Source: a virus
Virus record (IMG/VR): IMGVR_UViG_3300009184_005291
Span: 21,126-85,125 of that record
Direction: 5' to 3' (one strand)
DNA length: 64,000 bases
The notes beneath the pieces were generated by a model. That model ran no database searches. It was not told the DNA's origin and worked only from the letters and a program-made list of their open reading frames with translations. The stretch's first letter is position 1, and every line of letters starts with the position of its first letter. Positions 1 through 64,000 of this stretch are shown piece by piece. A program made the translations under genes and the position numbers.

Positions 1-279
1 CGGTTCAGGTAATCCTGTTAATAAGGTTGATTCCTCTTCCTTAACTGGTTTTGGGTTTTCATCCGGTTTAACCTCGGTCAATCCAAATCTAATATGTTTG
101 TACCAAACTCGTTCATGTATGTAATATTGAATTGGTTTCCATACTAATTCAATTATACTAAAGGCGGCTCCTATTTCTATGGAGTCGGTTACTAACCACA
201 TAGTAATAAATCCAATACTCGTACTCAAAATACGATATGATATGGTTTTTGCTAAGTGTCTTTTTGGTGAAACGGTCAT
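1..279 (-). CDS. DUF2061-like small membrane protein (3' end runs off the window)
   Basis: Translated by hand from ATG at 279: MTVSPKRHLAKTISYRILSTSIGFITMW...YYIHERVWYK. The KTISYR and YYxHERxW motifs are typical of DUF2061. Not in the ORF track because it is truncated. Confidence 0.7.
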   Translation of the reverse strand, partial: MTVSPKRHLAKTISYRILSTSIGFITMWLVTDSIEIGAAFSIIELVWKPIQYYIHERVWYKHIRFGLTEVKPDENPKPVKEEESTLLTGLPEP

Positions 280-320
280 GGAATTTGTATTAAAATTTAT
301 TATAAAATAATAGTATATTA

Positions 321-515
321 TTAACTATTATCAAAGTTAGTTTTGTTTAATTCTTTTATAGTAATTTCATTATGTTTCCACATTTTCCATGTGTTAAATT
401 CTTTGAGAGATTCTAAAGTTTTTTCATGAACCAAAACAAAACCTTCGGGAGCAACTCCACCAAACTTACGAACTTCACCTTCTTCTTCCAATATTTTTTT
501 TATGTTAACTAGCAT
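321..515 (-). CDS. hypothetical protein
   Basis: 64-aa ORF overlapping the end of the upstream gene in the same operon. Confidence 0.55.
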   Translation of the reverse strand: MLVNIKKILEEEGEVRKFGGVAPEGFVLVHEKTLESLKEFNTWKMWKHNEITIKELNKTNFDNS

Positions 516-1114
516 GATAAATATTTTATTATTTTTTCTTTTATTCCACTTTGTTTGATTCCTTCATCACATTGAGGAGTCCAAACAAAGTTCTCCAATC
601 CCCAATCTCTGTCGTATGGCCCATAATAACTCGCATCAACATGAGTACCCATATGAAGGTCATCAACTGCAACCCAATGTGTAACTTCGGGATGTGATTT
701 TAACCATTCTTTAATCTCAAAGTGTCTTTCTTGTTCTTGACCATCGGTCCTATTCCAATCAAAATCAGACGGAACACGACCTTCATCTAACCAATTTGTG
801 TAATGAAACACTTCGGTGAATCCGATTGGTTTTTTGATGATACCTTGAGATGTGTAGTATTCTCCCAACTCTTCCAATGTACCATGTAATCTCCAATCGG
901 AACTTACCACGATTTCAGCACCAGTGGTTTCCAATATTTGATTTAGGATTTTAACCGCCTTTACGTCAAAGTTATCGAAACGATACTCAACTGGTAATTG
1001 GTTATTATGGTCAAAGACTGGATTTTCACCTAATTTTTTTTGTTTTTTATGTCGGGAACCCCAGTTATTACTGAGACAAATTACCCCATCATTATCTAAG
1101 AATATTACTTTCAT
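509..1114 (-). CDS. HAD-family phosphatase (HAD_SAK_2 / RNA-repair Swiss-Army-knife type)
   Basis: Motif I IFLDNDGV, motif II VVSSDWR and motif IV WVAVDD. Start moved to the ATG at 1114 (MKVIFLD). Confidence 0.75.
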   Translation of the reverse strand: MKVIFLDNDGVICLSNNWGSRHKKQKKLGENPVFDHNNQLPVEYRFDNFDVKAVKILNQILETTGAEIVVSSDWRLHGTLEELGEYYTSQGIIKKPIGFTEVFHYTNWLDEGRVPSDFDWNRTDGQEQERHFEIKEWLKSHPEVTHWVAVDDLHMGTHVDASYYGPYDRDWGLENFVWTPQCDEGIKQSGIKEKIIKYLSC

Positions 1115-1115
1115 T

Positions 1116-1463
1116 TTATTTCCAAAATACTTGTACTGAAACAATTATGAATGCTAAAATTAAACAGATTATTGTCTTCGGAGTCATATTTTCTTGAAAC
1201 AAGGTAGATGACAAAATTGTGAATATGACAACACCTAAAGCAAATCCAATCAATCTGCTAGGCCAAATCTGACCTCCAAATCCTTGTACATAAAGATTAA
1301 CGGATTTGATGTAAAGGTAACTGATTGGAATACCTGATAGTAAGAGTAACCAAAGGTATTTCTCTGACCAACCATATTTGATTGACCCTTGTAGCTGTAT
1401 AAATGATCCTATTTGACCTAAAATCATTAACAGTGTCGCTAGTATTATTTTTGTGATATCCAT
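1116..1463 (-). CDS. small 4-TM membrane protein (DMT/SMR-like)
   Basis: 115 aa with four hydrophobic stretches. Confidence 0.55.
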   Translation of the reverse strand: MDITKIILATLLMILGQIGSFIQLQGSIKYGWSEKYLWLLLLSGIPISYLYIKSVNLYVQGFGGQIWPSRLIGFALGVVIFTILSSTLFQENMTPKTIICLILAFIIVSVQVFWK

Positions 1464-1474
1464 TTTGTAAAGAT

Positions 1475-1507
1475 AAAAAAAATCCCTTGAATATTCGAGG
1501 GATTTTT
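1475..1507. terminator. bidirectional intrinsic terminator
   Basis: AAAAATCCCTTGAA-TA-TTCGAGGGATTTTT hairpin flanked by A/T runs. Confidence 0.7.
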
Positions 1508-1952
1508 AATTTTTGATAAGGTTTATGATTTTTTTTATTTTCGTTTTATTTTCTCTGACACCTGCTTTGAGAGAAAGAATTTTTTCTACTTCGAATCGTA
1601 AAAGTTCTTTGGAATTTGTTGAGGACACTCCATGTTTGAGAACCTCTTCCACCCCATGGGATCTGTGATACGCATCCAAGTGAGTTGAGGACACTCCATG
1701 TTTGAGAACCTCTTCCACCCATTCCTCTATAACAGGTTCATATTCTTTCCGTTCCATGCCAAACAACGGAAAAAAATCATTGAAGAATGAGTATCTCCAC
1801 CATAGAACTCCCACACTTTTTAGTTCCAAATACCAATACTTATTTGCACGATCGATGAACCAAATCGAGTTATTATCATCCACAATGATTTCAGCCTGAC
1901 CTAAATCTTGGTCTAACTTTTTGAAAATGATTTTTTTAAGCCTTTCGTGCAT
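1506..1952 (-). CDS. hypothetical protein whose C-terminal part is encoded by a repeat-spacer-repeat unit
   Basis: 148-aa ORF. VEEVLKHGVSST occurs twice, separated by 10 unrelated residues, with a degenerate third copy VEKIL(SL)KAGV. Confidence 0.7.
   Translation of the reverse strand: MHERLKKIIFKKLDQDLGQAEIIVDDNNSIWFIDRANKYWYLELKSVGVLWWRYSFFNDFFPLFGMERKEYEPVIEEWVEEVLKHGVSSTHLDAYHRSHGVEEVLKHGVSSTNSKELLRFEVEKILSLKAGVRENKTKIKKIINLIKN
1618..1720. CRISPR. CRISPR-like mini-array (two identical 36-37 nt repeats, one 29-30 nt spacer) inside a CDS; no cas gene in the window
   Basis: GTTGAGGACACTCCATGTTTGAGAACCTCTTCCACC(C) is identical at 1618-1654 and 1684-1720 (period 66). The intervening sequence is CCATGGGATCTGTGATACGCATCCAAGTGA. 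The repeat is directly observed; its CRISPR identity is inference. Confidence 0.4.
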
Positions 1953-1974
1953 ATTGGTTGATGTCTATGTGATA

Positions 1975-1982
1975 CAAAAATA
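1975..1982 (-). promoter_or_regulatory. Bacteroidota-type -7 element (TAnnTTTG)
   Basis: TATTTTTG on the minus strand, 22 nt upstream of the ATG at 1952. Confidence 0.45.
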
Positions 1983-2031
1983 CTAATATTTTACGTAATT
2001 CAAAAATTAAGGTTTCCTTCGAAAGGGAATT

Positions 2032-2064
2032 AAAAAAAAAAGGGAGTCATTGACTCCCTTTTTT
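2032..2064 (-). terminator. intrinsic terminator downstream of tmRNA (bidirectional)
   Basis: A-run, GGGAGTCA-T-TGACTCCC inverted repeat, T-run, just past the tmRNA 3' end. Confidence 0.8.
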
Positions 2065-2072
2065 ATTGATTG

Positions 2073-2485
2073 TGGAGGTGCAGGTTACCGCCACCTGGTC
2101 TTACCCGCCATATCAAAAATGGACTACACGTTTAGGTCAAGGTTTGTGATACCTTCCGAAATAGATGGTTCCTATTTTGACATCGTTACCAACAACTGTG
2201 TCGAGTTCACTTGTAATAAGGTAGCCCTCTGAACGTGACCTTTGATACGCTTCGGGTGGTATCGCACCTTGGAGGGCTTCTGTTCCTAGGTTATATGCCC
2301 ATTCGACCTGACGTTGTATCTACTTATCAAGCAGTTACAACAGATGCTTCTCTAGTTAAACCTAAAGCAGACATCTTAGCAAGAGTATTGCCGTTTACTT
2401 TCTTCACCGTGGATTTAAGTCATAGATGAATTCTGACTACGTGCCCATTGATTATACAAACGTTAATCAATTCTATTTCACCCCC
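2073..2485 (-). ncRNA. ssrA: tmRNA (one-piece), tag peptide (A)GNTLAKMSALGLTREASVVTA
   Basis: 5' GGGGGTG pairs with 3' CACCTCC-A, giving the G3-U70 Ala determinant and discriminator A. T-arm is CAGGT-GGCGGTA-ACCTG. Helix 2 pairs ATGGGCACG with CGTGTAGTCCAT. Resume context is GTAAAC|GGC. Tag ORF is 2392-2327, ending TGA TAA. CCA is not encoded. Confidence 0.9.
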
Positions 2486-2494
2486 ATTGTTGTA

Positions 2495-2525
2495 CAAATG
2501 TAAGTATAAATATCTCCAAATCCAA
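2495..2525 (-). promoter_or_regulatory. Bacteroidota sigma70-type promoter of ssrA with nested TATTTAT motif
   Basis: TTG (2525-2523), N20, TACATTTG (2502-2495), ending 9 nt before tmRNA G1. TATTTAT lies at 2512-2506. Confidence 0.6.
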
Positions 2526-2546
2526 CCGAATTGATATTTATTTCAT

Positions 2547-3593
2547 ATGATAAGTTTAGAAACATTTGTTGCTCTGAGAAATTACGTCAAAGGAAAAATT
2601 GACGCTCATCAACTTATGGATGCAGACAAATTGTTTGATTCGATTAAAGAGAATTATAGATATCCTGCTGAAAGTATTATTCGTATTGACTTCAGAAACA
2701 AAGAAGATCTTCTCAAAACCTTGGGATTAGCGGATGACGATATATATTTTTATTTTGATGTGACAAGTCCTTATAATAGTTATGAGTTCATAGATCATTA
2801 CTCCGCTATAGAAGAGTTCAAAGATGGGTATGGATTTTACAATTATTTAGATGAAGAAAATAAATATACCTTGTCTCAAATATCTCGTGCGATTTTACCA
2901 AAAAAAGTTGACTTTGGAGATGATGAATTTTTACAAGAATTATCCGCAGTTTTATTACAAAACTTCAAACAAGAAACTGAAGATATAATTGATGAATACG
3001 CGGCCGAGAAAAATTATCAAATGAACCGAGAGGCATATAAAGTTGTAGAAAAGGAATTACAGGATTACACTGATTCATTAGCATTTGAGGTCACCGATTC
3101 GGGATTAAGAATTAGTGTTGGTCAACTAATACAACTTTATTTGATGGAGAATGCAATTCATATACCATTAAAAAAATTGCTTGAAAAAGTTTTTGAATCT
3201 AACAAACAATATTTTGGATGGTCTGATGATATCTACGAATACGCCAATGATGACGATTTTGATTCGGTAAGTTTTAATAAATATGCTGGAAGAATATTAG
3301 ATAATATTTTAGACAGAATCGTAGACGCTGGAGAAGAATTGGGAGTAGACATAAATGACTTTACCTCCATGACGGCAAGAATCGAAAAAAAGTTCAAAGC
3401 TGGAGAATGGTATTTTTTACCAAAAGACAAGACCAAACAGACTAGATTCAAAGTGGAGGGATTTGAATTTCCTAATATGAAAATATCGGTATTATTACAA
3501 AAAGGATTGAAAGAAAAAAAAGTATCATTATCAGAACAAAATTTTTATAATTTATTATATCAACCATCATTATTCAGTTTGGATGAAATCTAA
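2547..3593 (+). CDS. hypothetical protein (acidic, 348 aa)
   Basis: Long ORF preceded by TATTTAT-N5-ATG; no recognised motif. Confidence 0.7.
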   Translation: MISLETFVALRNYVKGKIDAHQLMDADKLFDSIKENYRYPAESIIRIDFRNKEDLLKTLGLADDDIYFYFDVTSPYNSYEFIDHYSAIEEFKDGYGFYNYLDEENKYTLSQISRAILPKKVDFGDDEFLQELSAVLLQNFKQETEDIIDEYAAEKNYQMNREAYKVVEKELQDYTDSLAFEVTDSGLRISVGQLIQLYLMENAIHIPLKKLLEKVFESNKQYFGWSDDIYEYANDDDFDSVSFNKYAGRILDNILDRIVDAGEELGVDINDFTSMTARIEKKFKAGEWYFLPKDKTKQTRFKVEGFEFPNMKISVLLQKGLKEKKVSLSEQNFYNLLYQPSLFSLDEI

Positions 3594-3613
3594 TTTATTT
3601 GTATCTTTATAAG

Positions 3614-4447
3614 ATGAACGATATAAATTTGCTCAAAGAAGTTTTGAGCGTACCTACAAAAACTAATCAAGAACATCGGATGGTTGAATTTTTGGTTAAT
3701 TGGTTAACTGAAAACAACATTGAACATTATGTCGATGACAAAATGAATGTCTATGCTACCAAGCAAGAGACATCTGATATTCCTGAAGATTTTTATTTTC
3801 CTTGTGTAATTTCACACACTGATACTGTCCACCACATAGATACAATTAACATCAGAGAAATGATGTTGGAAAATGCTCAAGGAGAACTTAAACCTTCTTT
3901 GAAAGCATTCAACGATATAGATTTGCCTACAGGTATTGGAGGAGATGATAAATGTGGTGTATTTGCTTGTTTAACTTTATTAAAGGAATTACCAAATCTT
4001 AAAGCAGCATTCTTTGTTTCAGAAGAAACTGGATGTCACGGATCTCGTGCTGCAGATTCTAAATTTTTCGAAAATGTTGGATATGGTATTCAGTTTGATG
4101 CTCCTGAAAATTGGATGATTACTGAAAAATGTTTTGGACAAGTATTATTCGACAGAGAAACAGAATTTTTTGAAAAAATTGATAAGGTTTTGACTGAGGG
4201 TATGGATAATGATAGAATGCAATATATGGTTCATCCGTACACAGATGTTTATGCTTTGAGAAGTAAATTTGACTTTTCTTGTATCAATTTTTCTATTGGT
4301 TATTATGATTACCATACTCCGAACGAATACGTAGTAATCGAAGATGTATTCAACGGAATAGAAATGGGTAGAAAAATGATTGAAGAATTAGGATATAAGT
4401 TACATTTCAAAAAATCAGTCCCTAAAGGACAGTGGCATCCATTTTAA
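3614..4447 (+). CDS. M20/M28/M42-family zinc peptidase
   Basis: Metal-ligand motifs SHTDTV, GGDDKCG, SEETG and YHTPNE. Start moved to the ATG at 3614. Confidence 0.85.
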   Translation: MNDINLLKEVLSVPTKTNQEHRMVEFLVNWLTENNIEHYVDDKMNVYATKQETSDIPEDFYFPCVISHTDTVHHIDTINIREMMLENAQGELKPSLKAFNDIDLPTGIGGDDKCGVFACLTLLKELPNLKAAFFVSEETGCHGSRAADSKFFENVGYGIQFDAPENWMITEKCFGQVLFDRETEFFEKIDKVLTEGMDNDRMQYMVHPYTDVYALRSKFDFSCINFSIGYYDYHTPNEYVVIEDVFNGIEMGRKMIEELGYKLHFKKSVPKGQWHPF

Positions 4448-5056
4448 TTAGATAAAATCCTCTAACTTATCTATGTGTCTTTTAACAATCGGGTGGTCTT
4501 GAATATCTTCATATTGACCTCCCGATTTTTTTATTTGTTTAATGTCGTTTATAATTTGTTGGATACCTCCACGAACCATTTTGGACATCGAAGGATATTG
4601 TTGTACGTAAGGAGAAAGAGAAAATAATTTTTTCGCGATTTCTATTGGTATATTTAACTCGATTACGATTTTTGCCACCATATTTTTAGCAAACGCATCC
4701 GCATCCAATTCCATTTCCCAATATTGTTTATATAGTGCCTCAAAATCTTCTAAGTCGAAATCAGTTAGTGGATTGAGCATTTTCAAATCTCTCATTTGTT
4801 CTTCGTGCCTGAGTTCGTGAAATATGGTATACAGGAAATCTCCGATAGTCTCCATTTGTATTGGAGAACATATAATTACTTGGTCACGAGTTCTCACTCC
4901 TTTGAATCCCGACGAACAAGAGTTCAAAAATTTTACGTTAATCTCATTATCTCGAATATAGTTTACGACAAAGTTTTCGATTGCATCAACTTTGGATTCT
5001 AATTCTGATGGGAAAGAATTTTTGAACTTTTCTAATAGTCTGGAAAAATTACTCAT
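4448..5056 (-). CDS. putative zincin metallopeptidase (ImmA/IrrE-like)
   Basis: HELRH (HExxH) followed downstream by ELDADAFA (ExxA-D-x-F-A). Confidence 0.6.
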   Translation of the reverse strand: MSNFSRLLEKFKNSFPSELESKVDAIENFVVNYIRDNEINVKFLNSCSSGFKGVRTRDQVIICSPIQMETIGDFLYTIFHELRHEEQMRDLKMLNPLTDFDLEDFEALYKQYWEMELDADAFAKNMVAKIVIELNIPIEIAKKLFSLSPYVQQYPSMSKMVRGGIQQIINDIKQIKKSGGQYEDIQDHPIVKRHIDKLEDFI

Positions 5057-5068
5057 AATTATAAATAT

Positions 5069-5096
5069 AAAAAAAGGGGGAATTATCCCCCTTTTT
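5069..5096 (-). terminator. intrinsic terminator after clpC
   Basis: AAAAAGGGGGA-ATTA-TCCCCCTTTTT. Confidence 0.8.
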
Positions 5097-5099
5097 AAT

Positions 5100-7115
5100 T
5101 TACCGTCCTTTCTTGACTACTTTGACTACTTCATCTTCGACTTTAATCACATAGGTTTTACCTGGTATGATTTTGTCGGTCAGAACTTCTTCAGATAATA
5201 AGTCTTCAACCTTATCTTGAATCGCTCTCTTGAGTGGTCTAGCACCGTATACCTCATCATATCCGATTTTTGATAGGTAATTCAAAAGTGATTCATCGTA
5301 AGTAATCTTATACTTCATTTCTTCAAGACGCTTCATCAACTTTTTAAGTTCGATGTCGGTGATTTTCTTAATGTCATCTTGTGATAGAGAATTGAAAACG
5401 ATAGTATCATCGATACGATTGATGAATTCAGGAGAGAAGAAATTTTTCATTTCTTTCATCAAGATTTCCTTCTTCGCTTCTTCGTTACTATAGGTATTGT
5501 TGGAGAATCCAATACCAGTTCCAAAGTCTTGTAATTTCTTCACACCAAGATTTGAGGTCAAGATGATAAGGGTATTCTTGAAGTTAATCTTTCTACCCAA
5601 ACTATCTGTAACGTGACCATCGTCCAAGATTTGAAGTAATACTGTAAACACATCTTTGTGAGCTTTTTCAACCTCATCAAACAAGATGACAGAGTAAGGT
5701 TTATTCTTAACCTTTTCGGTCAACAATCCACCTTCTTCGTATCCAACATAGCCTGGAGGTGCCCCAACCAATTTGGATACGGTGTGTTTTTCTTGATATT
5801 CGGACATATCAACACGGATTAACGAATCTTCACTACCGAACATTTCTTTCGCTAGTTGTTTCGCTAAGTGAGTTTTACCAACACCTGTGGAACCCAAGAA
5901 TACGAACGAACCAATTGGACGATTTGGATCTTTGATACCAAGTCGATTTCTCTTGATGGATTTTGCGACCTTGATTACCGCAGCATCTTGACCAATTACG
6001 GTTCCAACAATATGTTTGTCCAAATTGATAAGTGCTTTAGTATCGTCAACCGACATTCTGCTCACAGGGATTTTAGTCATGTTTGATACCACATCATAAA
6101 CATCCTCCAAGGTAATCTTTTGTTTGTCTTTGGACATTTGTTCTTCAAACTTTTGTTTTTCTTGTTCCAATTTGTCCAACAACTTTTTCTCTTTGTCTCT
6201 TAGATGTGCCGCTTGTTCGTAATTCTGTTTCTTAACAACATCCATTTTCTGTTGTTTAAGTTCTGCAGCTTTACGTTTCAAGTCTTCAATCGCTTCAGGA
6301 ACTTTAAGTTCAGTCTGCATCTTAGCTCCAACTTCATCCAAAATGTCGAATGCTTTGTCAGGAAATTCACGGTCGGTAATATATCTGTCCGCCAACTTCA
6401 CACAAGTTTCGATTACTTCATTTGAATAAATTACCTTGTGGTATGTTTCGTATTTATCTCGAACGTTATTCAAAATTTGAATTGTTTCTGCTACGGTAGA
6501 AGGTTCCACAATCACTTTCTGAAATCTACGCTCCAACGCTCCATCTTTTTCAATGTGTTTTCTGAACTCATCCAAAGTTGTTGCACCGATTACTTGAATT
6601 TCACCACGAGATAATGCCGGTTTGAAGATGTTGGAACCATCCATAGTTCCTGATGAATTACCTGAACCAACTAAAGTATGAATTTCATCGATGAACACGA
6701 TAATGTTCGGGTTCGCCTGAAGTTCTTCAATGATTACTTTCATTCTTTCCTCGAATTGACCACGGTATTTTGTACCGGCAACAACTGAAGTCAAGTCCAA
6801 ATTCACAAGTCGTTTATCCAACAAATTACGTGGACATTCACCATTCACAATTTTCATTGCTAAACCTTCAGCAATAGCGGTCTTACCACAACCAGGTTCT
6901 CCGATAATGATTGGGTTATTCTTTTTTCTTCGTGAAAGAATCTGAGCAATTCTTAGGATTTCTCTATCCCTTCCGATTACGGGATCTAGCTTACCTTCTT
7001 CGGCAAGTTTATTCAAATCTCTACTGAAATTGTCTAGTACAGGAGTCGAGCTGTCCGCAGCGGACTTCTGTTTTTTACTCATCATTTTGTCTTCGTCGTC
7101 CATTAAGTCGTTCAT
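5100..7115 (-). CDS. clpC: ClpC-like Hsp100/Clp ATPase lacking the N-terminal Clp_N domain
   Basis: Walker A motifs GEPGCGKT and GSTGVGKT, Walker B motifs FIDEIH and LFDEVEK, pore loops KYRG and GYVG, a UVR-like middle domain (QNYEQAAHLRD) and a ClpP-docking IGF loop (GIGF). Confidence 0.92.
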   Translation of the reverse strand: MNDLMDDEDKMMSKKQKSAADSSTPVLDNFSRDLNKLAEEGKLDPVIGRDREILRIAQILSRRKKNNPIIIGEPGCGKTAIAEGLAMKIVNGECPRNLLDKRLVNLDLTSVVAGTKYRGQFEERMKVIIEELQANPNIIVFIDEIHTLVGSGNSSGTMDGSNIFKPALSRGEIQVIGATTLDEFRKHIEKDGALERRFQKVIVEPSTVAETIQILNNVRDKYETYHKVIYSNEVIETCVKLADRYITDREFPDKAFDILDEVGAKMQTELKVPEAIEDLKRKAAELKQQKMDVVKKQNYEQAAHLRDKEKKLLDKLEQEKQKFEEQMSKDKQKITLEDVYDVVSNMTKIPVSRMSVDDTKALINLDKHIVGTVIGQDAAVIKVAKSIKRNRLGIKDPNRPIGSFVFLGSTGVGKTHLAKQLAKEMFGSEDSLIRVDMSEYQEKHTVSKLVGAPPGYVGYEEGGLLTEKVKNKPYSVILFDEVEKAHKDVFTVLLQILDDGHVTDSLGRKINFKNTLIILTSNLGVKKLQDFGTGIGFSNNTYSNEEAKKEILMKEMKNFFSPEFINRIDDTIVFNSLSQDDIKKITDIELKKLMKRLEEMKYKITYDESLLNYLSKIGYDEVYGARPLKRAIQDKVEDLLSEEVLTDKIIPGKTYVIKVEDEVVKVVKKGR

Positions 7116-7170
7116 AATGTTTTTTAGTTTTTACAAAGTAATAACAAATTTAGTTCTTATCCAAATGATT

Positions 7171-7225
7171 TGACAAATTGTCAGAAATATTTATTTTTAT
7201 TAAATCTTTTTCTGACATAATGTCA
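7171..7225. promoter_or_regulatory. pair of palindromic operators TGACA-N3-TGTCA
   Basis: TGACAAATTGTCA (7171-7183) and TGACATAATGTCA (7213-7225), 42 bp apart, in the divergent clpC/UVR intergenic region. Confidence 0.6.
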
Positions 7226-7237
7226 TATAAAAACCAT

Positions 7238-7252
7238 CGGCATAAATCTTGA
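7238..7252 (+). promoter_or_regulatory. sigma54-like -24/-12 element
   Basis: CGGCATAAATCTTGA, i.e. GG-N10-GA, compared with the consensus TGGCAC-N5-TTGC. It lies 41 nt upstream of the UVR gene. Confidence 0.4.
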
Positions 7253-7254
7253 AA

Positions 7255-7262
7255 CAAAGATA
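7255..7262 (-). promoter_or_regulatory. Bacteroidota-type -7 element facing clpC
   Basis: TATCTTTG on the minus strand. Confidence 0.4.
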
Positions 7263-7293
7263 ACAAATAAACTTAAAATAAAAAACTAAAATT

Positions 7294-7665
7294 ATGTTTG
7301 GTAACAGAAGATCGTATAACGACATTTTTAGAGCATTCGATGAAATGTTCACACAATTAACCCCAAATAACGGTGAGTGGAAAACTCAAAGTAAAGTTTC
7401 AGAAGATGGAACAATGAAAATAACTACGTATTACTACGACAACGCTAAAACAAACCCAACTTCAAAAAATCTGAAACAACAACTTGAAATCGCAATTGAA
7501 AATGAAGATTTTGAAAAAGCGGTTGAACTAAGAGACCAAATCAAGAAATTGGATATCAATCAAAAGGAAATCAACAAACTTGAAGAGGAACTCAAAAAAT
7601 CAATCGAACAACAAAACTTTGAAAAATCAATTGAGATTCGAGACCAACTCAAAAAACTAAAGTAA
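7294..7665 (+). CDS. double UVR (UvrB/UvrC motif) domain protein, putative ClpC adaptor
   Basis: Two copies of the UVR motif (AIENEDFEKAVELRDQI and SIEQQNFEKSIEIRDQL); divergent from clpC. Confidence 0.75.
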   Translation: MFGNRRSYNDIFRAFDEMFTQLTPNNGEWKTQSKVSEDGTMKITTYYYDNAKTNPTSKNLKQQLEIAIENEDFEKAVELRDQIKKLDINQKEINKLEEELKKSIEQQNFEKSIEIRDQLKKLK

Positions 7666-7668
7666 AAT

Positions 7669-7700
7669 AATCCCCACTCAAAAGGTGGGGATTTTTATTT
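7669..7700 (+). terminator. intrinsic terminator
   Basis: AATCCCCAC-TCAAAAG-GTGGGGATT followed by a T-run. Confidence 0.75.
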
Positions 7701-7744
7701 TATATTGATTATCATACATAAAAAGTTTTATAATATTTATATTT

Positions 7745-8077
7745 ATGAAACCATTCGAAAGATATCTAACTCACTTAACCGACTTAAGAAAATTTTTGGA
7801 CACATATTTGGAAATGAGACAATATTTCCAAGAATTAGATTTTTCTGAAAAGGACATGGAAAGTCCTCCAATGTATACTGAAAAAATGTTTTTATATCAT
7901 GAGAGATTAAATCGGCTCCATACTGACGTATTAAAACAAGTTAATGATTTTGGGTTTGATGTTTCTGAAGAAGAATTTGATGATTTTATAGTACCACGAC
8001 TGAAAAAGATAAACGAACTAATACCCCTTAAAGATGGCAATAGTAAAAGAACAGATATTGGGAACGAAGATTATTAA
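7745..8077 (+). CDS. hypothetical protein
   Basis: 110-aa ORF preceded by TATTTAT-N4-ATG. Confidence 0.6.
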   Translation: MKPFERYLTHLTDLRKFLDTYLEMRQYFQELDFSEKDMESPPMYTEKMFLYHERLNRLHTDVLKQVNDFGFDVSEEEFDDFIVPRLKKINELIPLKDGNSKRTDIGNEDY

Positions 8078-8276
8078 TGAAATTAAATCTTCCAATATAA
8101 AAAAAACTGAATACGACACCGAAACCAAAAAACTCGTTATAGAATTTAATAATGGATTCAAATATGAGTACGATGATGTTCCACATCAGATTTACACTAA
8201 ATTTAGAATGTCAGAGTCTCAAGGGAAGTTTTTTACCACTGACATATCCAAGGCCTACAAGTACAAGAAGTTGTAG
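8034..8276 (+). CDS. KTSC domain protein
   Basis: SSNIKKTEYD...LVIEFNNGFKYEYDDVP...SESQGKFF matches the KTSC pattern. Confidence 0.85.
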   Translation: MAIVKEQILGTKIINEIKSSNIKKTEYDTETKKLVIEFNNGFKYEYDDVPHQIYTKFRMSESQGKFFTTDISKAYKYKKL

Positions 8277-8287
8277 TATTTATATAA

Positions 8288-9031
8288 ATGAATAACTTCC
8301 AAAAAATTCTTAATAGTTTTTCAGTACAGGAAACTCTCAACCCAAAAATTTGGCAGAATCCTGATGACCCTCAGAAATCAAAAATGATTCCTAAGGTGAA
8401 AAACGCATTGATGAGAATTGCGGAAGAATTTATTGAATATCTTGGAGAAGAAGTCTTTGTTGAAGATATTGTTTTGACTGGTTCATTAGCAAATTTTAAT
8501 TGGTCTGAGTATTCAGATTTTGATTTACACATTATTGTTGATTTTCAACAATTCGAAGATGAGTCACCATTATATAAAGAACTATATAATCTAAAGAAAC
8601 AAGTATTCAACGACAAACACGATATCAAAATATTTGGATATGATGTTGAACTCTATGCTCAAGATAACGAGGAACCACATTTTGCAACAGGTGTCTATTC
8701 TGTGATGAACGATGAATGGGTGACAAAACCTAAAAAGTTAGAAAATGAAATCGACAAAGCAGTTTTGGAGAAGAAAATCAAAAACTGGACAGAAAAAATA
8801 GACAAAGTAATTGAGACCGATGAACCTGAAGATGATAAAAAGTTAATCGATTCAATTAAAGATAAATTGAAAGATTATAGAAAATCTGGATTAGAAAAGG
8901 AGGGGGAGCTCTCATATGAAAACTTGGTTTTTAAGTTTTTAAGAAGGTCAGGGCATATTCAAAAATTATTTGATATTTCGAATAAAGCTCTCGATAAAGA
9001 GCTTTCTATCGAGAGAAAAATAGAAGACTGA
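8288..9031 (+). CDS. Pol-beta superfamily nucleotidyltransferase
   Basis: hhhTGS...SDFDLH catalytic motif (LTGSLANFNWSEYSDFDLHIIVD) plus a third acidic residue in VELY. Confidence 0.75.
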   Translation: MNNFQKILNSFSVQETLNPKIWQNPDDPQKSKMIPKVKNALMRIAEEFIEYLGEEVFVEDIVLTGSLANFNWSEYSDFDLHIIVDFQQFEDESPLYKELYNLKKQVFNDKHDIKIFGYDVELYAQDNEEPHFATGVYSVMNDEWVTKPKKLENEIDKAVLEKKIKNWTEKIDKVIETDEPEDDKKLIDSIKDKLKDYRKSGLEKEGELSYENLVFKFLRRSGHIQKLFDISNKALDKELSIERKIED

Positions 9032-9084
9032 TACTTAGAACTTAATAATTGTGAATAATCATATATTTATAAAGAAAAACTTAA

Positions 9085-10494
9085 ATGGCTTTTAATTATT
9101 ATATTGCGTCTTCTTGTAACTCTTCCACAAATTTATATGTAAAGTCGGAGGAAAATCTTATTGTGGGTAAAATCTACGACTTAATCATCGAAGGTGGTGG
9201 GAACGGATGTTATTCAATTGATCCTGGTGTTGAAACACCATTGGCATTGACCGCAACAATTTTTAATGGACCATGGAATAATTGTCCTGAATGTTTGGGA
9301 GATATAACCCCAACCCCAACGGCATCAAATACTCCAACACCAACTGTTACTACAACTAATACTCAAACTCCAACTAACACTGCAACAAAAACTCCAACAC
9401 CTACGCCAACTAATACACAAACTGCGACACAAACTTCTACTCCTACAGTAACTCCAACTAATACTACAACTCCGACTGTAACTCCAACAAAAACAACAAC
9501 TCCAACTAATACTACAACTCCGACTGTAACTCCAACAAAAACAACAACTCCGACTGTTACTACAACTAATACTCAAACTCCAACTAACACTGCAACAAAA
9601 ACTCCAACACCTACGCCAACTAATACTACAACTCCGACTGTAACTCCAACAAAAACAACAACTCCGACTGTAACACCAACTAATACCTCTACTCCAACAG
9701 TTACTCCAACAAATACTGTCACACCAACAAAATCTCCTTTACCTTTCACTTATTATATTATAACTCCGTGTGCGGGTGGAGAAGCGTTCTATGCCAAATT
9801 TATAGGTAACCTCATAAATAATAAAATTTATGATTTATCATTCGAAGACGCAAGTCATCAATGTTATACTGTTGTTGATGGATTTGAAACTCCATTAGCC
9901 CTAACAGTGACAATTTTTAACGGTCCTTGGAATACTTGTGTCGAGTGTCTTGATGATATAACTCCAACACCAACGGCATCAAATACTCCAACACCAACTC
10001 TTACTCCAACTAATACTCAAACACCAACTAACACTGCTACAAAAACTCCAACACCTACGCCAACTAACACACAAACGCCAACTAATACTTCAACACAAAC
10101 TCAAACACCAACTAACACATCGTCGGCAACAAGAACACCGACACCAAGTGTAACGTCAACTCAAACACAGACACCAACAAATACCGCAACAAGAACTCCG
10201 ACTCCGAGCATCACTTCATCACCTACAGGAACAGCTGGACTGACACCTACACCAACAGGAACACCGGCATCGACTCCAACATCGACTCCAACACCAAGTG
10301 TAACTCCGTATCTTGTTATTGAAGTGAACCAACAATATGAATATACTCTTGGTATGTTGGGTTCATTTAGCGGAGGAACTGCACCGTCAGGTTCAACAGT
10401 TCCATATCAAGTCATGACTAGTGAAGATGGGGATGAAGTAATTGTACAACTAAACGCAATTTCTTTAGGAGGATTTCAAGGATTAAATAATTAA
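9085..10494 (+). CDS. mucin-like Thr/Pro-rich protein with a duplicated Cys-containing domain (putative virion protein)
   Basis: Two homologous ~75-aa domains (YYI..C...KIYDL...CY...ETPLALT..IFNGPWN.C.ECL), each followed by a long TPT tract. Confidence 0.75.
   Translation: MAFNYYIASSCNSSTNLYVKSEENLIVGKIYDLIIEGGGNGCYSIDPGVETPLALTATIFNGPWNNCPECLGDITPTPTASNTPTPTVTTTNTQTPTNTATKTPTPTPTNTQTATQTSTPTVTPTNTTTPTVTPTKTTTPTNTTTPTVTPTKTTTPTVTTTNTQTPTNTATKTPTPTPTNTTTPTVTPTKTTTPTVTPTNTSTPTVTPTNTVTPTKSPLPFTYYIITPCAGGEAFYAKFIGNLINNKIYDLSFEDASHQCYTVVDGFETPLALTVTIFNGPWNTCVECLDDITPTPTASNTPTPTLTPTNTQTPTNTATKTPTPTPTNTQTPTNTSTQTQTPTNTSSATRTPTPSVTSTQTQTPTNTATRTPTPSITSSPTGTAGLTPTPTGTPASTPTSTPTPSVTPYLVIEVNQQYEYTLGMLGSFSGGTAPSGSTVPYQVMTSEDGDEVIVQLNAISLGGFQGLNN
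9307..9738 (+). repeat. Thr/Pro coding tandem repeats
   Basis: Imperfect 18-24 nt units (actccaactaatactaca, actccgactgta). A second tract spans about 9961-10308. Confidence 0.8.
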
Positions 10495-10524
10495 AAAAAA
10501 CAAAAAATATAAATAAATCATAAT

Positions 10525-11754
10525 ATGGGAGATTTGAAACCACTTGGCAGTGAAAAATTGACTGGACAAGACAAAATAAAAAGAATCATGGAAATTGCTC
10601 GTTTCAATGAAGTGATACCAACAAATATTAATGAAACCGCAAGATCTGAATATTCAATTTCTTTAGCCGATGGTAATCGGTATGAAATCGTTAAGGAAAG
10701 ACAGGGTTATATTATTAAAAAAACCATTTCGGAATCTGAGACTGATTATATTGAGCCAATGAAAAATAGAAAATACTATTCTTCATATTCTCAAGCATTC
10801 AAAAGATTAAATTTAGTTGCCGGAGAGTTGAACAGAATAAACGAAAACGAAGAAGGAGTTTCTTTATACGGAGAACAAAAAAAGTTCACGTTAAAAACTC
10901 CTAAACCTGCTGAAGCTCCAGCGCCAGCGGCTGAAGTACCTGCAACTCCACCACCAGTTCCCGCTCCAGCATTACCTCCATCCCCAAGTGCAGAAATGCC
11001 TGCAGGTGATGATATGGGTATGGGAGATATGGGTATGGAAGATATGGGTATGGCCCCTGAAGCGGAAGTTGAGGTTGACGCAACTATGGATGTTGAATCT
11101 CCTGAAACTGGTGAAGAAGAGACAGTAAGTTTCAGAACTATCCAAAAACTTACAGGTAAATTGACACAGAAAATCAGAACTTTGGATACACAAGAAGGAA
11201 TGACTTCTGAAGATATTAAGTATGTAATCAACATGGTATTATCATCATTAGACCTTAAATCATTGTCTGAAGAGGATAAAGAAGACATCATGGGTAAGTT
11301 CGATGAAGAATCTGAAGACTTAAGTGGTGATGATATGGGTGGATTGGATATGACTGACGATAGTGAAGTTGAAGATATCCAAGCTGACATGGACGTTCCA
11401 GTGGAATCCGAAATGGAAGAAGGTGGATATGGAAATGGAGCTATCATCGATAGTATTTTCGGAGAATCTACGGTTGACAAAGTAATCTCTAAGTATTTCG
11501 AAATATCTAAAAAAGAAATTCTTGAAAGTAAGGAAAAAAATTTACAAAAGAAAAAAAGTGTAATTTCTCAATCAAAAAAACAGATGGAAGAAGTTATTAG
11601 ACTGAGTGAAACTATTGAACAAGAATTAACGGCTAAAAAATTCTTAAATGAAAACTCCAACGCAAAAATTGTTGGACTTACAAATAAGAAAAATTTAGTG
11701 TTTGAGAATAAAGGAAAACAGATTAAAATATCACCTGAAGGATTATTAGTATGA
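10525..11754 (+). CDS. acidic/Pro-rich hypothetical protein (putative internal head protein)
   Basis: 409 aa with Pro/Ala-rich and D/M/E-rich low-complexity segments and many [ILF]-x-E sites. Confidence 0.65.
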   Translation: MGDLKPLGSEKLTGQDKIKRIMEIARFNEVIPTNINETARSEYSISLADGNRYEIVKERQGYIIKKTISESETDYIEPMKNRKYYSSYSQAFKRLNLVAGELNRINENEEGVSLYGEQKKFTLKTPKPAEAPAPAAEVPATPPPVPAPALPPSPSAEMPAGDDMGMGDMGMEDMGMAPEAEVEVDATMDVESPETGEEETVSFRTIQKLTGKLTQKIRTLDTQEGMTSEDIKYVINMVLSSLDLKSLSEEDKEDIMGKFDEESEDLSGDDMGGLDMTDDSEVEDIQADMDVPVESEMEEGGYGNGAIIDSIFGESTVDKVISKYFEISKKEILESKEKNLQKKKSVISQSKKQMEEVIRLSETIEQELTAKKFLNENSNAKIVGLTNKKNLVFENKGKQIKISPEGLLV

Positions 11755-12146
11755 GCAATTTGATATACGTAAATGGTTTAGGACCCAACTATAAGGGAGA
11801 CAATCTTTACGAATTCATTTTCTCTGATAGTCTTGATGTTTGGGGAGATTCTTGGGAAAGTAGACCGGCTAACGGTTATCCAAGTCCTCCCGAATTACAT
11901 CATATTAAAAAAGTAGGAGTTCTGAGAAATACTGATGTAAAATTGGAATTGATTCAGAACTCCGATTTTTTTTCTATGGAAGATGCAATTGACGATGTGG
12001 TCGCATTAGCCTGGGAAACAGACGAAGATGGAAATCATAAAAGAATGGTTTTTAGATTTGGAATGTCCGAACAACAAATAAAAGACAAACTCTACGAAAG
12101 AGATTTGATATTAGAATTCGAAAAAAAAGTAGTTTATGAAAGTTAA
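11751..12146 (+). CDS. hypothetical protein
   Basis: 131-aa ORF, translationally coupled (ATGA overlap). Confidence 0.65.
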   Translation: MSNLIYVNGLGPNYKGDNLYEFIFSDSLDVWGDSWESRPANGYPSPPELHHIKKVGVLRNTDVKLELIQNSDFFSMEDAIDDVVALAWETDEDGNHKRMVFRFGMSEQQIKDKLYERDLILEFEKKVVYES

Positions 12147-12978
12147 TAAAAAAGCACTTGAATTAATCGATAAAGGATTATCCGCAAATACTGTTAAAAA
12201 ATTAACAGAATCTCAAATTAACATTCTTCATTCCAAACTATTCAATGAAGCAGTTACAACTACCACAACTACATCATATAACATATCGACTGATGATGTA
12301 AAAAAAGGTGTAACATTACCAGAGGTACCTGGGAAAAAAATGACAATTCAACAAACTCAAACAGGAATAAAGGCTACTCCAACTGAAGAAGTAAAAGAAA
12401 CTGATGAGGTTGAAGTAACCTCCGACCCAAACAAGGAAACTGAAACTCAAGACCCAAAACAAGTGGGACCATCATCAGATGATGGATTTGGTGATGAAAC
12501 TGATGGAATGGGTATGTTTGAAAGTGAAGCAGACCTTAAGCCAGGACAACCAAATCCATGGGCAATATGTCATGCTCAGGTTGGGCCTAAAAAAACAAGA
12601 AAATTTGAAAGATGCGTAAAATCAGTAAAAAAACAGTTGGAAGAAGGAAAAAATCCTGTATCTTTGTTTATAGAATCTGAAATTACTAAAATCGTGGAAA
12701 GAAACATACTACCGAGAATTACGAAAGGTGACTTATTGAAATATCTTTCAGAGGCATCTCATACCAAAATGAAGAAGGATACTGTAGAAGCAGCGGAACC
12801 AACTATTGCTCCGTCTAAACCAATTACTAAACCTGACACAAAACCAAGAACGAGACCATCTCACCCAGGCAAAAATCCATTCCCTGGTGAAAAAGAAGCT
12901 CCGAGAGCTGGTAAAGTTTCGCCTGATGAAGCTAAGGACAAATTAATTGATGTGATATTAAATTTACTAAAAAAATAA
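12136..12978 (+). CDS. hypothetical protein (putative head protein)
   Basis: 280 aa; contains NPWAIC...FERCV. Confidence 0.65.
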   Translation: MKVNKKALELIDKGLSANTVKKLTESQINILHSKLFNEAVTTTTTTSYNISTDDVKKGVTLPEVPGKKMTIQQTQTGIKATPTEEVKETDEVEVTSDPNKETETQDPKQVGPSSDDGFGDETDGMGMFESEADLKPGQPNPWAICHAQVGPKKTRKFERCVKSVKKQLEEGKNPVSLFIESEITKIVERNILPRITKGDLLKYLSEASHTKMKKDTVEAAEPTIAPSKPITKPDTKPRTRPSHPGKNPFPGEKEAPRAGKVSPDEAKDKLIDVILNLLKK

Positions 12979-12980
12979 TC

Positions 12981-14312
12981 ATGGCTAAGAAATTAAAAGA
13001 ACAAATAGATTACGGAAATACTCCTGAAAGAATGGACCCTAATCTTGAAAGAAAATTAGGAGATCCTGAAAGTCTATATGCTCAGAACCCTGCAATGAAA
13101 AAAGGAGCTGAAGATGTTCAGAGGTTAGTTAGCCAAAGATTTCAGAAAGTTGCGGACAAACTGAGACAAGTTACCGGAATTGGAAATCTTAACTCCAAAC
13201 AAGTTCAAGGAATGATTTATCAGGAAATGATGAGTAAACTTCCAAGAATTATGTCAATCGAAGCCCGCCATAAAGATGAATTAATTCAATTAGCAATTGA
13301 CGCTAGTTTGGAGGAGGGTGAGGTTCCTGAAAACACCTATCAGATTGAAGGATTTTTAGGTGAAAGTATTGACGCTTCGAATTTTAGATATCAACCTGAC
13401 GAAGAAGAGGACGAAGAAGAAGAGGATGACGAAGATGAAAAAATGAGTATCCCTTCTTTTGATGTCGAAGATTTAACCGATGAAGAAGAATTAGAATTAG
13501 AAAAACACAAAAGAAATATAATTAACGCTATCATTCAAGGAGCGGCAAAAAAAGGACATTACCTTTTTCAGAAGCCCAATGTGAAGGCAAGATTAGATGC
13601 AATTGACCCATCACTATATCCAAGTTATTTGGGTATAATGGCAATAAACGACTTTATGTACTTCACCATGGAACAGATGATTGAAATGATGAGTCAGACC
13701 GGTCAAGGTGTCGCAGGTAAAATGTCATTAGAAGATGCTGATGATGAAGGTGGAGAAGGTGATGATGATGCCCCCGACACAAAAATTGTTGCAGAAGGAA
13801 TGATTTTTCCAATTTTGTGCCATGAGATTATCAAAGGATTAGAGGCGGTTAAAGGTAGATACGGACAATCACAAAATCCAAGTATCAGACAAAAAGTGAA
13901 AGGTGCCGTGGATTTGTTATCAAACGAACCAATGCAACTTAGAATCGGTCCTGAAATTGTAGAAAAAATTAGACTTGCATTACCTGATGAGATGTTCTCT
14001 GAGTCAAATAAGGGATTAATCAATTGGTTTCATATTTCATTATATCAGTTAGCCGCTCAAGAATTTTTACAACTTATGGGAGATGTTATCTCTGCAGATG
14101 GATCTAAAGTCAAAAGAGCGACTTCAAGATTTAGGGAAATTATGAAAGAAGCGATGCAACTTAAGGCGGAATATGACGAGTATGTTGCCAGCAAAGAAGA
14201 GGAAGAAATGGGAGATTTCTTAGGAAGTTTAGGGCCTAATGAACCTGATGATGACGATGACGATTTTCTCGATGATTTCTTAGGTAGTATGAACATATCA
14301 AGACCTAAATAA
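12981..14312 (+). CDS. acidic hypothetical protein upstream of terminase
   Basis: 443-aa ORF with acidic tracts. Confidence 0.7.
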   Translation: MAKKLKEQIDYGNTPERMDPNLERKLGDPESLYAQNPAMKKGAEDVQRLVSQRFQKVADKLRQVTGIGNLNSKQVQGMIYQEMMSKLPRIMSIEARHKDELIQLAIDASLEEGEVPENTYQIEGFLGESIDASNFRYQPDEEEDEEEEDDEDEKMSIPSFDVEDLTDEEELELEKHKRNIINAIIQGAAKKGHYLFQKPNVKARLDAIDPSLYPSYLGIMAINDFMYFTMEQMIEMMSQTGQGVAGKMSLEDADDEGGEGDDDAPDTKIVAEGMIFPILCHEIIKGLEAVKGRYGQSQNPSIRQKVKGAVDLLSNEPMQLRIGPEIVEKIRLALPDEMFSESNKGLINWFHISLYQLAAQEFLQLMGDVISADGSKVKRATSRFREIMKEAMQLKAEYDEYVASKEEEEMGDFLGSLGPNEPDDDDDDFLDDFLGSMNISRPK

Positions 14313-14320
14313 TTCAGTGT

Positions 14321-16081
14321 GTGAACAAAGAACAATTAATTATAGAATATACGAAGTGTATGAGGAGTACTCCTTATGCACTTCGTTCTTATTTACAGAC
14401 ATACGATAATACAGTATCAAAGTATGTCCCATTAGAACTTTTTCCTGACCAAGTTTCACTACTTGAAGATTACGAAAGCTACAACGAAAACATTGCATTA
14501 AAATACAGACAAGCGGGGGTTTCAACTGTAACCGCGGCTTGGGCGTCAAAAAAACTTGCGTTTGCAAGAAAGGAAAAACCTGAAAAAGTTCTAATCATCG
14601 CCAACAAGTTGGATACTTCTGTGGAAATGGCCAACAAAATAAGGGCATTTATTGAACAATGGCCTGATTGGGTTGATATAAGATTCTCTGTGGAAAAAAA
14701 CTCCCAAAGACATTTCAAACTAAATAATGGATGTGAAGTTAAAGCGGTGGCAACATCCAAAGATGCTCTTAGAGGTTATACACCAACAATTCTTATTTTT
14801 GACGAAGCCGCCTTTATCGAGGCAGATGGAGACTTTTGGTCTGCTTGTATGGCTTCACTATCCACGGGTGGTAAAGTTATTGTAGTTTCCACACCAAACG
14901 GTTACGACCCAATCTATTATGAAATATATGACCAAGCATTAAGAGGAATGAATGATTTCAAAATCTCTGAAATGTTTTGGTATCGAGACCCTCGTTATAC
15001 CAAAGATTTGTACATGGTAAAGACAAATGATTTGGTTCATTATCTTTTGAATCGAGAAGATTATCCAATAGATACCGTAATTAACTTATCCAATAATAAT
15101 CCTTATGATAGAGACCATACTATTGTAACAGATTATATTTCCCAAGGATATAAACCTTGTTCTGCATGGTTTGAGGGAATGGTAAAAAAGCTCAAGTACG
15201 ATAGACGTAAAGTTGCTCAAGAACTTGAATGTAACTTCTTAGGATCGGGTGATAACGTATTCGATTCAGATCTAATGCAGAACATTTCCAAAAACCAATT
15301 AAGACCTCCACAAGCTAAACTTATGGGTAACGCTCTGTGGATTTTTAAGGAACCTGTAAATGGACATAAATATGTTATGGGGGTTGACGTTTCTCGTGGT
15401 GACTCTGAGGATTTTTCATCAATCCAAATTATTGATTTTGATGAACGGGAACAAGTATTAGAATATGTTGGTAAAATCCCTCCCGATGTTTTAGCAGAAA
15501 TTGCTTATAAGTGGGGGACAATGTACAATGCATTCTGTGTAATTGATATTACAGGAGGTATGGGAGTTTCAACCGCCAGAAAAATGCAAGAATTACAATA
15601 TCAACCCGGATTGTATGTTGATGGAGTCGATACTTCTAACAAATGGAAGTGGGACCCGAAAATAAATGAAAAAATTCCTGGTATCAACTTCAACACAAAA
15701 AGAGTTCAAATTATAGCCGCATTTGAAGAGGGGGTTAGACACGGATTTAAGATATATTCACATAGAACGTATAATGAGATGAATACCTTTGTATATATTC
15801 ATGGAAGACCTGATCACCAAAAAGGACAACATGATGATTGTATCATGGGTCTTTCCATGGCAATTTATGTTGCAGAGAAGTCATTTCAGTCATTAACAAA
15901 AGTTGTTAACCACACAAAAGCCATGTTGAATTCGTGGTCTACTGTGATGAATGAAAATAAAAATACTTCAGATTTTTTTAATCCATTGGTACCTCAGATG
16001 GGAAGAGACTCCAACTTGAGTAATAATGGGGCATCCAAAGCGGATTACCAAAAATATGGTTGGTTATTTGGTGCTAAATAA
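14321..16081 (+). CDS. terL: terminase large subunit (T4 gp17-like)
   Basis: Walker A KYRQAGVST, Walker B LIFDEAAF, coupling motif VSTPNG, nuclease motif GVDVSRG and C-terminal HDDCIM. GTG start. Confidence 0.93.
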   Translation: MNKEQLIIEYTKCMRSTPYALRSYLQTYDNTVSKYVPLELFPDQVSLLEDYESYNENIALKYRQAGVSTVTAAWASKKLAFARKEKPEKVLIIANKLDTSVEMANKIRAFIEQWPDWVDIRFSVEKNSQRHFKLNNGCEVKAVATSKDALRGYTPTILIFDEAAFIEADGDFWSACMASLSTGGKVIVVSTPNGYDPIYYEIYDQALRGMNDFKISEMFWYRDPRYTKDLYMVKTNDLVHYLLNREDYPIDTVINLSNNNPYDRDHTIVTDYISQGYKPCSAWFEGMVKKLKYDRRKVAQELECNFLGSGDNVFDSDLMQNISKNQLRPPQAKLMGNALWIFKEPVNGHKYVMGVDVSRGDSEDFSSIQIIDFDEREQVLEYVGKIPPDVLAEIAYKWGTMYNAFCVIDITGGMGVSTARKMQELQYQPGLYVDGVDTSNKWKWDPKINEKIPGINFNTKRVQIIAAFEEGVRHGFKIYSHRTYNEMNTFVYIHGRPDHQKGQHDDCIMGLSMAIYVAEKSFQSLTKVVNHTKAMLNSWSTVMNENKNTSDFFNPLVPQMGRDSNLSNNGASKADYQKYGWLFGAK

Positions 16082-16117
16082 CTATTTATATTACTGAGGT
16101 AAAGAGTAAATTAGATT

Positions 16118-17962
16118 ATGGCAGAACAAAATATGACGGTTTGGCAAAGACTGTCACAAACATTTGGACCTAACTCATTATTAAATCAAGACTATCCAAC
16201 ATTCAAGTTTGATAAAAAGGAACTCCTACGCACAAAAAGTAGAGAGGAGTATGAGAAAGAAAAACTTCAAGCACAACAAACATATTATCTTACCAATCAG
16301 TGGTCTAAGGTTGAAAATAACCTTTATTCTCAGGCGATTTATTATGAACCTACAAGGTTATCTGCTCAGTATGACTACGAATCAATGGAATACACTCCTG
16401 AGATTTCCGCAGCATTAGACATTTATGCCGAAGAGTCAACTACAACAAATGAGGACGGTTTCATATTACAAATTTATTCAGAATCTAAAAGAATTAAGGG
16501 AGTTCTTGCCGATTTATTTAACAATGCTTTAGACATCAACACCAATTTACCTATGTGGACAAGAAACACATGTAAATATGGTGATAACTTTGTATATCTG
16601 AAATTAGACCCTGAAAAAGGAATTGTTGGGGTACAACAATTACCGACTATTGAAATTGAAAGACATGAGGTTGGAGCAAGTGGTAAAATATCTGTCGATG
16701 TAAAAAATGAAGTAGATAAAGATAAAAAGGCGTTACACTTCACATGGAAAAATAAAAATATGGAATTCCAATCTTGGGAAATTGCTCACTTCAGATTATT
16801 AGGTGATGACAGAAAACTTCCATATGGAACTTCCATGTTAGAAAAAGCAAGACGTATTTGGAAACAACTTTTACTATCAGAAGATGCGATGTTAATTTAT
16901 CGTACATCAAGAGCCCCTGAGAGAAGAATGTTCAAAGTATTCGTTGGAAACATGAATGATGACGATGTTGAGGCTTATGTACAACGTGTTGCCAACAAGT
17001 TCAAAAGAGAACAAATTGTTGATAGTAAAACAGGTAACGTAGATATGAGATTCAATCAAATGGCGGTTGACCAAGATTATTTTATTCCTGTAAGAGACCC
17101 CGCAGCGCCAGACCCAATCTCAACATTACCTGGAGCAACTAACTTATCTGAAATTGCCGATATTGAATATATCCAAAAGAAATTGTTAACCGCCCTCCGA
17201 GTACCAAAGGCTTTCTTAGGATTTGAAGAAGTTGTTGGTGATGGTAAAAATTTGGCGTTACAAGATATACGATTTGCTCGTACCATCAACAGAATTCAAA
17301 AGAGTATGATTGCCGAATTGAATAAAATTGCAATTGTACATTTATTTTTATTAGGATTTGAAGACGAACTTTCAAATTTCACAATTGGATTAACAAATCC
17401 ATCTACTCAAGCGGATTTACTTAAAATTGATGTTTGGAAAGAGAAAGTATTATTGTATAAAGATTTGGTTTCTGATCCAGGAAATGGAATTCAGGCAACT
17501 TCATCTACATGGGCTAAGAAGCATATTTTTGGATGGTCAGATGACGAAGTTCGTTTGGACTTACAACAACAAAGAATTGAAAGAGCCGTTGGAGAAGAAT
17601 TAAAAGCGACTCCAACTGTTATAACAAAAACTGGATTGTTTGATAATATTGACAAATTATATGGTAGCCAAACAGGGTCAACACCAACGGCAGGAGCTTC
17701 TACGACAATGGACGGAGGAGAGGAATTAGGATCTCCACCATCATTTGGAGGAGGTGGTGGTGAGATACCTGGAGGAGAACCCGAGTTACCTCCAGCAGGT
17801 GAAGCTCCTCCCGCCGAAATAACACCAGAATCAAGGAAAAAAGATCTAAATATTTTAGTGGAAAATAATTTAATTGAAGGGTCTCGAATAATAAATTTGG
17901 GTCAGGGACAAGATTCTTTAGGAGAAATTTCAAAACACTTAGATAAGTTATTAAATTCATAA
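16118..17962 (+). CDS. portal protein (T4 gp20-like)
   Basis: LSEDAMLIYRTSRAPERRMF, DYFIPVR, ISTLPG and ALRVP motifs; follows terminase. Confidence 0.93.
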   Translation: MAEQNMTVWQRLSQTFGPNSLLNQDYPTFKFDKKELLRTKSREEYEKEKLQAQQTYYLTNQWSKVENNLYSQAIYYEPTRLSAQYDYESMEYTPEISAALDIYAEESTTTNEDGFILQIYSESKRIKGVLADLFNNALDINTNLPMWTRNTCKYGDNFVYLKLDPEKGIVGVQQLPTIEIERHEVGASGKISVDVKNEVDKDKKALHFTWKNKNMEFQSWEIAHFRLLGDDRKLPYGTSMLEKARRIWKQLLLSEDAMLIYRTSRAPERRMFKVFVGNMNDDDVEAYVQRVANKFKREQIVDSKTGNVDMRFNQMAVDQDYFIPVRDPAAPDPISTLPGATNLSEIADIEYIQKKLLTALRVPKAFLGFEEVVGDGKNLALQDIRFARTINRIQKSMIAELNKIAIVHLFLLGFEDELSNFTIGLTNPSTQADLLKIDVWKEKVLLYKDLVSDPGNGIQATSSTWAKKHIFGWSDDEVRLDLQQQRIERAVGEELKATPTVITKTGLFDNIDKLYGSQTGSTPTAGASTTMDGGEELGSPPSFGGGGGEIPGGEPELPPAGEAPPAEITPESRKKDLNILVENNLIEGSRIINLGQGQDSLGEISKHLDKLLNS

Positions 17963-17983
17963 TATTTATTTGAAAAAGACACA

Positions 17984-18682
17984 ATGACCTTCGGAATAGT
18001 AAAATCCCTAATAGAAAAAAATCTCTTGGAATCATACAAAAATGAAATGGAATTCAAGAAGACTTTACGAGAATTCAAACACAACGTTTTGAATAATAAA
18101 GCTATGTCTAAAGCGTACGACATTTATAGTCAACTGAGTTCACCTCAAGGTTTAGGTGAACAAGATGCAAAAGATTTTATTGAAGAAGGGATTTCTTTAT
18201 TAAACAAAATTTTACCAAGTATTAAACTTCCAATTACTCTTTCCGAAAAAACTGAAAACAATTATACCGAAATTGATACATTAGTTTATAACCAAGGTGT
18301 TAATTTACTTGAAAGATTAAATGCGAAGAAAAATATTTTGAAGGTGGTTACATCAACTAAAGAAACAATTAAAGAAAATATTAATATTCCGATTAGTTCT
18401 ATGGTTACCATAGCAAACCAAACAGTTAATAACTACATACTTAGTTTAGATGAAAATTCTAAAAAAGAATTTTTTCAAATAGTTTCTGAAGATGTCAAAA
18501 CTTTGGAAGCAAAATTTGAAACAATTAAGGAAAGTGCAATATCTAAATTGACGGAACTCCAAAATAGTGAAGATTCGCAAGATATTAAAACAAAAATTTC
18601 AGAAACAATCGATAAAGTTAAGTCTGAAAAGTTTGACCAATTGAATTTTTTGAAATTAAAAAATTTGGAAGAATCAATTTGA
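17984..18682 (+). CDS. hypothetical head-module protein
   Basis: 232-aa helical ORF between portal and protease. Confidence 0.7.
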   Translation: MTFGIVKSLIEKNLLESYKNEMEFKKTLREFKHNVLNNKAMSKAYDIYSQLSSPQGLGEQDAKDFIEEGISLLNKILPSIKLPITLSEKTENNYTEIDTLVYNQGVNLLERLNAKKNILKVVTSTKETIKENINIPISSMVTIANQTVNNYILSLDENSKKEFFQIVSEDVKTLEAKFETIKESAISKLTELQNSEDSQDIKTKISETIDKVKSEKFDQLNFLKLKNLEESI

Positions 18683-18865
18683 TTGGTCTTTAATACTTTG
18701 AATATATTTCGCTTTTAGAATCTGTGCTCTTCTAAGTACAGATTTTTTTGTATATTCTCTTTTCTCGAATAAAATCTGATTTTGCTTTGTTTTGATTACT
18801 TTTGACTTTAGGGTTTTGAGGGCTTTCTCAATATTGTTACCCTGATTAATTTTAATTATTATCAT
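18674..18865 (-). CDS. rpsU: ribosomal protein bS21
   Basis: MIIIKINQGNNIEKALKTLKSK...REYTKKSVLRRAQILKAKY aligns by eye to Bacteroidota bS21 (I-[DE]-x-ALK, [FY]-x-K-[PK]-S, KAxY54). It lies antisense within the head cluster. Confidence 0.85.
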   Translation of the reverse strand: MIIIKINQGNNIEKALKTLKSKVIKTKQNQILFEKREYTKKSVLRRAQILKAKYIQSIKDQSN

Positions 18866-18964
18866 ATATTAGAAATATCTTCAAGTATAAAAAAATTTTG
18901 ACATTTATGTATATATTGTATATTTTTTCATTAACAAAAATAAACATACGTAATATCATTATTA

Positions 18965-19402
18965 ATGAAAAAAGGAAAAAGTGTTAAACTTAACCTATTC
19001 AATCCTATTAAGTCCCAATACGGGACAGTAGATTCCAAAAACTTAAAATCGGTTTATATAAATATTCAATCATGGGTTACACCAAAAGATGAGTTAGATA
19101 ATTGGAACCGAATTGTATCTGGTTTAGGAAGAGAAATAAAAAATTCAGTTTTTGAATCAATTGATTCAAAAATTTTTCAAGAAAAAAATATTGTTGATTT
19201 GGACCTAAGAACAAGTGGAATTTCTAAAGGGAAAAAATCATTTTTCAACTTAGAAATTAATCTATACACTCTCCGAGAGATGGATTTCAAATCTGATGAA
19301 ATAAAAGAATCCATAAAAAACATTGTCAAATCAATCTATAAAAATAACGTAGTTCAGAACAAATACTTCGAATTTTCAATTTCTAAAAAAGACGAAATTT
19401 AG
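18965..19402 (+). CDS. hypothetical protein
   Basis: 145-aa ORF divergent from bS21. Confidence 0.7.
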   Translation: MKKGKSVKLNLFNPIKSQYGTVDSKNLKSVYINIQSWVTPKDELDNWNRIVSGLGREIKNSVFESIDSKIFQEKNIVDLDLRTSGISKGKKSFFNLEINLYTLREMDFKSDEIKESIKNIVKSIYKNNVVQNKYFEFSISKKDEI

Positions 19403-19441
19403 CAAACTATCTGAATCCGTATATTTATCTTAAAAGATTAG

Positions 19442-20158
19442 ATGAAAAATTTAAGAATTTTAGAAGCGAGCGAGCTTGGCCACGGTATATTAATTGAAAT
19501 GGACGCTGGTTGGGTTTCTCCGAAAGATGCTCAGAATATTGACATTATAAAAGAAGCATCCAATTTAGATTATAGAAATCCATTTGAATTTTACGCAGTA
19601 CTTCAAAAATATGATACTCCAAATAGAAATGGTAGAACATATCCTGAGAGGATTCTAAAAAGAGAGGCAGATAGATATAAACAATCTATTTCTAAGGGGT
19701 TGTCAACATCTGAATTAAATCACCCTGAATCATCATTAATTGACTTGGACAGAGTATCTCACATCATTACCGATATATGGTGGGATAAAAATATACTCAT
19801 GGGAAAACTCAAATTATTGACATCTCCAGGGTTTCACGAAAGAGGGATTGTTTCGACTAAAGGAGACCAAGCCGCCAACCTAATGAGACAAGGGGTAACT
19901 TTAGGTATTTCTTCAAGAGGTGTTGGGTCGTTGAAGAAAGTAGGAGAAAGAAATGAAGTACAAGATGACTTTGAACTAATCTGTTTTGATTTGGTATCTT
20001 CACCTTCAACTCCAGGAGCATATCTTTTTACTAATCCTGATGAACGAAGTAAATATGAAGAAAATTTAGAGGAGGAAATAAAATCTAAACAAAATAATGA
20101 GTACGCTGAAAAGTCAGTTGACTTAATGAAAAAATTAGACGATTTTTTAAGAAAATAA
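19442..20158 (+). CDS. prohead core protease (T4 gp21-like)
   Basis: NRNGRTY, ELNHP, VSH, GISSRGVGS and FDLVSSPSTPGA motifs. Confidence 0.93.
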   Translation: MKNLRILEASELGHGILIEMDAGWVSPKDAQNIDIIKEASNLDYRNPFEFYAVLQKYDTPNRNGRTYPERILKREADRYKQSISKGLSTSELNHPESSLIDLDRVSHIITDIWWDKNILMGKLKLLTSPGFHERGIVSTKGDQAANLMRQGVTLGISSRGVGSLKKVGERNEVQDDFELICFDLVSSPSTPGAYLFTNPDERSKYEENLEEEIKSKQNNEYAEKSVDLMKKLDDFLRK

Positions 20159-20162
20159 AATT

Positions 20163-20372
20163 ATGGAAGAAAAATATTTTGTAGCAAAAATTCAGTACGA
20201 TTTTCCTGATGAAAACACAGGTAAGATTAAAAAAGTTAGAGAAGAGAAACTAGTAAAAGGTTACTCTGTCACAGACGTTGAAGCAAAAGTAACCAAGAAA
20301 TATGAGGGGTTCACTCATGATTGGAGAATCACTGCTGTGTCTGAAAGTAAAATCGACGAGGTAATTGAGTAA
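20163..20372 (+). CDS. DUF4494-like small protein
   Basis: YFVAKIQY...GKIKKVREEKLV...SVTDVEAK resembles the Bacteroidota DUF4494 N-terminus. Confidence 0.6.
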   Translation: MEEKYFVAKIQYDFPDENTGKIKKVREEKLVKGYSVTDVEAKVTKKYEGFTHDWRITAVSESKIDEVIE

Positions 20373-20398
20373 TCAACATTATTAAACTGAAACAAATG

Positions 20399-20423
20399 AA
20401 GTGGTCTATTGACCACTTTTTTT
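20399..20423 (+). terminator. intrinsic terminator
   Basis: AAGTGGTC-TATT-GACCACTT followed by a T-run. Confidence 0.75.
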
Positions 20424-20497
20424 ATTTTAGGGATATCGTGAAATGACTTTTTTTCATTTTGGTACTATTTATATGATAAATTAAACAATTTTTTTCT

Positions 20498-22036
20498 ATG
20501 CAAGAAAATAAAAACTTAGTACAGGAGGCGTTAATTCAAATGAAAAATGTTGAAGAAGCTATCGCCCAGAACGCAAAAGGAATACTTGCTTCTACTATGA
20601 AGGAAGAAATCAACCAATTAGTAAAAGAATCTCTATCAGAACAAGACATGGAAGATGAGGTTGAATTAGATACAGACATCGAAATGGATGAACCTGTTGA
20701 TAATGAAGATGATATGGAAATGGACATGGAATTTGACATGGACATGGATATGGATTCAGAAGAAAGTCCAATAGATTTGACTGACGCTTCTGACGAAGAA
20801 ATTCTGAAGGTGTTCAAGGCCATGGGTGAAGAAGATGGCATCATCGTAAAAAAAGATGGTGAAGATATTCACTTAACCGATAATGACACCGATTCTGAAT
20901 ACTTAGTTAAGCTTGGTGAGTCTGAAGAAGACGAAGAAGAATTAGACGAAACAATGCACATGGATGAAATGGATGACATGGATCTTGACACAGAAGATGT
21001 TATCAATGCAATTTTCTCTAAAGATGGCGATGTTGAAGACATCGACATGGAGGATGAAGAAGTTATGTACGAAATTGAATTTAACGAAGAAGATGATGAC
21101 ATGATGGAACAAGAAGATGATGACATGATGGAAGAAGAAGATGACGACATGATGGAAGAAGAAGATTTGGACGAATCTTACAACCACAGAAGATCTGTTA
21201 GAGAAGGTAAATCGACAGTAAAACCTAAGGGTGTTGGAATTGGGTCTGGACCAAAATTCACTTACAAAGATAAAGCTAAAGGCGGATTCGATGAAAAGAA
21301 GAAAGAAGGACCAAAATCAGTTGGTACTGGTAAACCAAAATTCGAATACAAGAAAGGTGAAAATATGGAACAAAAATCCAAAGTTGTTAAGGCAGAAACA
21401 AAAGAAGGTCAAGGATACAAAGACAAAGAGGATGAAAGATTGGCAATGAAACATGGTAAAATTGCTTCAAAAGATCTTAAAACTACTAAGGCTCGTAGAG
21501 ATGACGCAGGTTTTGAAAAAAGAGAAACCAAAGAGGCGGCTAGAACTTATGGAATGGGTTCAAAAGAAGGACGAGGACTAAGAAAAGGTATTACTAATAA
21601 CAGAAATTATGTTTATGGTAAAAACGGAGTAAAAGTTGAATCCACAGAATCAGAAGTTAATGTGTTGAGAGAAAAGAATGAAGAGTACAGAAAAGCATTA
21701 AATATTTTCAGAGAAAAACTTAATGAAGTTGCTATCTTCAACTCAAACTTGGCATATGCTACAAGATTGTTCACTGAACATTCGACCACTAAAAAAGAGA
21801 AAATTAATATTCTTAGAAGATTCGATAATGTAGATACTTTGAAAGAATCTAAAAATCTTTATAGGTCAATTAAAGATGAATTGTCTAAAACTGAAAGTAC
21901 ACCAATTAACGAATCAGTAGAAGCTAAATTAAACAAGAATGTTTCTACAGGTTCATCAACTACCCTAATTGAATCAAAAACTTATGAGAATCCTCAATTC
22001 TTAAGAATGAAAGATTTGATGAGTAAAATTGGGTAA
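20498..22036 (+). CDS. prohead scaffolding/core protein (gp22-like position)
   Basis: Highly acidic centre and coiled-coil C-terminus (LNEVAIFNSNLAY); immediately precedes the major capsid gene. Confidence 0.75.
   Translation: MQENKNLVQEALIQMKNVEEAIAQNAKGILASTMKEEINQLVKESLSEQDMEDEVELDTDIEMDEPVDNEDDMEMDMEFDMDMDMDSEESPIDLTDASDEEILKVFKAMGEEDGIIVKKDGEDIHLTDNDTDSEYLVKLGESEEDEEELDETMHMDEMDDMDLDTEDVINAIFSKDGDVEDIDMEDEEVMYEIEFNEEDDDMMEQEDDDMMEEEDDDMMEEEDLDESYNHRRSVREGKSTVKPKGVGIGSGPKFTYKDKAKGGFDEKKKEGPKSVGTGKPKFEYKKGENMEQKSKVVKAETKEGQGYKDKEDERLAMKHGKIASKDLKTTKARRDDAGFEKRETKEAARTYGMGSKEGRGLRKGITNNRNYVYGKNGVKVESTESEVNVLREKNEEYRKALNIFREKLNEVAIFNSNLAYATRLFTEHSTTKKEKINILRRFDNVDTLKESKNLYRSIKDELSKTESTPINESVEAKLNKNVSTGSSTTLIESKTYENPQFLRMKDLMSKIG
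21086..21166 (+). repeat. 24-nt tandem repeat encoding E-E-D-D-D-M-M-E
   Basis: gaagaagatgatgacatgatg-type unit, three copies. Confidence 0.7.
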
Positions 22037-22078
22037 TCAAAATTAAATAAACAAATAAAACAAAACAAAATACTAAAA

Positions 22079-23872
22079 ATGGGAGCATTATTAGAATCAG
22101 GTCTTGTAGGTAACATCGGTCTTAAGCACCTTAAAGTTATCAAAGAAGACACAATCAACAAATGGGACAAATTAGGATTCTTAGAGGGTCTTAAGGGTCA
22201 CATGAGAGAGAACGTAGCTCAACTTTATGAAAACCAAGCTTCTCACTTAATCAACGAAGCATCATCTACATCTGATACAGGTGCATTTGAGACAGTGGTT
22301 TTCCCTATCGTTAGAAGAGTTTTCTCTAAATTATTAGCAAACGATATCGTTTCAGTACAAGCAATGAACTTACCAATCGGTAAATTATTCTACTTCGTAC
22401 CTAACATCCAATCTTATGAGAATGGACAGAATCAACACTGGGCTCCTTACGGATCACCAAACGCTGCGGCTGACCAAACTCCTAATTCAGGATATGATTA
22501 CAACTTAACTAAAGACCTTTACGATAGATTCTACGAAGGTAACGAACCAGCGTTGGATCCACCAGGTTTATTCGACTATTCAAAAGGACAGTTTTCAGCG
22601 ATTACTGCTGACGTTACAACTGTAGCATGGGCTGGAAGCAACTTGATTCCTTCAGCGTATACTCTTTCTGATTACAGAAAAGTATTGATAGTTATGTCAG
22701 GTTTTGCTTCTGATGGAGCAGGTAAGTTAATTGGTCCTGATGGTCAACCAATGGATAACGAAGCATTCTTATCTGATTTGACTGTTTATGGTTCAGCTGG
22801 TAACGTTTACACTTCAGCTAACACATCAAACCCTTACTTATTCAGAGTTGTAACTCAGAGATATGGTAAAGGTATTGTAGAATATGGTAATAACAACCAA
22901 ACGTTGGTATTCCCTAACAGTAAGACAGATGGTGGTCAGTTTGACAACGTTTGTGACGCTGAAGGTAAAATCTACTTAGAAGTTGATTTACAAGTACCAG
23001 TATGTATCACTTGCGGTGGTTCATTAGATGGTTACACTGGTTCAACATTCGCGTCAACAATCGCAACTAACTCTCAAGCATTCTCAGCAACTTATAGAAT
23101 CTATAAGAACTTGGAATTCGAAGACAGAATTGGTGAAGTTTCTTTTGACCTTATGTCAGTAACAGTTTCTGTAACTGAAAGAAAATTAAGAGCTCAGTGG
23201 TCTCCAGAAATGGCTCAGGACGTTGCGGCATTCCACAACATCGACGCTGAAGCTGAATTAACAGCATTGTTATCTGAGCAAGTTGCTGCTGAAATCGATA
23301 GAGAAATCTTGAGAGACCTTAGAAAAGCTGCAGCTTGGAACTTAAGATGGGATTACAATGGATGGAAGAGATTAGGTTCTTCTGCAGTACCTTATACTCA
23401 GAAAGACTGGAACCAAACTCTTATCACAGCAATCAACCAAATTTCTGCACAAATCCACAAGTCAACATTGAGAGGTGGAGCTAACTGGATCGTTGTTTCT
23501 TCTGAAATCAGTGCTATCTTTGATGACTTGGAATACTTCCACGTATCAAACGCAGCTCCTGAGCAGGATCAGTACAACATGGGTATTGAAAGAGTTGGTA
23601 CATTAGCAGGTCGTTACCAAGTGTATAGAGACCCTTACTTCCCACCTAACCAAGTGTTGATGGGTCACAAAGGAACTTCTCTATTGGACACAGGTTACAT
23701 CTACGCACCGTATGTACCTCTACAATTAACTCCTACAATGTACAATCCGTTTAACTTTACTCCGATTAAGGGTATTATGACGAGATACGCTAAGAAAGTT
23801 GTCAACAATCGCTTTTACGGACGAATTACAGTTGATGGTGTTAGAACATTTGACTTGAGAGAATTGAGATAA
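22079..23872 (+). CDS. major capsid protein (T4 gp23-like)
   Basis: VSVQAMNLPIG, RKLRAQWSPEMAQD, IDAEAEL, EIDREI, GYIYAPYVPL and FTPIKGIMTRY motifs. Confidence 0.95.
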   Translation: MGALLESGLVGNIGLKHLKVIKEDTINKWDKLGFLEGLKGHMRENVAQLYENQASHLINEASSTSDTGAFETVVFPIVRRVFSKLLANDIVSVQAMNLPIGKLFYFVPNIQSYENGQNQHWAPYGSPNAAADQTPNSGYDYNLTKDLYDRFYEGNEPALDPPGLFDYSKGQFSAITADVTTVAWAGSNLIPSAYTLSDYRKVLIVMSGFASDGAGKLIGPDGQPMDNEAFLSDLTVYGSAGNVYTSANTSNPYLFRVVTQRYGKGIVEYGNNNQTLVFPNSKTDGGQFDNVCDAEGKIYLEVDLQVPVCITCGGSLDGYTGSTFASTIATNSQAFSATYRIYKNLEFEDRIGEVSFDLMSVTVSVTERKLRAQWSPEMAQDVAAFHNIDAEAELTALLSEQVAAEIDREILRDLRKAAAWNLRWDYNGWKRLGSSAVPYTQKDWNQTLITAINQISAQIHKSTLRGGANWIVVSSEISAIFDDLEYFHVSNAAPEQDQYNMGIERVGTLAGRYQVYRDPYFPPNQVLMGHKGTSLLDTGYIYAPYVPLQLTPTMYNPFNFTPIKGIMTRYAKKVVNNRFYGRITVDGVRTFDLRELR

Positions 23873-23890
23873 TCGAAATTTCGATATGGT

Positions 23891-23920
23891 AAAAAGGGAC
23901 AAGAAATTGTCCCTTTTTTT
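23891..23920 (+). terminator. intrinsic terminator after the major capsid gene
   Basis: AAAAAGGGACAA-GAAA-TTGTCCCTTTTTTT. Confidence 0.85.
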
Positions 23921-23951
23921 ATGTTCTGATATTTATAATAAATTGTATATT

Positions 23952-25130
23952 ATGATTAAGCAAACTTGGGAAATATCACAAGAAGAACGAAATAGAATTA
24001 TTTCACTTCACGAATCCGCAACAAAGAATCTTTATTTAGTGTCTGAACAAAATACTGCCGAACCTGAAAAAGATTCAATTAGTTTGACCAAACGGGTTGA
24101 ATTTCCAAGTGGATTTCATAGTTCATCTGCAGTAAATCTTGAAACCCTCATAGATTTGTCCAAAATTGAAGAATTCTTAAAAAAATATAAAGATAAAAAG
24201 ATAGTTATTAAACTAAAGTCAAGTGAATCACAGGTTCCAAATAATGATAACGAGGTTACTCCAAAGAAAAGACTTAACCCTGGAGACCTTAGTAAAATGA
24301 GATATCAAACTATTCAAACTTTTATGACTGAATGGTTAAATGGTCTTGTTTCTAAAGGTATTATTTCTCAAGTTCCTAAATTTATAAACACTGAACCTCA
24401 TATTGACACAACTACGCCTTGGGATCCAAAATCATCTCCTAAAGATCCAAAATATACTAAACATCAGTTTGTTGAGATTGAGGTAAACGCGGAAGGTCAG
24501 ATAGAGCCGAAAAAAACTTTAACACCTGAGTTTCAGAAGGTCGAAACTTCGAGAACAGAATATTCAACGACAAACAATTATAATACTGCTTTATTTTATA
24601 ACTATAGTTATGCACCAGGTGCTGTCCTTGGTATGAGTCAGTCGGAAGCTGAGTCTTTGCCTGGAGCTTTATTAACTATGAATAGGGAATTTGTACTTGA
24701 TACTCCAGCACCAAAATTAAATCTACCATCATTCCCAATAAAAATAACCCCAAATGGTGGACAAACTGTACCCGTAATAGTTTTGAAACAAAAGAAAGGT
24801 AATGAAGTACCCGATTCACCAAATTATTGGATAAAATGGAACGCATATGTTTCAGACTCATATACCCTTGAAATTCCATTTCCGAAAGATAGTAAAGAAT
24901 TTCAATCTGCTTGGCTATTCATGTATTTTTATATTAATTCACCAAATTCATTCCCTCAAGATTGGAAATTTATTGCAAACAAACCTGAAAATGTAGATTG
25001 GAATTTAGTTGATGTTGAATTACAAAGTGGCGGGGAACAAAAATACAGTAAGACTATCGCAACCCAAAAAGATGTATGGAGTAAATATCCTATGGATTGG
25101 TATGCTAATATGGTAAAGAAAGTTTATTGA
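23952..25130 (+). CDS. hypothetical protein (putative head-packaged protein; possible OmpA-like segment)
   Basis: Start moved to the ATG at 23952, downstream of the terminator and TATTTAT. N-terminal leader ISQEERNRIISLHE. Confidence 0.65.
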   Translation: MIKQTWEISQEERNRIISLHESATKNLYLVSEQNTAEPEKDSISLTKRVEFPSGFHSSSAVNLETLIDLSKIEEFLKKYKDKKIVIKLKSSESQVPNNDNEVTPKKRLNPGDLSKMRYQTIQTFMTEWLNGLVSKGIISQVPKFINTEPHIDTTTPWDPKSSPKDPKYTKHQFVEIEVNAEGQIEPKKTLTPEFQKVETSRTEYSTTNNYNTALFYNYSYAPGAVLGMSQSEAESLPGALLTMNREFVLDTPAPKLNLPSFPIKITPNGGQTVPVIVLKQKKGNEVPDSPNYWIKWNAYVSDSYTLEIPFPKDSKEFQSAWLFMYFYINSPNSFPQDWKFIANKPENVDWNLVDVELQSGGEQKYSKTIATQKDVWSKYPMDWYANMVKKVY

Positions 25131-25135
25131 ATTCA

Positions 25136-25657
25136 TCAATTCAACGCAATAAAAGAGAAATAATAATGATTTTCAGTTTTTTGATAAGAAAGGTAAAATC
25201 TTTTTGTTTTCTCATCGAGAAGAAGTTCGTTGTGTGATTCGGAATGTTTCCATTTTAAGAAACAATATTTTACAACATCGTATTCTGTCGAAGTTTCCAT
25301 TGACATCTTGTTCAAGATTTCTTCGATTTCTTTTACGTTTGAAAACCAATTTCCTATTCCGTCTTTTTTAGGGATATTTATTTTCATAATATTTTCCCCC
25401 CCGTATGTAAAATCAGAAATATACGAATGTATATTTTCATTAAATCCATTGTGACTGTAATCTTCCACTATACTTTTACTACGTAAATCGGCAAATTCTT
25501 TCATAGAGTAATCGATTTTAACTGGATTCAATCCATTTGAACATCTATACTCATTTAAGATTTGTTCAAAATTAATAATAATGGGAGTACTGTCATTATT
25601 TGGATTCTTGAACCCAAATAATAAAAATGAAAGCAATAGAATAACAATTTTTTTCAC
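25136..25657 (-). CDS. CAP/SCP domain protein with signal peptide
   Basis: Hydrophobic N-terminus; LNEYR, SH, GENI and WKHSESHNELLL motifs. Confidence 0.75.
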   Translation of the reverse strand: MKKIVILLLSFLLFGFKNPNNDSTPIIINFEQILNEYRCSNGLNPVKIDYSMKEFADLRSKSIVEDYSHNGFNENIHSYISDFTYGGENIMKINIPKKDGIGNWFSNVKEIEEILNKMSMETSTEYDVVKYCFLKWKHSESHNELLLDEKTKRFYLSYQKTENHYYFSFIALN

Positions 25658-25662
25658 AAAGA

Positions 25663-25887
25663 TTATTTTTTTTCAGTAAAGTGGTTATTCATTATTCTTA
25701 ATGATTTAGAAACAATTTCAGATTCTTGTAATGAGAAAATTCTTGAATTGTGAGAGTATTCTAATGCTTTGATAATCATGTAATATGCCTGTTCCAAGTT
25801 CATGTCATCACACAGGGTGTTTACATCGTTTGGAGTGTAATACGCGATACTATCGAATAGTAATCCTATTGGTTGTTTTTGTTCCAT
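25663..25887 (-). CDS. hypothetical protein
   Basis: 74-aa ORF co-oriented with the CAP gene. Confidence 0.55.
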   Translation of the reverse strand: MEQKQPIGLLFDSIAYYTPNDVNTLCDDMNLEQAYYMIIKALEYSHNSRIFSLQESEIVSKSLRIMNNHFTEKK

Positions 25888-25924
25888 TATTTTGAATTGA
25901 CGGTATATTTATTGTTACAAAGTT

Positions 25925-26611
25925 ATGAAAAAAAATTCAATAAAAGAAGCGACAGGTTCTGGTAGTTCCGGAAAATTTAAGGTACCTATTGTTCTTGCCC
26001 CACAGCCATGGGAAAAGAATCAATTAGCACCATTCACAGACCCTTTATATTCGTATACAAATGCCGAATTAGCCTACGAAGAAGCGGACGGAGACTTCAT
26101 AGAATCTCCTGAAAAAAGGGCTCAAATTGAAAAAAGAACTAAAAAATTATCTAAAATGACTGATTATTTGAAACAATTTTATACTGGACAAAATGACGAA
26201 GAGGGATCGGCACTTAATCCAACTATGAGTGGTGACCCATTAAAAGAATCATTATTGAAAGAAGATTTGGCGGTTTGGTTCGGTACTAAGAAAAAACCTA
26301 AAGGATCGAAACAGCCTTCAGGACCATGGGTTAATATTTGTAGAAAAAAGGAAGGAGGAGGGCATCCTCCTTGTGGTAGACCTGAAGCAGATAGTAAGGG
26401 ATATCCTAAATGTCGTGCTAAAGGAGTCGCCGCAAACATGACCGACGCCCAAAAGAAATCAGCATGTTCACAGAAAAGACGTGCCGAGAAAAAAGACCCC
26501 AAAGTTGGAACTGGAAACAAACCAACTATGACATCTTATAAACCAAAAAAATCCCAAAATGAATCATTAAGGGATTTAATTCTTAAAATTTTGAAAGAAA
26601 ACATTAGATAA
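25925..26611 (+). CDS. hypothetical protein with basic Cys-rich C-terminal domain
   Basis: WVNICRK...CGR...YPKCR motif; TATTTAT upstream. Confidence 0.65.
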   Translation: MKKNSIKEATGSGSSGKFKVPIVLAPQPWEKNQLAPFTDPLYSYTNAELAYEEADGDFIESPEKRAQIEKRTKKLSKMTDYLKQFYTGQNDEEGSALNPTMSGDPLKESLLKEDLAVWFGTKKKPKGSKQPSGPWVNICRKKEGGGHPPCGRPEADSKGYPKCRAKGVAANMTDAQKKSACSQKRRAEKKDPKVGTGNKPTMTSYKPKKSQNESLRDLILKILKENIR

Positions 26612-26999
26612 GCTTTTCTAAAATTTTCTTCAGTGAGTGTTGTACTTGGCTATGCATTTCCTTTTCAAATTTCATTCTTGCTTCTTCTACTTTGTTATCA
26701 AACATTCTGTTTAATTTCTCAGACATCAAATCAGAAACTACAATGTCGTAGTTATACACGTGATTTGTTATATTTATCCTGTTTTCGTGAAGAACCACAA
26801 ACATTTGTAGAAACTCATTTTTGATATATCTTTTTTGTGAGAGAGGGGCAATTAAAAATTTAGAACTTTCATGATTGATTAACTTACGGCAAATTGAAGA
26901 TGCAGTTTTTTCATTCTCATCAAGTTCTACTTGTGGTACAAGTTTTCTTTTGAATCTAATAAAAAATCTAGTCCAAATTTTTTTGAAGAATTTTTTCAT
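26604..26999 (-). CDS. hypothetical protein
   Basis: 131-aa ORF with TACTTTTG (-7 element, 27034-27027) upstream. Confidence 0.65.
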   Translation of the reverse strand: MKKFFKKIWTRFFIRFKRKLVPQVELDENEKTASSICRKLINHESSKFLIAPLSQKRYIKNEFLQMFVVLHENRINITNHVYNYDIVVSDLMSEKLNRMFDNKVEEARMKFEKEMHSQVQHSLKKILEKLI

Positions 27000-27048
27000 G
27001 ATGATGGGTATGATTTGATAGTCTTACAAAAGTAATAAAATTCTTCGA

Positions 27049-27080
27049 CAAAAAAAAGAAGAACCTAAATTCTTCTTTTT
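27049..27080 (-). terminator. intrinsic terminator
   Basis: AAAAAGAAGAA-CCTAAA-TTCTTCTTTTT. Confidence 0.6.
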
Positions 27081-27084
27081 ATTT

Positions 27085-27552
27085 TTAACAATAAGCCCCT
27101 GAGCAATGTTTTTTACCGTCTAAACCCGGCATCTTACCTTTACATACTTGGACTCCATAACCGTTCGAATAAGCGGAAGGAAAAACTTTGAATTTCCCTT
27201 TCGCAGCCGCGAGTCCTCTAGCACAAAGTTTGGTTCCAGTTTTCTTTCTACCTTCAGTCATTTCTTCATAATCAACATATTGGTCCATTTTTCTTTTCTC
27301 ATTCATTATGAAATCAAAAACTTGGTCCATGTTTGTCTTTGCTTCTGAAACGTGGTCGTCAGCCCAATCATGTCCATCTTGTATAATTTGGTCAATCATT
27401 TCTTCATCCATTTCTAATAACATTTTACACTGTCTGGCAATTTGTTTTAGGTTACTGAAGAACATATAATTTTCAGTTTCTTGTTGTTCACTCAAAACTC
27501 GTTTAACTAAATGTGATAAATCCTTTTCTGTTAATTTCACTATTTTACTCAT
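27085..27552 (-). CDS. hypothetical protein (putative head protein) with C-terminal Cys motif
   Basis: N-terminus KIVKLTEKDL..LVKRVLSE; C-terminus LCARG...FPSAYSNGY...CKG. Confidence 0.65.
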   Translation of the reverse strand: MSKIVKLTEKDLSHLVKRVLSEQQETENYMFFSNLKQIARQCKMLLEMDEEMIDQIIQDGHDWADDHVSEAKTNMDQVFDFIMNEKRKMDQYVDYEEMTEGRKKTGTKLCARGLAAAKGKFKVFPSAYSNGYGVQVCKGKMPGLDGKKHCSGAYC

Positions 27553-29057
27553 GATTGTTTTGTATTTACGATTGAAAATGTTAATTGTCTCTTATAAGTA
27601 TCTTTTTCTCCTGAAGTGTTCACTTGAATATCAACAAAATATTGATTTGGAATTTTGTCTCTCATATCAAATATGAAGTAATATTCATTTGGTGTTCTGT
27701 TCAATGGAGTCCAATCTTGTACTAATACTTCAGTTGTTCCTTCCATTACATAAACTCTGTAGAACCCTGAAACATCCAATAGAAGTACCTGTCCTGTGTA
27801 TGCCTTTTTGATTGTTACTCCAACTTTTCTGATATCAGTATTAAGTATCTTTTCGTTTTGTAAGATACCATAGAAATCAAATCCAAATATTTCAGGTTCT
27901 TTAGACACTGAACCGATTTGGATACCTGAGGTATATGGTTGTAATGTAAATTGATTAGTCACATTAGGGATAGATTGTCCATTGATTGTAAGACCTGACC
28001 ATACATCATAAAAAATACATGGTGTTGGATAGTTGGAAAACCCATTTGGAACGGTTACTTCATAAACACCTTTGGTTTTTAGACAGGTGGTTAAGGAACC
28101 CATACCCGCCACTGCGGTACCATTTCTATCTTCAATTCTTACAAAAGGGTCTGAATCAAGATTCGCGAAATCCCCATTTTGATAAACGTATAAGAATAAC
28201 TTATTTTCCTGATTTTTTAAGAATAGATTTCTATCATCCGTAATTAAGTCATTGTAATTTGTTAATAGATATGGTTGATAAAATGTTTGAGTGTGTCTTG
28301 AAAAGAACGCCACACTATAACTTTCTGTTAGGCCTGTAATATTTTCTATTTGAGGGAGATATGATATACCCCAACCTGTGACTCCAGTTATTGACCCATT
28401 TAATATACCGTTGATTTCATTGGTCATATCCATATTCAAATCTTCGTTTCCGAGTTCGAAATGTTGTCTTGCGACGATGGTCAAACCTGAATAGTTTACA
28501 GCCCCTTCATTCTTATTGTTGTAGATACCATTTTGAGACCATCCAGAGAGAGTTGTCGTTTGATACCAGTTAGATGGTCGTGTAGAATATGCTCGACTGT
28601 CAACGTACGTTAAAGGGGAAATTCCACCGTTCGCACTATTTTGTGCAATATTGAAATCATTGTAATCATACCCTACACCTTCATCCCACAATTGTGGATT
28701 ACCTGTTGCTCCTGAAAATTTGGGGATTCTCCATAATATTAAGTCGAACGAGGTCGATCTTCTTCTTTCGTTTGACATGAATGAATTTAATAATTCATTA
28801 TCAAATGATGACGTGTTTGTCATTTGGAGAGTGTGTGTCATTGCTGAAGTACACCCTGTAGATATAACACCTGAACTTATGTTTTCTTCTAATAAAGATA
28901 AATCTAAATCAAAGATAAATCTTGTGTAACCAAAGTTTGGGACAATTAAATCCGAAGCACCAAAATTCAACTCAATTACAGGGTTTCTACCCGTATTTAC
29001 GTATGAGTTTGAAATGATGGTATTGTTTTTATTTATATAAGACCTTAAGATTGACAT
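27549..29057 (-). CDS. putative virion structural protein
   Basis: 502 aa, beta-strand-rich (N/T/S/G/Y), next to a baseplate gene. Confidence 0.6.
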   Translation of the reverse strand: MSILRSYINKNNTIISNSYVNTGRNPVIELNFGASDLIVPNFGYTRFIFDLDLSLLEENISSGVISTGCTSAMTHTLQMTNTSSFDNELLNSFMSNERRRSTSFDLILWRIPKFSGATGNPQLWDEGVGYDYNDFNIAQNSANGGISPLTYVDSRAYSTRPSNWYQTTTLSGWSQNGIYNNKNEGAVNYSGLTIVARQHFELGNEDLNMDMTNEINGILNGSITGVTGWGISYLPQIENITGLTESYSVAFFSRHTQTFYQPYLLTNYNDLITDDRNLFLKNQENKLFLYVYQNGDFANLDSDPFVRIEDRNGTAVAGMGSLTTCLKTKGVYEVTVPNGFSNYPTPCIFYDVWSGLTINGQSIPNVTNQFTLQPYTSGIQIGSVSKEPEIFGFDFYGILQNEKILNTDIRKVGVTIKKAYTGQVLLLDVSGFYRVYVMEGTTEVLVQDWTPLNRTPNEYYFIFDMRDKIPNQYFVDIQVNTSGEKDTYKRQLTFSIVNTKQS

Positions 29058-29078
29058 TTATCTTTTAACTAATAAATA

Positions 29079-30614
29079 TCAATTAAGTCTAATATTTTTA
29101 CTTAGAATTTTGTTAACCGCATTATTGAGTTCGGTTAGAATTGTTTGTGTGTTTGTTCCTTCTTGAGTTACGGGTACTGGCGGAAGACCTGGATATGCGT
29201 GAGTGTGAGTTACCAAGAATTTTACAATCAAATTAATTAATTCCAAAAGTTCCTCCCCCCTAACCATACTTGAAGTTTTTGGTAATAATTCTTTTGTAAA
29301 TTTTTCAGGACTTATACCATATAAAGTATCATCAAAGTTTATCTTACCCTTACCCGGAATTTGCGAGTTGTGAGATACCAAGAATAAAACATCACTTCCC
29401 AAAGCACCATATGAAGATTCTTGATTAACATACTTTTGTTGGGGGACTACAAATTTTTTCGGAGTTCTTGGAGTTCCAACTTTTCCTTTTGCATAAATTA
29501 AACCATAACCACCTTTCAGAGCGGGATCCAATTTAATCCCTTTGTAAATGTCACTAATGTTACTAACTTCTATTGGTGTTGCAGATGAACCTAACGGTGT
29601 TGATGGGTTCAACTTTGAATACATAAGTGGACTTGGTCTGTAATAAATCGGAAATTTATTACTTGCGTTATTATCGTTGAATAACCTCACACCACTTTTA
29701 GTTACGTCTGTTTCATTACAAGTTTTTATAAAGTTATTAATAAATTTGATAGTTTCTGATTTGGACAACATTGCGAACGATTCAATTGCGACCAATTTTT
29801 TAAGGTTTTCAGAAATTTCGCTGTCCACTGAAATAAATTTGGAATTGATTAAAGGGTTTGGTTTTAATTGATATAAATAAACCGAACCTGAAAATTTGTC
29901 CTGAGTGTTCTCTGGGTTTGTAACTACCCATTCAATTAAATATTTGGTTAATAAAACATCTTCTTGTAATTCAAAATAAACTTTCGGATCTAAATTTTGT
30001 AAGGTACTTTGAAACTTTGAAAGTTGTAAAAACCCTCTTTGTTGATTTGCAACAGGTATTACATTTGGTTGTAATTGTTCCCCTTTGAATTTACCGGCTC
30101 TGATTAAAATTTCATCTTGTTTAACAATTACGTCAGCACTTCCCCGTCCCAAAAGAGCGTTGTCCCCTGGTTGTGGAAACACACCTTTATGGACTGACTG
30201 ATCAGTAAATGTTCCATCTTGATTTTTTAATGGCTTAGGGTTTTTGATTTGCATACCTGTACCTGTGAATTTATTTCCTCCGAAATAATATTCGTTGAAG
30301 GTCGCGGTTGGGCTTGAAAACGTATTTTGAACGTAATACTGATTTTGGTACTGGAAATCTTTGTTTACATAAATTACTTGGACTAATTCGTTAACTTTTG
30401 GAACTGAATATACAAAGTATGGTAGTAGAGCGTTAAATACTAAAGGGTCTCTTGAGGTCCATATATCTTTTTCTTCGTTCCATGGTGGATCAGAAATGCC
30501 TTTCAATATGTCATCATAGTTGTCAATAAGTCTAATACCTCTGATACGACCCAACATCATAGGGTCTTCAGTATTTAATACTCTACATTGAAAAAATATT
30601 GAGTTATCTTTCAT
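29079..30614 (-). CDS. baseplate hub/central spike protein (gp5 OB-fold-like)
   Basis: N-terminal V...EDP..LGRI and P.V.E.V.V motifs; C-terminal HTH (HxH) spike-tip metal motif. Confidence 0.65.
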   Translation of the reverse strand: MKDNSIFFQCRVLNTEDPMMLGRIRGIRLIDNYDDILKGISDPPWNEEKDIWTSRDPLVFNALLPYFVYSVPKVNELVQVIYVNKDFQYQNQYYVQNTFSSPTATFNEYYFGGNKFTGTGMQIKNPKPLKNQDGTFTDQSVHKGVFPQPGDNALLGRGSADVIVKQDEILIRAGKFKGEQLQPNVIPVANQQRGFLQLSKFQSTLQNLDPKVYFELQEDVLLTKYLIEWVVTNPENTQDKFSGSVYLYQLKPNPLINSKFISVDSEISENLKKLVAIESFAMLSKSETIKFINNFIKTCNETDVTKSGVRLFNDNNASNKFPIYYRPSPLMYSKLNPSTPLGSSATPIEVSNISDIYKGIKLDPALKGGYGLIYAKGKVGTPRTPKKFVVPQQKYVNQESSYGALGSDVLFLVSHNSQIPGKGKINFDDTLYGISPEKFTKELLPKTSSMVRGEELLELINLIVKFLVTHTHAYPGLPPVPVTQEGTNTQTILTELNNAVNKILSKNIRLN

Positions 30615-30813
30615 TTCTATCTTGATAAACTTTTAATACTTTATTATACAATTCTTCAACACTATCTAAATAGAAAGTACTTTTAATTATAGATTCTTTT
30701 GTAGAATCAAAATCTGAAGATAACAAATCTAAATATTCCACCAATTTTGTGTTTGGTAAATCTTTTAGGCTTGATTGGCTATCCAATATTTCCTTAAATT
30801 TTTCGTCTTTCAT
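30604..30813 (-). CDS. hypothetical protein
   Basis: 69-aa ORF coupled to its neighbours. Confidence 0.6.
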   Translation of the reverse strand: MKDEKFKEILDSQSSLKDLPNTKLVEYLDLLSSDFDSTKESIIKSTFYLDSVEELYNKVLKVYQDRNER

Positions 30814-30815
30814 AT

Positions 30816-32924
30816 TTATAATTTTTTTCCAAAACCGAGTAAACCTACATTAGCAATTTCAATTTTTCCATTTTCAGATTCCTCTTGGTCAACAGCTTTA
30901 TTTGTCGCTAAATTGTATAGTAACATTAAATTAGGTGAACCATCTGGTAAAGTTCCGGTTGGAACACCTAGTCCTTGTAAAAGTTGAATAGCATTTATTG
31001 TTGCCCTTTCAGGTGAATAACCTGGTAATACACTAGATAATAATAAGAGTGGTAGTGGGATTTCATTTCGTAGAGGAGTATTTGCATTCAAACCTTGACC
31101 CACTAAGTTCAATAGAAGTAATATATTATCCAAAAGACTTTTACATTTTCTATAATCATTTACTAATTGTGATACTATCAAAGCAAGTTGTGCCAATCTT
31201 AAAATTATTGCGTATTTTTTCAATAATTTAGATCTCGAAATATCAGATATTATTATGGAAACTAAATTAACAATATCTTTTTTTAATATTTCATAAAGAA
31301 CTTGTAAAAACTCAGCGTTTATTTGAGAAATGACCTGAATAGAAAACGCTTTATATTTTTTCAAAAAATCCTCCCCACTGTTAACAATATTACTACCTTG
31401 TTTTCCAACATCCGATCCATCGTTTCCTATTGTTGATAAGGATTCATTAGCATCAGTTGTAGTTTCATTAACTTCAGTCACCGCTTGATTATACGTAAAG
31501 GTTGCACCTGATTGTATTACGGATAATAAAGTATAAAGTGGTAGTAAATTTTTTGGAGTTAATACTGCCGAAGCAACTGCTAAAGGTATTTTCTTGATGA
31601 CATTTTTATCTATCGATACTTTCACATTCAAGTTTGCTGGCGCGGTAATGGACCAATCAGGATTATCTGAAATAGAATCAATAATTTGACCAAGAATTTC
31701 AACTTGTTGTTCTACGGTATTTCCACTTTCAGTATTTCTAAAATTAATTAATTCATCAATCAAAACTTCAGAATTCACAGGAAGTTTTATGTTATCACAA
31801 TCCTCAAATTCAATAATACCATTTTGAACATTTGAAATTTCGATGTCGATATTTCTTAAATCAATTTCATTAAGTTCAAAAAATGAATCATCAACACCAT
31901 CTAATTCGGCGACTTTGGCAACTCCACTAACATCTATTTCCCTTCTGTCATCAAAACATAACCCTAAAATTCTCTGTACTATTAGAGAAAATCTGGATTG
32001 GTTATTTATTTCTCCAAATCCAACTTGGGCGTTATAATTAATTGCCCCCGAAATAATATTGACAATTTGAGCACCAATATCAACCGAATCCACCAATTTA
32101 ATTGTACTGTAATAATCGGAAATAAACTCTCCAACATTATTTGTTATATTACCAGAATTATCTTCTCTATCAATTAAAAATACTCTGTAATAATCACCAG
32201 TTACACCAAAACTATTGGTGTTAGTATATTGTAAATCAAAAAGGTCTTGTCCTGATTTCCCTAAATAATTTTTCCCATTTATTTGATTAAACGACCTTCC
32301 AGCATTATCGGAAGTCATCATATTGAATAATTGTTTATTCATTGGGAATGGTTCAGGCCCACCATACGGTCGAAATATTGGATCGGCAGACGGGTCTGGT
32401 TTTTCATAATATATTTTACCAAAATTAGTTTCTGGAGACTGCTTTAGATTTGAAAAAAAATCTAAAGAATTGACTGGTATATATATTCCTTCTTGTTGTG
32501 GTCTTAAAGGGATTGGTTGTAATGATAAACTTTCCGAAGATACTCCGTTATAAGTTTGTTCAATAGAGCATCCAAGAGCTTTGATTGTTTCTGTTTTAAG
32601 AATACCTGAAACTTTTGGTTCTATTTTAGCTGCGGCCTCTAATATTTTTGTTCTAAGATATCTTAGTGTGGCATTTCCATTCCCTTGAGTTTGCCCTAAA
32701 AATCCCAATAGTTGATCCATAGAATTTGGTGGGTTTCTTTGGAATCGTTTTTGGAATTCACTTACTTTGTCGAGTTGACTCGAAATTTGAGAAGTTGCAT
32801 CAGACGCAGAATTTCCCAATTTACCTAATAAACCTTTTTCAGAAGTAGATACCTCTCTATAGGTTTTATAGGCATCAATTTTACTTTGAATTGATTGTTG
32901 AGTTGAATTTATATCTAATGGCAT
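30816..32924 (-). CDS. large hypothetical (putative structural) protein
   Basis: 702-aa ORF in an operon with the baseplate gene. Confidence 0.7.
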   Translation of the reverse strand: MPLDINSTQQSIQSKIDAYKTYREVSTSEKGLLGKLGNSASDATSQISSQLDKVSEFQKRFQRNPPNSMDQLLGFLGQTQGNGNATLRYLRTKILEAAAKIEPKVSGILKTETIKALGCSIEQTYNGVSSESLSLQPIPLRPQQEGIYIPVNSLDFFSNLKQSPETNFGKIYYEKPDPSADPIFRPYGGPEPFPMNKQLFNMMTSDNAGRSFNQINGKNYLGKSGQDLFDLQYTNTNSFGVTGDYYRVFLIDREDNSGNITNNVGEFISDYYSTIKLVDSVDIGAQIVNIISGAINYNAQVGFGEINNQSRFSLIVQRILGLCFDDRREIDVSGVAKVAELDGVDDSFFELNEIDLRNIDIEISNVQNGIIEFEDCDNIKLPVNSEVLIDELINFRNTESGNTVEQQVEILGQIIDSISDNPDWSITAPANLNVKVSIDKNVIKKIPLAVASAVLTPKNLLPLYTLLSVIQSGATFTYNQAVTEVNETTTDANESLSTIGNDGSDVGKQGSNIVNSGEDFLKKYKAFSIQVISQINAEFLQVLYEILKKDIVNLVSIIISDISRSKLLKKYAIILRLAQLALIVSQLVNDYRKCKSLLDNILLLLNLVGQGLNANTPLRNEIPLPLLLLSSVLPGYSPERATINAIQLLQGLGVPTGTLPDGSPNLMLLYNLATNKAVDQEESENGKIEIANVGLLGFGKKL

Positions 32925-32927
32925 AGT

Positions 32928-33296
32928 TTATCTCATTTTGTATGATTCCTCATCTTTGGAAACATCTTTTTCAATGAGATTCTGTATTAAATCATCGTCT
33001 AAGTCTGCAAGAGAGAATGATTCCTCTTTGTTGTTATTTGATTTCTCCCAAATACTTGACTGTAGTTTTGATAAACTAATTTTTTTCTCTACACAATCGT
33101 TTACAATTTTTTGTTGTTTTTCGATTACAGGACCAATAGTAGTCATGTCGGAAGGTTCTTTCAATAACGCCAACATTTTATTTTGAATTCTAATGGCAGT
33201 CTGTCTTTGCTCAACAAGTTCATTATAGATTTCTTGCATGAGTGATAATATAGAATCTTTAGTGAAATTGATTTCTTTTCTTTGAGGTCTCGGCAT
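32928..33296 (-). CDS. hypothetical coiled-coil protein
   Basis: 122-aa ORF; TATTTAT-N4-ATG. Confidence 0.65.
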   Translation of the reverse strand: MPRPQRKEINFTKDSILSLMQEIYNELVEQRQTAIRIQNKMLALLKEPSDMTTIGPVIEKQQKIVNDCVEKKISLSKLQSSIWEKSNNNKEESFSLADLDDDLIQNLIEKDVSKDEESYKMR

Positions 33297-33315
33297 ATCT
33301 ATAAATACTTTTTTA

Positions 33316-34062
33316 TCAGTTTTTAATTTTTGACTGAATTACTATATATAATTTTTTGAATCTTTTAATAGAACTACGTATTTCTTTGGTGCTCAAATTA
33401 GTCATTTCTCTTAAGGATAAAAGAATAACATTTTTGTTGAATTTATTATTATCCGCACCTGAGAATATTGATTCGTAATTATCAAACAAATCAATTAGAG
33501 CATATCCTAATTTCTTTTCATTATCGTTTAGTTGTTCTGATTCGATATAATCTTTTAGCTCCTCCAAATATTTATTGATAACATAATCAGTTTCAATAAT
33601 ATCATCATCTATTCGATAAGACATATCAGGTCTTTCTTCAAGACTTGATGAAATATCTTCATATGATATTTTTCTATTAGTTTCTTTTTGGTCTTTTATA
33701 ATCTGTCCCATCAGATAATTTTTACAGATAGTACCAAAATAAGAATAAGCCTTTTTGTTTTTATCAGGCTTAAACTTGTCGACTTTAGTCATCAGAAATG
33801 AATGAGTATCTGTATGAATTTCCTCAAAATCCATATCTTTACGATATAACTTGTATCGTCGTATGATTGAGGAAATCATTTTATCTAAAGGTAACCTTAA
33901 AAATTGATTATATATTTTATTCTTTTCGTATGAAGTTTCGGCGATTAGAAAGTTTCTAACCGCCTCTTCTTCTCTTACATCAAAATAATTTTCTTTAACC
34001 GCCTTTCTACCTCTTTTTTTTGATAAAACATCCTCTGTGGTAGCAGAGAGTGAATTTAGCAT
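33316..34062 (-). CDS. phage late sigma factor (T4 gp55-like)
   Basis: ENYF near the N-terminus and the region-2-like KVDKFKPDKNKKAYSYFGTICKNYL, matching the gp55 pattern F.P....[NP]...AYFT.I....F. Confidence 0.65.
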   Translation of the reverse strand: MLNSLSATTEDVLSKKRGRKAVKENYFDVREEEAVRNFLIAETSYEKNKIYNQFLRLPLDKMISSIIRRYKLYRKDMDFEEIHTDTHSFLMTKVDKFKPDKNKKAYSYFGTICKNYLMGQIIKDQKETNRKISYEDISSSLEERPDMSYRIDDDIIETDYVINKYLEELKDYIESEQLNDNEKKLGYALIDLFDNYESIFSGADNNKFNKNVILLSLREMTNLSTKEIRSSIKRFKKLYIVIQSKIKN

Positions 34063-34868
34063 TAAATATTATCAGATTGATATTTTATGGATCTGTCGTC
34101 CGTGAAAAAATATTCTCTTTTGGCGGTTTGAATCCAAAACTTAACCTCGTCCTCAACCATTTTATTATCACCAAACTTATAGTTCCAGAAAACAGAACCT
34201 TCTCTTAGATTTACGTGTTTGTACCCTAGTCTTGGAATTGTCATTATTGATACTGAGTTATAAGTTAATCTTAAAAGAAATTCATAAATAAAAGTTAATT
34301 TTATAGATGGTTTGAAGCCACCAAAATCTTCTACGATTGTTTTTTTGAATACAGAACCAGCAGTTTGAAAATTTTGATATTCTTGTAATGTATCATTAGT
34401 CAAAATTCCCATTTCTTGTGAGAAATTGGCTGCGAATGTTGCTTCATTTGTAAAACCTGCGAATAATCCCTTTTCATCTGTCTCAACGACTACGGGTAAA
34501 AACATCTGAACATCAGGAAATGATTCAACATATTGTTTTACATTTTTGAACCAAATGGAGGAATATTCGTCGTCGAATTCAAAAAGAGATACCCATGTTC
34601 CTTTAGCGTTTTTTATTCCGAAGTTTACTTGGTTAGCATAACTAGGGTCTTTATCCCACAATAATTTTGTGACATTCAAATCACCAAAATCATAAGAATT
34701 CAAATGGTCGATTAGAGATTGCTCTTGTGTATGTACTATTACTAATTCTTCAAAACTAACTGTTTGATTTTTTAGAGAAGTTATTGCTTTTTCAAAGTAT
34801 TCATCAAAATCTTTCGCTTTGGAAGATTTGATAGGAAGTATTACTGATAGTGATAATGTATTGTTCAT
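34062..34868 (-). CDS. glycosyltransferase family 2
   Basis: LSVILPI start, NFGIKNAKGTWV and FEFDD (DxD-like). Start moved to the ATG at 34868. Confidence 0.75.
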   Translation of the reverse strand: MNNTLSLSVILPIKSSKAKDFDEYFEKAITSLKNQTVSFEELVIVHTQEQSLIDHLNSYDFGDLNVTKLLWDKDPSYANQVNFGIKNAKGTWVSLFEFDDEYSSIWFKNVKQYVESFPDVQMFLPVVVETDEKGLFAGFTNEATFAANFSQEMGILTNDTLQEYQNFQTAGSVFKKTIVEDFGGFKPSIKLTFIYEFLLRLTYNSVSIMTIPRLGYKHVNLREGSVFWNYKFGDNKMVEDEVKFWIQTAKREYFFTDDRSIKYQSDNI

Positions 34869-34869
34869 G

Positions 34870-35922
34870 TTATTCTTCTGTTTTGGAAATTTGATTTTCA
34901 AAGGCGTCCGCTCTATTTGACAAATAACCGTCAAATAATGAAACTATAGATGATTCAAACTTTTGTTTATCCGTATATCTCTCAACGGTCTCCTTCATTT
35001 TTTCAAATATTTGTGGGTCAATATTATCTTCTAACCAATTTTGTGCGTAATCTGCTACCAAATCAGGTAATAAAGTTTGGTCTGTAACCCAAATACCATT
35101 TTCTTCACTCATCCAATCAGGAGACAAATTTGGAACTTTACCTATAACTGGAACGTTTGATTTCATAGATTCTAATGGGAAGGTTCCAAATGCACTGTGG
35201 TCATCTATCCAAACACTTAGAAAACAGTCTCTCAAAGAATTAGCAAATTCTTTTTCTGACAATCCTCTCAAATCTCTGAAAGTAAACCATCTGTATTGAG
35301 GAAATTTTAGATAAAATGTTTTGATTAGGTTAATAGCATCACTTTGGTCTTTAGAATGAACCCCAATTATTGGCATTGCCGGTGTTGACTTAGGTGTAAA
35401 TTCTTCACCGATTAATGGGTCAATAATATCAAATGAAATTTGTCTCATAACTCTCTCAATGTATTCTTTTTGCTTACTTGAAGTTGTGATACATTTCAAG
35501 AATCCAAATTGATTCCATGTTTGACCAGGTTGTAAAGTTTCTAACATATGAGAGTATTGTTGAGTAAGAACAATTTTAGCACATGGAAGTTGTTTTACTT
35601 GTTCCATAATGAATCCGAACACTTCAGGAATAACTAAGAAATCTTCTGGAGATATTTCTAAATTTTGACCTTCAATTGCTTTATGAGGTAATGACATGTA
35701 TTCTTCGTCTAACCACGCCACAACACCCGCATAATCAGATTTTTCGTGAAGTATGATTGGGTTGAACCCATTATCTTTTAATGTTTTTGCCATTTGATAT
35801 ATGAGTCTCACTGATGCCTTAGCGTTACCTTTAGTGTCTTGAACTAAAAAATAAATTCTGGCTTGTTTTCCTCTTAATATCTCAATGGACTGTTTTACTT
35901 TTTCTTGAAGTTGGTTTTCCAT
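34870..35922 (-). CDS. GT-B (GT4-like) glycosyltransferase
   Basis: DFLVIPE and SAFGTFPLESMKSNVPVIG (E-x7-E-like donor motif, partly degenerate). Confidence 0.65.
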   Translation of the reverse strand: MENQLQEKVKQSIEILRGKQARIYFLVQDTKGNAKASVRLIYQMAKTLKDNGFNPIILHEKSDYAGVVAWLDEEYMSLPHKAIEGQNLEISPEDFLVIPEVFGFIMEQVKQLPCAKIVLTQQYSHMLETLQPGQTWNQFGFLKCITTSSKQKEYIERVMRQISFDIIDPLIGEEFTPKSTPAMPIIGVHSKDQSDAINLIKTFYLKFPQYRWFTFRDLRGLSEKEFANSLRDCFLSVWIDDHSAFGTFPLESMKSNVPVIGKVPNLSPDWMSEENGIWVTDQTLLPDLVADYAQNWLEDNIDPQIFEKMKETVERYTDKQKFESSIVSLFDGYLSNRADAFENQISKTEE

Positions 35923-35923
35923 A

Positions 35924-36208
35924 TTAATAATGATTGATAAGTTTTTTATTTAATAAACTATTAAATGCGATTCTGAATGGAATACTAACGTTCGAAGTTC
36001 CCTTCATTCCTAGTTTTTCATCCACTATTTCTTGCTCAGTGAGAACTGTATCTAACAACATTTTCACCATCTCGTATTTAATAATGTTAATTTTTGTTTC
36101 CGTAAATCCTGATTCTGAGTCATCTGAGTCATCATTCTGGCTCATATCAAGATAAGTTTCAATTTCATCTAAGTCGATAAAATAATTTTCACCTAATACT
36201 TGTATCAT
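35924..36208 (-). CDS. hypothetical protein
   Basis: 94-aa ORF in the operon. Confidence 0.6.
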   Translation of the reverse strand: MIQVLGENYFIDLDEIETYLDMSQNDDSDDSESGFTETKINIIKYEMVKMLLDTVLTEQEIVDEKLGMKGTSNVSIPFRIAFNSLLNKKLINHY

Positions 36209-36804
36209 GTTATTTCTTGTATTTTTAGTTTTAACTCCTTAAGACTTGAAATATGAAAATCAGATTCAACATTTTGATTATATAATGTGTTGAATTTAAT
36301 TACAATTTTGTTTTTTGGATGATTCAATAATAGTTTAGGATTAGCAGTAAGTAAAATGTCTACAGAATCCCACAATGAATTAATCGTGCTTTCACTATAA
36401 AATTTTACGGATTCTACTAAACATCCAAACTTAGAAATAAAAAATAATGATGCTGGTTTAGATTTACCAATTTCATCAGATACAACAATAATGTCGTGTA
36501 ATTCTCTCATATCTAAATAAAATTCATTCAATTCCAAAAGACCTGAGGGTTCTACAGATCCGGCATGTCCAAAAATTTCCATAGTATGCTCCTTATAAAG
36601 AAAATCGTACAATTCATCTTCATTCTTGAACTTCAGATGTTTACTAATGTCTAAAGAAGTTAAATCGGATATAACTTCATATTCGAAATCTTCTTCTCCG
36701 GTTTCTTCTTTGAATGGATTATTTAGATACCACTTTTCATACTCTTGTTGTATTTTTTTTAGAGTATCCCTTAGAACCCCATTCAATTCTACACCTATTC
36801 TCAT
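36205..36804 (-). CDS. HAD/5'(3')-deoxyribonucleotidase-like protein with degenerate active site
   Basis: MRIGVELNGVLRD (DxDG replaced by ExNG); C-terminal FN..YN motif of NT5C-like proteins. Confidence 0.55.
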   Translation of the reverse strand: MRIGVELNGVLRDTLKKIQQEYEKWYLNNPFKEETGEEDFEYEVISDLTSLDISKHLKFKNEDELYDFLYKEHTMEIFGHAGSVEPSGLLELNEFYLDMRELHDIIVVSDEIGKSKPASLFFISKFGCLVESVKFYSESTINSLWDSVDILLTANPKLLLNHPKNKIVIKFNTLYNQNVESDFHISSLKELKLKIQEIT

Positions 36805-37535
36805 TCTTCGTATTTTTCTAATATTTTAGATATTAAAGGATTTCTTACAATATCTGTGGATTTGAATTCAAAAACTCCAATATCATTCATATTTTGAAAT
36901 TTTTTGAGAGCATCCCATAATCCAGTTTGTGTTTTATCTTTGTGTCTATCAAATTGTTCCAAATCACCTGATATGAAAAATTTGGAATTAAATCCAATTC
37001 TTGTTAATAATAATTTCATTTGACTCGGAGTTGAATTTTGAGCCTCTTCGAAAATTAAGATAGAGTTGTCAATATTCATTCCCCTCATATAAGCCAAGGC
37101 GAAAACTTCTATTGCTTCAATCTCTTTTAATTTTTCTCTTACATCTTTACCAATTATTTTATTCAAAAGGTAATATGATGGGAAAATGTATGGGTCAAGT
37201 TTTTCTTCAACACCACCCGGTAAACTACCCAACTTTTCTTCAGCTTCAACTGCGGGTCTAACAATTATGATTTTCTCATAAGGAGTATTAGGGTCAGACA
37301 ACAAATCAACAGCACATTTCATTGCGATATAACTTTTACCAACACCCGCTGGTCCTGAGCATATACATATTTGATTATTTACCAGTTTTTCATAATATTC
37401 TTTTTGACTTTCAGATAAAAATTTTTCTTTTGTTTTTCGTTTGATTATTGAACAAATTTGTTGTTTTTTATTTTTAATCGGAGCATCTTCACTTGGTAAA
37501 GTTGCAGTTGGTTTTGGTTTTGTTAGTCTACCCAT
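36801..37535 (-). CDS. phoH: PhoH-family ATPase
   Basis: GPAGVGKS, RPAVE, LGSLPG, LAYMRG, EEAQN, LLTRIG, GDLEQ and IVRNP motifs. Confidence 0.95.
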   Translation of the reverse strand: MGRLTKPKPTATLPSEDAPIKNKKQQICSIIKRKTKEKFLSESQKEYYEKLVNNQICICSGPAGVGKSYIAMKCAVDLLSDPNTPYEKIIIVRPAVEAEEKLGSLPGGVEEKLDPYIFPSYYLLNKIIGKDVREKLKEIEAIEVFALAYMRGMNIDNSILIFEEAQNSTPSQMKLLLTRIGFNSKFFISGDLEQFDRHKDKTQTGLWDALKKFQNMNDIGVFEFKSTDIVRNPLISKILEKYEE

Positions 37536-37540
37536 TTTTT

Positions 37541-38635
37541 TTATTTAACTTTATGTCTTTTAGAATTCATAATTTCTCTTTTGTAAATTGTTTCTCCCCC
37601 ATCAGGACTTTCATAAATCCATTTAGTTTCTAGTTTTTTTTTATCAACTTGAGATTTAATCCATTGATAAGTTTTTTTCAATCCAACTGATAGTGGTTCA
37701 CTTACTTCCCATCCGATTTTTTCTCTGTAAAGTTTGTTATCGGAATTTCTTCCTTTAACTCCTAATGGACACTTGAATCCATATTTTTGAATAAACTCTT
37801 CTCCTTCGATATTTGTAATTTTAATATCTTTTTCTGATATTGAAATTGCCATACTTGCTAACTGATTGATTGTTACCATTTCTTCACTACCAATATTAAC
37901 AGGACCTTCGAAATCTGAATCCATTAATCTAAGAACCGCTTCAACACATTCATCCACATATAAGAATGAACGGGTTTGAAGTCCATTTCCCCAAACTTCA
38001 ATTTCTCCACCATTTTCTGTTTCAGCAGCTTTTCTACACATTGCTGCTGGTGATTTTTCTCTACCACCTATCCATGTACCTTGCGGCCCAAAAATATTGT
38101 GAAACCTTGCCACTCTTACGTTCAATCCATAGTTTCTACTGAATGCCAAAAACAATCTTTCAGAGAACAATTTTTCCCATCCATACTCCGAGTCTGGATT
38201 TGCAGGATATGCGGAAGATTCTTCACAGTTTGGATTTTCAGGATCTAACTGATTGTGTTCGGGATACATACAAGCTGATGATGAATAGAATAGTTTTCCA
38301 ACTTTTTTCTTAACTGCCTCATGAGCAACGTTAAGGTTGATAGTCGCGGAATTGTACATAACGTCAGCATCATGTTCACCAGTAAAGATGTACAATGCTC
38401 CACCCATATCTGCCGCAAGTTGATAAACCTCATCAACACCTTCTTCTATTACTAGTTCAACTACTTTTGGGTCAGTCAAGTCACCTAGAATGAACTCATG
38501 ACAAATTTCATCATGGAAGAAATATTCATGTTTTTTTATATCACATATTCTGACGTGATTACCTTCTTCTTTTAATCTTTTGGCGAGATGTCCACCTATG
38601 AACCCTCCTCCACCTAATACTACGATTTTTTTCAT
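37541..38635 (-). CDS. NAD-dependent epimerase, GDP-mannose 3',5'-epimerase-like
   Basis: GGGGFIG, LAADMGG, FYSSSACMYPE, YGWEK, RFHNIFGP, GGREKSPAAMCRK and GVKGRNSDN are GME signature segments. Confidence 0.85.
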   Translation of the reverse strand: MKKIVVLGGGGFIGGHLAKRLKEEGNHVRICDIKKHEYFFHDEICHEFILGDLTDPKVVELVIEEGVDEVYQLAADMGGALYIFTGEHDADVMYNSATINLNVAHEAVKKKVGKLFYSSSACMYPEHNQLDPENPNCEESSAYPANPDSEYGWEKLFSERLFLAFSRNYGLNVRVARFHNIFGPQGTWIGGREKSPAAMCRKAAETENGGEIEVWGNGLQTRSFLYVDECVEAVLRLMDSDFEGPVNIGSEEMVTINQLASMAISISEKDIKITNIEGEEFIQKYGFKCPLGVKGRNSDNKLYREKIGWEVSEPLSVGLKKTYQWIKSQVDKKKLETKWIYESPDGGETIYKREIMNSKRHKVK

Positions 38636-38648
38636 TTTATTAATTAAT

Positions 38649-39551
38649 TTAATTCATTTGATATTGTAAGTATAAATTCTTTCCCTGAAAAATAACCTTT
38701 TTATCTACACATTCTACATTAGATTTGGCGTACCAGTTTGTATTTTTTGGTATATCAAGGTCATTAGAAAAAACAATTTTTTTACCACAACATATTTTAA
38801 GTTTGATTGGTAATATGTTATCAGTAACATTAATGAAATCAACTCTGTCTTCAGATATATCCAAAATCTTCAACTTAGTTTCATTGTAATTATTAAATCT
38901 AACATATTGAAGATTTATTGGGATTTTTTTCACTGAGACATTATTATTATCTAAGTGATTTTTTAGATTAGTTTCATTGTGAGTTGTAAAATTATTATCA
39001 TCACTTTTTGATAACCAATAATTTAATCTTGTCATGTATATCTCCATCAAATGTCTTGGACCAACGGCAAACCTATCATTGTATCCTCCGAAAGAGTCTT
39101 CTGATGGTAATAGAATTTCATTTCCTAATAACTCCCAATTGAAATGAGACTTTATTTCTAAATCAGGTCTCAATCTCATTATATAGTCAAAAACCATATT
39201 ATTATTCACTTCATATTCTTTAACTAAATTGTAAACCGAAGAAATTTGATTTAACTGATAATAGATTAATTTAGGGTCGATTTCACTATTAAGAATGAAA
39301 CTTTCGTGAACATATTTTTTTTTCTGAAAACTTAAGTCAGGCAAAATTGGGTCTTCCTCAATCTTTATTGTGGAAGACATCTCAAAAAATTCTACAGGGA
39401 TAGTAATAGGGGTTTTATCTTCTTTTACAAAAGATGTAAAAAATTTTAATTCAAATTTTGTATTTGTGAGAATTAAATTATCGAATATGGAAGGTAAACA
39501 CCTATCAAAAGTTCTAAATTGACCTGATATACAAACCGCGACTTTTTTCAT
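38649..39551 (-). CDS. putative glycosyltransferase (SGQxR / RxRPD family)
   Basis: VAVCISGQFR, FDYIMRLRPDL and NDRFAVG. Confidence 0.6.
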   Translation of the reverse strand: MKKVAVCISGQFRTFDRCLPSIFDNLILTNTKFELKFFTSFVKEDKTPITIPVEFFEMSSTIKIEEDPILPDLSFQKKKYVHESFILNSEIDPKLIYYQLNQISSVYNLVKEYEVNNNMVFDYIMRLRPDLEIKSHFNWELLGNEILLPSEDSFGGYNDRFAVGPRHLMEIYMTRLNYWLSKSDDNNFTTHNETNLKNHLDNNNVSVKKIPINLQYVRFNNYNETKLKILDISEDRVDFINVTDNILPIKLKICCGKKIVFSNDLDIPKNTNWYAKSNVECVDKKVIFQGKNLYLQYQMN

Positions 39552-40486
39552 TAATCAAAGTATTTTTGATATATGTCAAAATATTCGACAGTTTTTGATG
39601 GAAGCAAATCCCTAAAATCTTTTATGTTATCTATTAGATTCAACGTACCTCTATATCCGATTACTTCATTTTCTAAATTCCTAACTAGGTCTTGTGGATT
39701 TCTTGCTTGATAAACAGATGCTTTTGCGAAAATTACTGAATTAGGAAAGTAATGTTGCATCACATACGCTCCCCAAATATCATCCATTCTTCCTGTATAT
39801 GGAAATACCGAGTAATATTTCAGAATACTTCTGTGTAAAAATGTATTTTGTGAGTTGAATGGAGTTAGTTGTTTTGTGGTGAATGGTTCAAATGGTTTGA
39901 ATTTTACTATTGGTTTTTTACTTAATCTACAGATGGCATCGATGTCTGGATCACCATCCCAAAATTCAGCTTGAACTAAAGGTGTTATTTTAATTTTACC
40001 TTTGTATTCAATATTGTTTTTAACTTGTAGATATTCAATTGGGAATCCTCTATGCCACAAATCATTGTGTTCGGTTGTAGAAATTGCATCAAAATAAGGA
40101 CATGATAAGTTTTCGAATTCGTCAACTTCAATTTCTTGATTCAATAAAATATTATCTCCCCATGATTCATATGGAATATTATCATCATCAACAGTTGCCA
40201 CAATGTCCGCACCATTTTGGTAAGCATATACAAATCCGATGTTACGTCTTTGAATTGTTTTCCATCCGATTATTTCTGATAATTCAGGATATAACTCCGT
40301 TTGATATTCAGGAGTTAGATATACAACATTTTGAAAATCGGATACTAATTGTTGATACATTTCATGAGGAGTTTTAGTATCTCCGACAATTACGAAAGTA
40401 AAATCTTTTTTATCTGCTATTGTTGCGAACTTAAGAGTTGCCTCAGTTGGTTCATTGATTGTTGTTGTAATTATAAATTTTTTCAT
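39551..40486 (-). CDS. STELLO/DUF288 (GT75/RGP-related) protein
   Basis: ITTTINEPT, VGDTKTP, RRNIGFVYA, VDDDN, DPDIDAI, FNSQNT and RMDDIW. Confidence 0.75.
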   Translation of the reverse strand: MKKFIITTTINEPTEATLKFATIADKKDFTFVIVGDTKTPHEMYQQLVSDFQNVVYLTPEYQTELYPELSEIIGWKTIQRRNIGFVYAYQNGADIVATVDDDNIPYESWGDNILLNQEIEVDEFENLSCPYFDAISTTEHNDLWHRGFPIEYLQVKNNIEYKGKIKITPLVQAEFWDGDPDIDAICRLSKKPIVKFKPFEPFTTKQLTPFNSQNTFLHRSILKYYSVFPYTGRMDDIWGAYVMQHYFPNSVIFAKASVYQARNPQDLVRNLENEVIGYRGTLNLIDNIKDFRDLLPSKTVEYFDIYQKYFD

Positions 40487-40487
40487 G

Positions 40488-41096
40488 TTAATAGATTAAG
40501 TAAATATGGTTACCTTCTTTTGTGTTTATGATATTATAGTTTGGATTTATATCTCGAAGTAATGTTTCAAATTCAGATAAGGTAGGGAAATTACCTTGTC
40601 CAAGGTCTCTACAATCGTCAATTAACATCACGTGGTCGTTACGGTTACTTGCAGATTTGATGGACTTTAATTCTTCAGTCAAAGGACCGTCTAACATGCT
40701 ATGGGCATCTAAGAGAATAAAAAATCTTTCGTCAGGTAATTCTTCTAATGCAGATTTCAAAGTATCTTCTGAGGTTCCAAAAAGGAAGGTTAAGTTTTCA
40801 TATTTTTGCCCGAGTTCTTGATAAAGTTCTCGATAACTTCTACCATCATATGGGTTTCTATCCGGAAATAATTCAACCGTGAAAGCAACATCAAAATGTT
40901 CGGCAAGAAAAATTGATGTTCTAGCATCGTGTGTACCAGTTTCAATCGCAAAATTTATATCACTTAGGTTTGGTATTTCATTTTGATATTGATATAATAA
41001 TGAAATAAATAAGTTTGGGATTGGTAGACTTTTTTTATGTGTTTCTGACATCTGTTCCCATCTCGGGTCACCAGAATAATCTAAATTAAGTTTCAT
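40488..41096 (-). CDS. class I SAM-dependent methyltransferase-like protein
   Basis: IETGT, LDAH and LIDD motifs. Confidence 0.65.
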   Translation of the reverse strand: MKLNLDYSGDPRWEQMSETHKKSLPIPNLFISLLYQYQNEIPNLSDINFAIETGTHDARTSIFLAEHFDVAFTVELFPDRNPYDGRSYRELYQELGQKYENLTFLFGTSEDTLKSALEELPDERFFILLDAHSMLDGPLTEELKSIKSASNRNDHVMLIDDCRDLGQGNFPTLSEFETLLRDINPNYNIINTKEGNHIYLIY

Positions 41097-41097
41097 A

Positions 41098-42126
41098 TTA
41101 GTTATTTTTTATAATACATTTTAATATTTCATCTTTGTAGTCTGCTACGGTGTCAAAAGCTTTTTGAATGTTTTCAAAATCAAATTCGTGAGATATAATT
41201 TTTTCAATTTCTTCATCTCCTGTGTAATTCAAAACACAATCGTCTAATGTTTGATTAGACCTACGTACATTCTTAATAGTTAATTCTTTAGTCCTCATTC
41301 TGTGAGGATTGTAAGAAACAAAATCTGCCTCAGGAATTCCTATCAATGCCACCCTACCATTTACTGCCGCAACATTTATACATCCATCAATAGATTCTGT
41401 TGACCCACCGGTATCGATAGTCAAAGTCGCCCCCATACCGTGAGTTAATTCTTTAATTTTTTTAGAGTAATCCTCGGCCAATAAAAATGATTCTTTAGCA
41501 CCGAATTTTTTAGCGAAATCCACTCTATAGGGTAGTTTATCAATCATGTATATATCTTTAAGACCCATTTTTTTTAGAATGGAAAACATACATAAACCAA
41601 TTGGACCTGCTCCAAATATTGCAGCCGATTCAGTGAATTTTGGTTCAATTAAATTCGCGGTATGAAGACAAACCCCGAGTGGTTCGAGTAAACTTGCCAA
41701 ATTAAAAGACATTGAGTCTGGAATTTTTACTAACTGTAATTCTTCAACAACAACATAGTCAGAAAACGCACCTTGGGAATTCGCCCCCATGAAAGTTCCT
41801 TTTTCACATAGATTGTGTTTACCTTTCAATGACCAGTAAGAAGTTATACAAGGCATACCTGGTTCAACCGCAACTCTATCTCCGTCTTTGAACTTACTTG
41901 ATCCGTTGGCATCTACAACAACACCTGAGGGTTCATGTCCAATATACATCGGTAATGGATTTTTGAAAGAACCAAGTCCTCCCTCTTTGAAGTAGTGCAT
42001 ATCGGACCCACAAATTCCAACGGATTTCATGGCAACTAATAATTGTCCTTCTTTTAATTTTGGAATTTCTTCCTCGAAAATTTCAATTTTTCGAATTTGA
42101 GTTAGTTTTGCGACTCTGTTCTTCAT
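41098..42126 (-). CDS. zinc-binding (sorbitol/threonine-type) alcohol dehydrogenase
   Basis: GICGSD, GHE and GAGPIG; the structural-Zn Cys cluster is partly lost. Confidence 0.85.
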   Translation of the reverse strand: MKNRVAKLTQIRKIEIFEEEIPKLKEGQLLVAMKSVGICGSDMHYFKEGGLGSFKNPLPMYIGHEPSGVVVDANGSSKFKDGDRVAVEPGMPCITSYWSLKGKHNLCEKGTFMGANSQGAFSDYVVVEELQLVKIPDSMSFNLASLLEPLGVCLHTANLIEPKFTESAAIFGAGPIGLCMFSILKKMGLKDIYMIDKLPYRVDFAKKFGAKESFLLAEDYSKKIKELTHGMGATLTIDTGGSTESIDGCINVAAVNGRVALIGIPEADFVSYNPHRMRTKELTIKNVRRSNQTLDDCVLNYTGDEEIEKIISHEFDFENIQKAFDTVADYKDEILKCIIKNN

Positions 42127-43246
42127 AATCAATATATGCTTTTTTTAAGACATCACATATGTAATTAACTTCATCTAATCTTAATTCAGGATAAAGTGGT
42201 GGGCATATGTGATGTTTACAATAGTAATCAGTATTTGGTAAATTTACAGAGGTAAATTGTTTTTTGTATAAAGGTTGGTGGTGAACAGGTATTTTATATA
42301 CTTCACCAGTCAGAGTTATGTTCCTCTCTTTACAATACTTTTTCAACCAATCCCCTTCTATTGGAGTTATAACAATTGCTTTATAGTTGGCACAAACTCC
42401 TTCACCATCTTGTCTAATTACCTTGTAATTTGTGTTTTCCAAATTTTTTTGGTATCTCTCAAGTAGTAGGGTTCTCCTTTCTATTCTACTGATGACTCTA
42501 TCCAATTCGATACATCCTAAGAGTGAAGTGAATTCATTAATCTTAAAATTATTTCCTTCGGGATTAGCGATTATTCCGCCATCATTAATATCTCTTCCGA
42601 AATTTTTTAATGACTTCATTTTTTCATAATATTTTTTGTTGTTGGTAGTAATCATACCACCTTCACCAGTAGTCATAACTTTGGTTGGAAAAAAAGAAAA
42701 GGTTCCAATATCTCCAATAGTTCCTGCTTTCAAATTTCCTTTAGATGAAAAATGTGCGTGAGCCGCGTCTTCTATCAATGGAACTCGGTTTTTCTTACAA
42801 ACATTTAATATTTTTTTTATGTCGTGACTTATAATACCTCCGATATGAACAATAATTACTGCTCCGACTTCAGGTGTTAATTTGTCTTGTAAATCTTTCA
42901 AATCGATAGAAAAAGAATTAGGTTCCATATCCAGTAATTCTATTATCCCTCCAGCGTTTGAAACCGCAACACTAGTTGCAAAAAAAGTATTTGATGGAAT
43001 TAAAACTTTTTTTCCTTTTACATCTATAGCTTTGAGAGCGAGTTCGATTGCGGTAGTACCATTAGAACATGCCAAAGCAAATTTCGAATCACTCATTTTG
43101 GCGAATCTATCTTCGAACTCTTTGGTATATTTCGATTCACCTAAAGGTCTATCAGAAGATAAAATATCCCAAGAACCTTTCAAAAATTTTAATTTTGATT
43201 TGATTCCGAATTTCAATCTAAAAATTGGAATATTGAATTTTTTCAT
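42083..43246 (-). CDS. DegT/DnrJ/EryC1/StrS sugar aminotransferase
   Basis: SNGTTAI, IEDAAHA and FSFFPTKVMTTGEGGM (PLP lysine). Start moved to the ATG at 43246. Confidence 0.92.
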   Translation of the reverse strand: MKKFNIPIFRLKFGIKSKLKFLKGSWDILSSDRPLGESKYTKEFEDRFAKMSDSKFALACSNGTTAIELALKAIDVKGKKVLIPSNTFFATSVAVSNAGGIIELLDMEPNSFSIDLKDLQDKLTPEVGAVIIVHIGGIISHDIKKILNVCKKNRVPLIEDAAHAHFSSKGNLKAGTIGDIGTFSFFPTKVMTTGEGGMITTNNKKYYEKMKSLKNFGRDINDGGIIANPEGNNFKINEFTSLLGCIELDRVISRIERRTLLLERYQKNLENTNYKVIRQDGEGVCANYKAIVITPIEGDWLKKYCKERNITLTGEVYKIPVHHQPLYKKQFTSVNLPNTDYYCKHHICPPLYPELRLDEVNYICDVLKKAYIDYEEQSRKTNSNSKN

Positions 43247-43247
43247 A

Positions 43248-43880
43248 TTAAATAGTTTTTTTAATTTTTGATGGTACACCGGCAACCATTACATTCGGTG
43301 GTACATTGTCAATTACTACTGAACCAGCGGCGACAACAGAATTATCACCAACTTCAATTTTAGGAATAATGGTACTGCCAGCACTTATAAAACAATTTTC
43401 ACCAATTTTAACATAGCCACATATTGTGGTATTTGGTGAAATCTGAGAAAAATCCCCAACATAACAATCGTGTTCTATAATTGAAGAAGTATTAATTATA
43501 GTACAATTCCCTATAACAGCATCGATGTGAACAACGGCTTTGGGACATATTAAATTTCCATGCCCAATTCTTTTTGTTTCAACAACTGCGGTCGGGTGAA
43601 TACAATTAAGAGGTTCTTTCTTTGTATAATCTTTAATCAATCTATAATGTTCTTTTCTCATTTCATTATCTCCAGTCGCAATGAAATAATCCACATTTGG
43701 AATATTGATGTGGTCTAAAGATTTTTCAACTGTGGTGTATAATCTATTAGTTTGAATTTCATCCGCATAACATTCTACATAATACAAATTATGATGAGGG
43801 TGAGTCATCTTGAATATGTTGGTAGCGATTTTTGCACCTGCCGACCCTCCAATTATTAATATTGATTTAGAAACACTCAT
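43248..43880 (-). CDS. NeuD/PglD-type hexapeptide sugar N-acetyltransferase
   Basis: IHPTAVV, IEHDC and GVPSK with left-handed beta-helix repeats. Confidence 0.88.
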   Translation of the reverse strand: MSVSKSILIIGGSAGAKIATNIFKMTHPHHNLYYVECYADEIQTNRLYTTVEKSLDHINIPNVDYFIATGDNEMRKEHYRLIKDYTKKEPLNCIHPTAVVETKRIGHGNLICPKAVVHIDAVIGNCTIINTSSIIEHDCYVGDFSQISPNTTICGYVKIGENCFISAGSTIIPKIEVGDNSVVAAGSVVIDNVPPNVMVAGVPSKIKKTI

Positions 43881-44710
43881 ATGATTTCGATAGGTAAATC
43901 TTCATGAAACATTCCCCAATTATCGGGGTTTGTACTTTCAGTGAAATTTTTAATTATGGATTTTTGATCTGACATTGGAGGTACTGATTCGTCTTCATCT
44001 CTCTCGGCATTTTTACCGTGGTTAAGATGAAAAATGTAATGATCCAAAACTTTTATTTCGGAATAAAAAGATGCCTTTTTCATAACATTCGTATCTATAC
44101 CGCATCCAAATAATACTGATTCCTCAAACCCTTTCATTTTGAACCAAGTATCTTTATGACCGATTTGATAGTCCCCACAACAATTAATAAGTGACCACTC
44201 ATCATCACTACTACTTATTCGTTCTTTTGCTGTAAACGAATCTTTATTTGATATTAAATGTGAATAGAGGGATTCATAATCGTTGAAGGATAAATGAAAA
44301 GATTCTTCAACATCTCTTCGAGGTACTGTATAAAATGAACCAATATCCAATTTACTAAAATCTAATGGAGTTGATATAATATCAATATTTGTGGAAATTA
44401 TGATTTCGTTTTCGGTTCTTCTAATTCCAACATTTCTCCCAATAGATTCTATCATAGAATAATCTGCGATGGAAGGATAATTGGATTTTAATAAATTTTT
44501 TGGAACCTGTATCCATTTCAATTTTTTTGAATGAGGTAAGTTTTTTTTAATGTTTGAAATAACTCCTTCACCATTAATAGTTTTCCAATCCACAAAGACA
44601 ACTTCATCATGATGTTCAATTAATGATGTTAATGCCATTGTGGTTCTTTTATGAAGGTTACCTCCATAATTGTCGTTTCTAGATGATAGTATGACAGAGG
44701 TTTTCATCAA
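43877..44710 (-). CDS. putative GT-A glycosyltransferase
   Basis: RNDNYGG, VDW, RNVGIRR, TNIDII, GDYQ and HLNH. Confidence 0.65.
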   Translation of the reverse strand: MMKTSVILSSRNDNYGGNLHKRTTMALTSLIEHHDEVVFVDWKTINGEGVISNIKKNLPHSKKLKWIQVPKNLLKSNYPSIADYSMIESIGRNVGIRRTENEIIISTNIDIISTPLDFSKLDIGSFYTVPRRDVEESFHLSFNDYESLYSHLISNKDSFTAKERISSSDDEWSLINCCGDYQIGHKDTWFKMKGFEESVLFGCGIDTNVMKKASFYSEIKVLDHYIFHLNHGKNAERDEDESVPPMSDQKSIIKNFTESTNPDNWGMFHEDLPIEII

Positions 44711-45360
44711 TTTTTTTTATATAACTTATCACAAAAGATTTTACCGTTTACCGAACTTCTATGATGTTCACTATCTCTGACATGCGTAAACCCTTTTGAT
44801 ATAATTGCGTCATTTACTTTTTTATCGAATTCAGAACCTAAATCTGTTACTTCGATGATAATATATTCGAAACTTTTGAGGTTATCCCCAATTCCCTCTA
44901 ATACTTGTAATTCAGCACCTTCGGTATCAATATTCAATAAATCATAATCAGAGAAGTTCAAACTTTCTCTTTCGAACAAAGTATTAATAGTAATTGTTTT
45001 GGTTTTCAACACATCACCAGATTGCTCAATCAAGGAACTTGAATCTTGATTTGATGAGGGACAATAAAGATTCATTTCTAAATCATCTTCATTCCACGCA
45101 GCAAGGTTGAAAATCTTTTGACCAAATTGTTCGATTTCATTTTTGAATCTCTCATATGAATTAGGATTCGCCTCTAAAAATACAGAATTATTACCACAAT
45201 AATGTGCGTATTGTTTCGCCTCCCAAGCATCCCAAGCTCCTATGTGTAAAACCCCTTTAGGATACCAATTTAGATTAAAAAATAATCCTTTATTGTTTCC
45301 AAATTGACCCTGTCCAACTGGATTAGGGTCTTTGTCCCAAAATGCTCCGAACAAACTCAT
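44707..45360 (-). CDS. FkbM-family methyltransferase
   Basis: LHIGA, LEANP and LNIDTEGAELQVLEG. Confidence 0.85.
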   Translation of the reverse strand: MSLFGAFWDKDPNPVGQGQFGNNKGLFFNLNWYPKGVLHIGAWDAWEAKQYAHYCGNNSVFLEANPNSYERFKNEIEQFGQKIFNLAAWNEDDLEMNLYCPSSNQDSSSLIEQSGDVLKTKTITINTLFERESLNFSDYDLLNIDTEGAELQVLEGIGDNLKSFEYIIIEVTDLGSEFDKKVNDAIISKGFTHVRDSEHHRSSVNGKIFCDKLYKKN

Positions 45361-45361
45361 T

Positions 45362-46036
45362 TTATTTTCTTTTTAATATTATTTCTTCAGTATAATGCCC
45401 AACGTTGGTTATTGAAATTAATTCCCACTCAACTAAATTGTCTAATAACCATTCTTTACTAAAAAAAGTTACTTTTATGATAGACTTAGGATCCCAATGG
45501 TCGAAATCTGTGTCAATATAATTGTCGTGATTTGTATCATTTATACTTTGATTTATCATCCCATCGTACATTGTAAAAATACAACCACTATTGGCAATTT
45601 GTGCCAAATTTGAAAATACTGCTGACTTGAATTGCGCTGGGATATGAGGTAAAACCGCATTGGTAAACATATAGTCAAATTTGATTGGAAACTTATCTTC
45701 AAAACTTTCAGTCAAATCTGACTGAATAAATCTTAAGTTGTCTGTTTCATGTTTCTTAGCGTAATTGATTCTATTGTCAGATAAATCTATTCCATAAGTG
45801 TTTTTGAATTCACCTGATAATATCCGAGTAAAATATCCAAACGCACATCCCACATCTAAACAATTTTTTTCCTTCAAATTTGTGACGTTATTTTTAATTC
45901 TTGGTATTAAATTTTCCGTCATCCAATTAACATCTCTTTCAGGATATCCGGTTTCATGACCTGGAGTTCCCTGAGGATTAATTAAGCTTTCGTTTTCGAA
46001 ATATTCTTTCAAATGGGATTTAATATTTTCTATCAT
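45362..46036 (-). CDS. class I SAM-dependent methyltransferase
   Basis: LDVGCAFG, GIDLS and VLPHI. Confidence 0.85.
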   Translation of the reverse strand: MIENIKSHLKEYFENESLINPQGTPGHETGYPERDVNWMTENLIPRIKNNVTNLKEKNCLDVGCAFGYFTRILSGEFKNTYGIDLSDNRINYAKKHETDNLRFIQSDLTESFEDKFPIKFDYMFTNAVLPHIPAQFKSAVFSNLAQIANSGCIFTMYDGMINQSINDTNHDNYIDTDFDHWDPKSIIKVTFFSKEWLLDNLVEWELISITNVGHYTEEIILKRK

Positions 46037-46037
46037 T

Positions 46038-46421
46038 TTAATTGTATTTTACATATTCTTTTACCTCTCGTATTTCAGAATCGGTAATTAGGTTTATTTT
46101 ATTTTTTAGTCTGAATCTTTCATCGTTAGTGAAATATACTTTCCTTGCGAGTTCTATGAAATCAGATTCAAATGATTTTTTAGTTTCTAATATTCTTAAT
46201 TCATCTTCAACATCCCAAAGTTTTTGATTCACTTCACATAGTTGATGATATAAGGTTTCGATTTCATTCGAATCCAAATATACTGAGGATAAATTATATA
46301 ATAGTTCGAATTCTTTATTAACTAATGTTAATTTTTCTTCATTACTTATTTTATTTTTTTTCACTTGTAGGATTGATAATTTATCAATTAATTCTCCGAC
46401 ACTAACTGGTATGTAAATCAT
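46038..46421 (-). CDS. DUF6165-like protein
   Basis: PVSVGELIDKLSIL, LWDVED, ARKVYFTNDER..LK..IN and EVKEY. Confidence 0.75.
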   Translation of the reverse strand: MIYIPVSVGELIDKLSILQVKKNKISNEEKLTLVNKEFELLYNLSSVYLDSNEIETLYHQLCEVNQKLWDVEDELRILETKKSFESDFIELARKVYFTNDERFRLKNKINLITDSEIREVKEYVKYN

Positions 46422-47122
46422 TTTATGTATGTTAAATCTTTATCGAACATGTGTTCTACCTGATGGAAACTGGGTGGATTATGTCTGGAATATACTGTCA
46501 CATTTTTCAAACCTAATTTATTGATAATATATAATATTGAGGTTTCGACAGTGTAGATATGTTTAGCCTTTAATAACAAACCAATCCAATCAAAAAGGTT
46601 ATCCCATCCAAGATAAGTCATCTCAATTGAATTTTCATATTGCCCCATATGTGGACATGGTTTTGAATATGGTGGAGAACCGAACATTCTATTTACTAAT
46701 ACAAATTCTCTATTATTTGCGTCAAAATGGTCAATTAACTTTTGTTCTCTCTCTAAGTTTCTTTCAAAGGAAAAGTGTTCTATCCAATCTTCAAAATCCA
46801 ATTCCAATAATTTGTACTTGGCATGCATAATAGGACCATTGTAATGTCTATCAAAATGTTGAATTGGTAGATAAACATCATCTAAGTTAATAAGAATTGG
46901 TTTAGAATATCCCTCCCTATATATGTTTTTATGTTGGAAATCTTCGTTTTCATTAACAAAGATTAAATTATCAACTTTGATATAATCCTTTATGAATTCA
47001 AATTGTGGGATTACCGGCCATATAACAGTATAACCTTTAGATATGTAATATTTGGCAATTTTTTGAGTAAAAAAAATATCACCAATTCCTGCCGGTTGTC
47101 GTATTAAACAAATTTTAGACAT
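46418..47122 (-). CDS. putative GT-B glycosyltransferase (GT9-like GxGD start)
   Basis: QPAGIGDI near the N-terminus and ETS near the C-terminus; cluster context. Confidence 0.5.
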   Translation of the reverse strand: MSKICLIRQPAGIGDIFFTQKIAKYYISKGYTVIWPVIPQFEFIKDYIKVDNLIFVNENEDFQHKNIYREGYSKPILINLDDVYLPIQHFDRHYNGPIMHAKYKLLELDFEDWIEHFSFERNLEREQKLIDHFDANNREFVLVNRMFGSPPYSKPCPHMGQYENSIEMTYLGWDNLFDWIGLLLKAKHIYTVETSILYIINKLGLKNVTVYSRHNPPSFHQVEHMFDKDLTYIK

Positions 47123-47933
47123 ATTCAATTAAATAGTTTTCAAAAATCCAATCGTCCAAAACACTATACTTCTGAACTCTTTCATAATTGTCTTTAATAG
47201 CGTCCATTTTTGATTGATATAATTCTTCTGTGAGTAATGATAAGTCAAAATTACCATCAAAGAATATTATTCCATCTGGGTTGAAATACTCAACAACCTT
47301 TTTAGTACCCATATAAACTGGTATAGTTCCTGTTGCAAAACAATCTAATATTTTTTCTGTGAAATAAGTATCATATGTGTCATTCTCGACTGCGAATGAA
47401 AACATATAATCTTTCAATCCTATTTCTTTGTTTGGTATTTCTTGGATACCCCTACCAAATACATCAATCTTATCAATGTTATTCATGGCAAAGTCATGTC
47501 TTATTTCATGTTGACGAGTCCATCTCTTATTGGATGTAATCATTGACGCCATCTTTGTTTTTGGATGTATACCAAATTCTTTAATATAACTTCCATACGC
47601 TGGTGTCCACTTAAATTTTGGATGTAACGCAAGTAAATCATCGTTGTGAGTCCAAATTTGTTCAAATGTATTAAGAACATCATCCAAGTTCGATTTTATG
47701 TTATCGATTGCCCCACCATCAAACTTTCTCGATTCAATAACCCAAAGAAATTTTTTCTTGGTACCATTATCTACTTTGTGGTCTTCGATACCTTTGAATA
47801 AGTCATTATCCAAATAAACTGAGATTGGGTTATCATAACTATTGAAAGACCATTCAATTAATTGTGGAGCTTTGTTTGCGGTAGATCCTTTGTCATGGGC
47901 AAAGTTTCTTGATAACATATTTAATTTAACCAT
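47115..47933 (-). CDS. GT10 (alpha-1,3-fucosyltransferase-like) glycosyltransferase
   Basis: YMFSFAVEN...YFTEKILDCFATGTIPVYMG is the GT10 GDP-sugar motif. Confidence 0.85.
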   Translation of the reverse strand: MVKLNMLSRNFAHDKGSTANKAPQLIEWSFNSYDNPISVYLDNDLFKGIEDHKVDNGTKKKFLWVIESRKFDGGAIDNIKSNLDDVLNTFEQIWTHNDDLLALHPKFKWTPAYGSYIKEFGIHPKTKMASMITSNKRWTRQHEIRHDFAMNNIDKIDVFGRGIQEIPNKEIGLKDYMFSFAVENDTYDTYFTEKILDCFATGTIPVYMGTKKVVEYFNPDGIIFFDGNFDLSLLTEELYQSKMDAIKDNYERVQKYSVLDDWIFENYLIEYV

Positions 47934-48730
47934 CCGTCTTCGTATTTTACTTCAATTACTGTCCAATATGATTCATAAATATCTTTATAATTTCTAGGTC
48001 CTCTCGGACCGAACCAAATTGATGGAGCAACTATTTTTTTATTTGGATTTTTATTCAAGAAGCTACCCCACCAAGAAAAAGTGGAATTTACAATAATGTT
48101 ATTTTTACATAAAGACATCAACCACATTTCTCTGTAATCCTCATCTTCAACATAAGTCACATTTTCAAATTTAAGATTTTCTTTCACCCAATCCTTATCA
48201 TCACTAAATACAAAAACATGAGAATATTCACCAATTTCTTTCAACGCATTCTCAATATATTTTTCAGTTGCGATAGGGTGGATGTCAGGGTTCATAAAGC
48301 AATCACCTCTTCGGATGTGAACCGACAAGGTGTTTTCTTGTTTTAATTCTGGATGTTTTTCCAACATTTCAGTTACAAATTCTTCAGTTGGAGAGAAAAT
48401 ATTTCTAATTCGGTCATCGTGTCCAAAAAAGTTTTTAGAACTTTGAAAGTATCCATCAAATACTGTGTCATGATTTTTAACGAACACTTCACTAAACTCC
48501 CAAGGTCCTTCCATTACTTTTTCGAATCCATCTATATTGTCAACGAATTTCAAATTACGAAAAATATTATTAAGGTAGTTTTCGGTTTGTCTACCTTGCA
48601 TCGGAGTCCAAGATCTAGGTACAAAAACTACTTCTCGATTATGTGTAATTCCTTGGGCGATAGCATGTGCCGCTTGGAAAATTTGATTTCCCAATCCACC
48701 CATCAAATTACATGATATTAAATTACTCAT
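47921..48730 (-). CDS. GT11 (alpha-1,2-fucosyltransferase-like) glycosyltransferase
   Basis: GGLGNQIFQ, GYFQS, HIRRGD, FSDD and NSTFSWW. Confidence 0.9.
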   Translation of the reverse strand: MSNLISCNLMGGLGNQIFQAAHAIAQGITHNREVVFVPRSWTPMQGRQTENYLNNIFRNLKFVDNIDGFEKVMEGPWEFSEVFVKNHDTVFDGYFQSSKNFFGHDDRIRNIFSPTEEFVTEMLEKHPELKQENTLSVHIRRGDCFMNPDIHPIATEKYIENALKEIGEYSHVFVFSDDKDWVKENLKFENVTYVEDEDYREMWLMSLCKNNIIVNSTFSWWGSFLNKNPNKKIVAPSIWFGPRGPRNYKDIYESYWTVIEVKYEDGWLN

Positions 48731-49455
48731 CTAATTAATTTATTTAATTTTGGTTTATTACGTATTATGTTTGAACATCTTTCTTGTTCTCGATGCCCCC
48801 CTCCAGTTGCACTTCCTGGTTTGTGGTCATTATATGGAGATTGTTCATTATAAACGTAATATAGTTTAGGCAAAAATCTATAATTTTCTTCTCCTGCCAA
48901 TTCTAAAAGTGAAAAGGTATATGCGACATCAGCTGCTGACTTGAAATATTCTCCATTATCATCTTTAAGATAATTTTTTGGAATTGACTTCCATAAAAAA
49001 GTTTTCCAAGTCCTCAAATGAGAAAATAAAAAAACGTCTTTACGAACTGTATCCGGATTACATTTACTTGAAAAACCTGGATTACCATTGGAATACATAA
49101 AAGACCCATTAGTCAACCAAACTTTACCATCTGAATAAATGTTACGAATGTCAGAAACGACATCGGAGTCCAATAAAAAATCATCACCATCTAATTCAAT
49201 CACAATATCATCATCGTCAAATGTTGTAATTAAATCATCTAAGTTTTTTAGTTTGAATTTTTTCTCTGAATTAATCATTAAATTGAATCTATTATCATTA
49301 TCAATTAATGTTTTGGTTATTTCAACAGTATTATCTGTAGACACATCATCAATAATATATACTTTGAAATCAACATCTTTTTGGGATTTCAAAGTTCTAA
49401 TACAATTTTTTATATATTTTTCTGCATTCCAAACGCAAACTACGAATTTTATCAT
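48727..49455 (-). CDS. glycosyltransferase family 2
   Basis: WNAEKYI, IIDDVSTD, LDGDD and SHLRT. Confidence 0.85.
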   Translation of the reverse strand: MIKFVVCVWNAEKYIKNCIRTLKSQKDVDFKVYIIDDVSTDNTVEITKTLIDNDNRFNLMINSEKKFKLKNLDDLITTFDDDDIVIELDGDDFLLDSDVVSDIRNIYSDGKVWLTNGSFMYSNGNPGFSSKCNPDTVRKDVFLFSHLRTWKTFLWKSIPKNYLKDDNGEYFKSAADVAYTFSLLELAGEENYRFLPKLYYVYNEQSPYNDHKPGSATGGGHREQERCSNIIRNKPKLNKLIR

Positions 49456-50612
49456 TGTAGATTAATTACGAACCCTTCTGGGGTTGTTCCTGGTTTATAA
49501 AATTTCAATCTATTATTATATTGTCCACTTAAATCTGACAATTGTTTAATAACTGGATCAATTTCGATTACGTTTACATAATACCCTTCTTCCAATAAGT
49601 CCAAACATAATTTGAATTGTTGTGACTCTTCTAATATATCAGTTCCTCTTTTATATGTTACGTAATTCATAACAAATGGTATCGTTTTGTCAGGATTTTG
49701 TTTGATGAAAAAATTCTTGATAAACTCAGCGTGTTCTTTATTAAACTCATCCACTGTAAGTGGTAGATTCAACTTCAATCCAAGTTCGTTGGCATAATGA
49801 CCCAAAGCTCTATTATCTCTTGGTAAACATGGTCCTCCAAATCCAAATCCATATTTCATGTATTTTTTCCCCACACGGGTATCACCACCTATAGCATTCA
49901 AAACAACATCGATTTCACTACCTAAATTTGATTTTGTTAAAATATCTCCCATCATGTTAGCATAACTAATTTTGGTAGTCAAAAAACAATTTATACCGAT
50001 TTTAGTAATTTCCGCAGCTTTAGGGGACATTATGTGGGCATGTACCGGAGTGGTTTGTATTTTATTGTATATCTGAACTAATTCATTCGCCAATTCCTGA
50101 TACTCAGTTCCAATCAAAACTATATCTGATTGTTCAAGACCTTTAACAATTTCTCCTTGAGCGATGAATTCAGGGTTATATGCCACTTGAATACTAAACA
50201 TTGAAAGTTTATTTTGGAGTTGTTCAACGTCACCAGGATTTGTGGTACAACCAACAATAAATTTTTTGTTAAAAATAGAAATTTCCATCTTTGATGCCGT
50301 GAAAAAATCATTTGCCACTTCGAAAACCGCAGAGGTGTCATAACTTCCGTCAGTTGTGGATGGAGTTGCCACAAAGGTAAATATAATATCTGTGTTTTCA
50401 ATTATTTCGATGTTACTTGTTGTAGCACTGAAATTGTTAACTTCAAATAACATTTTTTGAATCAATGGTTCGTTTGTATCACAAATCCCATGATTCAAGT
50501 TATAGACATAATCTTCACGTTTATCTGATACTATAACTTCATATCCCGCTTTTTCACATAGTAGAGCAAATGTAAGACCTAATCTTCCAGCTCCTATGAT
50601 ACCTATTTTCAT
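49452..50612 (-). CDS. ugd: UDP-glucose/GDP-mannose 6-dehydrogenase family protein
   Basis: GAGRLG, VATP, YNPEF, K...N..L..KISYAN and GFGGPCLPRD (catalytic Cys). Confidence 0.85.
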   Translation of the reverse strand: MKIGIIGAGRLGLTFALLCEKAGYEVIVSDKREDYVYNLNHGICDTNEPLIQKMLFEVNNFSATTSNIEIIENTDIIFTFVATPSTTDGSYDTSAVFEVANDFFTASKMEISIFNKKFIVGCTTNPGDVEQLQNKLSMFSIQVAYNPEFIAQGEIVKGLEQSDIVLIGTEYQELANELVQIYNKIQTTPVHAHIMSPKAAEITKIGINCFLTTKISYANMMGDILTKSNLGSEIDVVLNAIGGDTRVGKKYMKYGFGFGGPCLPRDNRALGHYANELGLKLNLPLTVDEFNKEHAEFIKNFFIKQNPDKTIPFVMNYVTYKRGTDILEESQQFKLCLDLLEEGYYVNVIEIDPVIKQLSDLSGQYNNRLKFYKPGTTPEGFVINLQ

Positions 50613-51400
50613 ATAATTTCGTTTTCTTTCAAATCAAAAATTGGTATGGAAACCATTTTATGTTTATTTTTTTTGTTAAAGTTTAGAAAAGTTTCAATAA
50701 TTTTGTATTCTTTCTCACTATAATTTTGTTTACTAATACCTTTTTCCATTGCCCATTCTAGTTCCTCATACGTAGCCCCAATTTGGTCTTCATCTATTCT
50801 ATTATCTTCCCACAATCCATCAGTAGGTTCTGCGTTAATAATTTCCTCAATTACACCCAAATGACGACCTAAATTTCTAACTTCTGTTTTATATAAATCT
50901 GCTATTGGTGAAATATCAACACCACCATCACCATACTTAGTGTAAAATCCAACTCCAAAATCTTCTACCTTATTTCCAGTTCCTACAACAATACCATTTC
51001 TTGACGATGCGATTTGATATAAAGTTATCATACGTAATCTTGACTTGGTATTTGCGAATCCCAATTCGGAGTTGAATTCTTTTTCAAAAAGTGTATTTGA
51101 TTTGAATTCCTGAAAAGTTTTGGACAAATCGATAGTATAACCATTTACGTTATTATATTTTGATTTCAAAAAGTCAATTTGTTTGTTCGACAATTCCGTG
51201 TTACACTCAGCCGAGTTTAATGGCATACCAATTACTAAAGTTGGTAATCCTGTTTCAGCACACAAAGTTGAAACAACCGCCGAATCGATACCACCTGAAA
51301 CCCCTACAACTAAAGTTGTAATTTTGTTTTTTACTGTGTAAGATAGAATCCATTCTTTGATTTTATCTGACAGATTTTCATAGTCAATAATTCTATTCAT
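50609..51400 (-). CDS. nadE: NH3-dependent NAD+ synthetase
   Basis: SGGIDS, N.KSRLRM, GTGNKVE, GFYTKYGDGG, PIADLYKTEV and PTDGLW. Confidence 0.92.
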   Translation of the reverse strand: MNRIIDYENLSDKIKEWILSYTVKNKITTLVVGVSGGIDSAVVSTLCAETGLPTLVIGMPLNSAECNTELSNKQIDFLKSKYNNVNGYTIDLSKTFQEFKSNTLFEKEFNSELGFANTKSRLRMITLYQIASSRNGIVVGTGNKVEDFGVGFYTKYGDGGVDISPIADLYKTEVRNLGRHLGVIEEIINAEPTDGLWEDNRIDEDQIGATYEELEWAMEKGISKQNYSEKEYKIIETFLNFNKKNKHKMVSIPIFDLKENEII

Positions 51401-53025
51401 TATAATATTTTTTTATACTCCTCTTTTATTTGTGACGTAACATTAGACGCATAATATTTTTCAATATCGGATGGAGGATTGAATTTTTCTTTAGACAAAA
51501 TAAATCCACCTGAATCTACTTTGTATATCCAACTTGGTTTTCCACACATCCATCCTTCGATTGTCGTACGCCCTAATTGAATACCCGCTGTTTCGGAACA
51601 TTTTTGAACATAAGGTTCAACATTCCATGTAGGAGAAAAATGTTTTACATGTGAATTTGTTAATATCGCAGGTAAGTAATTTGATTTGTCTTCTCCGACT
51701 ATCCAAAGTTCTTTTCCTATTTCCGCAGTATAGTCAATTAAATCCATTATTGCCTCTTTTCTTAGATAATCTATGGTTCCAACAAATAGTATATAGTTTT
51801 CTTCTTTAATTGATTTTGATTTGAACTTTTCATTATCTATAGGGTTATAGATAACTTCAATCAAATTTTCATCTATTTCGAATTTATTTATAATATAATC
51901 TTTTATCTCAGGTCTTATTGCAATATATTTTTTAATTGATTCGTGTTTTATTGGGTCTTCCAATTCAATTACTTCAGAATGGATTGAATATATTTTATCT
52001 ATTTCAGGATAAAACTGTATCATTCTTTCTGCAACTGGTTTATGTTGCATGTGTATTACATCAAAGTTTACTTCTCCAACACGATACATGACATTTGGTT
52101 GAGATGGTTGAAATCCATTTTCAGTAGTAAATCCCCACTTACCATCTCCTAATTTGAATCCTGGAGATTGTTCAAATGGTAAACATTTAATCCCTTGTTT
52201 TTTTGCCAAGTCGGTCAGTGGTCCTCCGATTTGCGATACAACTGTAACATCACAATTTTGTTTAATTAAGTTTTTTGCCAATTCATAAACATATAATTCC
52301 GAACCTGTGAATGTTCTGAAAAAAAGACAACTAATTAATACTTTGATTTTTTTGTTTGAATCGAAGGGTAATTTAATAGGAAGATGAGATTTGTATTTTT
52401 CAACGAATAATTTTCGGTTATCTTCCCATTGTTGATTAGTTTGACCAATCGATTTATGAGTCATTCTAATGTTTGTAATGACACCTACTTTAACCCCTTC
52501 CAAATGATTCTCTAAACAAAAAGGGATATCATAGAAATGGAACCCCTTAAAATCTTCATTAAATTGTTTTTTAATTCTATTCTTATGAACTGCGATAAAT
52601 AATCCATCTACAACTACAGTTTCATGTACAGTATTACCTACTGCGTCAGCATACTTTGATTCCCACTTTTTTCCATCTTTTTCATGGTTGACAATTCCAA
52701 CCATCTTTTTTCGATTTTCCCACCACATTCCAGTATCAGGCATAATTGTAGTACCCGCCATTCCGATAATACCAAAATCAGTTTTCTCGAAATGTTTAAG
52801 AAGTTTAGGATACCAAGCGGGTGTATCAAAATATATGTCATCATGGCAAAGTAAAACTATATCAGTTTTTGCCTCTGATAATATTTCATTATAAACTTGA
52901 GATAGGGATTTTCCACCGTTATTAACTTTTTCAATAACTTCAAGTTTTTTGAATCCTGAACTTTTTTTAAGATACTCAATAAACTCAGGTTTACTTTCTC
53001 TTGTTGAATAACCTACTGTAATCAT
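51400..53025 (-). CDS. bifunctional glycosyltransferase (GT-A N-terminal + GT4-like C-terminal)
   Basis: N-terminal YN...LLCHDD, VVDG and FHFYD; C-terminal TGSELY, IYNPID and EGWMCG.P. Confidence 0.8.
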   Translation of the reverse strand: MITVGYSTRESKPEFIEYLKKSSGFKKLEVIEKVNNGGKSLSQVYNEILSEAKTDIVLLCHDDIYFDTPAWYPKLLKHFEKTDFGIIGMAGTTIMPDTGMWWENRKKMVGIVNHEKDGKKWESKYADAVGNTVHETVVVDGLFIAVHKNRIKKQFNEDFKGFHFYDIPFCLENHLEGVKVGVITNIRMTHKSIGQTNQQWEDNRKLFVEKYKSHLPIKLPFDSNKKIKVLISCLFFRTFTGSELYVYELAKNLIKQNCDVTVVSQIGGPLTDLAKKQGIKCLPFEQSPGFKLGDGKWGFTTENGFQPSQPNVMYRVGEVNFDVIHMQHKPVAERMIQFYPEIDKIYSIHSEVIELEDPIKHESIKKYIAIRPEIKDYIINKFEIDENLIEVIYNPIDNEKFKSKSIKEENYILFVGTIDYLRKEAIMDLIDYTAEIGKELWIVGEDKSNYLPAILTNSHVKHFSPTWNVEPYVQKCSETAGIQLGRTTIEGWMCGKPSWIYKVDSGGFILSKEKFNPPSDIEKYYASNVTSQIKEEYKKIL

Positions 53026-53639
53026 AATCCTGTACTTCCAAAACCATTACTACCTCTATCTTTATCATCAACTTTATTAGTTAATTCGAATGAAACATAT
53101 CTTCCGCACATCACAGGACACAAAACCGCTTGAGCAATTTTCATTCCTTTTGAGATTGTAACAGTTTCATTATTAGTGTTAAACAAAATAACTTTAATCT
53201 CACCAACGTATCCTGAATCAACTGTGCCAGGAGTATTTAATACGGTTATCCCTTGATTGAGAGCTAATCCACTTTTAGGTCTTATTTGTATTTCATATTC
53301 TTCAGGAATAGACAATACTAAACCAGTTGGTACTAAAGCTCTTCCGAATGGGGGGATGTTAATTTCTATTGTTGAACGTAAATCAAATCCAGAATCTGAA
53401 GGATAAGCATATGATGGTATTTTTGCGTCATCATGAACTAGTTGGACACCAATCGATTTGGTCTTCAACATTTCCATATGACTTTTATTCATTTCATCAA
53501 CTGACATTCCCAATAAATCCTCCAATTCTTTAATATAATTTTCTTCAGGTTCAACTCCTGTATCTTCTTTTATTTGATTGAATGTTTCTTGAATTTGTTT
53601 CCAAATATCTTGGTCGAAATTATTATTTGATTTTTCCAT
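53022..53639 (-). CDS. dut: dUTPase (trimeric) with acidic N-terminal extension
   Basis: SGFDL, RPKSGLA, GTVDSGYVGE, KIAQ and RGSNGFGSTG. Confidence 0.93.
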   Translation of the reverse strand: MEKSNNNFDQDIWKQIQETFNQIKEDTGVEPEENYIKELEDLLGMSVDEMNKSHMEMLKTKSIGVQLVHDDAKIPSYAYPSDSGFDLRSTIEINIPPFGRALVPTGLVLSIPEEYEIQIRPKSGLALNQGITVLNTPGTVDSGYVGEIKVILFNTNNETVTISKGMKIAQAVLCPVMCGRYVSFELTNKVDDKDRGSNGFGSTGL

Positions 53640-54340
53640 TATACTAAACTTGTAATTTTTTTTATGACATCAATTAATACTAATACATCTTTTTCACAGT
53701 ATTCTACAATACCTTTGATGTCTTTATTTGTCCAATATGCTTCGTGTACTTTATTTCCAGTAACCTCCATATTTTTTGAAGATTCAACTCCCATAGAAAC
53801 ACACATCAATTCCAAAGACGCAATTGTTCCGTAGCCACCATATTGCCACAATTCTTTTGTATCTAACGCCTTAATCTCCCATGGTTTTGTTTCATGGCCA
53901 GGTAATATTTTTGGAGGTAACAAACCGTTGATAATCATTCGTTTTGCTAACATTGGAATATCAAATCCCTTGACGTTATGCCCACACAAGAAAAATCCTA
54001 ATTCACCAACTCTTCGTAATAGTTTTTGAACATCTTGTAACAAATCTTTTTCATTTTCGTTACTGAATGATTGTACCTTTGTTTCACCCTTATCGGTTAC
54101 AAAGGCAACACTCACACAAGCAATTCTAGCAAACTCAGGAACTAATGCCGCTCTATTAACAAACATTTGCCCAACTGGTTTATCAGCATCCTCAGGGAAT
54201 CTTTTTTGAAACCAATCAAAATAATTTTCGAATACAAAAGAAAGTTCAAGATTGGATTTTTCTAAAGATTCCCAATCAGGTTGTATTCCTACGGTTTCAA
54301 TATCAATAAAAAGTAATTTTTCTAATGGAATGTTAATCAT
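53639..54340 (-). CDS. DnaQ-like 3'-5' exonuclease (PolB exo2-type)
   Basis: DIET (ExoI), HNVKGFD (ExoII) and YCEKDV (ExoIII). Confidence 0.85.
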   Translation of the reverse strand: MINIPLEKLLFIDIETVGIQPDWESLEKSNLELSFVFENYFDWFQKRFPEDADKPVGQMFVNRAALVPEFARIACVSVAFVTDKGETKVQSFSNENEKDLLQDVQKLLRRVGELGFFLCGHNVKGFDIPMLAKRMIINGLLPPKILPGHETKPWEIKALDTKELWQYGGYGTIASLELMCVSMGVESSKNMEVTGNKVHEAYWTNKDIKGIVEYCEKDVLVLIDVIKKITSLV

Positions 54341-55560
54341 GATTTATTAGCGATATCTATATAAAATTGTCTTCTATCATTTGTAACATTCTTCAAGTCA
54401 TACTTGTCTTTAACTGTTTCATATAACCTTTCACCCATATCTTTAATAAGATTTGGATTTTTAACTAATTTCTCGATGAACTTAGCCCAGTCTGCGTGGT
54501 TTCTTGATTCGTTAACTAAAATTGCATTTCCGTCAACAAAATTTCCATTGTCTAAACAATGTTTCAAATCGATAGTATAAGGACCAATGTTAGATGCGAT
54601 GATTGCCTTTTTATAGAAACCAGCCTCAATTACCTTCAACTGAGATTTCATTCTATTAAACATTGTGTTTTTAATTGGAGATAAAGAAATATCAAACTTG
54701 GAGTAATTTTTAGCATAACCTGTGACAGGTTTTGTCCATACTCTGAGATATGATTCATCTTTACCCTCAGTATACTCTTCTTGAGAGTATTTTAATAGAT
54801 GATTTTTGTAACCTTCAGAAACTATTTTATAGTTTTGGGTGAATATCTTTTCATATTGTGCCCATACGGTTTCTGCCGGTAGAATATTCCTTTTGGTTTG
54901 TTCACCTGTTTGAGCATTTATTTCAGTTACGGAACCTCTTGTATCAAATCCACACAATACATATTGTACTTTATCTTTGAGGGGTAAGATTTTTGAAAAT
55001 CCTGAATCAAGTAATTGAAGATCGTGTAGGTGGGATGAACCACCTAGCCAACCAACTCTTACTTTATCTGATTCTTCAGTTTTTTCTTTGAACTGAGACT
55101 CATTTGGATTGATTGCGTTAGGGAATACAATAACATTTTTATTGTACTTACGAATTTCATCCGCAAATATTTCGGTTGTTGTTGTAACAAATTTGGCAAC
55201 TTTAAGATTCTCAACAATCTTTTCATTGATTTTGTTAACCCGAATAATATCGTGAATTGGATGTTCTTTACCTGGCATCCAATAATCATCAATGTCGCAA
55301 ACGGTGACAACACCTAACGAATTTAACATTTGAATTAATCTGTGGGCCCTGTCAAAATCAGGTCCAATACTTCTGTGGAACGCAACTATTTGATATTGAG
55401 TCCAAAAATTAATATCATCATATGGGGGTTGATAGACAATATCGACGTGAAATTCATCAGAATATTGATTTTGAAGAAAAACGTGGGGGTCTACTGATCT
55501 AAATTTCCCGACTCCACTTGCGTCACTAGGGATTACAACAACATTAATTTTTTGTTTCAT
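54337..55560 (-). CDS. GT-B (GT4-like) glycosyltransferase
   Basis: DIDDYW, GWLGGSSH..DL, KSQLKVIEAG and IIASNIGPY. Confidence 0.8.
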   Translation of the reverse strand: MKQKINVVVIPSDASGVGKFRSVDPHVFLQNQYSDEFHVDIVYQPPYDDINFWTQYQIVAFHRSIGPDFDRAHRLIQMLNSLGVVTVCDIDDYWMPGKEHPIHDIIRVNKINEKIVENLKVAKFVTTTTEIFADEIRKYNKNVIVFPNAINPNESQFKEKTEESDKVRVGWLGGSSHLHDLQLLDSGFSKILPLKDKVQYVLCGFDTRGSVTEINAQTGEQTKRNILPAETVWAQYEKIFTQNYKIVSEGYKNHLLKYSQEEYTEGKDESYLRVWTKPVTGYAKNYSKFDISLSPIKNTMFNRMKSQLKVIEAGFYKKAIIASNIGPYTIDLKHCLDNGNFVDGNAILVNESRNHADWAKFIEKLVKNPNLIKDMGERLYETVKDKYDLKNVTNDRRQFYIDIANKS

Positions 55561-56305
55561 ATTTTTTAATTATATTTTGAATTGTGGTTTTTTCGTCAAA
55601 ATTTGATTCCCATACCACTTCCAAATTATAATTATATTTTATAATGTTGTCAATTCTAATTTTATCCTCACTCCATATTTGAAATGATGTCTTTTTTTTA
55701 TGAGGATGTATATAATCGGGATTATATTTGTTTGGATTACAATGCCAATAGTCACCATTATATTCAATAATTAAATTAAATTTAGGTAAATAAATGTCAC
55801 AAACATATTCGTTGACTCTATAAGTCCGAATAACTTCAAGTCCAATACCTTTAATAATTTCTTCAATTCGTTTTTCAGGTTTTGAAGATGAACTATATTT
55901 TCTTGGGTTATCTGATAAGGTTTTACTTAATTTATTGAGAGTTTCTTTCGTATGTTTTTTTCCATAAAATGGGTTTCCTTCTCCTGATTGTAATTTTGAT
56001 GTGCATGGCTTACAAGGAGTATTATTATTAACTTTTCTGTAATGATTTCTACATGCAATTGCCTTATCGATAGATTTAGTTTCAATTTCCTTGTTACAAA
56101 TCGGGCACATCCGGTTGACAACAAAATAATTTTTAGATTTTATGATATTGAGGGATGTACATCTATTTCTTTTTCTAACAATATCTTCGTCGTTGAGAAT
56201 TTTTAATATTGTTCTTTTAGAAACCCCTATTTTTTTTTCAATTGTTGTCGATCCAAAACCTTTCAAGTATTGTTCTATTATTTTTTTTTTAGTTTTTTCA
56301 TCCAT
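55544..56305 (-). mobile_element. free-standing homing endonuclease (HTH + Zn finger + NUMOD3 + Vsr/DUF559-like PD-(D/E)XK nuclease)
   Basis: CPIC...CKPC, the NUMOD3 motif GEGNPFYGKKHTKET, and nuclease motifs SKPE, CDIY, IEYNGDYWH and VVWE. Confidence 0.8.
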
Positions 56306-56347
56306 ATAAATAAATATCCCGCTCTGTCAAATGGATACTTTTTCTCA

Positions 56348-56375
56348 TAAAAAAACCCACATTTTATTGTGGGTC
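56348..56375 (-). terminator. intrinsic terminator
   Basis: Minus strand ACCCACA-ATAAAA-TGTGGGT followed by a T-run. Confidence 0.7.
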
Positions 56376-56382
56376 TAATTAG

Positions 56383-57012
56383 TTAAGATAACTTTTTAAT
56401 CTTTGTTACTTTACCTTCAAATATGTGTTTACCAACTTTGAAACTGAATAACTCATTCGTTTTGTCGGTCGATTCTACTAACAATCCATTTTCTTTTAAT
56501 GCGTCGTTAACTGCTTCATTAATCATTTTCTGTAAAACCTTGTAGTCAATGTTTCCTGTAGGTTGAGATGATTGTACCTGTGACTGTTGTTTCGGTTTTG
56601 CGGATTCAGGAATATATCCACTTGGATTTTCTTTCATTAATCTTGAAGCTCTTTCAATTAAATCATTAGAAAGTGTTGCGGTTTGTTGTTGTTGTGGTTG
56701 TGAAATTGGGTGTTCCATCATAAGTTTTTTAATCTCATCAGGAAGTCTTGAATTTTTGATAGCATCTATTGTAGGAACTCCAACCGGCTTTGTGTTTTCA
56801 ACAGGTAAAGATGATAAATAAGGTTGACTCATTTGTTGAGATGGTTGTTCCTGAAGGTATTCTTGAGGAATATTGTATTTTGCTTGTGGTATATTGAATG
56901 ACTCTACCATATTTGATGGAGAATTCATCTCTCTATTATCGATTCTTTTAATACCATCGGTCTTATCCATGATGGCTTTAGAAATCATAAGTTTTTGCAT
57001 TAATTGGTCCAT
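56383..57012 (-). CDS. hypothetical Gln/Pro-rich protein
   Basis: 209-aa ORF. Confidence 0.65.
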   Translation of the reverse strand: MDQLMQKLMISKAIMDKTDGIKRIDNREMNSPSNMVESFNIPQAKYNIPQEYLQEQPSQQMSQPYLSSLPVENTKPVGVPTIDAIKNSRLPDEIKKLMMEHPISQPQQQQTATLSNDLIERASRLMKENPSGYIPESAKPKQQSQVQSSQPTGNIDYKVLQKMINEAVNDALKENGLLVESTDKTNELFSFKVGKHIFEGKVTKIKKLS

Positions 57013-57014
57013 AA

Positions 57015-57395
57015 TTAGAATTTTGCTATAATAATAATCGAAGTCATACTTTTGTCACCATTTGGATTGAAATTTGGTCTCATTTCTGCGAAATTTTCTC
57101 CACTTGGTTTCAGGGATAGTAATTTATCTAATCTAAAAAGTCTCCACCCTGGTAAAGGTTGTTCTCCTTTGTAGGCTGTGTGAGATGAACCTTCTTCATC
57201 CCACGCTCGTAATACTTTATTTCCTGCTTTACTTGTACCTAAACACACAGGTTCAATTTGTCTGAGTCCTCTACCACCTGGCTCATCACCATCATAATAG
57301 ATAATCACTTTCTGTTTGTTTTTAATGGCGTTAACAACGCTATCGACAGAAGCGATTTCACAAATTAAACCTTTAAGTGTTTCTTGTAATTTCAT
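57015..57395 (-). CDS. stand-alone WYL domain protein
   Basis: AIKNKQKVIIYY...RQIEPVCLG...LRAW...WRLFRLDKL. Confidence 0.8.
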   Translation of the reverse strand: MKLQETLKGLICEIASVDSVVNAIKNKQKVIIYYDGDEPGGRGLRQIEPVCLGTSKAGNKVLRAWDEEGSSHTAYKGEQPLPGWRLFRLDKLLSLKPSGENFAEMRPNFNPNGDKSMTSIIIIAKF

Positions 57396-57688
57396 TAAAA
57401 GTTAGGGTAAGTTTTTGATGAATTGAATTTATTTATTTTTATTTCATTTTTTCGTTCAACAACGTCAGTAATTGTTCCTGCATTTACGTTGTAGACATCC
57501 AAGAATGTGCCAGTACCTCTACCCATAGAATCACCATCAGCGATAGCATCTCTGTTAACGACAGAATATTCGTTACCAACTGCGTTAAAATCATTTTTAG
57601 GTATTAGTTTTGCTCTTTCTACATCACCAATTGCTGTCAATGCATTTGGGATATCTTGAGATAAATCGATTGCGAGTTCGTTTCCCAT
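57395..57688 (-). CDS. hypothetical protein
   Basis: 97-aa ORF in the operon. Confidence 0.6.
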   Translation of the reverse strand: MGNELAIDLSQDIPNALTAIGDVERAKLIPKNDFNAVGNEYSVVNRDAIADGDSMGRGTGTFLDVYNVNAGTITDVVERKNEIKINKFNSSKTYPNF

Positions 57689-57690
57689 AA

Positions 57691-58164
57691 TTATAATTGT
57701 TTCATTATTTCGTTTATTCTTTTAAGACTTTCAGTTACTGCTGAGTCATGTTTGTTGAATGTGTTATCGTGTTTTTGTGAGGGTCTCACATTGGTAAAAT
57801 CTTTTTCGTGAGGTTTGATAAATTGATTCTGCATTCCAGCATCCATTTTATTTGTTTTGGTCATTTTGGTATAGTCCCTCATTTTCCTTAACTCATTGTT
57901 AACCCAATTTTTCATTTCAACACCACCATTCAAAATGAATGACGGTTCTTTATGATTTCCGATAAAATTGTCAAAAAAGTTTTTTATTCTTTTTAATTGT
58001 TTGTACTCTATAAAATTTTTATCTTGTAATTCTTGATTACGGTTATACCCTTCAGTATTTTCATCAGCATTTTTTACCATGTGGAAACATTTTTTCATAT
58101 GGTTCCTCATGGTTGATGGAAATTCAATTTCACCTTTGGACGAATTATATAAATCCTTATTCAC
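57691..58164 (-). CDS. hypothetical protein
   Basis: 157-aa ORF in the operon. Confidence 0.65.
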   Translation of the reverse strand: MNKDLYNSSKGEIEFPSTMRNHMKKCFHMVKNADENTEGYNRNQELQDKNFIEYKQLKRIKNFFDNFIGNHKEPSFILNGGVEMKNWVNNELRKMRDYTKMTKTNKMDAGMQNQFIKPHEKDFTNVRPSQKHDNTFNKHDSAVTESLKRINEIMKQL

Positions 58165-58966
58165 CTTGAATTATTTTTATTAAATCTTTTTTAGAAAACC
58201 CGTGTTTTTCTGCTTGTTTAATTAATGACTGAAGATTTTTTTTCAAAACTGGAGATAAAGTTTCAGTTTCTTTTTTTCCAACATCTGCTGAACCTGAATC
58301 TTTTTTCTTCGCCAACATATCTTCCACAACTTTGATTGCTTTTTGTTTTTGGATTTCGGAAAGAGTTGCTCTTGTTATAAAATTTGGATCGTCAGAATAT
58401 TCTGACTTTTCATCTTTTTTACACGTCCAATCTTTACCTTGTTGTGATACTCGTTCTTTGGCATCATCTTTTTCCATTCCTAATTCTTCTACAAAATATT
58501 TGTAAGTTTCACATCCATCCATATCTTTGGTTTCCTCATAACCAAATGCTCCTGACATATCGATTTCTTTTACTTCGCTTTCACCATAGTAAGTTCTATA
58601 ACCACGAGAGATTGGGTCATTAGTAATTCTAGATGCCGCTACTGTTTGGTCCATAGTTTTTCTTGGATGTAATCTTGGATCTAAAATTGGAATTTTAGAA
58701 TTTGACATACTTCCATCAGAATTAACCAATTCCTCTAAATCAGTTTTCAAAGTTTTTGTGTTTTTGATTTTTTTCTCTTTGGCAATTTTTTTCAAATGTT
58801 TTTTCACCTTTTCTCCCTTTTCTTTAGAGAAGTGAATGACCTCATCTTTTTTACGTGCTTCGGTCAAAGTATTCTCAACGGAGAAATATAAGGAATACTT
58901 ATCTCCCTTATCTCTCATAAGGAAATAATAAGGTGATGAAAAAAATTCAGTATCTACAGGAATCAT
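58157..58966 (-). CDS. hypothetical protein
   Basis: 269-aa ORF; TATTTAT upstream. Confidence 0.65.
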   Translation of the reverse strand: MIPVDTEFFSSPYYFLMRDKGDKYSLYFSVENTLTEARKKDEVIHFSKEKGEKVKKHLKKIAKEKKIKNTKTLKTDLEELVNSDGSMSNSKIPILDPRLHPRKTMDQTVAASRITNDPISRGYRTYYGESEVKEIDMSGAFGYEETKDMDGCETYKYFVEELGMEKDDAKERVSQQGKDWTCKKDEKSEYSDDPNFITRATLSEIQKQKAIKVVEDMLAKKKDSGSADVGKKETETLSPVLKKNLQSLIKQAEKHGFSKKDLIKIIQGE

Positions 58967-58982
58967 ATCGCAGTTTTTATCT

Positions 58983-59009
58983 ATAAATACTATGACATAA
59001 GGTATTTAT
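58983..59009. promoter_or_regulatory. back-to-back TATTTAT putative late promoters
   Basis: ATAAATA (58983-58989, minus strand) and TATTTAT (59003-59009, plus strand) in a 52-nt divergent gap, one for each gene. Confidence 0.6.
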
Positions 59010-59018
59010 CATTAGTTT

Positions 59019-62000
59019 ATGGCATATCAAAATATTAATCAGTACAATTTTAGACGTTGGGGGATTAGACCTGTCAATGAAATTACCGATATCTGTTTGG
59101 CTTCAGACGAGAAGGACTATGACCAAGAGGTAATTTTTTCACCATTATTAATAGGTGAAGATGATGGAAATAGAATGCCATTCAAATTCGATTTCAATAG
59201 TACTGGCACTACGATATGTCAATCAGGTTCCTGTACTTTTGATAATGACGTAATTGTTTCTGAAAATTATTGGAACCCTGAAGACATTGACCCTAACTTT
59301 TGTCCAAAAGTAACTGACTTATGTGACGTAGGTTTGACTGGTATTGATAATGGTTTGGTTAAAAAAATGTCAGGAGAGACAATACAAATCACAAAAGGAC
59401 TTTACACAAACAATACAGACAAATATAGTAGATACAAATACGATAGGAGAATGAAACTTCATCCTATCACTGGATTTACAACAACACAAAATAGATTGTG
59501 GAATGATAACTCGTATAGTTACGATTTGAATTACGCAACTGATGGTGGTGCTGTTGGGTATTTTGCCCGATTAGATGGAGGATTTTTTCAAGGGTTCTAC
59601 AAAATCCCTGGTTATAACTATCAAATTTTTCCACAAAGAGTTCCATTAGGATGGACTGCCGAGTTCATGTTAAGATACCGATGGACAGGAGATACAAGTG
59701 TCGGACTTAACAATCGATATCCTAATAATAAAGGTACATTCTTTTATATGGGTTCTCGGGCGGAAAACAAATTCTATCATTATGCTGATGGAGAACCAAA
59801 ACAAGATTCAGGATATACAAGAGTAACTTCAGGGTTGACTTGTATGCATACTTGTGGATGTGCTAGTTCTGCGAATACCTCTTCTGATTGTCTTGAAGTG
59901 TATCAGATTTCAGGTGGGACATCAAAAAATTGTTCGTGTGGATGTAGTTGTGATTGCCAAGTCAACGCACAATATCCTGAAAAAGACCCATTATATGATG
60001 GTGTGTCAAATGGATTATCAATAAGGTTGAGTGGAGATACAGGTAACCCAAGAGTTTGTATCAAGACATATAGAATTACTGGCGGTTGTGAAACAAGTGG
60101 TACTTGTTTGACAGGACTAACATATGCCACAGGAACCTCTGTAACTGAATGGTGTTCAACAAGAGGTATTTTTGATGAATGTAAAAATACGACTTATATC
60201 AATGTAGAACATTGGGTTCAAATTGACGCAGTATTCCAAAGAAATCAGTGGTTGGACACATGTGACCTTTATGAGAAGGGAGGACTTGGTCTTCTTGTTG
60301 ATACAATTTATACCGCAACACCAGCAAACAACAGCGTTAGTTTAATTGAGCCTCCACTGACTCATGAATTACCTTACGATCCGGCAACAACTGAAATTGT
60401 AACTTTTAATGATAATTGGACTGAAGAGAAAAAATATAGATTAGGCACTCTAAAAATATTCGTAAACGGCAAGTTGTTTATGGTTGCCGAAAACTTTGAA
60501 GAAATTATTCCAAGATTATTAGATGTTCAAAAAGAAAAACAAATTGGTGTTGGATATAATATTTCAATTGGTGGAGGAACTCAGGGACTTAAAGATAATT
60601 TAACATTCTCTGGTGGATGCCCTGAAACAATAAGCGAAATAACTTACCAACAAGATCCCGAATGTTTAACTACTCATGATTTAGATAACACAATATATTC
60701 AGGATTAACCACACATATTAAGCTAGAAGAATATTTTGGGGGTAGTTTGATTGGAGATGTTAGTGCATTTAGGATGTATGTTGAACCACTGAATGCTTCT
60801 CAGGTCAAACATAATTTTAGAATTCTAAAAAATAGATATACATTATTAAATCCTGAATGTCCTGATTGTACGATTATTATTCCGAGTGACGATTTAGAAT
60901 ATCTTCCATTACCATGTAATGATTTGGAATTACTTCCATTGCCATGTGATGACTTGGAGTATGATTTGATTCCTTGTCCTACGGTTACGCCGACAACAAC
61001 ACCAACTAACACTCCTACACCTAGTGTAACCGTAACAGAGACAGGAACTCCAACTCCTACACCAACTAATACTGAAACACCAACAAATACACCTACAAAT
61101 ACACCAACGGAAACACCTACTAATACGCCAACAAACACTCAAACAATAACACCAACAAATACGGTGACACCTACAAACACACCAACACAAACAAATACGG
61201 AAACTCCTACTAATACTCCGTCTGAAACACCTACAAATACACCAACTCAAACCGTAACACCAAGTCCTACCTCTACTTTTGGGTTAACTCCAACAAATAC
61301 ACCAACTGTAACTCAAACTCCTACGTCAACATTACCAGATGGTAATTTCTTACTGCAGGAAGATTATTTCACGATTTTACAAGAGGATGGATTTGAAATT
61401 GTGATTGAGTTTCCATTACCAACTCCTACCCCTACAGTAACTCCAACTCCTACTAATACCGAAACACCAACTCCAACTCCGACTAATACCGAAACACCAA
61501 CACAAACCCCTACAACCACATTAACATCAACTCCGACTCAGACTCCAACAAACACAACAACCACTACTCCGACGCCAACCTCAACACCTGCAGTTCCCGT
61601 AACCACTAATCTTGTATTGTATTTTGACCCAAGTAATCCATCAAGTTACCCTGGTACTGGAACAACAATTAATGATTTATCAGGTAATGGATTAAATGGT
61701 TCAATGTCGGGTATTACATTTACATCACCTTACTTTACATATAATGGAACTTCATCACAAGTTCGTGTTGCGGACAATGCGTTATTAGAGCCGGGAAGTG
61801 GGAACTGGACTATGGAAGTATGGGTTAATCAAGCAGTTTTAGGTAATGATGTTGTTCTTGGAAAGTTTGACAATGGAGGTCTGACGATAGATGTAAGTTA
61901 TAGTATTAGAACAACTAATACAACTTATTACGCTCAATTAGGTTCTGGCAGTGGTACTGGCTCATCATTGTTTGTTAATAGTACAAACTACGTTGGAACG

Positions 62001-62276
62001 ATTGGTACATGGTATCAAATAGTTTATGTGTTTACAAATGTTGCATCTAATACACTTGAAACATTTGTAAATGGTGTAAGTATAGGAAGTGTGGGGCATA
62101 ATTTGTCAAGTATATTAAACACGGTTAACCCACTTTACATTGGTAGTTACAATGGTGGGGAGTTTGTTCAATGGTTTGATGGAAAAATTGGTATAACTCG
62201 TTTATACAACGCGTCACTTACCTCTACCCAAGTTTTACAAAACTTCAATGCTGATAAATCAAAATACGGACTATAA
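59019..62276 (+). CDS. large virion protein: Cys-rich N-terminal region, mucin-like Thr/Pro linkers, C-terminal LamG/concanavalin A-like domain
   Basis: C-terminal LVLYFDPSN...DLSGNG...WTMEVWV...WYQIV...LYIG...FDGKIG..RLYN..L...V.QNF; TPT tracts at about 60978-61605. Confidence 0.8.
60978..61605 (+). repeat. Thr/Pro coding repeats
   Basis: TPTNTPT and TETPT units interrupted by the LLQED..ILQED motif. Confidence 0.8.
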
Positions 62277-62302
62277 AAACATATTTATAAAATAAAAATA
62301 AA

Positions 62303-63124
62303 ATGCCTAATTTACCAATATCCCAATTACCATTAGCAACATCAGGACAACCAGAATCTTGGATGGCTATTGTAAACTATGATGTAGCTCCATCAGGAAT
62401 AACTAATAAAATATATTTTTCATCATTAACTGAACAATTTTCAGGTTCAACGGGAACAAGTGGAACTTCAGGTTCATCAGGAACTAGCGGAACATCTGGT
62501 TCATCAGGAACATCTGGTTCATCAGGAACATCTGGTTCATCAGGAACTAGCGGAACATCTGGTTCATCAGGAACATCAGGCAGTTCTGGAACAAGTGGAA
62601 TTTCAGGTTCAAGTGGTTCTTCAGGAACATCAGGCAGTTCTGGAACAAGTGGTTCTTCAGGTTCAAGTGGTTCTTCAGGAACATCTGGTAGTTCTGGAAC
62701 AAGTGGTTCTTCAGGAACATCTGGTAGTTCTGGAACAAGTGGAATTTCAGGTTTATCTGGTACTACAGGTAGTTGGACGGTGACTCCAGGAACCAACAAC
62801 TACAGTTTTACAGTTGATAGTAGTAATACGTATAACTTATGGGTTCAGGGAAATATTCCAAATGGTATAATAGTTTATAATGCTACAGTAAGTGTAAGTA
62901 ATCTTAATGTACCCGTAATTGGTTATCAGTATGCATGGAATTATACTGGTGGGGGTAGTCCAATATTGTTTACAAGTATACCTGTACAGATTATAGGAAC
63001 CGCGGGTGCAATATCCACCGCTTCACCAGCAGTAGGTACATCAACAAATACATTTGTATTCGGTATTCAAAATAATACGGCATCAGGTATTACGGTTAAT
63101 TATGGATATTTGAAAATAAGTTAA
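62303..63124 (+). CDS. collagen-like (Gly-Ser/Thr-Ser) fibre protein
   Basis: N-terminus MPNLPISQLP, about 36 uninterrupted Gly-X-Y triplets (GTS/GSS), beta-rich C-terminus. Confidence 0.75.
   Translation: MPNLPISQLPLATSGQPESWMAIVNYDVAPSGITNKIYFSSLTEQFSGSTGTSGTSGSSGTSGTSGSSGTSGSSGTSGSSGTSGTSGSSGTSGSSGTSGISGSSGSSGTSGSSGTSGSSGSSGSSGTSGSSGTSGSSGTSGSSGTSGISGLSGTTGSWTVTPGTNNYSFTVDSSNTYNLWVQGNIPNGIIVYNATVSVSNLNVPVIGYQYAWNYTGGGSPILFTSIPVQIIGTAGAISTASPAVGTSTNTFVFGIQNNTASGITVNYGYLKIS
62444..62767 (+). repeat. 9/18-nt Gly-X-Y coding repeat
   Basis: ggaacatct, ggttcatca and ggaacaagt units. Confidence 0.85.
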
Positions 63125-63147
63125 AATCAAAATACGGACTATAAAAA

Positions 63148-63714
63148 ATGAGTTTTTGTAATCAATATCGAATAACAAATTATAACAGTGTAGAAGACGG
63201 TTATTATAGATTTACAGGATGTACTGGTATTATCAGTGTTTCAAGTATATCTCCATTAGACACTCAATATGTTTGCGCCGACGATTTAGTTAAAGAAAGT
63301 TATAGTGGTCCATTAAGTATTGTGAATATGGGATTGTGTCCATCAAATACACCAACTCCAAGTATAACTCCAACAGTTACTCCAACGGTAAGTTTATCGG
63401 CAACACCAACAACGCAAACACCCACTCCAACCAACACGGCAACACCTTCAAATACTCCGTCACCAGTTTATGAAAGAAATTTAAGAACAGGTGGATGGTA
63501 TCAAAATGTTTGTCAATCAGTTAATTCATTCGCAAATCCTGCAAATGTAAAAATATTTACAACAAAACCATTTGATAATTTAGAAGTTGGAGACCATGTA
63601 TATGGAAACAAAGAATTAACAATTGCGCCAATCGGAGCCAATTTTACAATTTCAGACGGAGCAAAATTTGTTCAGTTAAGTGGTACTTTGGTAATAAACA
63701 CAGGTATTTGTTAA
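63148..63714 (+). CDS. Thr/Pro-linker protein (putative virion protein)
   Basis: Cys-containing N-terminal domain, TPT linker, C-terminal domain. Confidence 0.7.
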   Translation: MSFCNQYRITNYNSVEDGYYRFTGCTGIISVSSISPLDTQYVCADDLVKESYSGPLSIVNMGLCPSNTPTPSITPTVTPTVSLSATPTTQTPTPTNTATPSNTPSPVYERNLRTGGWYQNVCQSVNSFANPANVKIFTTKPFDNLEVGDHVYGNKELTIAPIGANFTISDGAKFVQLSGTLVINTGIC

Positions 63715-63747
63715 GATAAAATTCAAGAATTAAAAGTATTTATAATT

Positions 63748-64000
63748 ATGTCATTTTGCGGAGCGTCTATATCAAGTGTAAATTTAAGCGGATTAACCGC
63801 AAATGTTACCTTTTATTCTTGTACTGGTAGTACAATTAGTTTAGGTGAACAAACATTTCCATTTACTTATGTCACAGATTATTGGTATGGAACTTATGAT
63901 TGCTATGTTGCAATATATAATTATACTTATACAATTAATGTACCTTGTCCATCACCAACATACGAATTAATTCCTACAGGTGAATTATTATATGACATAA
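63748..64000 (+). CDS. hypothetical virion-type protein (runs off the window)
   Basis: Hand translation MSFCGASISSVNLSGLTANVTFYSCTG... is open to the window end; TATTTAT-N4-ATG. Confidence 0.6.
   Translation, partial: MSFCGASISSVNLSGLTANVTFYSCTGSTISLGEQTFPFTYVTDYWYGTYDCYVAIYNYTYTINVPCPSPTYELIPTGELLYDI

Follow-up and report, generated by a model that had tools for sequence, protein, structure and literature searches.

A Cas-less CRISPR-type array that probably serves as the translated 3' part of a phage gene family

A gene of a very large lake phage was found to consist of a conserved N-terminal part followed by an array of repeats and spacer-like inserts that is read in frame as protein. We consider it probable, at roughly 60%, that a Cas-less CRISPR-type array has been co-opted in this phage gene family and now forms its coding 3' part. 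The gene lies in a stretch of 64,000 nucleotides (the window) that covers positions 21,126 to 85,125 of the viral record IMGVR_UViG_3300009184_005291 in IMG/VR; CheckV gave a completeness of 28% for the 85-kb record. A large terminase subunit, a portal, a major head protein and a ClpC-like ATPase are encoded in the window, and this gene set points to a very large tailed (jumbo) phage as the source. The first-pass annotation of the locus had offered two interpretations, a guide or RNA anti-CRISPR mini-array and a system in which spacer-style insertions diversify the end of a protein; the protein-diversifying array was upheld, the guide or RNA anti-CRISPR was not. The features of the gene are listed in Table 1.

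Table 1. Coordinates of the 148-aa gene, its parts and the adjoining hairpin in the window
Feature	Position	Strand	Basis or remark
Whole gene, 148 aa: N-domain, translated array and basic tail	1506..1952	-	ORF list
Conserved N-domain, ~78 aa, W/F/Y-rich	1720..1952	-	invariant columns in two alignments
Repeat 1, 36 nt in DNA register, adjoins N-domain	1684..1719	-	identical to repeat 2
Full insert, 30 nt, peptide HLDAYHRSHG	1654..1683	-	the window's one full insert
Repeat 2, 36 nt	1618..1653	-	repeat search
Old insert, 27 nt, NSKELLRFE	1591..1617	-	common to most close homologs
Worn far-end repeat, VEKILSLKAGVR	1555..1590	-	15/36 bases as in repeat 2
Basic C-terminal tail and stop codon	1506..1554	-	...KAGVRExKxKxKKI... 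kept in close homologs
Hairpin, 13 bp, terminator-like	1478..1507	.	abuts stop codon of the 148-aa ORF

A repeat search confirmed that two identical repeats of 36-37 nt with a period of 66 enclose a 30-nt insert: the 37-nt copies at 1618-1654 and 1684-1720 are 100% identical, and their start-to-start distance is 66 nt. All units lie in the frame of the minus-strand ORF, as had been stated, and its translation reads N-terminal part, W VEEVLKHGVSST HLDAYHRSHG VEEVLKHGVSST NSKELLRFE VEKILSLKAGVR, basic tail. The decayed third copy noticed 27 nt further on matches the repeat at only 15/36 bases; comparison with homologs identified it as the decayed far-end repeat of the family. No further copy was present in the 85-kb record when up to 3 mismatches were allowed. 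The extreme C-terminus of close homologs is variable at a run of A. The N-domain stands where the 'leader' of an array would be, and the window holds a minimal state, with one young unit between identical repeats followed by an old insert and a worn repeat. The sister contig (L004/L112) departs from the window in exactly one extra 66-nt unit, located at the N-domain junction; around the shared insert, the repeats of the window and those of L004 belong to different subtypes.

A tmRNA-like gene with its own terminator is located directly upstream of the 148-aa ORF, and two peptidase-like genes lie within 3.5 kb of it in the window. In an RNA sequencing run, coverage was restricted to 2081-2200, which corresponds to the neighbouring tmRNA. 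Logan contigs assembled from reads stop at the 37-nt repeat, as is expected of any assembler; in one of them (run X4), positions 1506-1684 are replaced by 224 other letters representing another allele. Across 53 loci, neither a constant neighbour gene family nor a large conserved neighbour gene was found, the next commonest family being present in 20/53.

Homologs of the protein were numerous. A word-index search yielded 619 at E<=0.01, and a full HMMER scan gave 430 clusters at 50% identity. Their lengths increase in steps of about 22 aa (127, 148/149, 170/171, 192-194, 215/216, 238/239 and 259), and their common architecture is a W/F/Y-rich domain of ~78 aa followed by 1 to 10 or more units, each consisting of a 12-residue motif and an insert of ~10 residues. 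Collection of homologs of the N-terminal ~80 aa thus bore out the expectation of constant repeats with variable in-frame inserts. Related phages often carry two to four array genes in tandem and also encode array-less paralogs of the N-domain. In distant members the inserts come in many lengths and are conserved at the protein level, and distant relatives keep the 12-residue motif despite differing DNA. Pfam, PHROG, NCBIfam and PADLOC contained no family for the window protein or its distant relatives, and no DNA or protein relative was detected among INPHARED phages; the ESM Atlas contains the window protein and gave no usable match. We found no description of translated repeat-spacer arrays in the literature, and the supplementary array lists of PMC7162821 may include some; the family is not mentioned in the passages located in PMC10392669, which deals with repeat proteins.

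Translation of the arrays was analyzed in two sets. An ORF-blind DNA pattern fetched 57 arrays at 35 loci, several of which are near-copies. All 346/346 repeat seeds of these arrays lie in one frame, with spacings that are without exception multiples of three (66 in 258 cases, 72 in 9, 132 in 18, and four others). The reading frame is stop-free up to the last seed in 56/57 arrays; in 55/57 the array continues the frame of a preceding N-domain motif, and a contig end truncates the remaining 2. The other set comprised 63 protein-found loci, with those repeating the same contig or ending before the array omitted. In-frame stops occurred in 0/149 distinct inserts, as compared to 42-74/149 in each of the other five frames. 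A collection of 348 distinct inserts from 114 distinct genes likewise contained no in-frame stop and only lengths that are multiples of 3, namely 30 nt for 330 inserts and 24, 27, 33 or 36 nt for the rest. A chance ORF was rejected as an explanation: inserts are stop-free only in the gene frame, and all seeds share one frame.

Alleles of the same insert were compared in 25 families. They differ by 25 synonymous and 25 non-synonymous changes, compared with an expected synonymous share of 0.225 (p=2e-5), a value that ignores transition bias, which would raise the expectation somewhat. By codon position, 27 events fell on the third position and 11 and 12 on the others. The synonymous excess therefore indicates that the encoded peptide matters once an insert is in place, and the pattern of changes points to purifying selection on the peptides of placed inserts.

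The inserts themselves resemble spacers. Nearest-neighbour identity of the 330 inserts of 30 nt was 26-29/30 in 61 and <=19/30 in 269, and 20-25/30 in none. It had been proposed that inserts alignable to each other would speak against a spacer-like origin; they cannot be aligned to each other. Their GC content is 45% and flat over codon positions, that of the flanks and the genome 32%. Residue entropy at insert positions 1-9 is near-maximal (4.06-4.22 bits), and no hydrophobic pattern is apparent.

Polarity was studied in 168 regular arrays with at least 3 inserts. Here and in the array counts many close relatives are included, so that the values describe patterns and not numbers of independent events: the first insert, on the N-domain side, recurs in a median of 2 other arrays and the last insert in a median of 34; in 107 arrays the last insert is the more widely shared of the two, in 14 the less widely shared. 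In pairs of arrays sharing at least 2 inserts, insert order is kept in 2696 and broken in 28. Identity to repeat 1, which is 0.925 at unit 2, has dropped to 0.685 by unit 8; 83/88 arrays show a negative trend. Identical neighbouring repeats are most frequent at the same end (36/102 for pair 1-2, 15/102 for 2-3, 6/89 for 3-4, 5/74 for 4-5, and 0 beyond). The same first insert also heads arrays with different followers. Recombination clearly acts on the arrays, and it could produce part of the polarity. Two general properties of CRISPR arrays are thus found here: constant repeats with unique, near-constant spacers occur in both the window and the family, and polarised growth is seen at the family level; in the window, repeats 1 and 2 are identical and the third is worn.

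Further evidence concerns a unit that is defined at the DNA level. Over 399 units, conservation begins with the final base of the preceding insert (G, 90%) and continues through base 35 of the repeat; the wobble position of the last repeat codon varies as freely as the insert does. These bounds place the 36+30 register one base off the codons; therefore, the last residue of the insert is biased to L/E/K/Q/R. Among 105 gene sequences, the first three codons of the repeat are frozen (GTG in 100/104, GAA in 98/102 and GAG in 90/90), whereas synonymous codons are used freely for conserved residues of the N-domain in the same genes. Protein selection alone is no sufficient explanation for the frozen codons. 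Synonymous variation of the kind typical of protein-level conservation had been named as an argument against a CRISPR-like repeat; the repeat has less of it, not more, than the rest of the gene. Simple tandem duplication was rejected, as only 36 of each 66 nt are repeated.

The origin of the inserts was searched for in bacterial genomes. A host-like gene beside the L094 arrays led to genome G159, a member of the sampled class Bacteroidia, and the follow-up search was made in the 191 genomes belonging to that order. In an L094 array, the first insert, which lies between identical repeats, matched G476 and G497 at 27/30 positions; this match spans exactly the insert and is located within a 313-aa ORF of both genomes. 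The reversed pattern of this insert, used as control, gave 0 matches in the 191 genomes. An insert of L100/L101 matched a Glu/Leu/Phe/Val dehydrogenase gene of G462, also at 27/30 and exactly over the insert, and the L079 allele of this insert is two changes further from the G462 sequence. Both matches have the sense of the bacterial gene, and CAAT is present at +6 to +9 downstream of both (n=2 in each case). Of about 67 inserts tested on the 191 genomes, only these 2 reached 27/30 and none was exact; by chance, fewer than 0.01 such matches are expected for ~67 inserts and ~1e9 positions with equal base frequencies, a figure that skewed composition raises. A third match (25/30) is palindromic and not significant alone. 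The two matches in sister arrays lend some support to the capture of bacterial DNA.

Other searches were negative. None of the 22 L064 inserts matched at 24/30 or better in these genomes. The window's 30-nt insert had 0 matches in the 191 Bacteroidia-order genomes with up to 3 mismatches, and in IMG/VR it was found only as an exact match in the sister array L112; the first-pass annotation had suggested comparing this insert (1654-1683) with phage and host DNA, and no protospacer emerged from these two sources. When the L094 arrays were compared with 401 sampled Bacteroidia genomes, the strong matches fell on the host-like phage gene, with none limited to an insert. A protospacer search of 712 kb of related phage DNA was negative, the best match being equal to that of the shuffled control (34.2 bits). 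Two arrays (L025, and L103 in part) had no protospacer in 50,697 cultured-phage records; the cultured-phage matches of L103, whose arrays the query covered only partly, fall in a neighbouring gene shared with cyanophages.

We also looked for CRISPR components. Cas1 (PF01867) was found in 0/5 large related phage records, 2 of them complete, the control being positive in 7/14 genomes, and reverse transcriptase (RVT_1) was likewise found in 0/5 related phage records. The hairpin that had been read into the repeat was not recovered: folding was no better than for shuffles on the two strands (z -0.11 and -0.14; 83 and 85 of 200 shuffles equal), and an RNAalifold consensus of 76 distinct first repeats was unpaired on both strands. 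Comparison with CRISPR repeat collections was equally unproductive, with no match to an Rfam CRISPR repeat family at E<=10. A narrow pattern for a bacterial array with the window's repeat start found none in 185,579 species represented by one genome each; the two-repeat pattern gave 13 matches in those genomes, all to unrelated acidic repeats. In the 191 genomes, a narrow repeat-end pattern gave 3 single chance matches and no array. Genome G462 contains Cas1 and an array of 47-nt repeats beginning with GTTGTG and separated by 30-nt spacers.

Repeats of type VI-B are defined by GTTG...CAAC ends that pair and by an internal hairpin. The 36-nt repeat and 30-nt spacer of this type are present in the window. 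Read as mRNA, the window repeat has the ends GGTG...CAAC; in antisense, the phage repeat starts with GTTG in the window and GTTGT in the family consensus, and this end is far from the growing end. Pairing ends and a hairpin are absent from the window repeat. The proposed resemblance to type VI-B thus holds for the 36+30 geometry and the GTTG end, but fails for the pairing ends, the hairpin and the Rfam match. CRISPR arrays proper are non-coding and processed into crRNAs, whereas the present array forms an open frame on which selection acts at the protein level. The repeat of an RNA anti-CRISPR equals that of a host CRISPR; with narrow patterns, no such match was obtained among the genomes searched.

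A mechanism can be proposed from these observations. An integrase that measures length would add units at the junction of N-domain and repeat and thereby duplicate the first repeat. This integrase would most simply be host Cas1-Cas2 acting in trans, and we infer that it would also recognise the repeat. At least some inserts would be pieces of bacterial chromosomes. Selection would retain only stop-free units, for which about 6 in 10 random 30-mers would qualify, and recombination between repeats would delete and reshuffle units. In its widest form the proposal is that lake jumbo phages of Bacteroidia write proteins by CRISPR adaptation, in which captured 30-nt DNA together with a fresh repeat becomes a new 10-residue cassette that is then subjected to selection as peptide; the integrase would be that of the host or an unknown one of the phage, and the repeat would be dual-coded. 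We put this forward tentatively, at a little short of even odds. The part of it that concerns the product was anticipated in the first-pass annotation, and the homolog arrays bear it out: spacer-style, frame-preserving insertions diversify the C-terminus behind a part of ~80 aa.

The arrays might instead encode an ordinary hypervariable protein with tandem repeats of 22 residues, perhaps distantly LRR-like, with a variable half under diversifying selection and with cassettes that are only shuffled, lost or exchanged between co-infecting phages by recombination at the repeats; there would then be no machinery devoted to insertion, and the bacterial matches would be due to chance. The family profile does match the 22-residue FNIP/FGxxFN LRR protein Crov588 (6nyr) with E=2.5e-17 and with the repeat register kept, but a Pfam FNIP match is missing, and the inserts have no hydrophobic pattern where an LRR requires its FGxxFN core. 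Recombination is evident, and the inserts of distant members are protein-like, of many lengths and conserved between homologs. An ordinary repeat protein would, however, leave several properties of the close relatives unaccounted for, namely the bimodal insert similarity with nothing between, the exact length of 30 nt in 330/348 inserts, insert bounds one base off the codons with wobble frozen only at the repeat start, a GC content of 45% even at third positions in a genome of 32%, and the youngest, identical repeats at one end. The absence of Cas1 and RT from the five related phage records fits such a protein, as does a window insert that has no source in IMG/VR or the 191 genomes; the two insert-confined 27/30 matches with their clean control do not. 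We regard this explanation as unlikely.

Less probable still is a working RNA element that would operate with host Cas proteins, as a guide array or as an RNA anti-CRISPR mimicking a repeat, and whose translation would be incidental or would keep the transcript whole. Its 36+30 geometry and the antisense repeat end GTTG/GTTGT recall the leader-distal motif of Bacteroidota II-C and VI-B repeats given in the available sections of PMC8092290, huge phages carry compact Cas-less arrays with some spacers to host chromosomes according to the part of PMC7162821 at hand, and two inserts resemble bacterial genes. Both of these bacterial matches are in gene sense, and the phage mRNA could therefore not pair with the mRNAs of the matched genes (n=2). 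Insert alleles vary mainly at third positions (27 versus 11 and 12), which fits a peptide and not base pairing; furthermore, 348 inserts are stop-free and change length only in threes, and distant relatives retain the 12-residue motif although their DNA is different. The mini-array first envisaged, acting as guide RNA or RNA anti-CRISPR, also finds no counterpart in a conserved fold or hairpin, in an Rfam repeat family at E<=10 or in an array with the phage repeat among the bacterial genomes searched. A multi-core peptide precursor resembling cyanobactins and other multi-core RiPPs, with the N-domain as leader, the 12-residue motifs as recognition sites and the 10-mers excised, appears highly improbable. 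A leader-like conserved part, constant flanks, hypervariable 10-mers and the two peptidase-like genes nearby would suit it, but there is no constant neighbour family in the 53 loci (next commonest 20), insert entropy is near-maximal with no shared residues for a modifying enzyme, and both the DNA-level register and the polarity would be left unexplained. A diversity-generating retroelement was rejected, there being no RT in the five related phage records.

If the co-opted array indeed grows by CRISPR adaptation, it would join retroelement mutagenesis and cassette gene conversion as a third way of diversifying proteins in a targeted manner. Spacer capture would then be more than guide memory and would add peptide modules in one step, and this would bear on the origin of coding sequence, on the role of Cas-less arrays in huge phages and on the exploitation of host adaptation machinery by phages. 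The case also carries a warning: 36+30 arrays in phage contigs can be called either CRISPR or repeat protein, and here each label is correct in part. Because arrays differ between samples of the same lakes, the system can be tested.

Diversity-generating retroelements act by adenine-specific substitution. The present arrays resemble them in that diversification is directed at the C-terminal region of a phage protein, but variation here occurs by whole 30-nt units, and no RT is present in five related records. The likeness to Crov588 of Cafeteria roenbergensis virus is confined to period and motif: xENVLPxSLTxL aligns with VEEVLNxKVSTT of the family, and both have a period of 22 residues. In FNIP/FGxxFN LRR proteins, the FGxxFN core forms a phenylalanine spine, as described in the accessible part of PMC9525666; in the alignment, this core of Crov588 falls on the unconstrained inserts of the family (4.06-4.22 bits). 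Pfam FNIP gave no match at E<=0.1 or E<=1, and of the 22-residue repeat with its conserved LxxLxFGxxFN core only the period is found. The likeness thus appears to be that of a short periodic motif and not of membership, and it may be due to chance.

Phage RNA anti-CRISPRs or solitary repeat units are, in the sections available of PMC10651486, phage-borne CRISPR repeats lacking cas genes that mimic the host repeat and act as RNA. The present arrays share with them the phage-borne repeats without cas genes; they differ in that no matching host repeat was found and that the signal of selection is at the protein level.

Another parallel is the type VI-B (Cas13b) array of Flavobacterium columnare, which, according to the part of PMC8092290 available, has 36-bp repeats and no adaptation genes of its own, receives its spacers, many of them chromosomal, at the leader end from type II-C Cas1-Cas2 acting in trans, and is transcribed from the leader into the array; GTTGT is described there as a leader-distal motif common to Bacteroidota II-C and VI-B repeats. 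The phage arrays likewise have 36-nt repeats, apparent growth at the leader-side end with no Cas1 in the five relatives searched, and transcription from the leader into the array. One candidate source genome, G462, which encodes Cas1 and has an array of long repeats separated by 30-nt spacers, corresponds to the F. columnare setting. In contrast, the present arrays are located in phages and apparently not beside cas13b, a protein domain is encoded where their leader would be, and they are translated; the window repeat ends in GTTGA instead of GTTGT, and no host array with the phage repeat was found.

A phage counterpart is provided by the compact arrays of huge phages, which, in the portion of PMC7162821 at hand, have a median of six repeats and no Cas1, Cas2 or Cas4; some of their spacers match bacterial chromosomes, and the authors suggest use of host Cas proteins. 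The present family shares with them a short, apparently Cas-less array in a jumbo phage. In that portion of the source the huge-phage arrays are treated as non-coding guides, whereas the arrays described here are fused in frame to a protein domain, are free of stops and show selection on the peptide.

The window contains genes for the large terminase subunit, the portal and the major head protein, which confirm that it belongs to a tailed phage. Among the neighbors of the array gene, those encoding the HAD_SAK_2 domain protein, the M20/M42-like peptidase, the metallopeptidase-like protein and the ClpC-like protein were not constantly found beside arrays in other phages.

Features in the window and at other loci
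Feature	Location	Strand	Remark
HAD_SAK_2 domain protein	window 509-1144	-	array-gene neighbor
Terminator hairpin	window 2036-2064		strong; near tmRNA-like gene
tmRNA-like gene	window 2070-2485	-	immediately upstream of array gene; Rfam match
M20/M42-like peptidase	window 3599-4447	+	array-gene neighbor
Metallopeptidase-like protein	window 4448-5056	-	weak likeness; array-gene neighbor
ClpC-like ATP-dependent protease ATPase	window 5100-7115	-	phrog_4871; array-gene neighbor
Large terminase subunit	window 14321-16081	+
Portal	window 16118-17962	+
Major head protein	window 22079-23872	+
Second small multi-copy protein family, example	L111:7911-8606		19 further loci
Bacterial CRISPR array, genome G462	L151:7687-8971		17 units; 47-nt repeats, 30-nt spacers

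The Rfam match of the tmRNA-like gene spans the full model length with E = 2.9e-13, its score of 37.6 bits lying below the gathering score of 47; no tmRNA was called when window positions 1-8000 were analyzed with ARAGORN.

In related phages, array genes often have near them members of another family of small proteins that is present in multiple copies (70 members, median length 112 aa, at 20 of 53 loci); its sequence pattern is loosely reminiscent of the N-domain of the array protein. Another gene near arrays (L103:3865-3968) matched genes of T4-like cyanophages along a stretch of about 100 nt, with 78-82% identical DNA; in those phages the counterparts encode hypothetical or virion proteins (Synechococcus phages Bellamy, S-CAM22 and S-SCSM1).

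A phage gene located beside arrays on the reverse strand of locus L094 (2067-2814) showed 67-74% DNA identity to genes in many Bacteroidia genomes, with the best match in G159 (E = 1.5e-108). This sequence likeness hints at a Bacteroidia host and a host-derived origin of the gene. An N-domain homolog was found at about 2603-2783 on the short contig C70 of the bacterial MAG G488 (L136/L142), sharing 76-82% DNA identity with three phage loci; this contig probably derives from a phage and was placed in the bacterial bin.

Array ends are evidently fragile. Some arrays terminate abnormally: at L039/L040 an array is joined to unrelated sequence after a shared insert, and at L021 a frameshift in an A run alters the tail.

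Directly after both bacterial stretches that match sister-array inserts (L140:1501-1530 and L147:1500-1529), A-A-x-A-x-C-A-A-T was found in phage-gene sense; with n = 2, this may reflect either a motif used in acquisition or coincidence. The CRISPR array of G462, the candidate source genome of one of these matches, carries an identical spacer in two adjacent units (L151:8687-8763 and 8764-8840).
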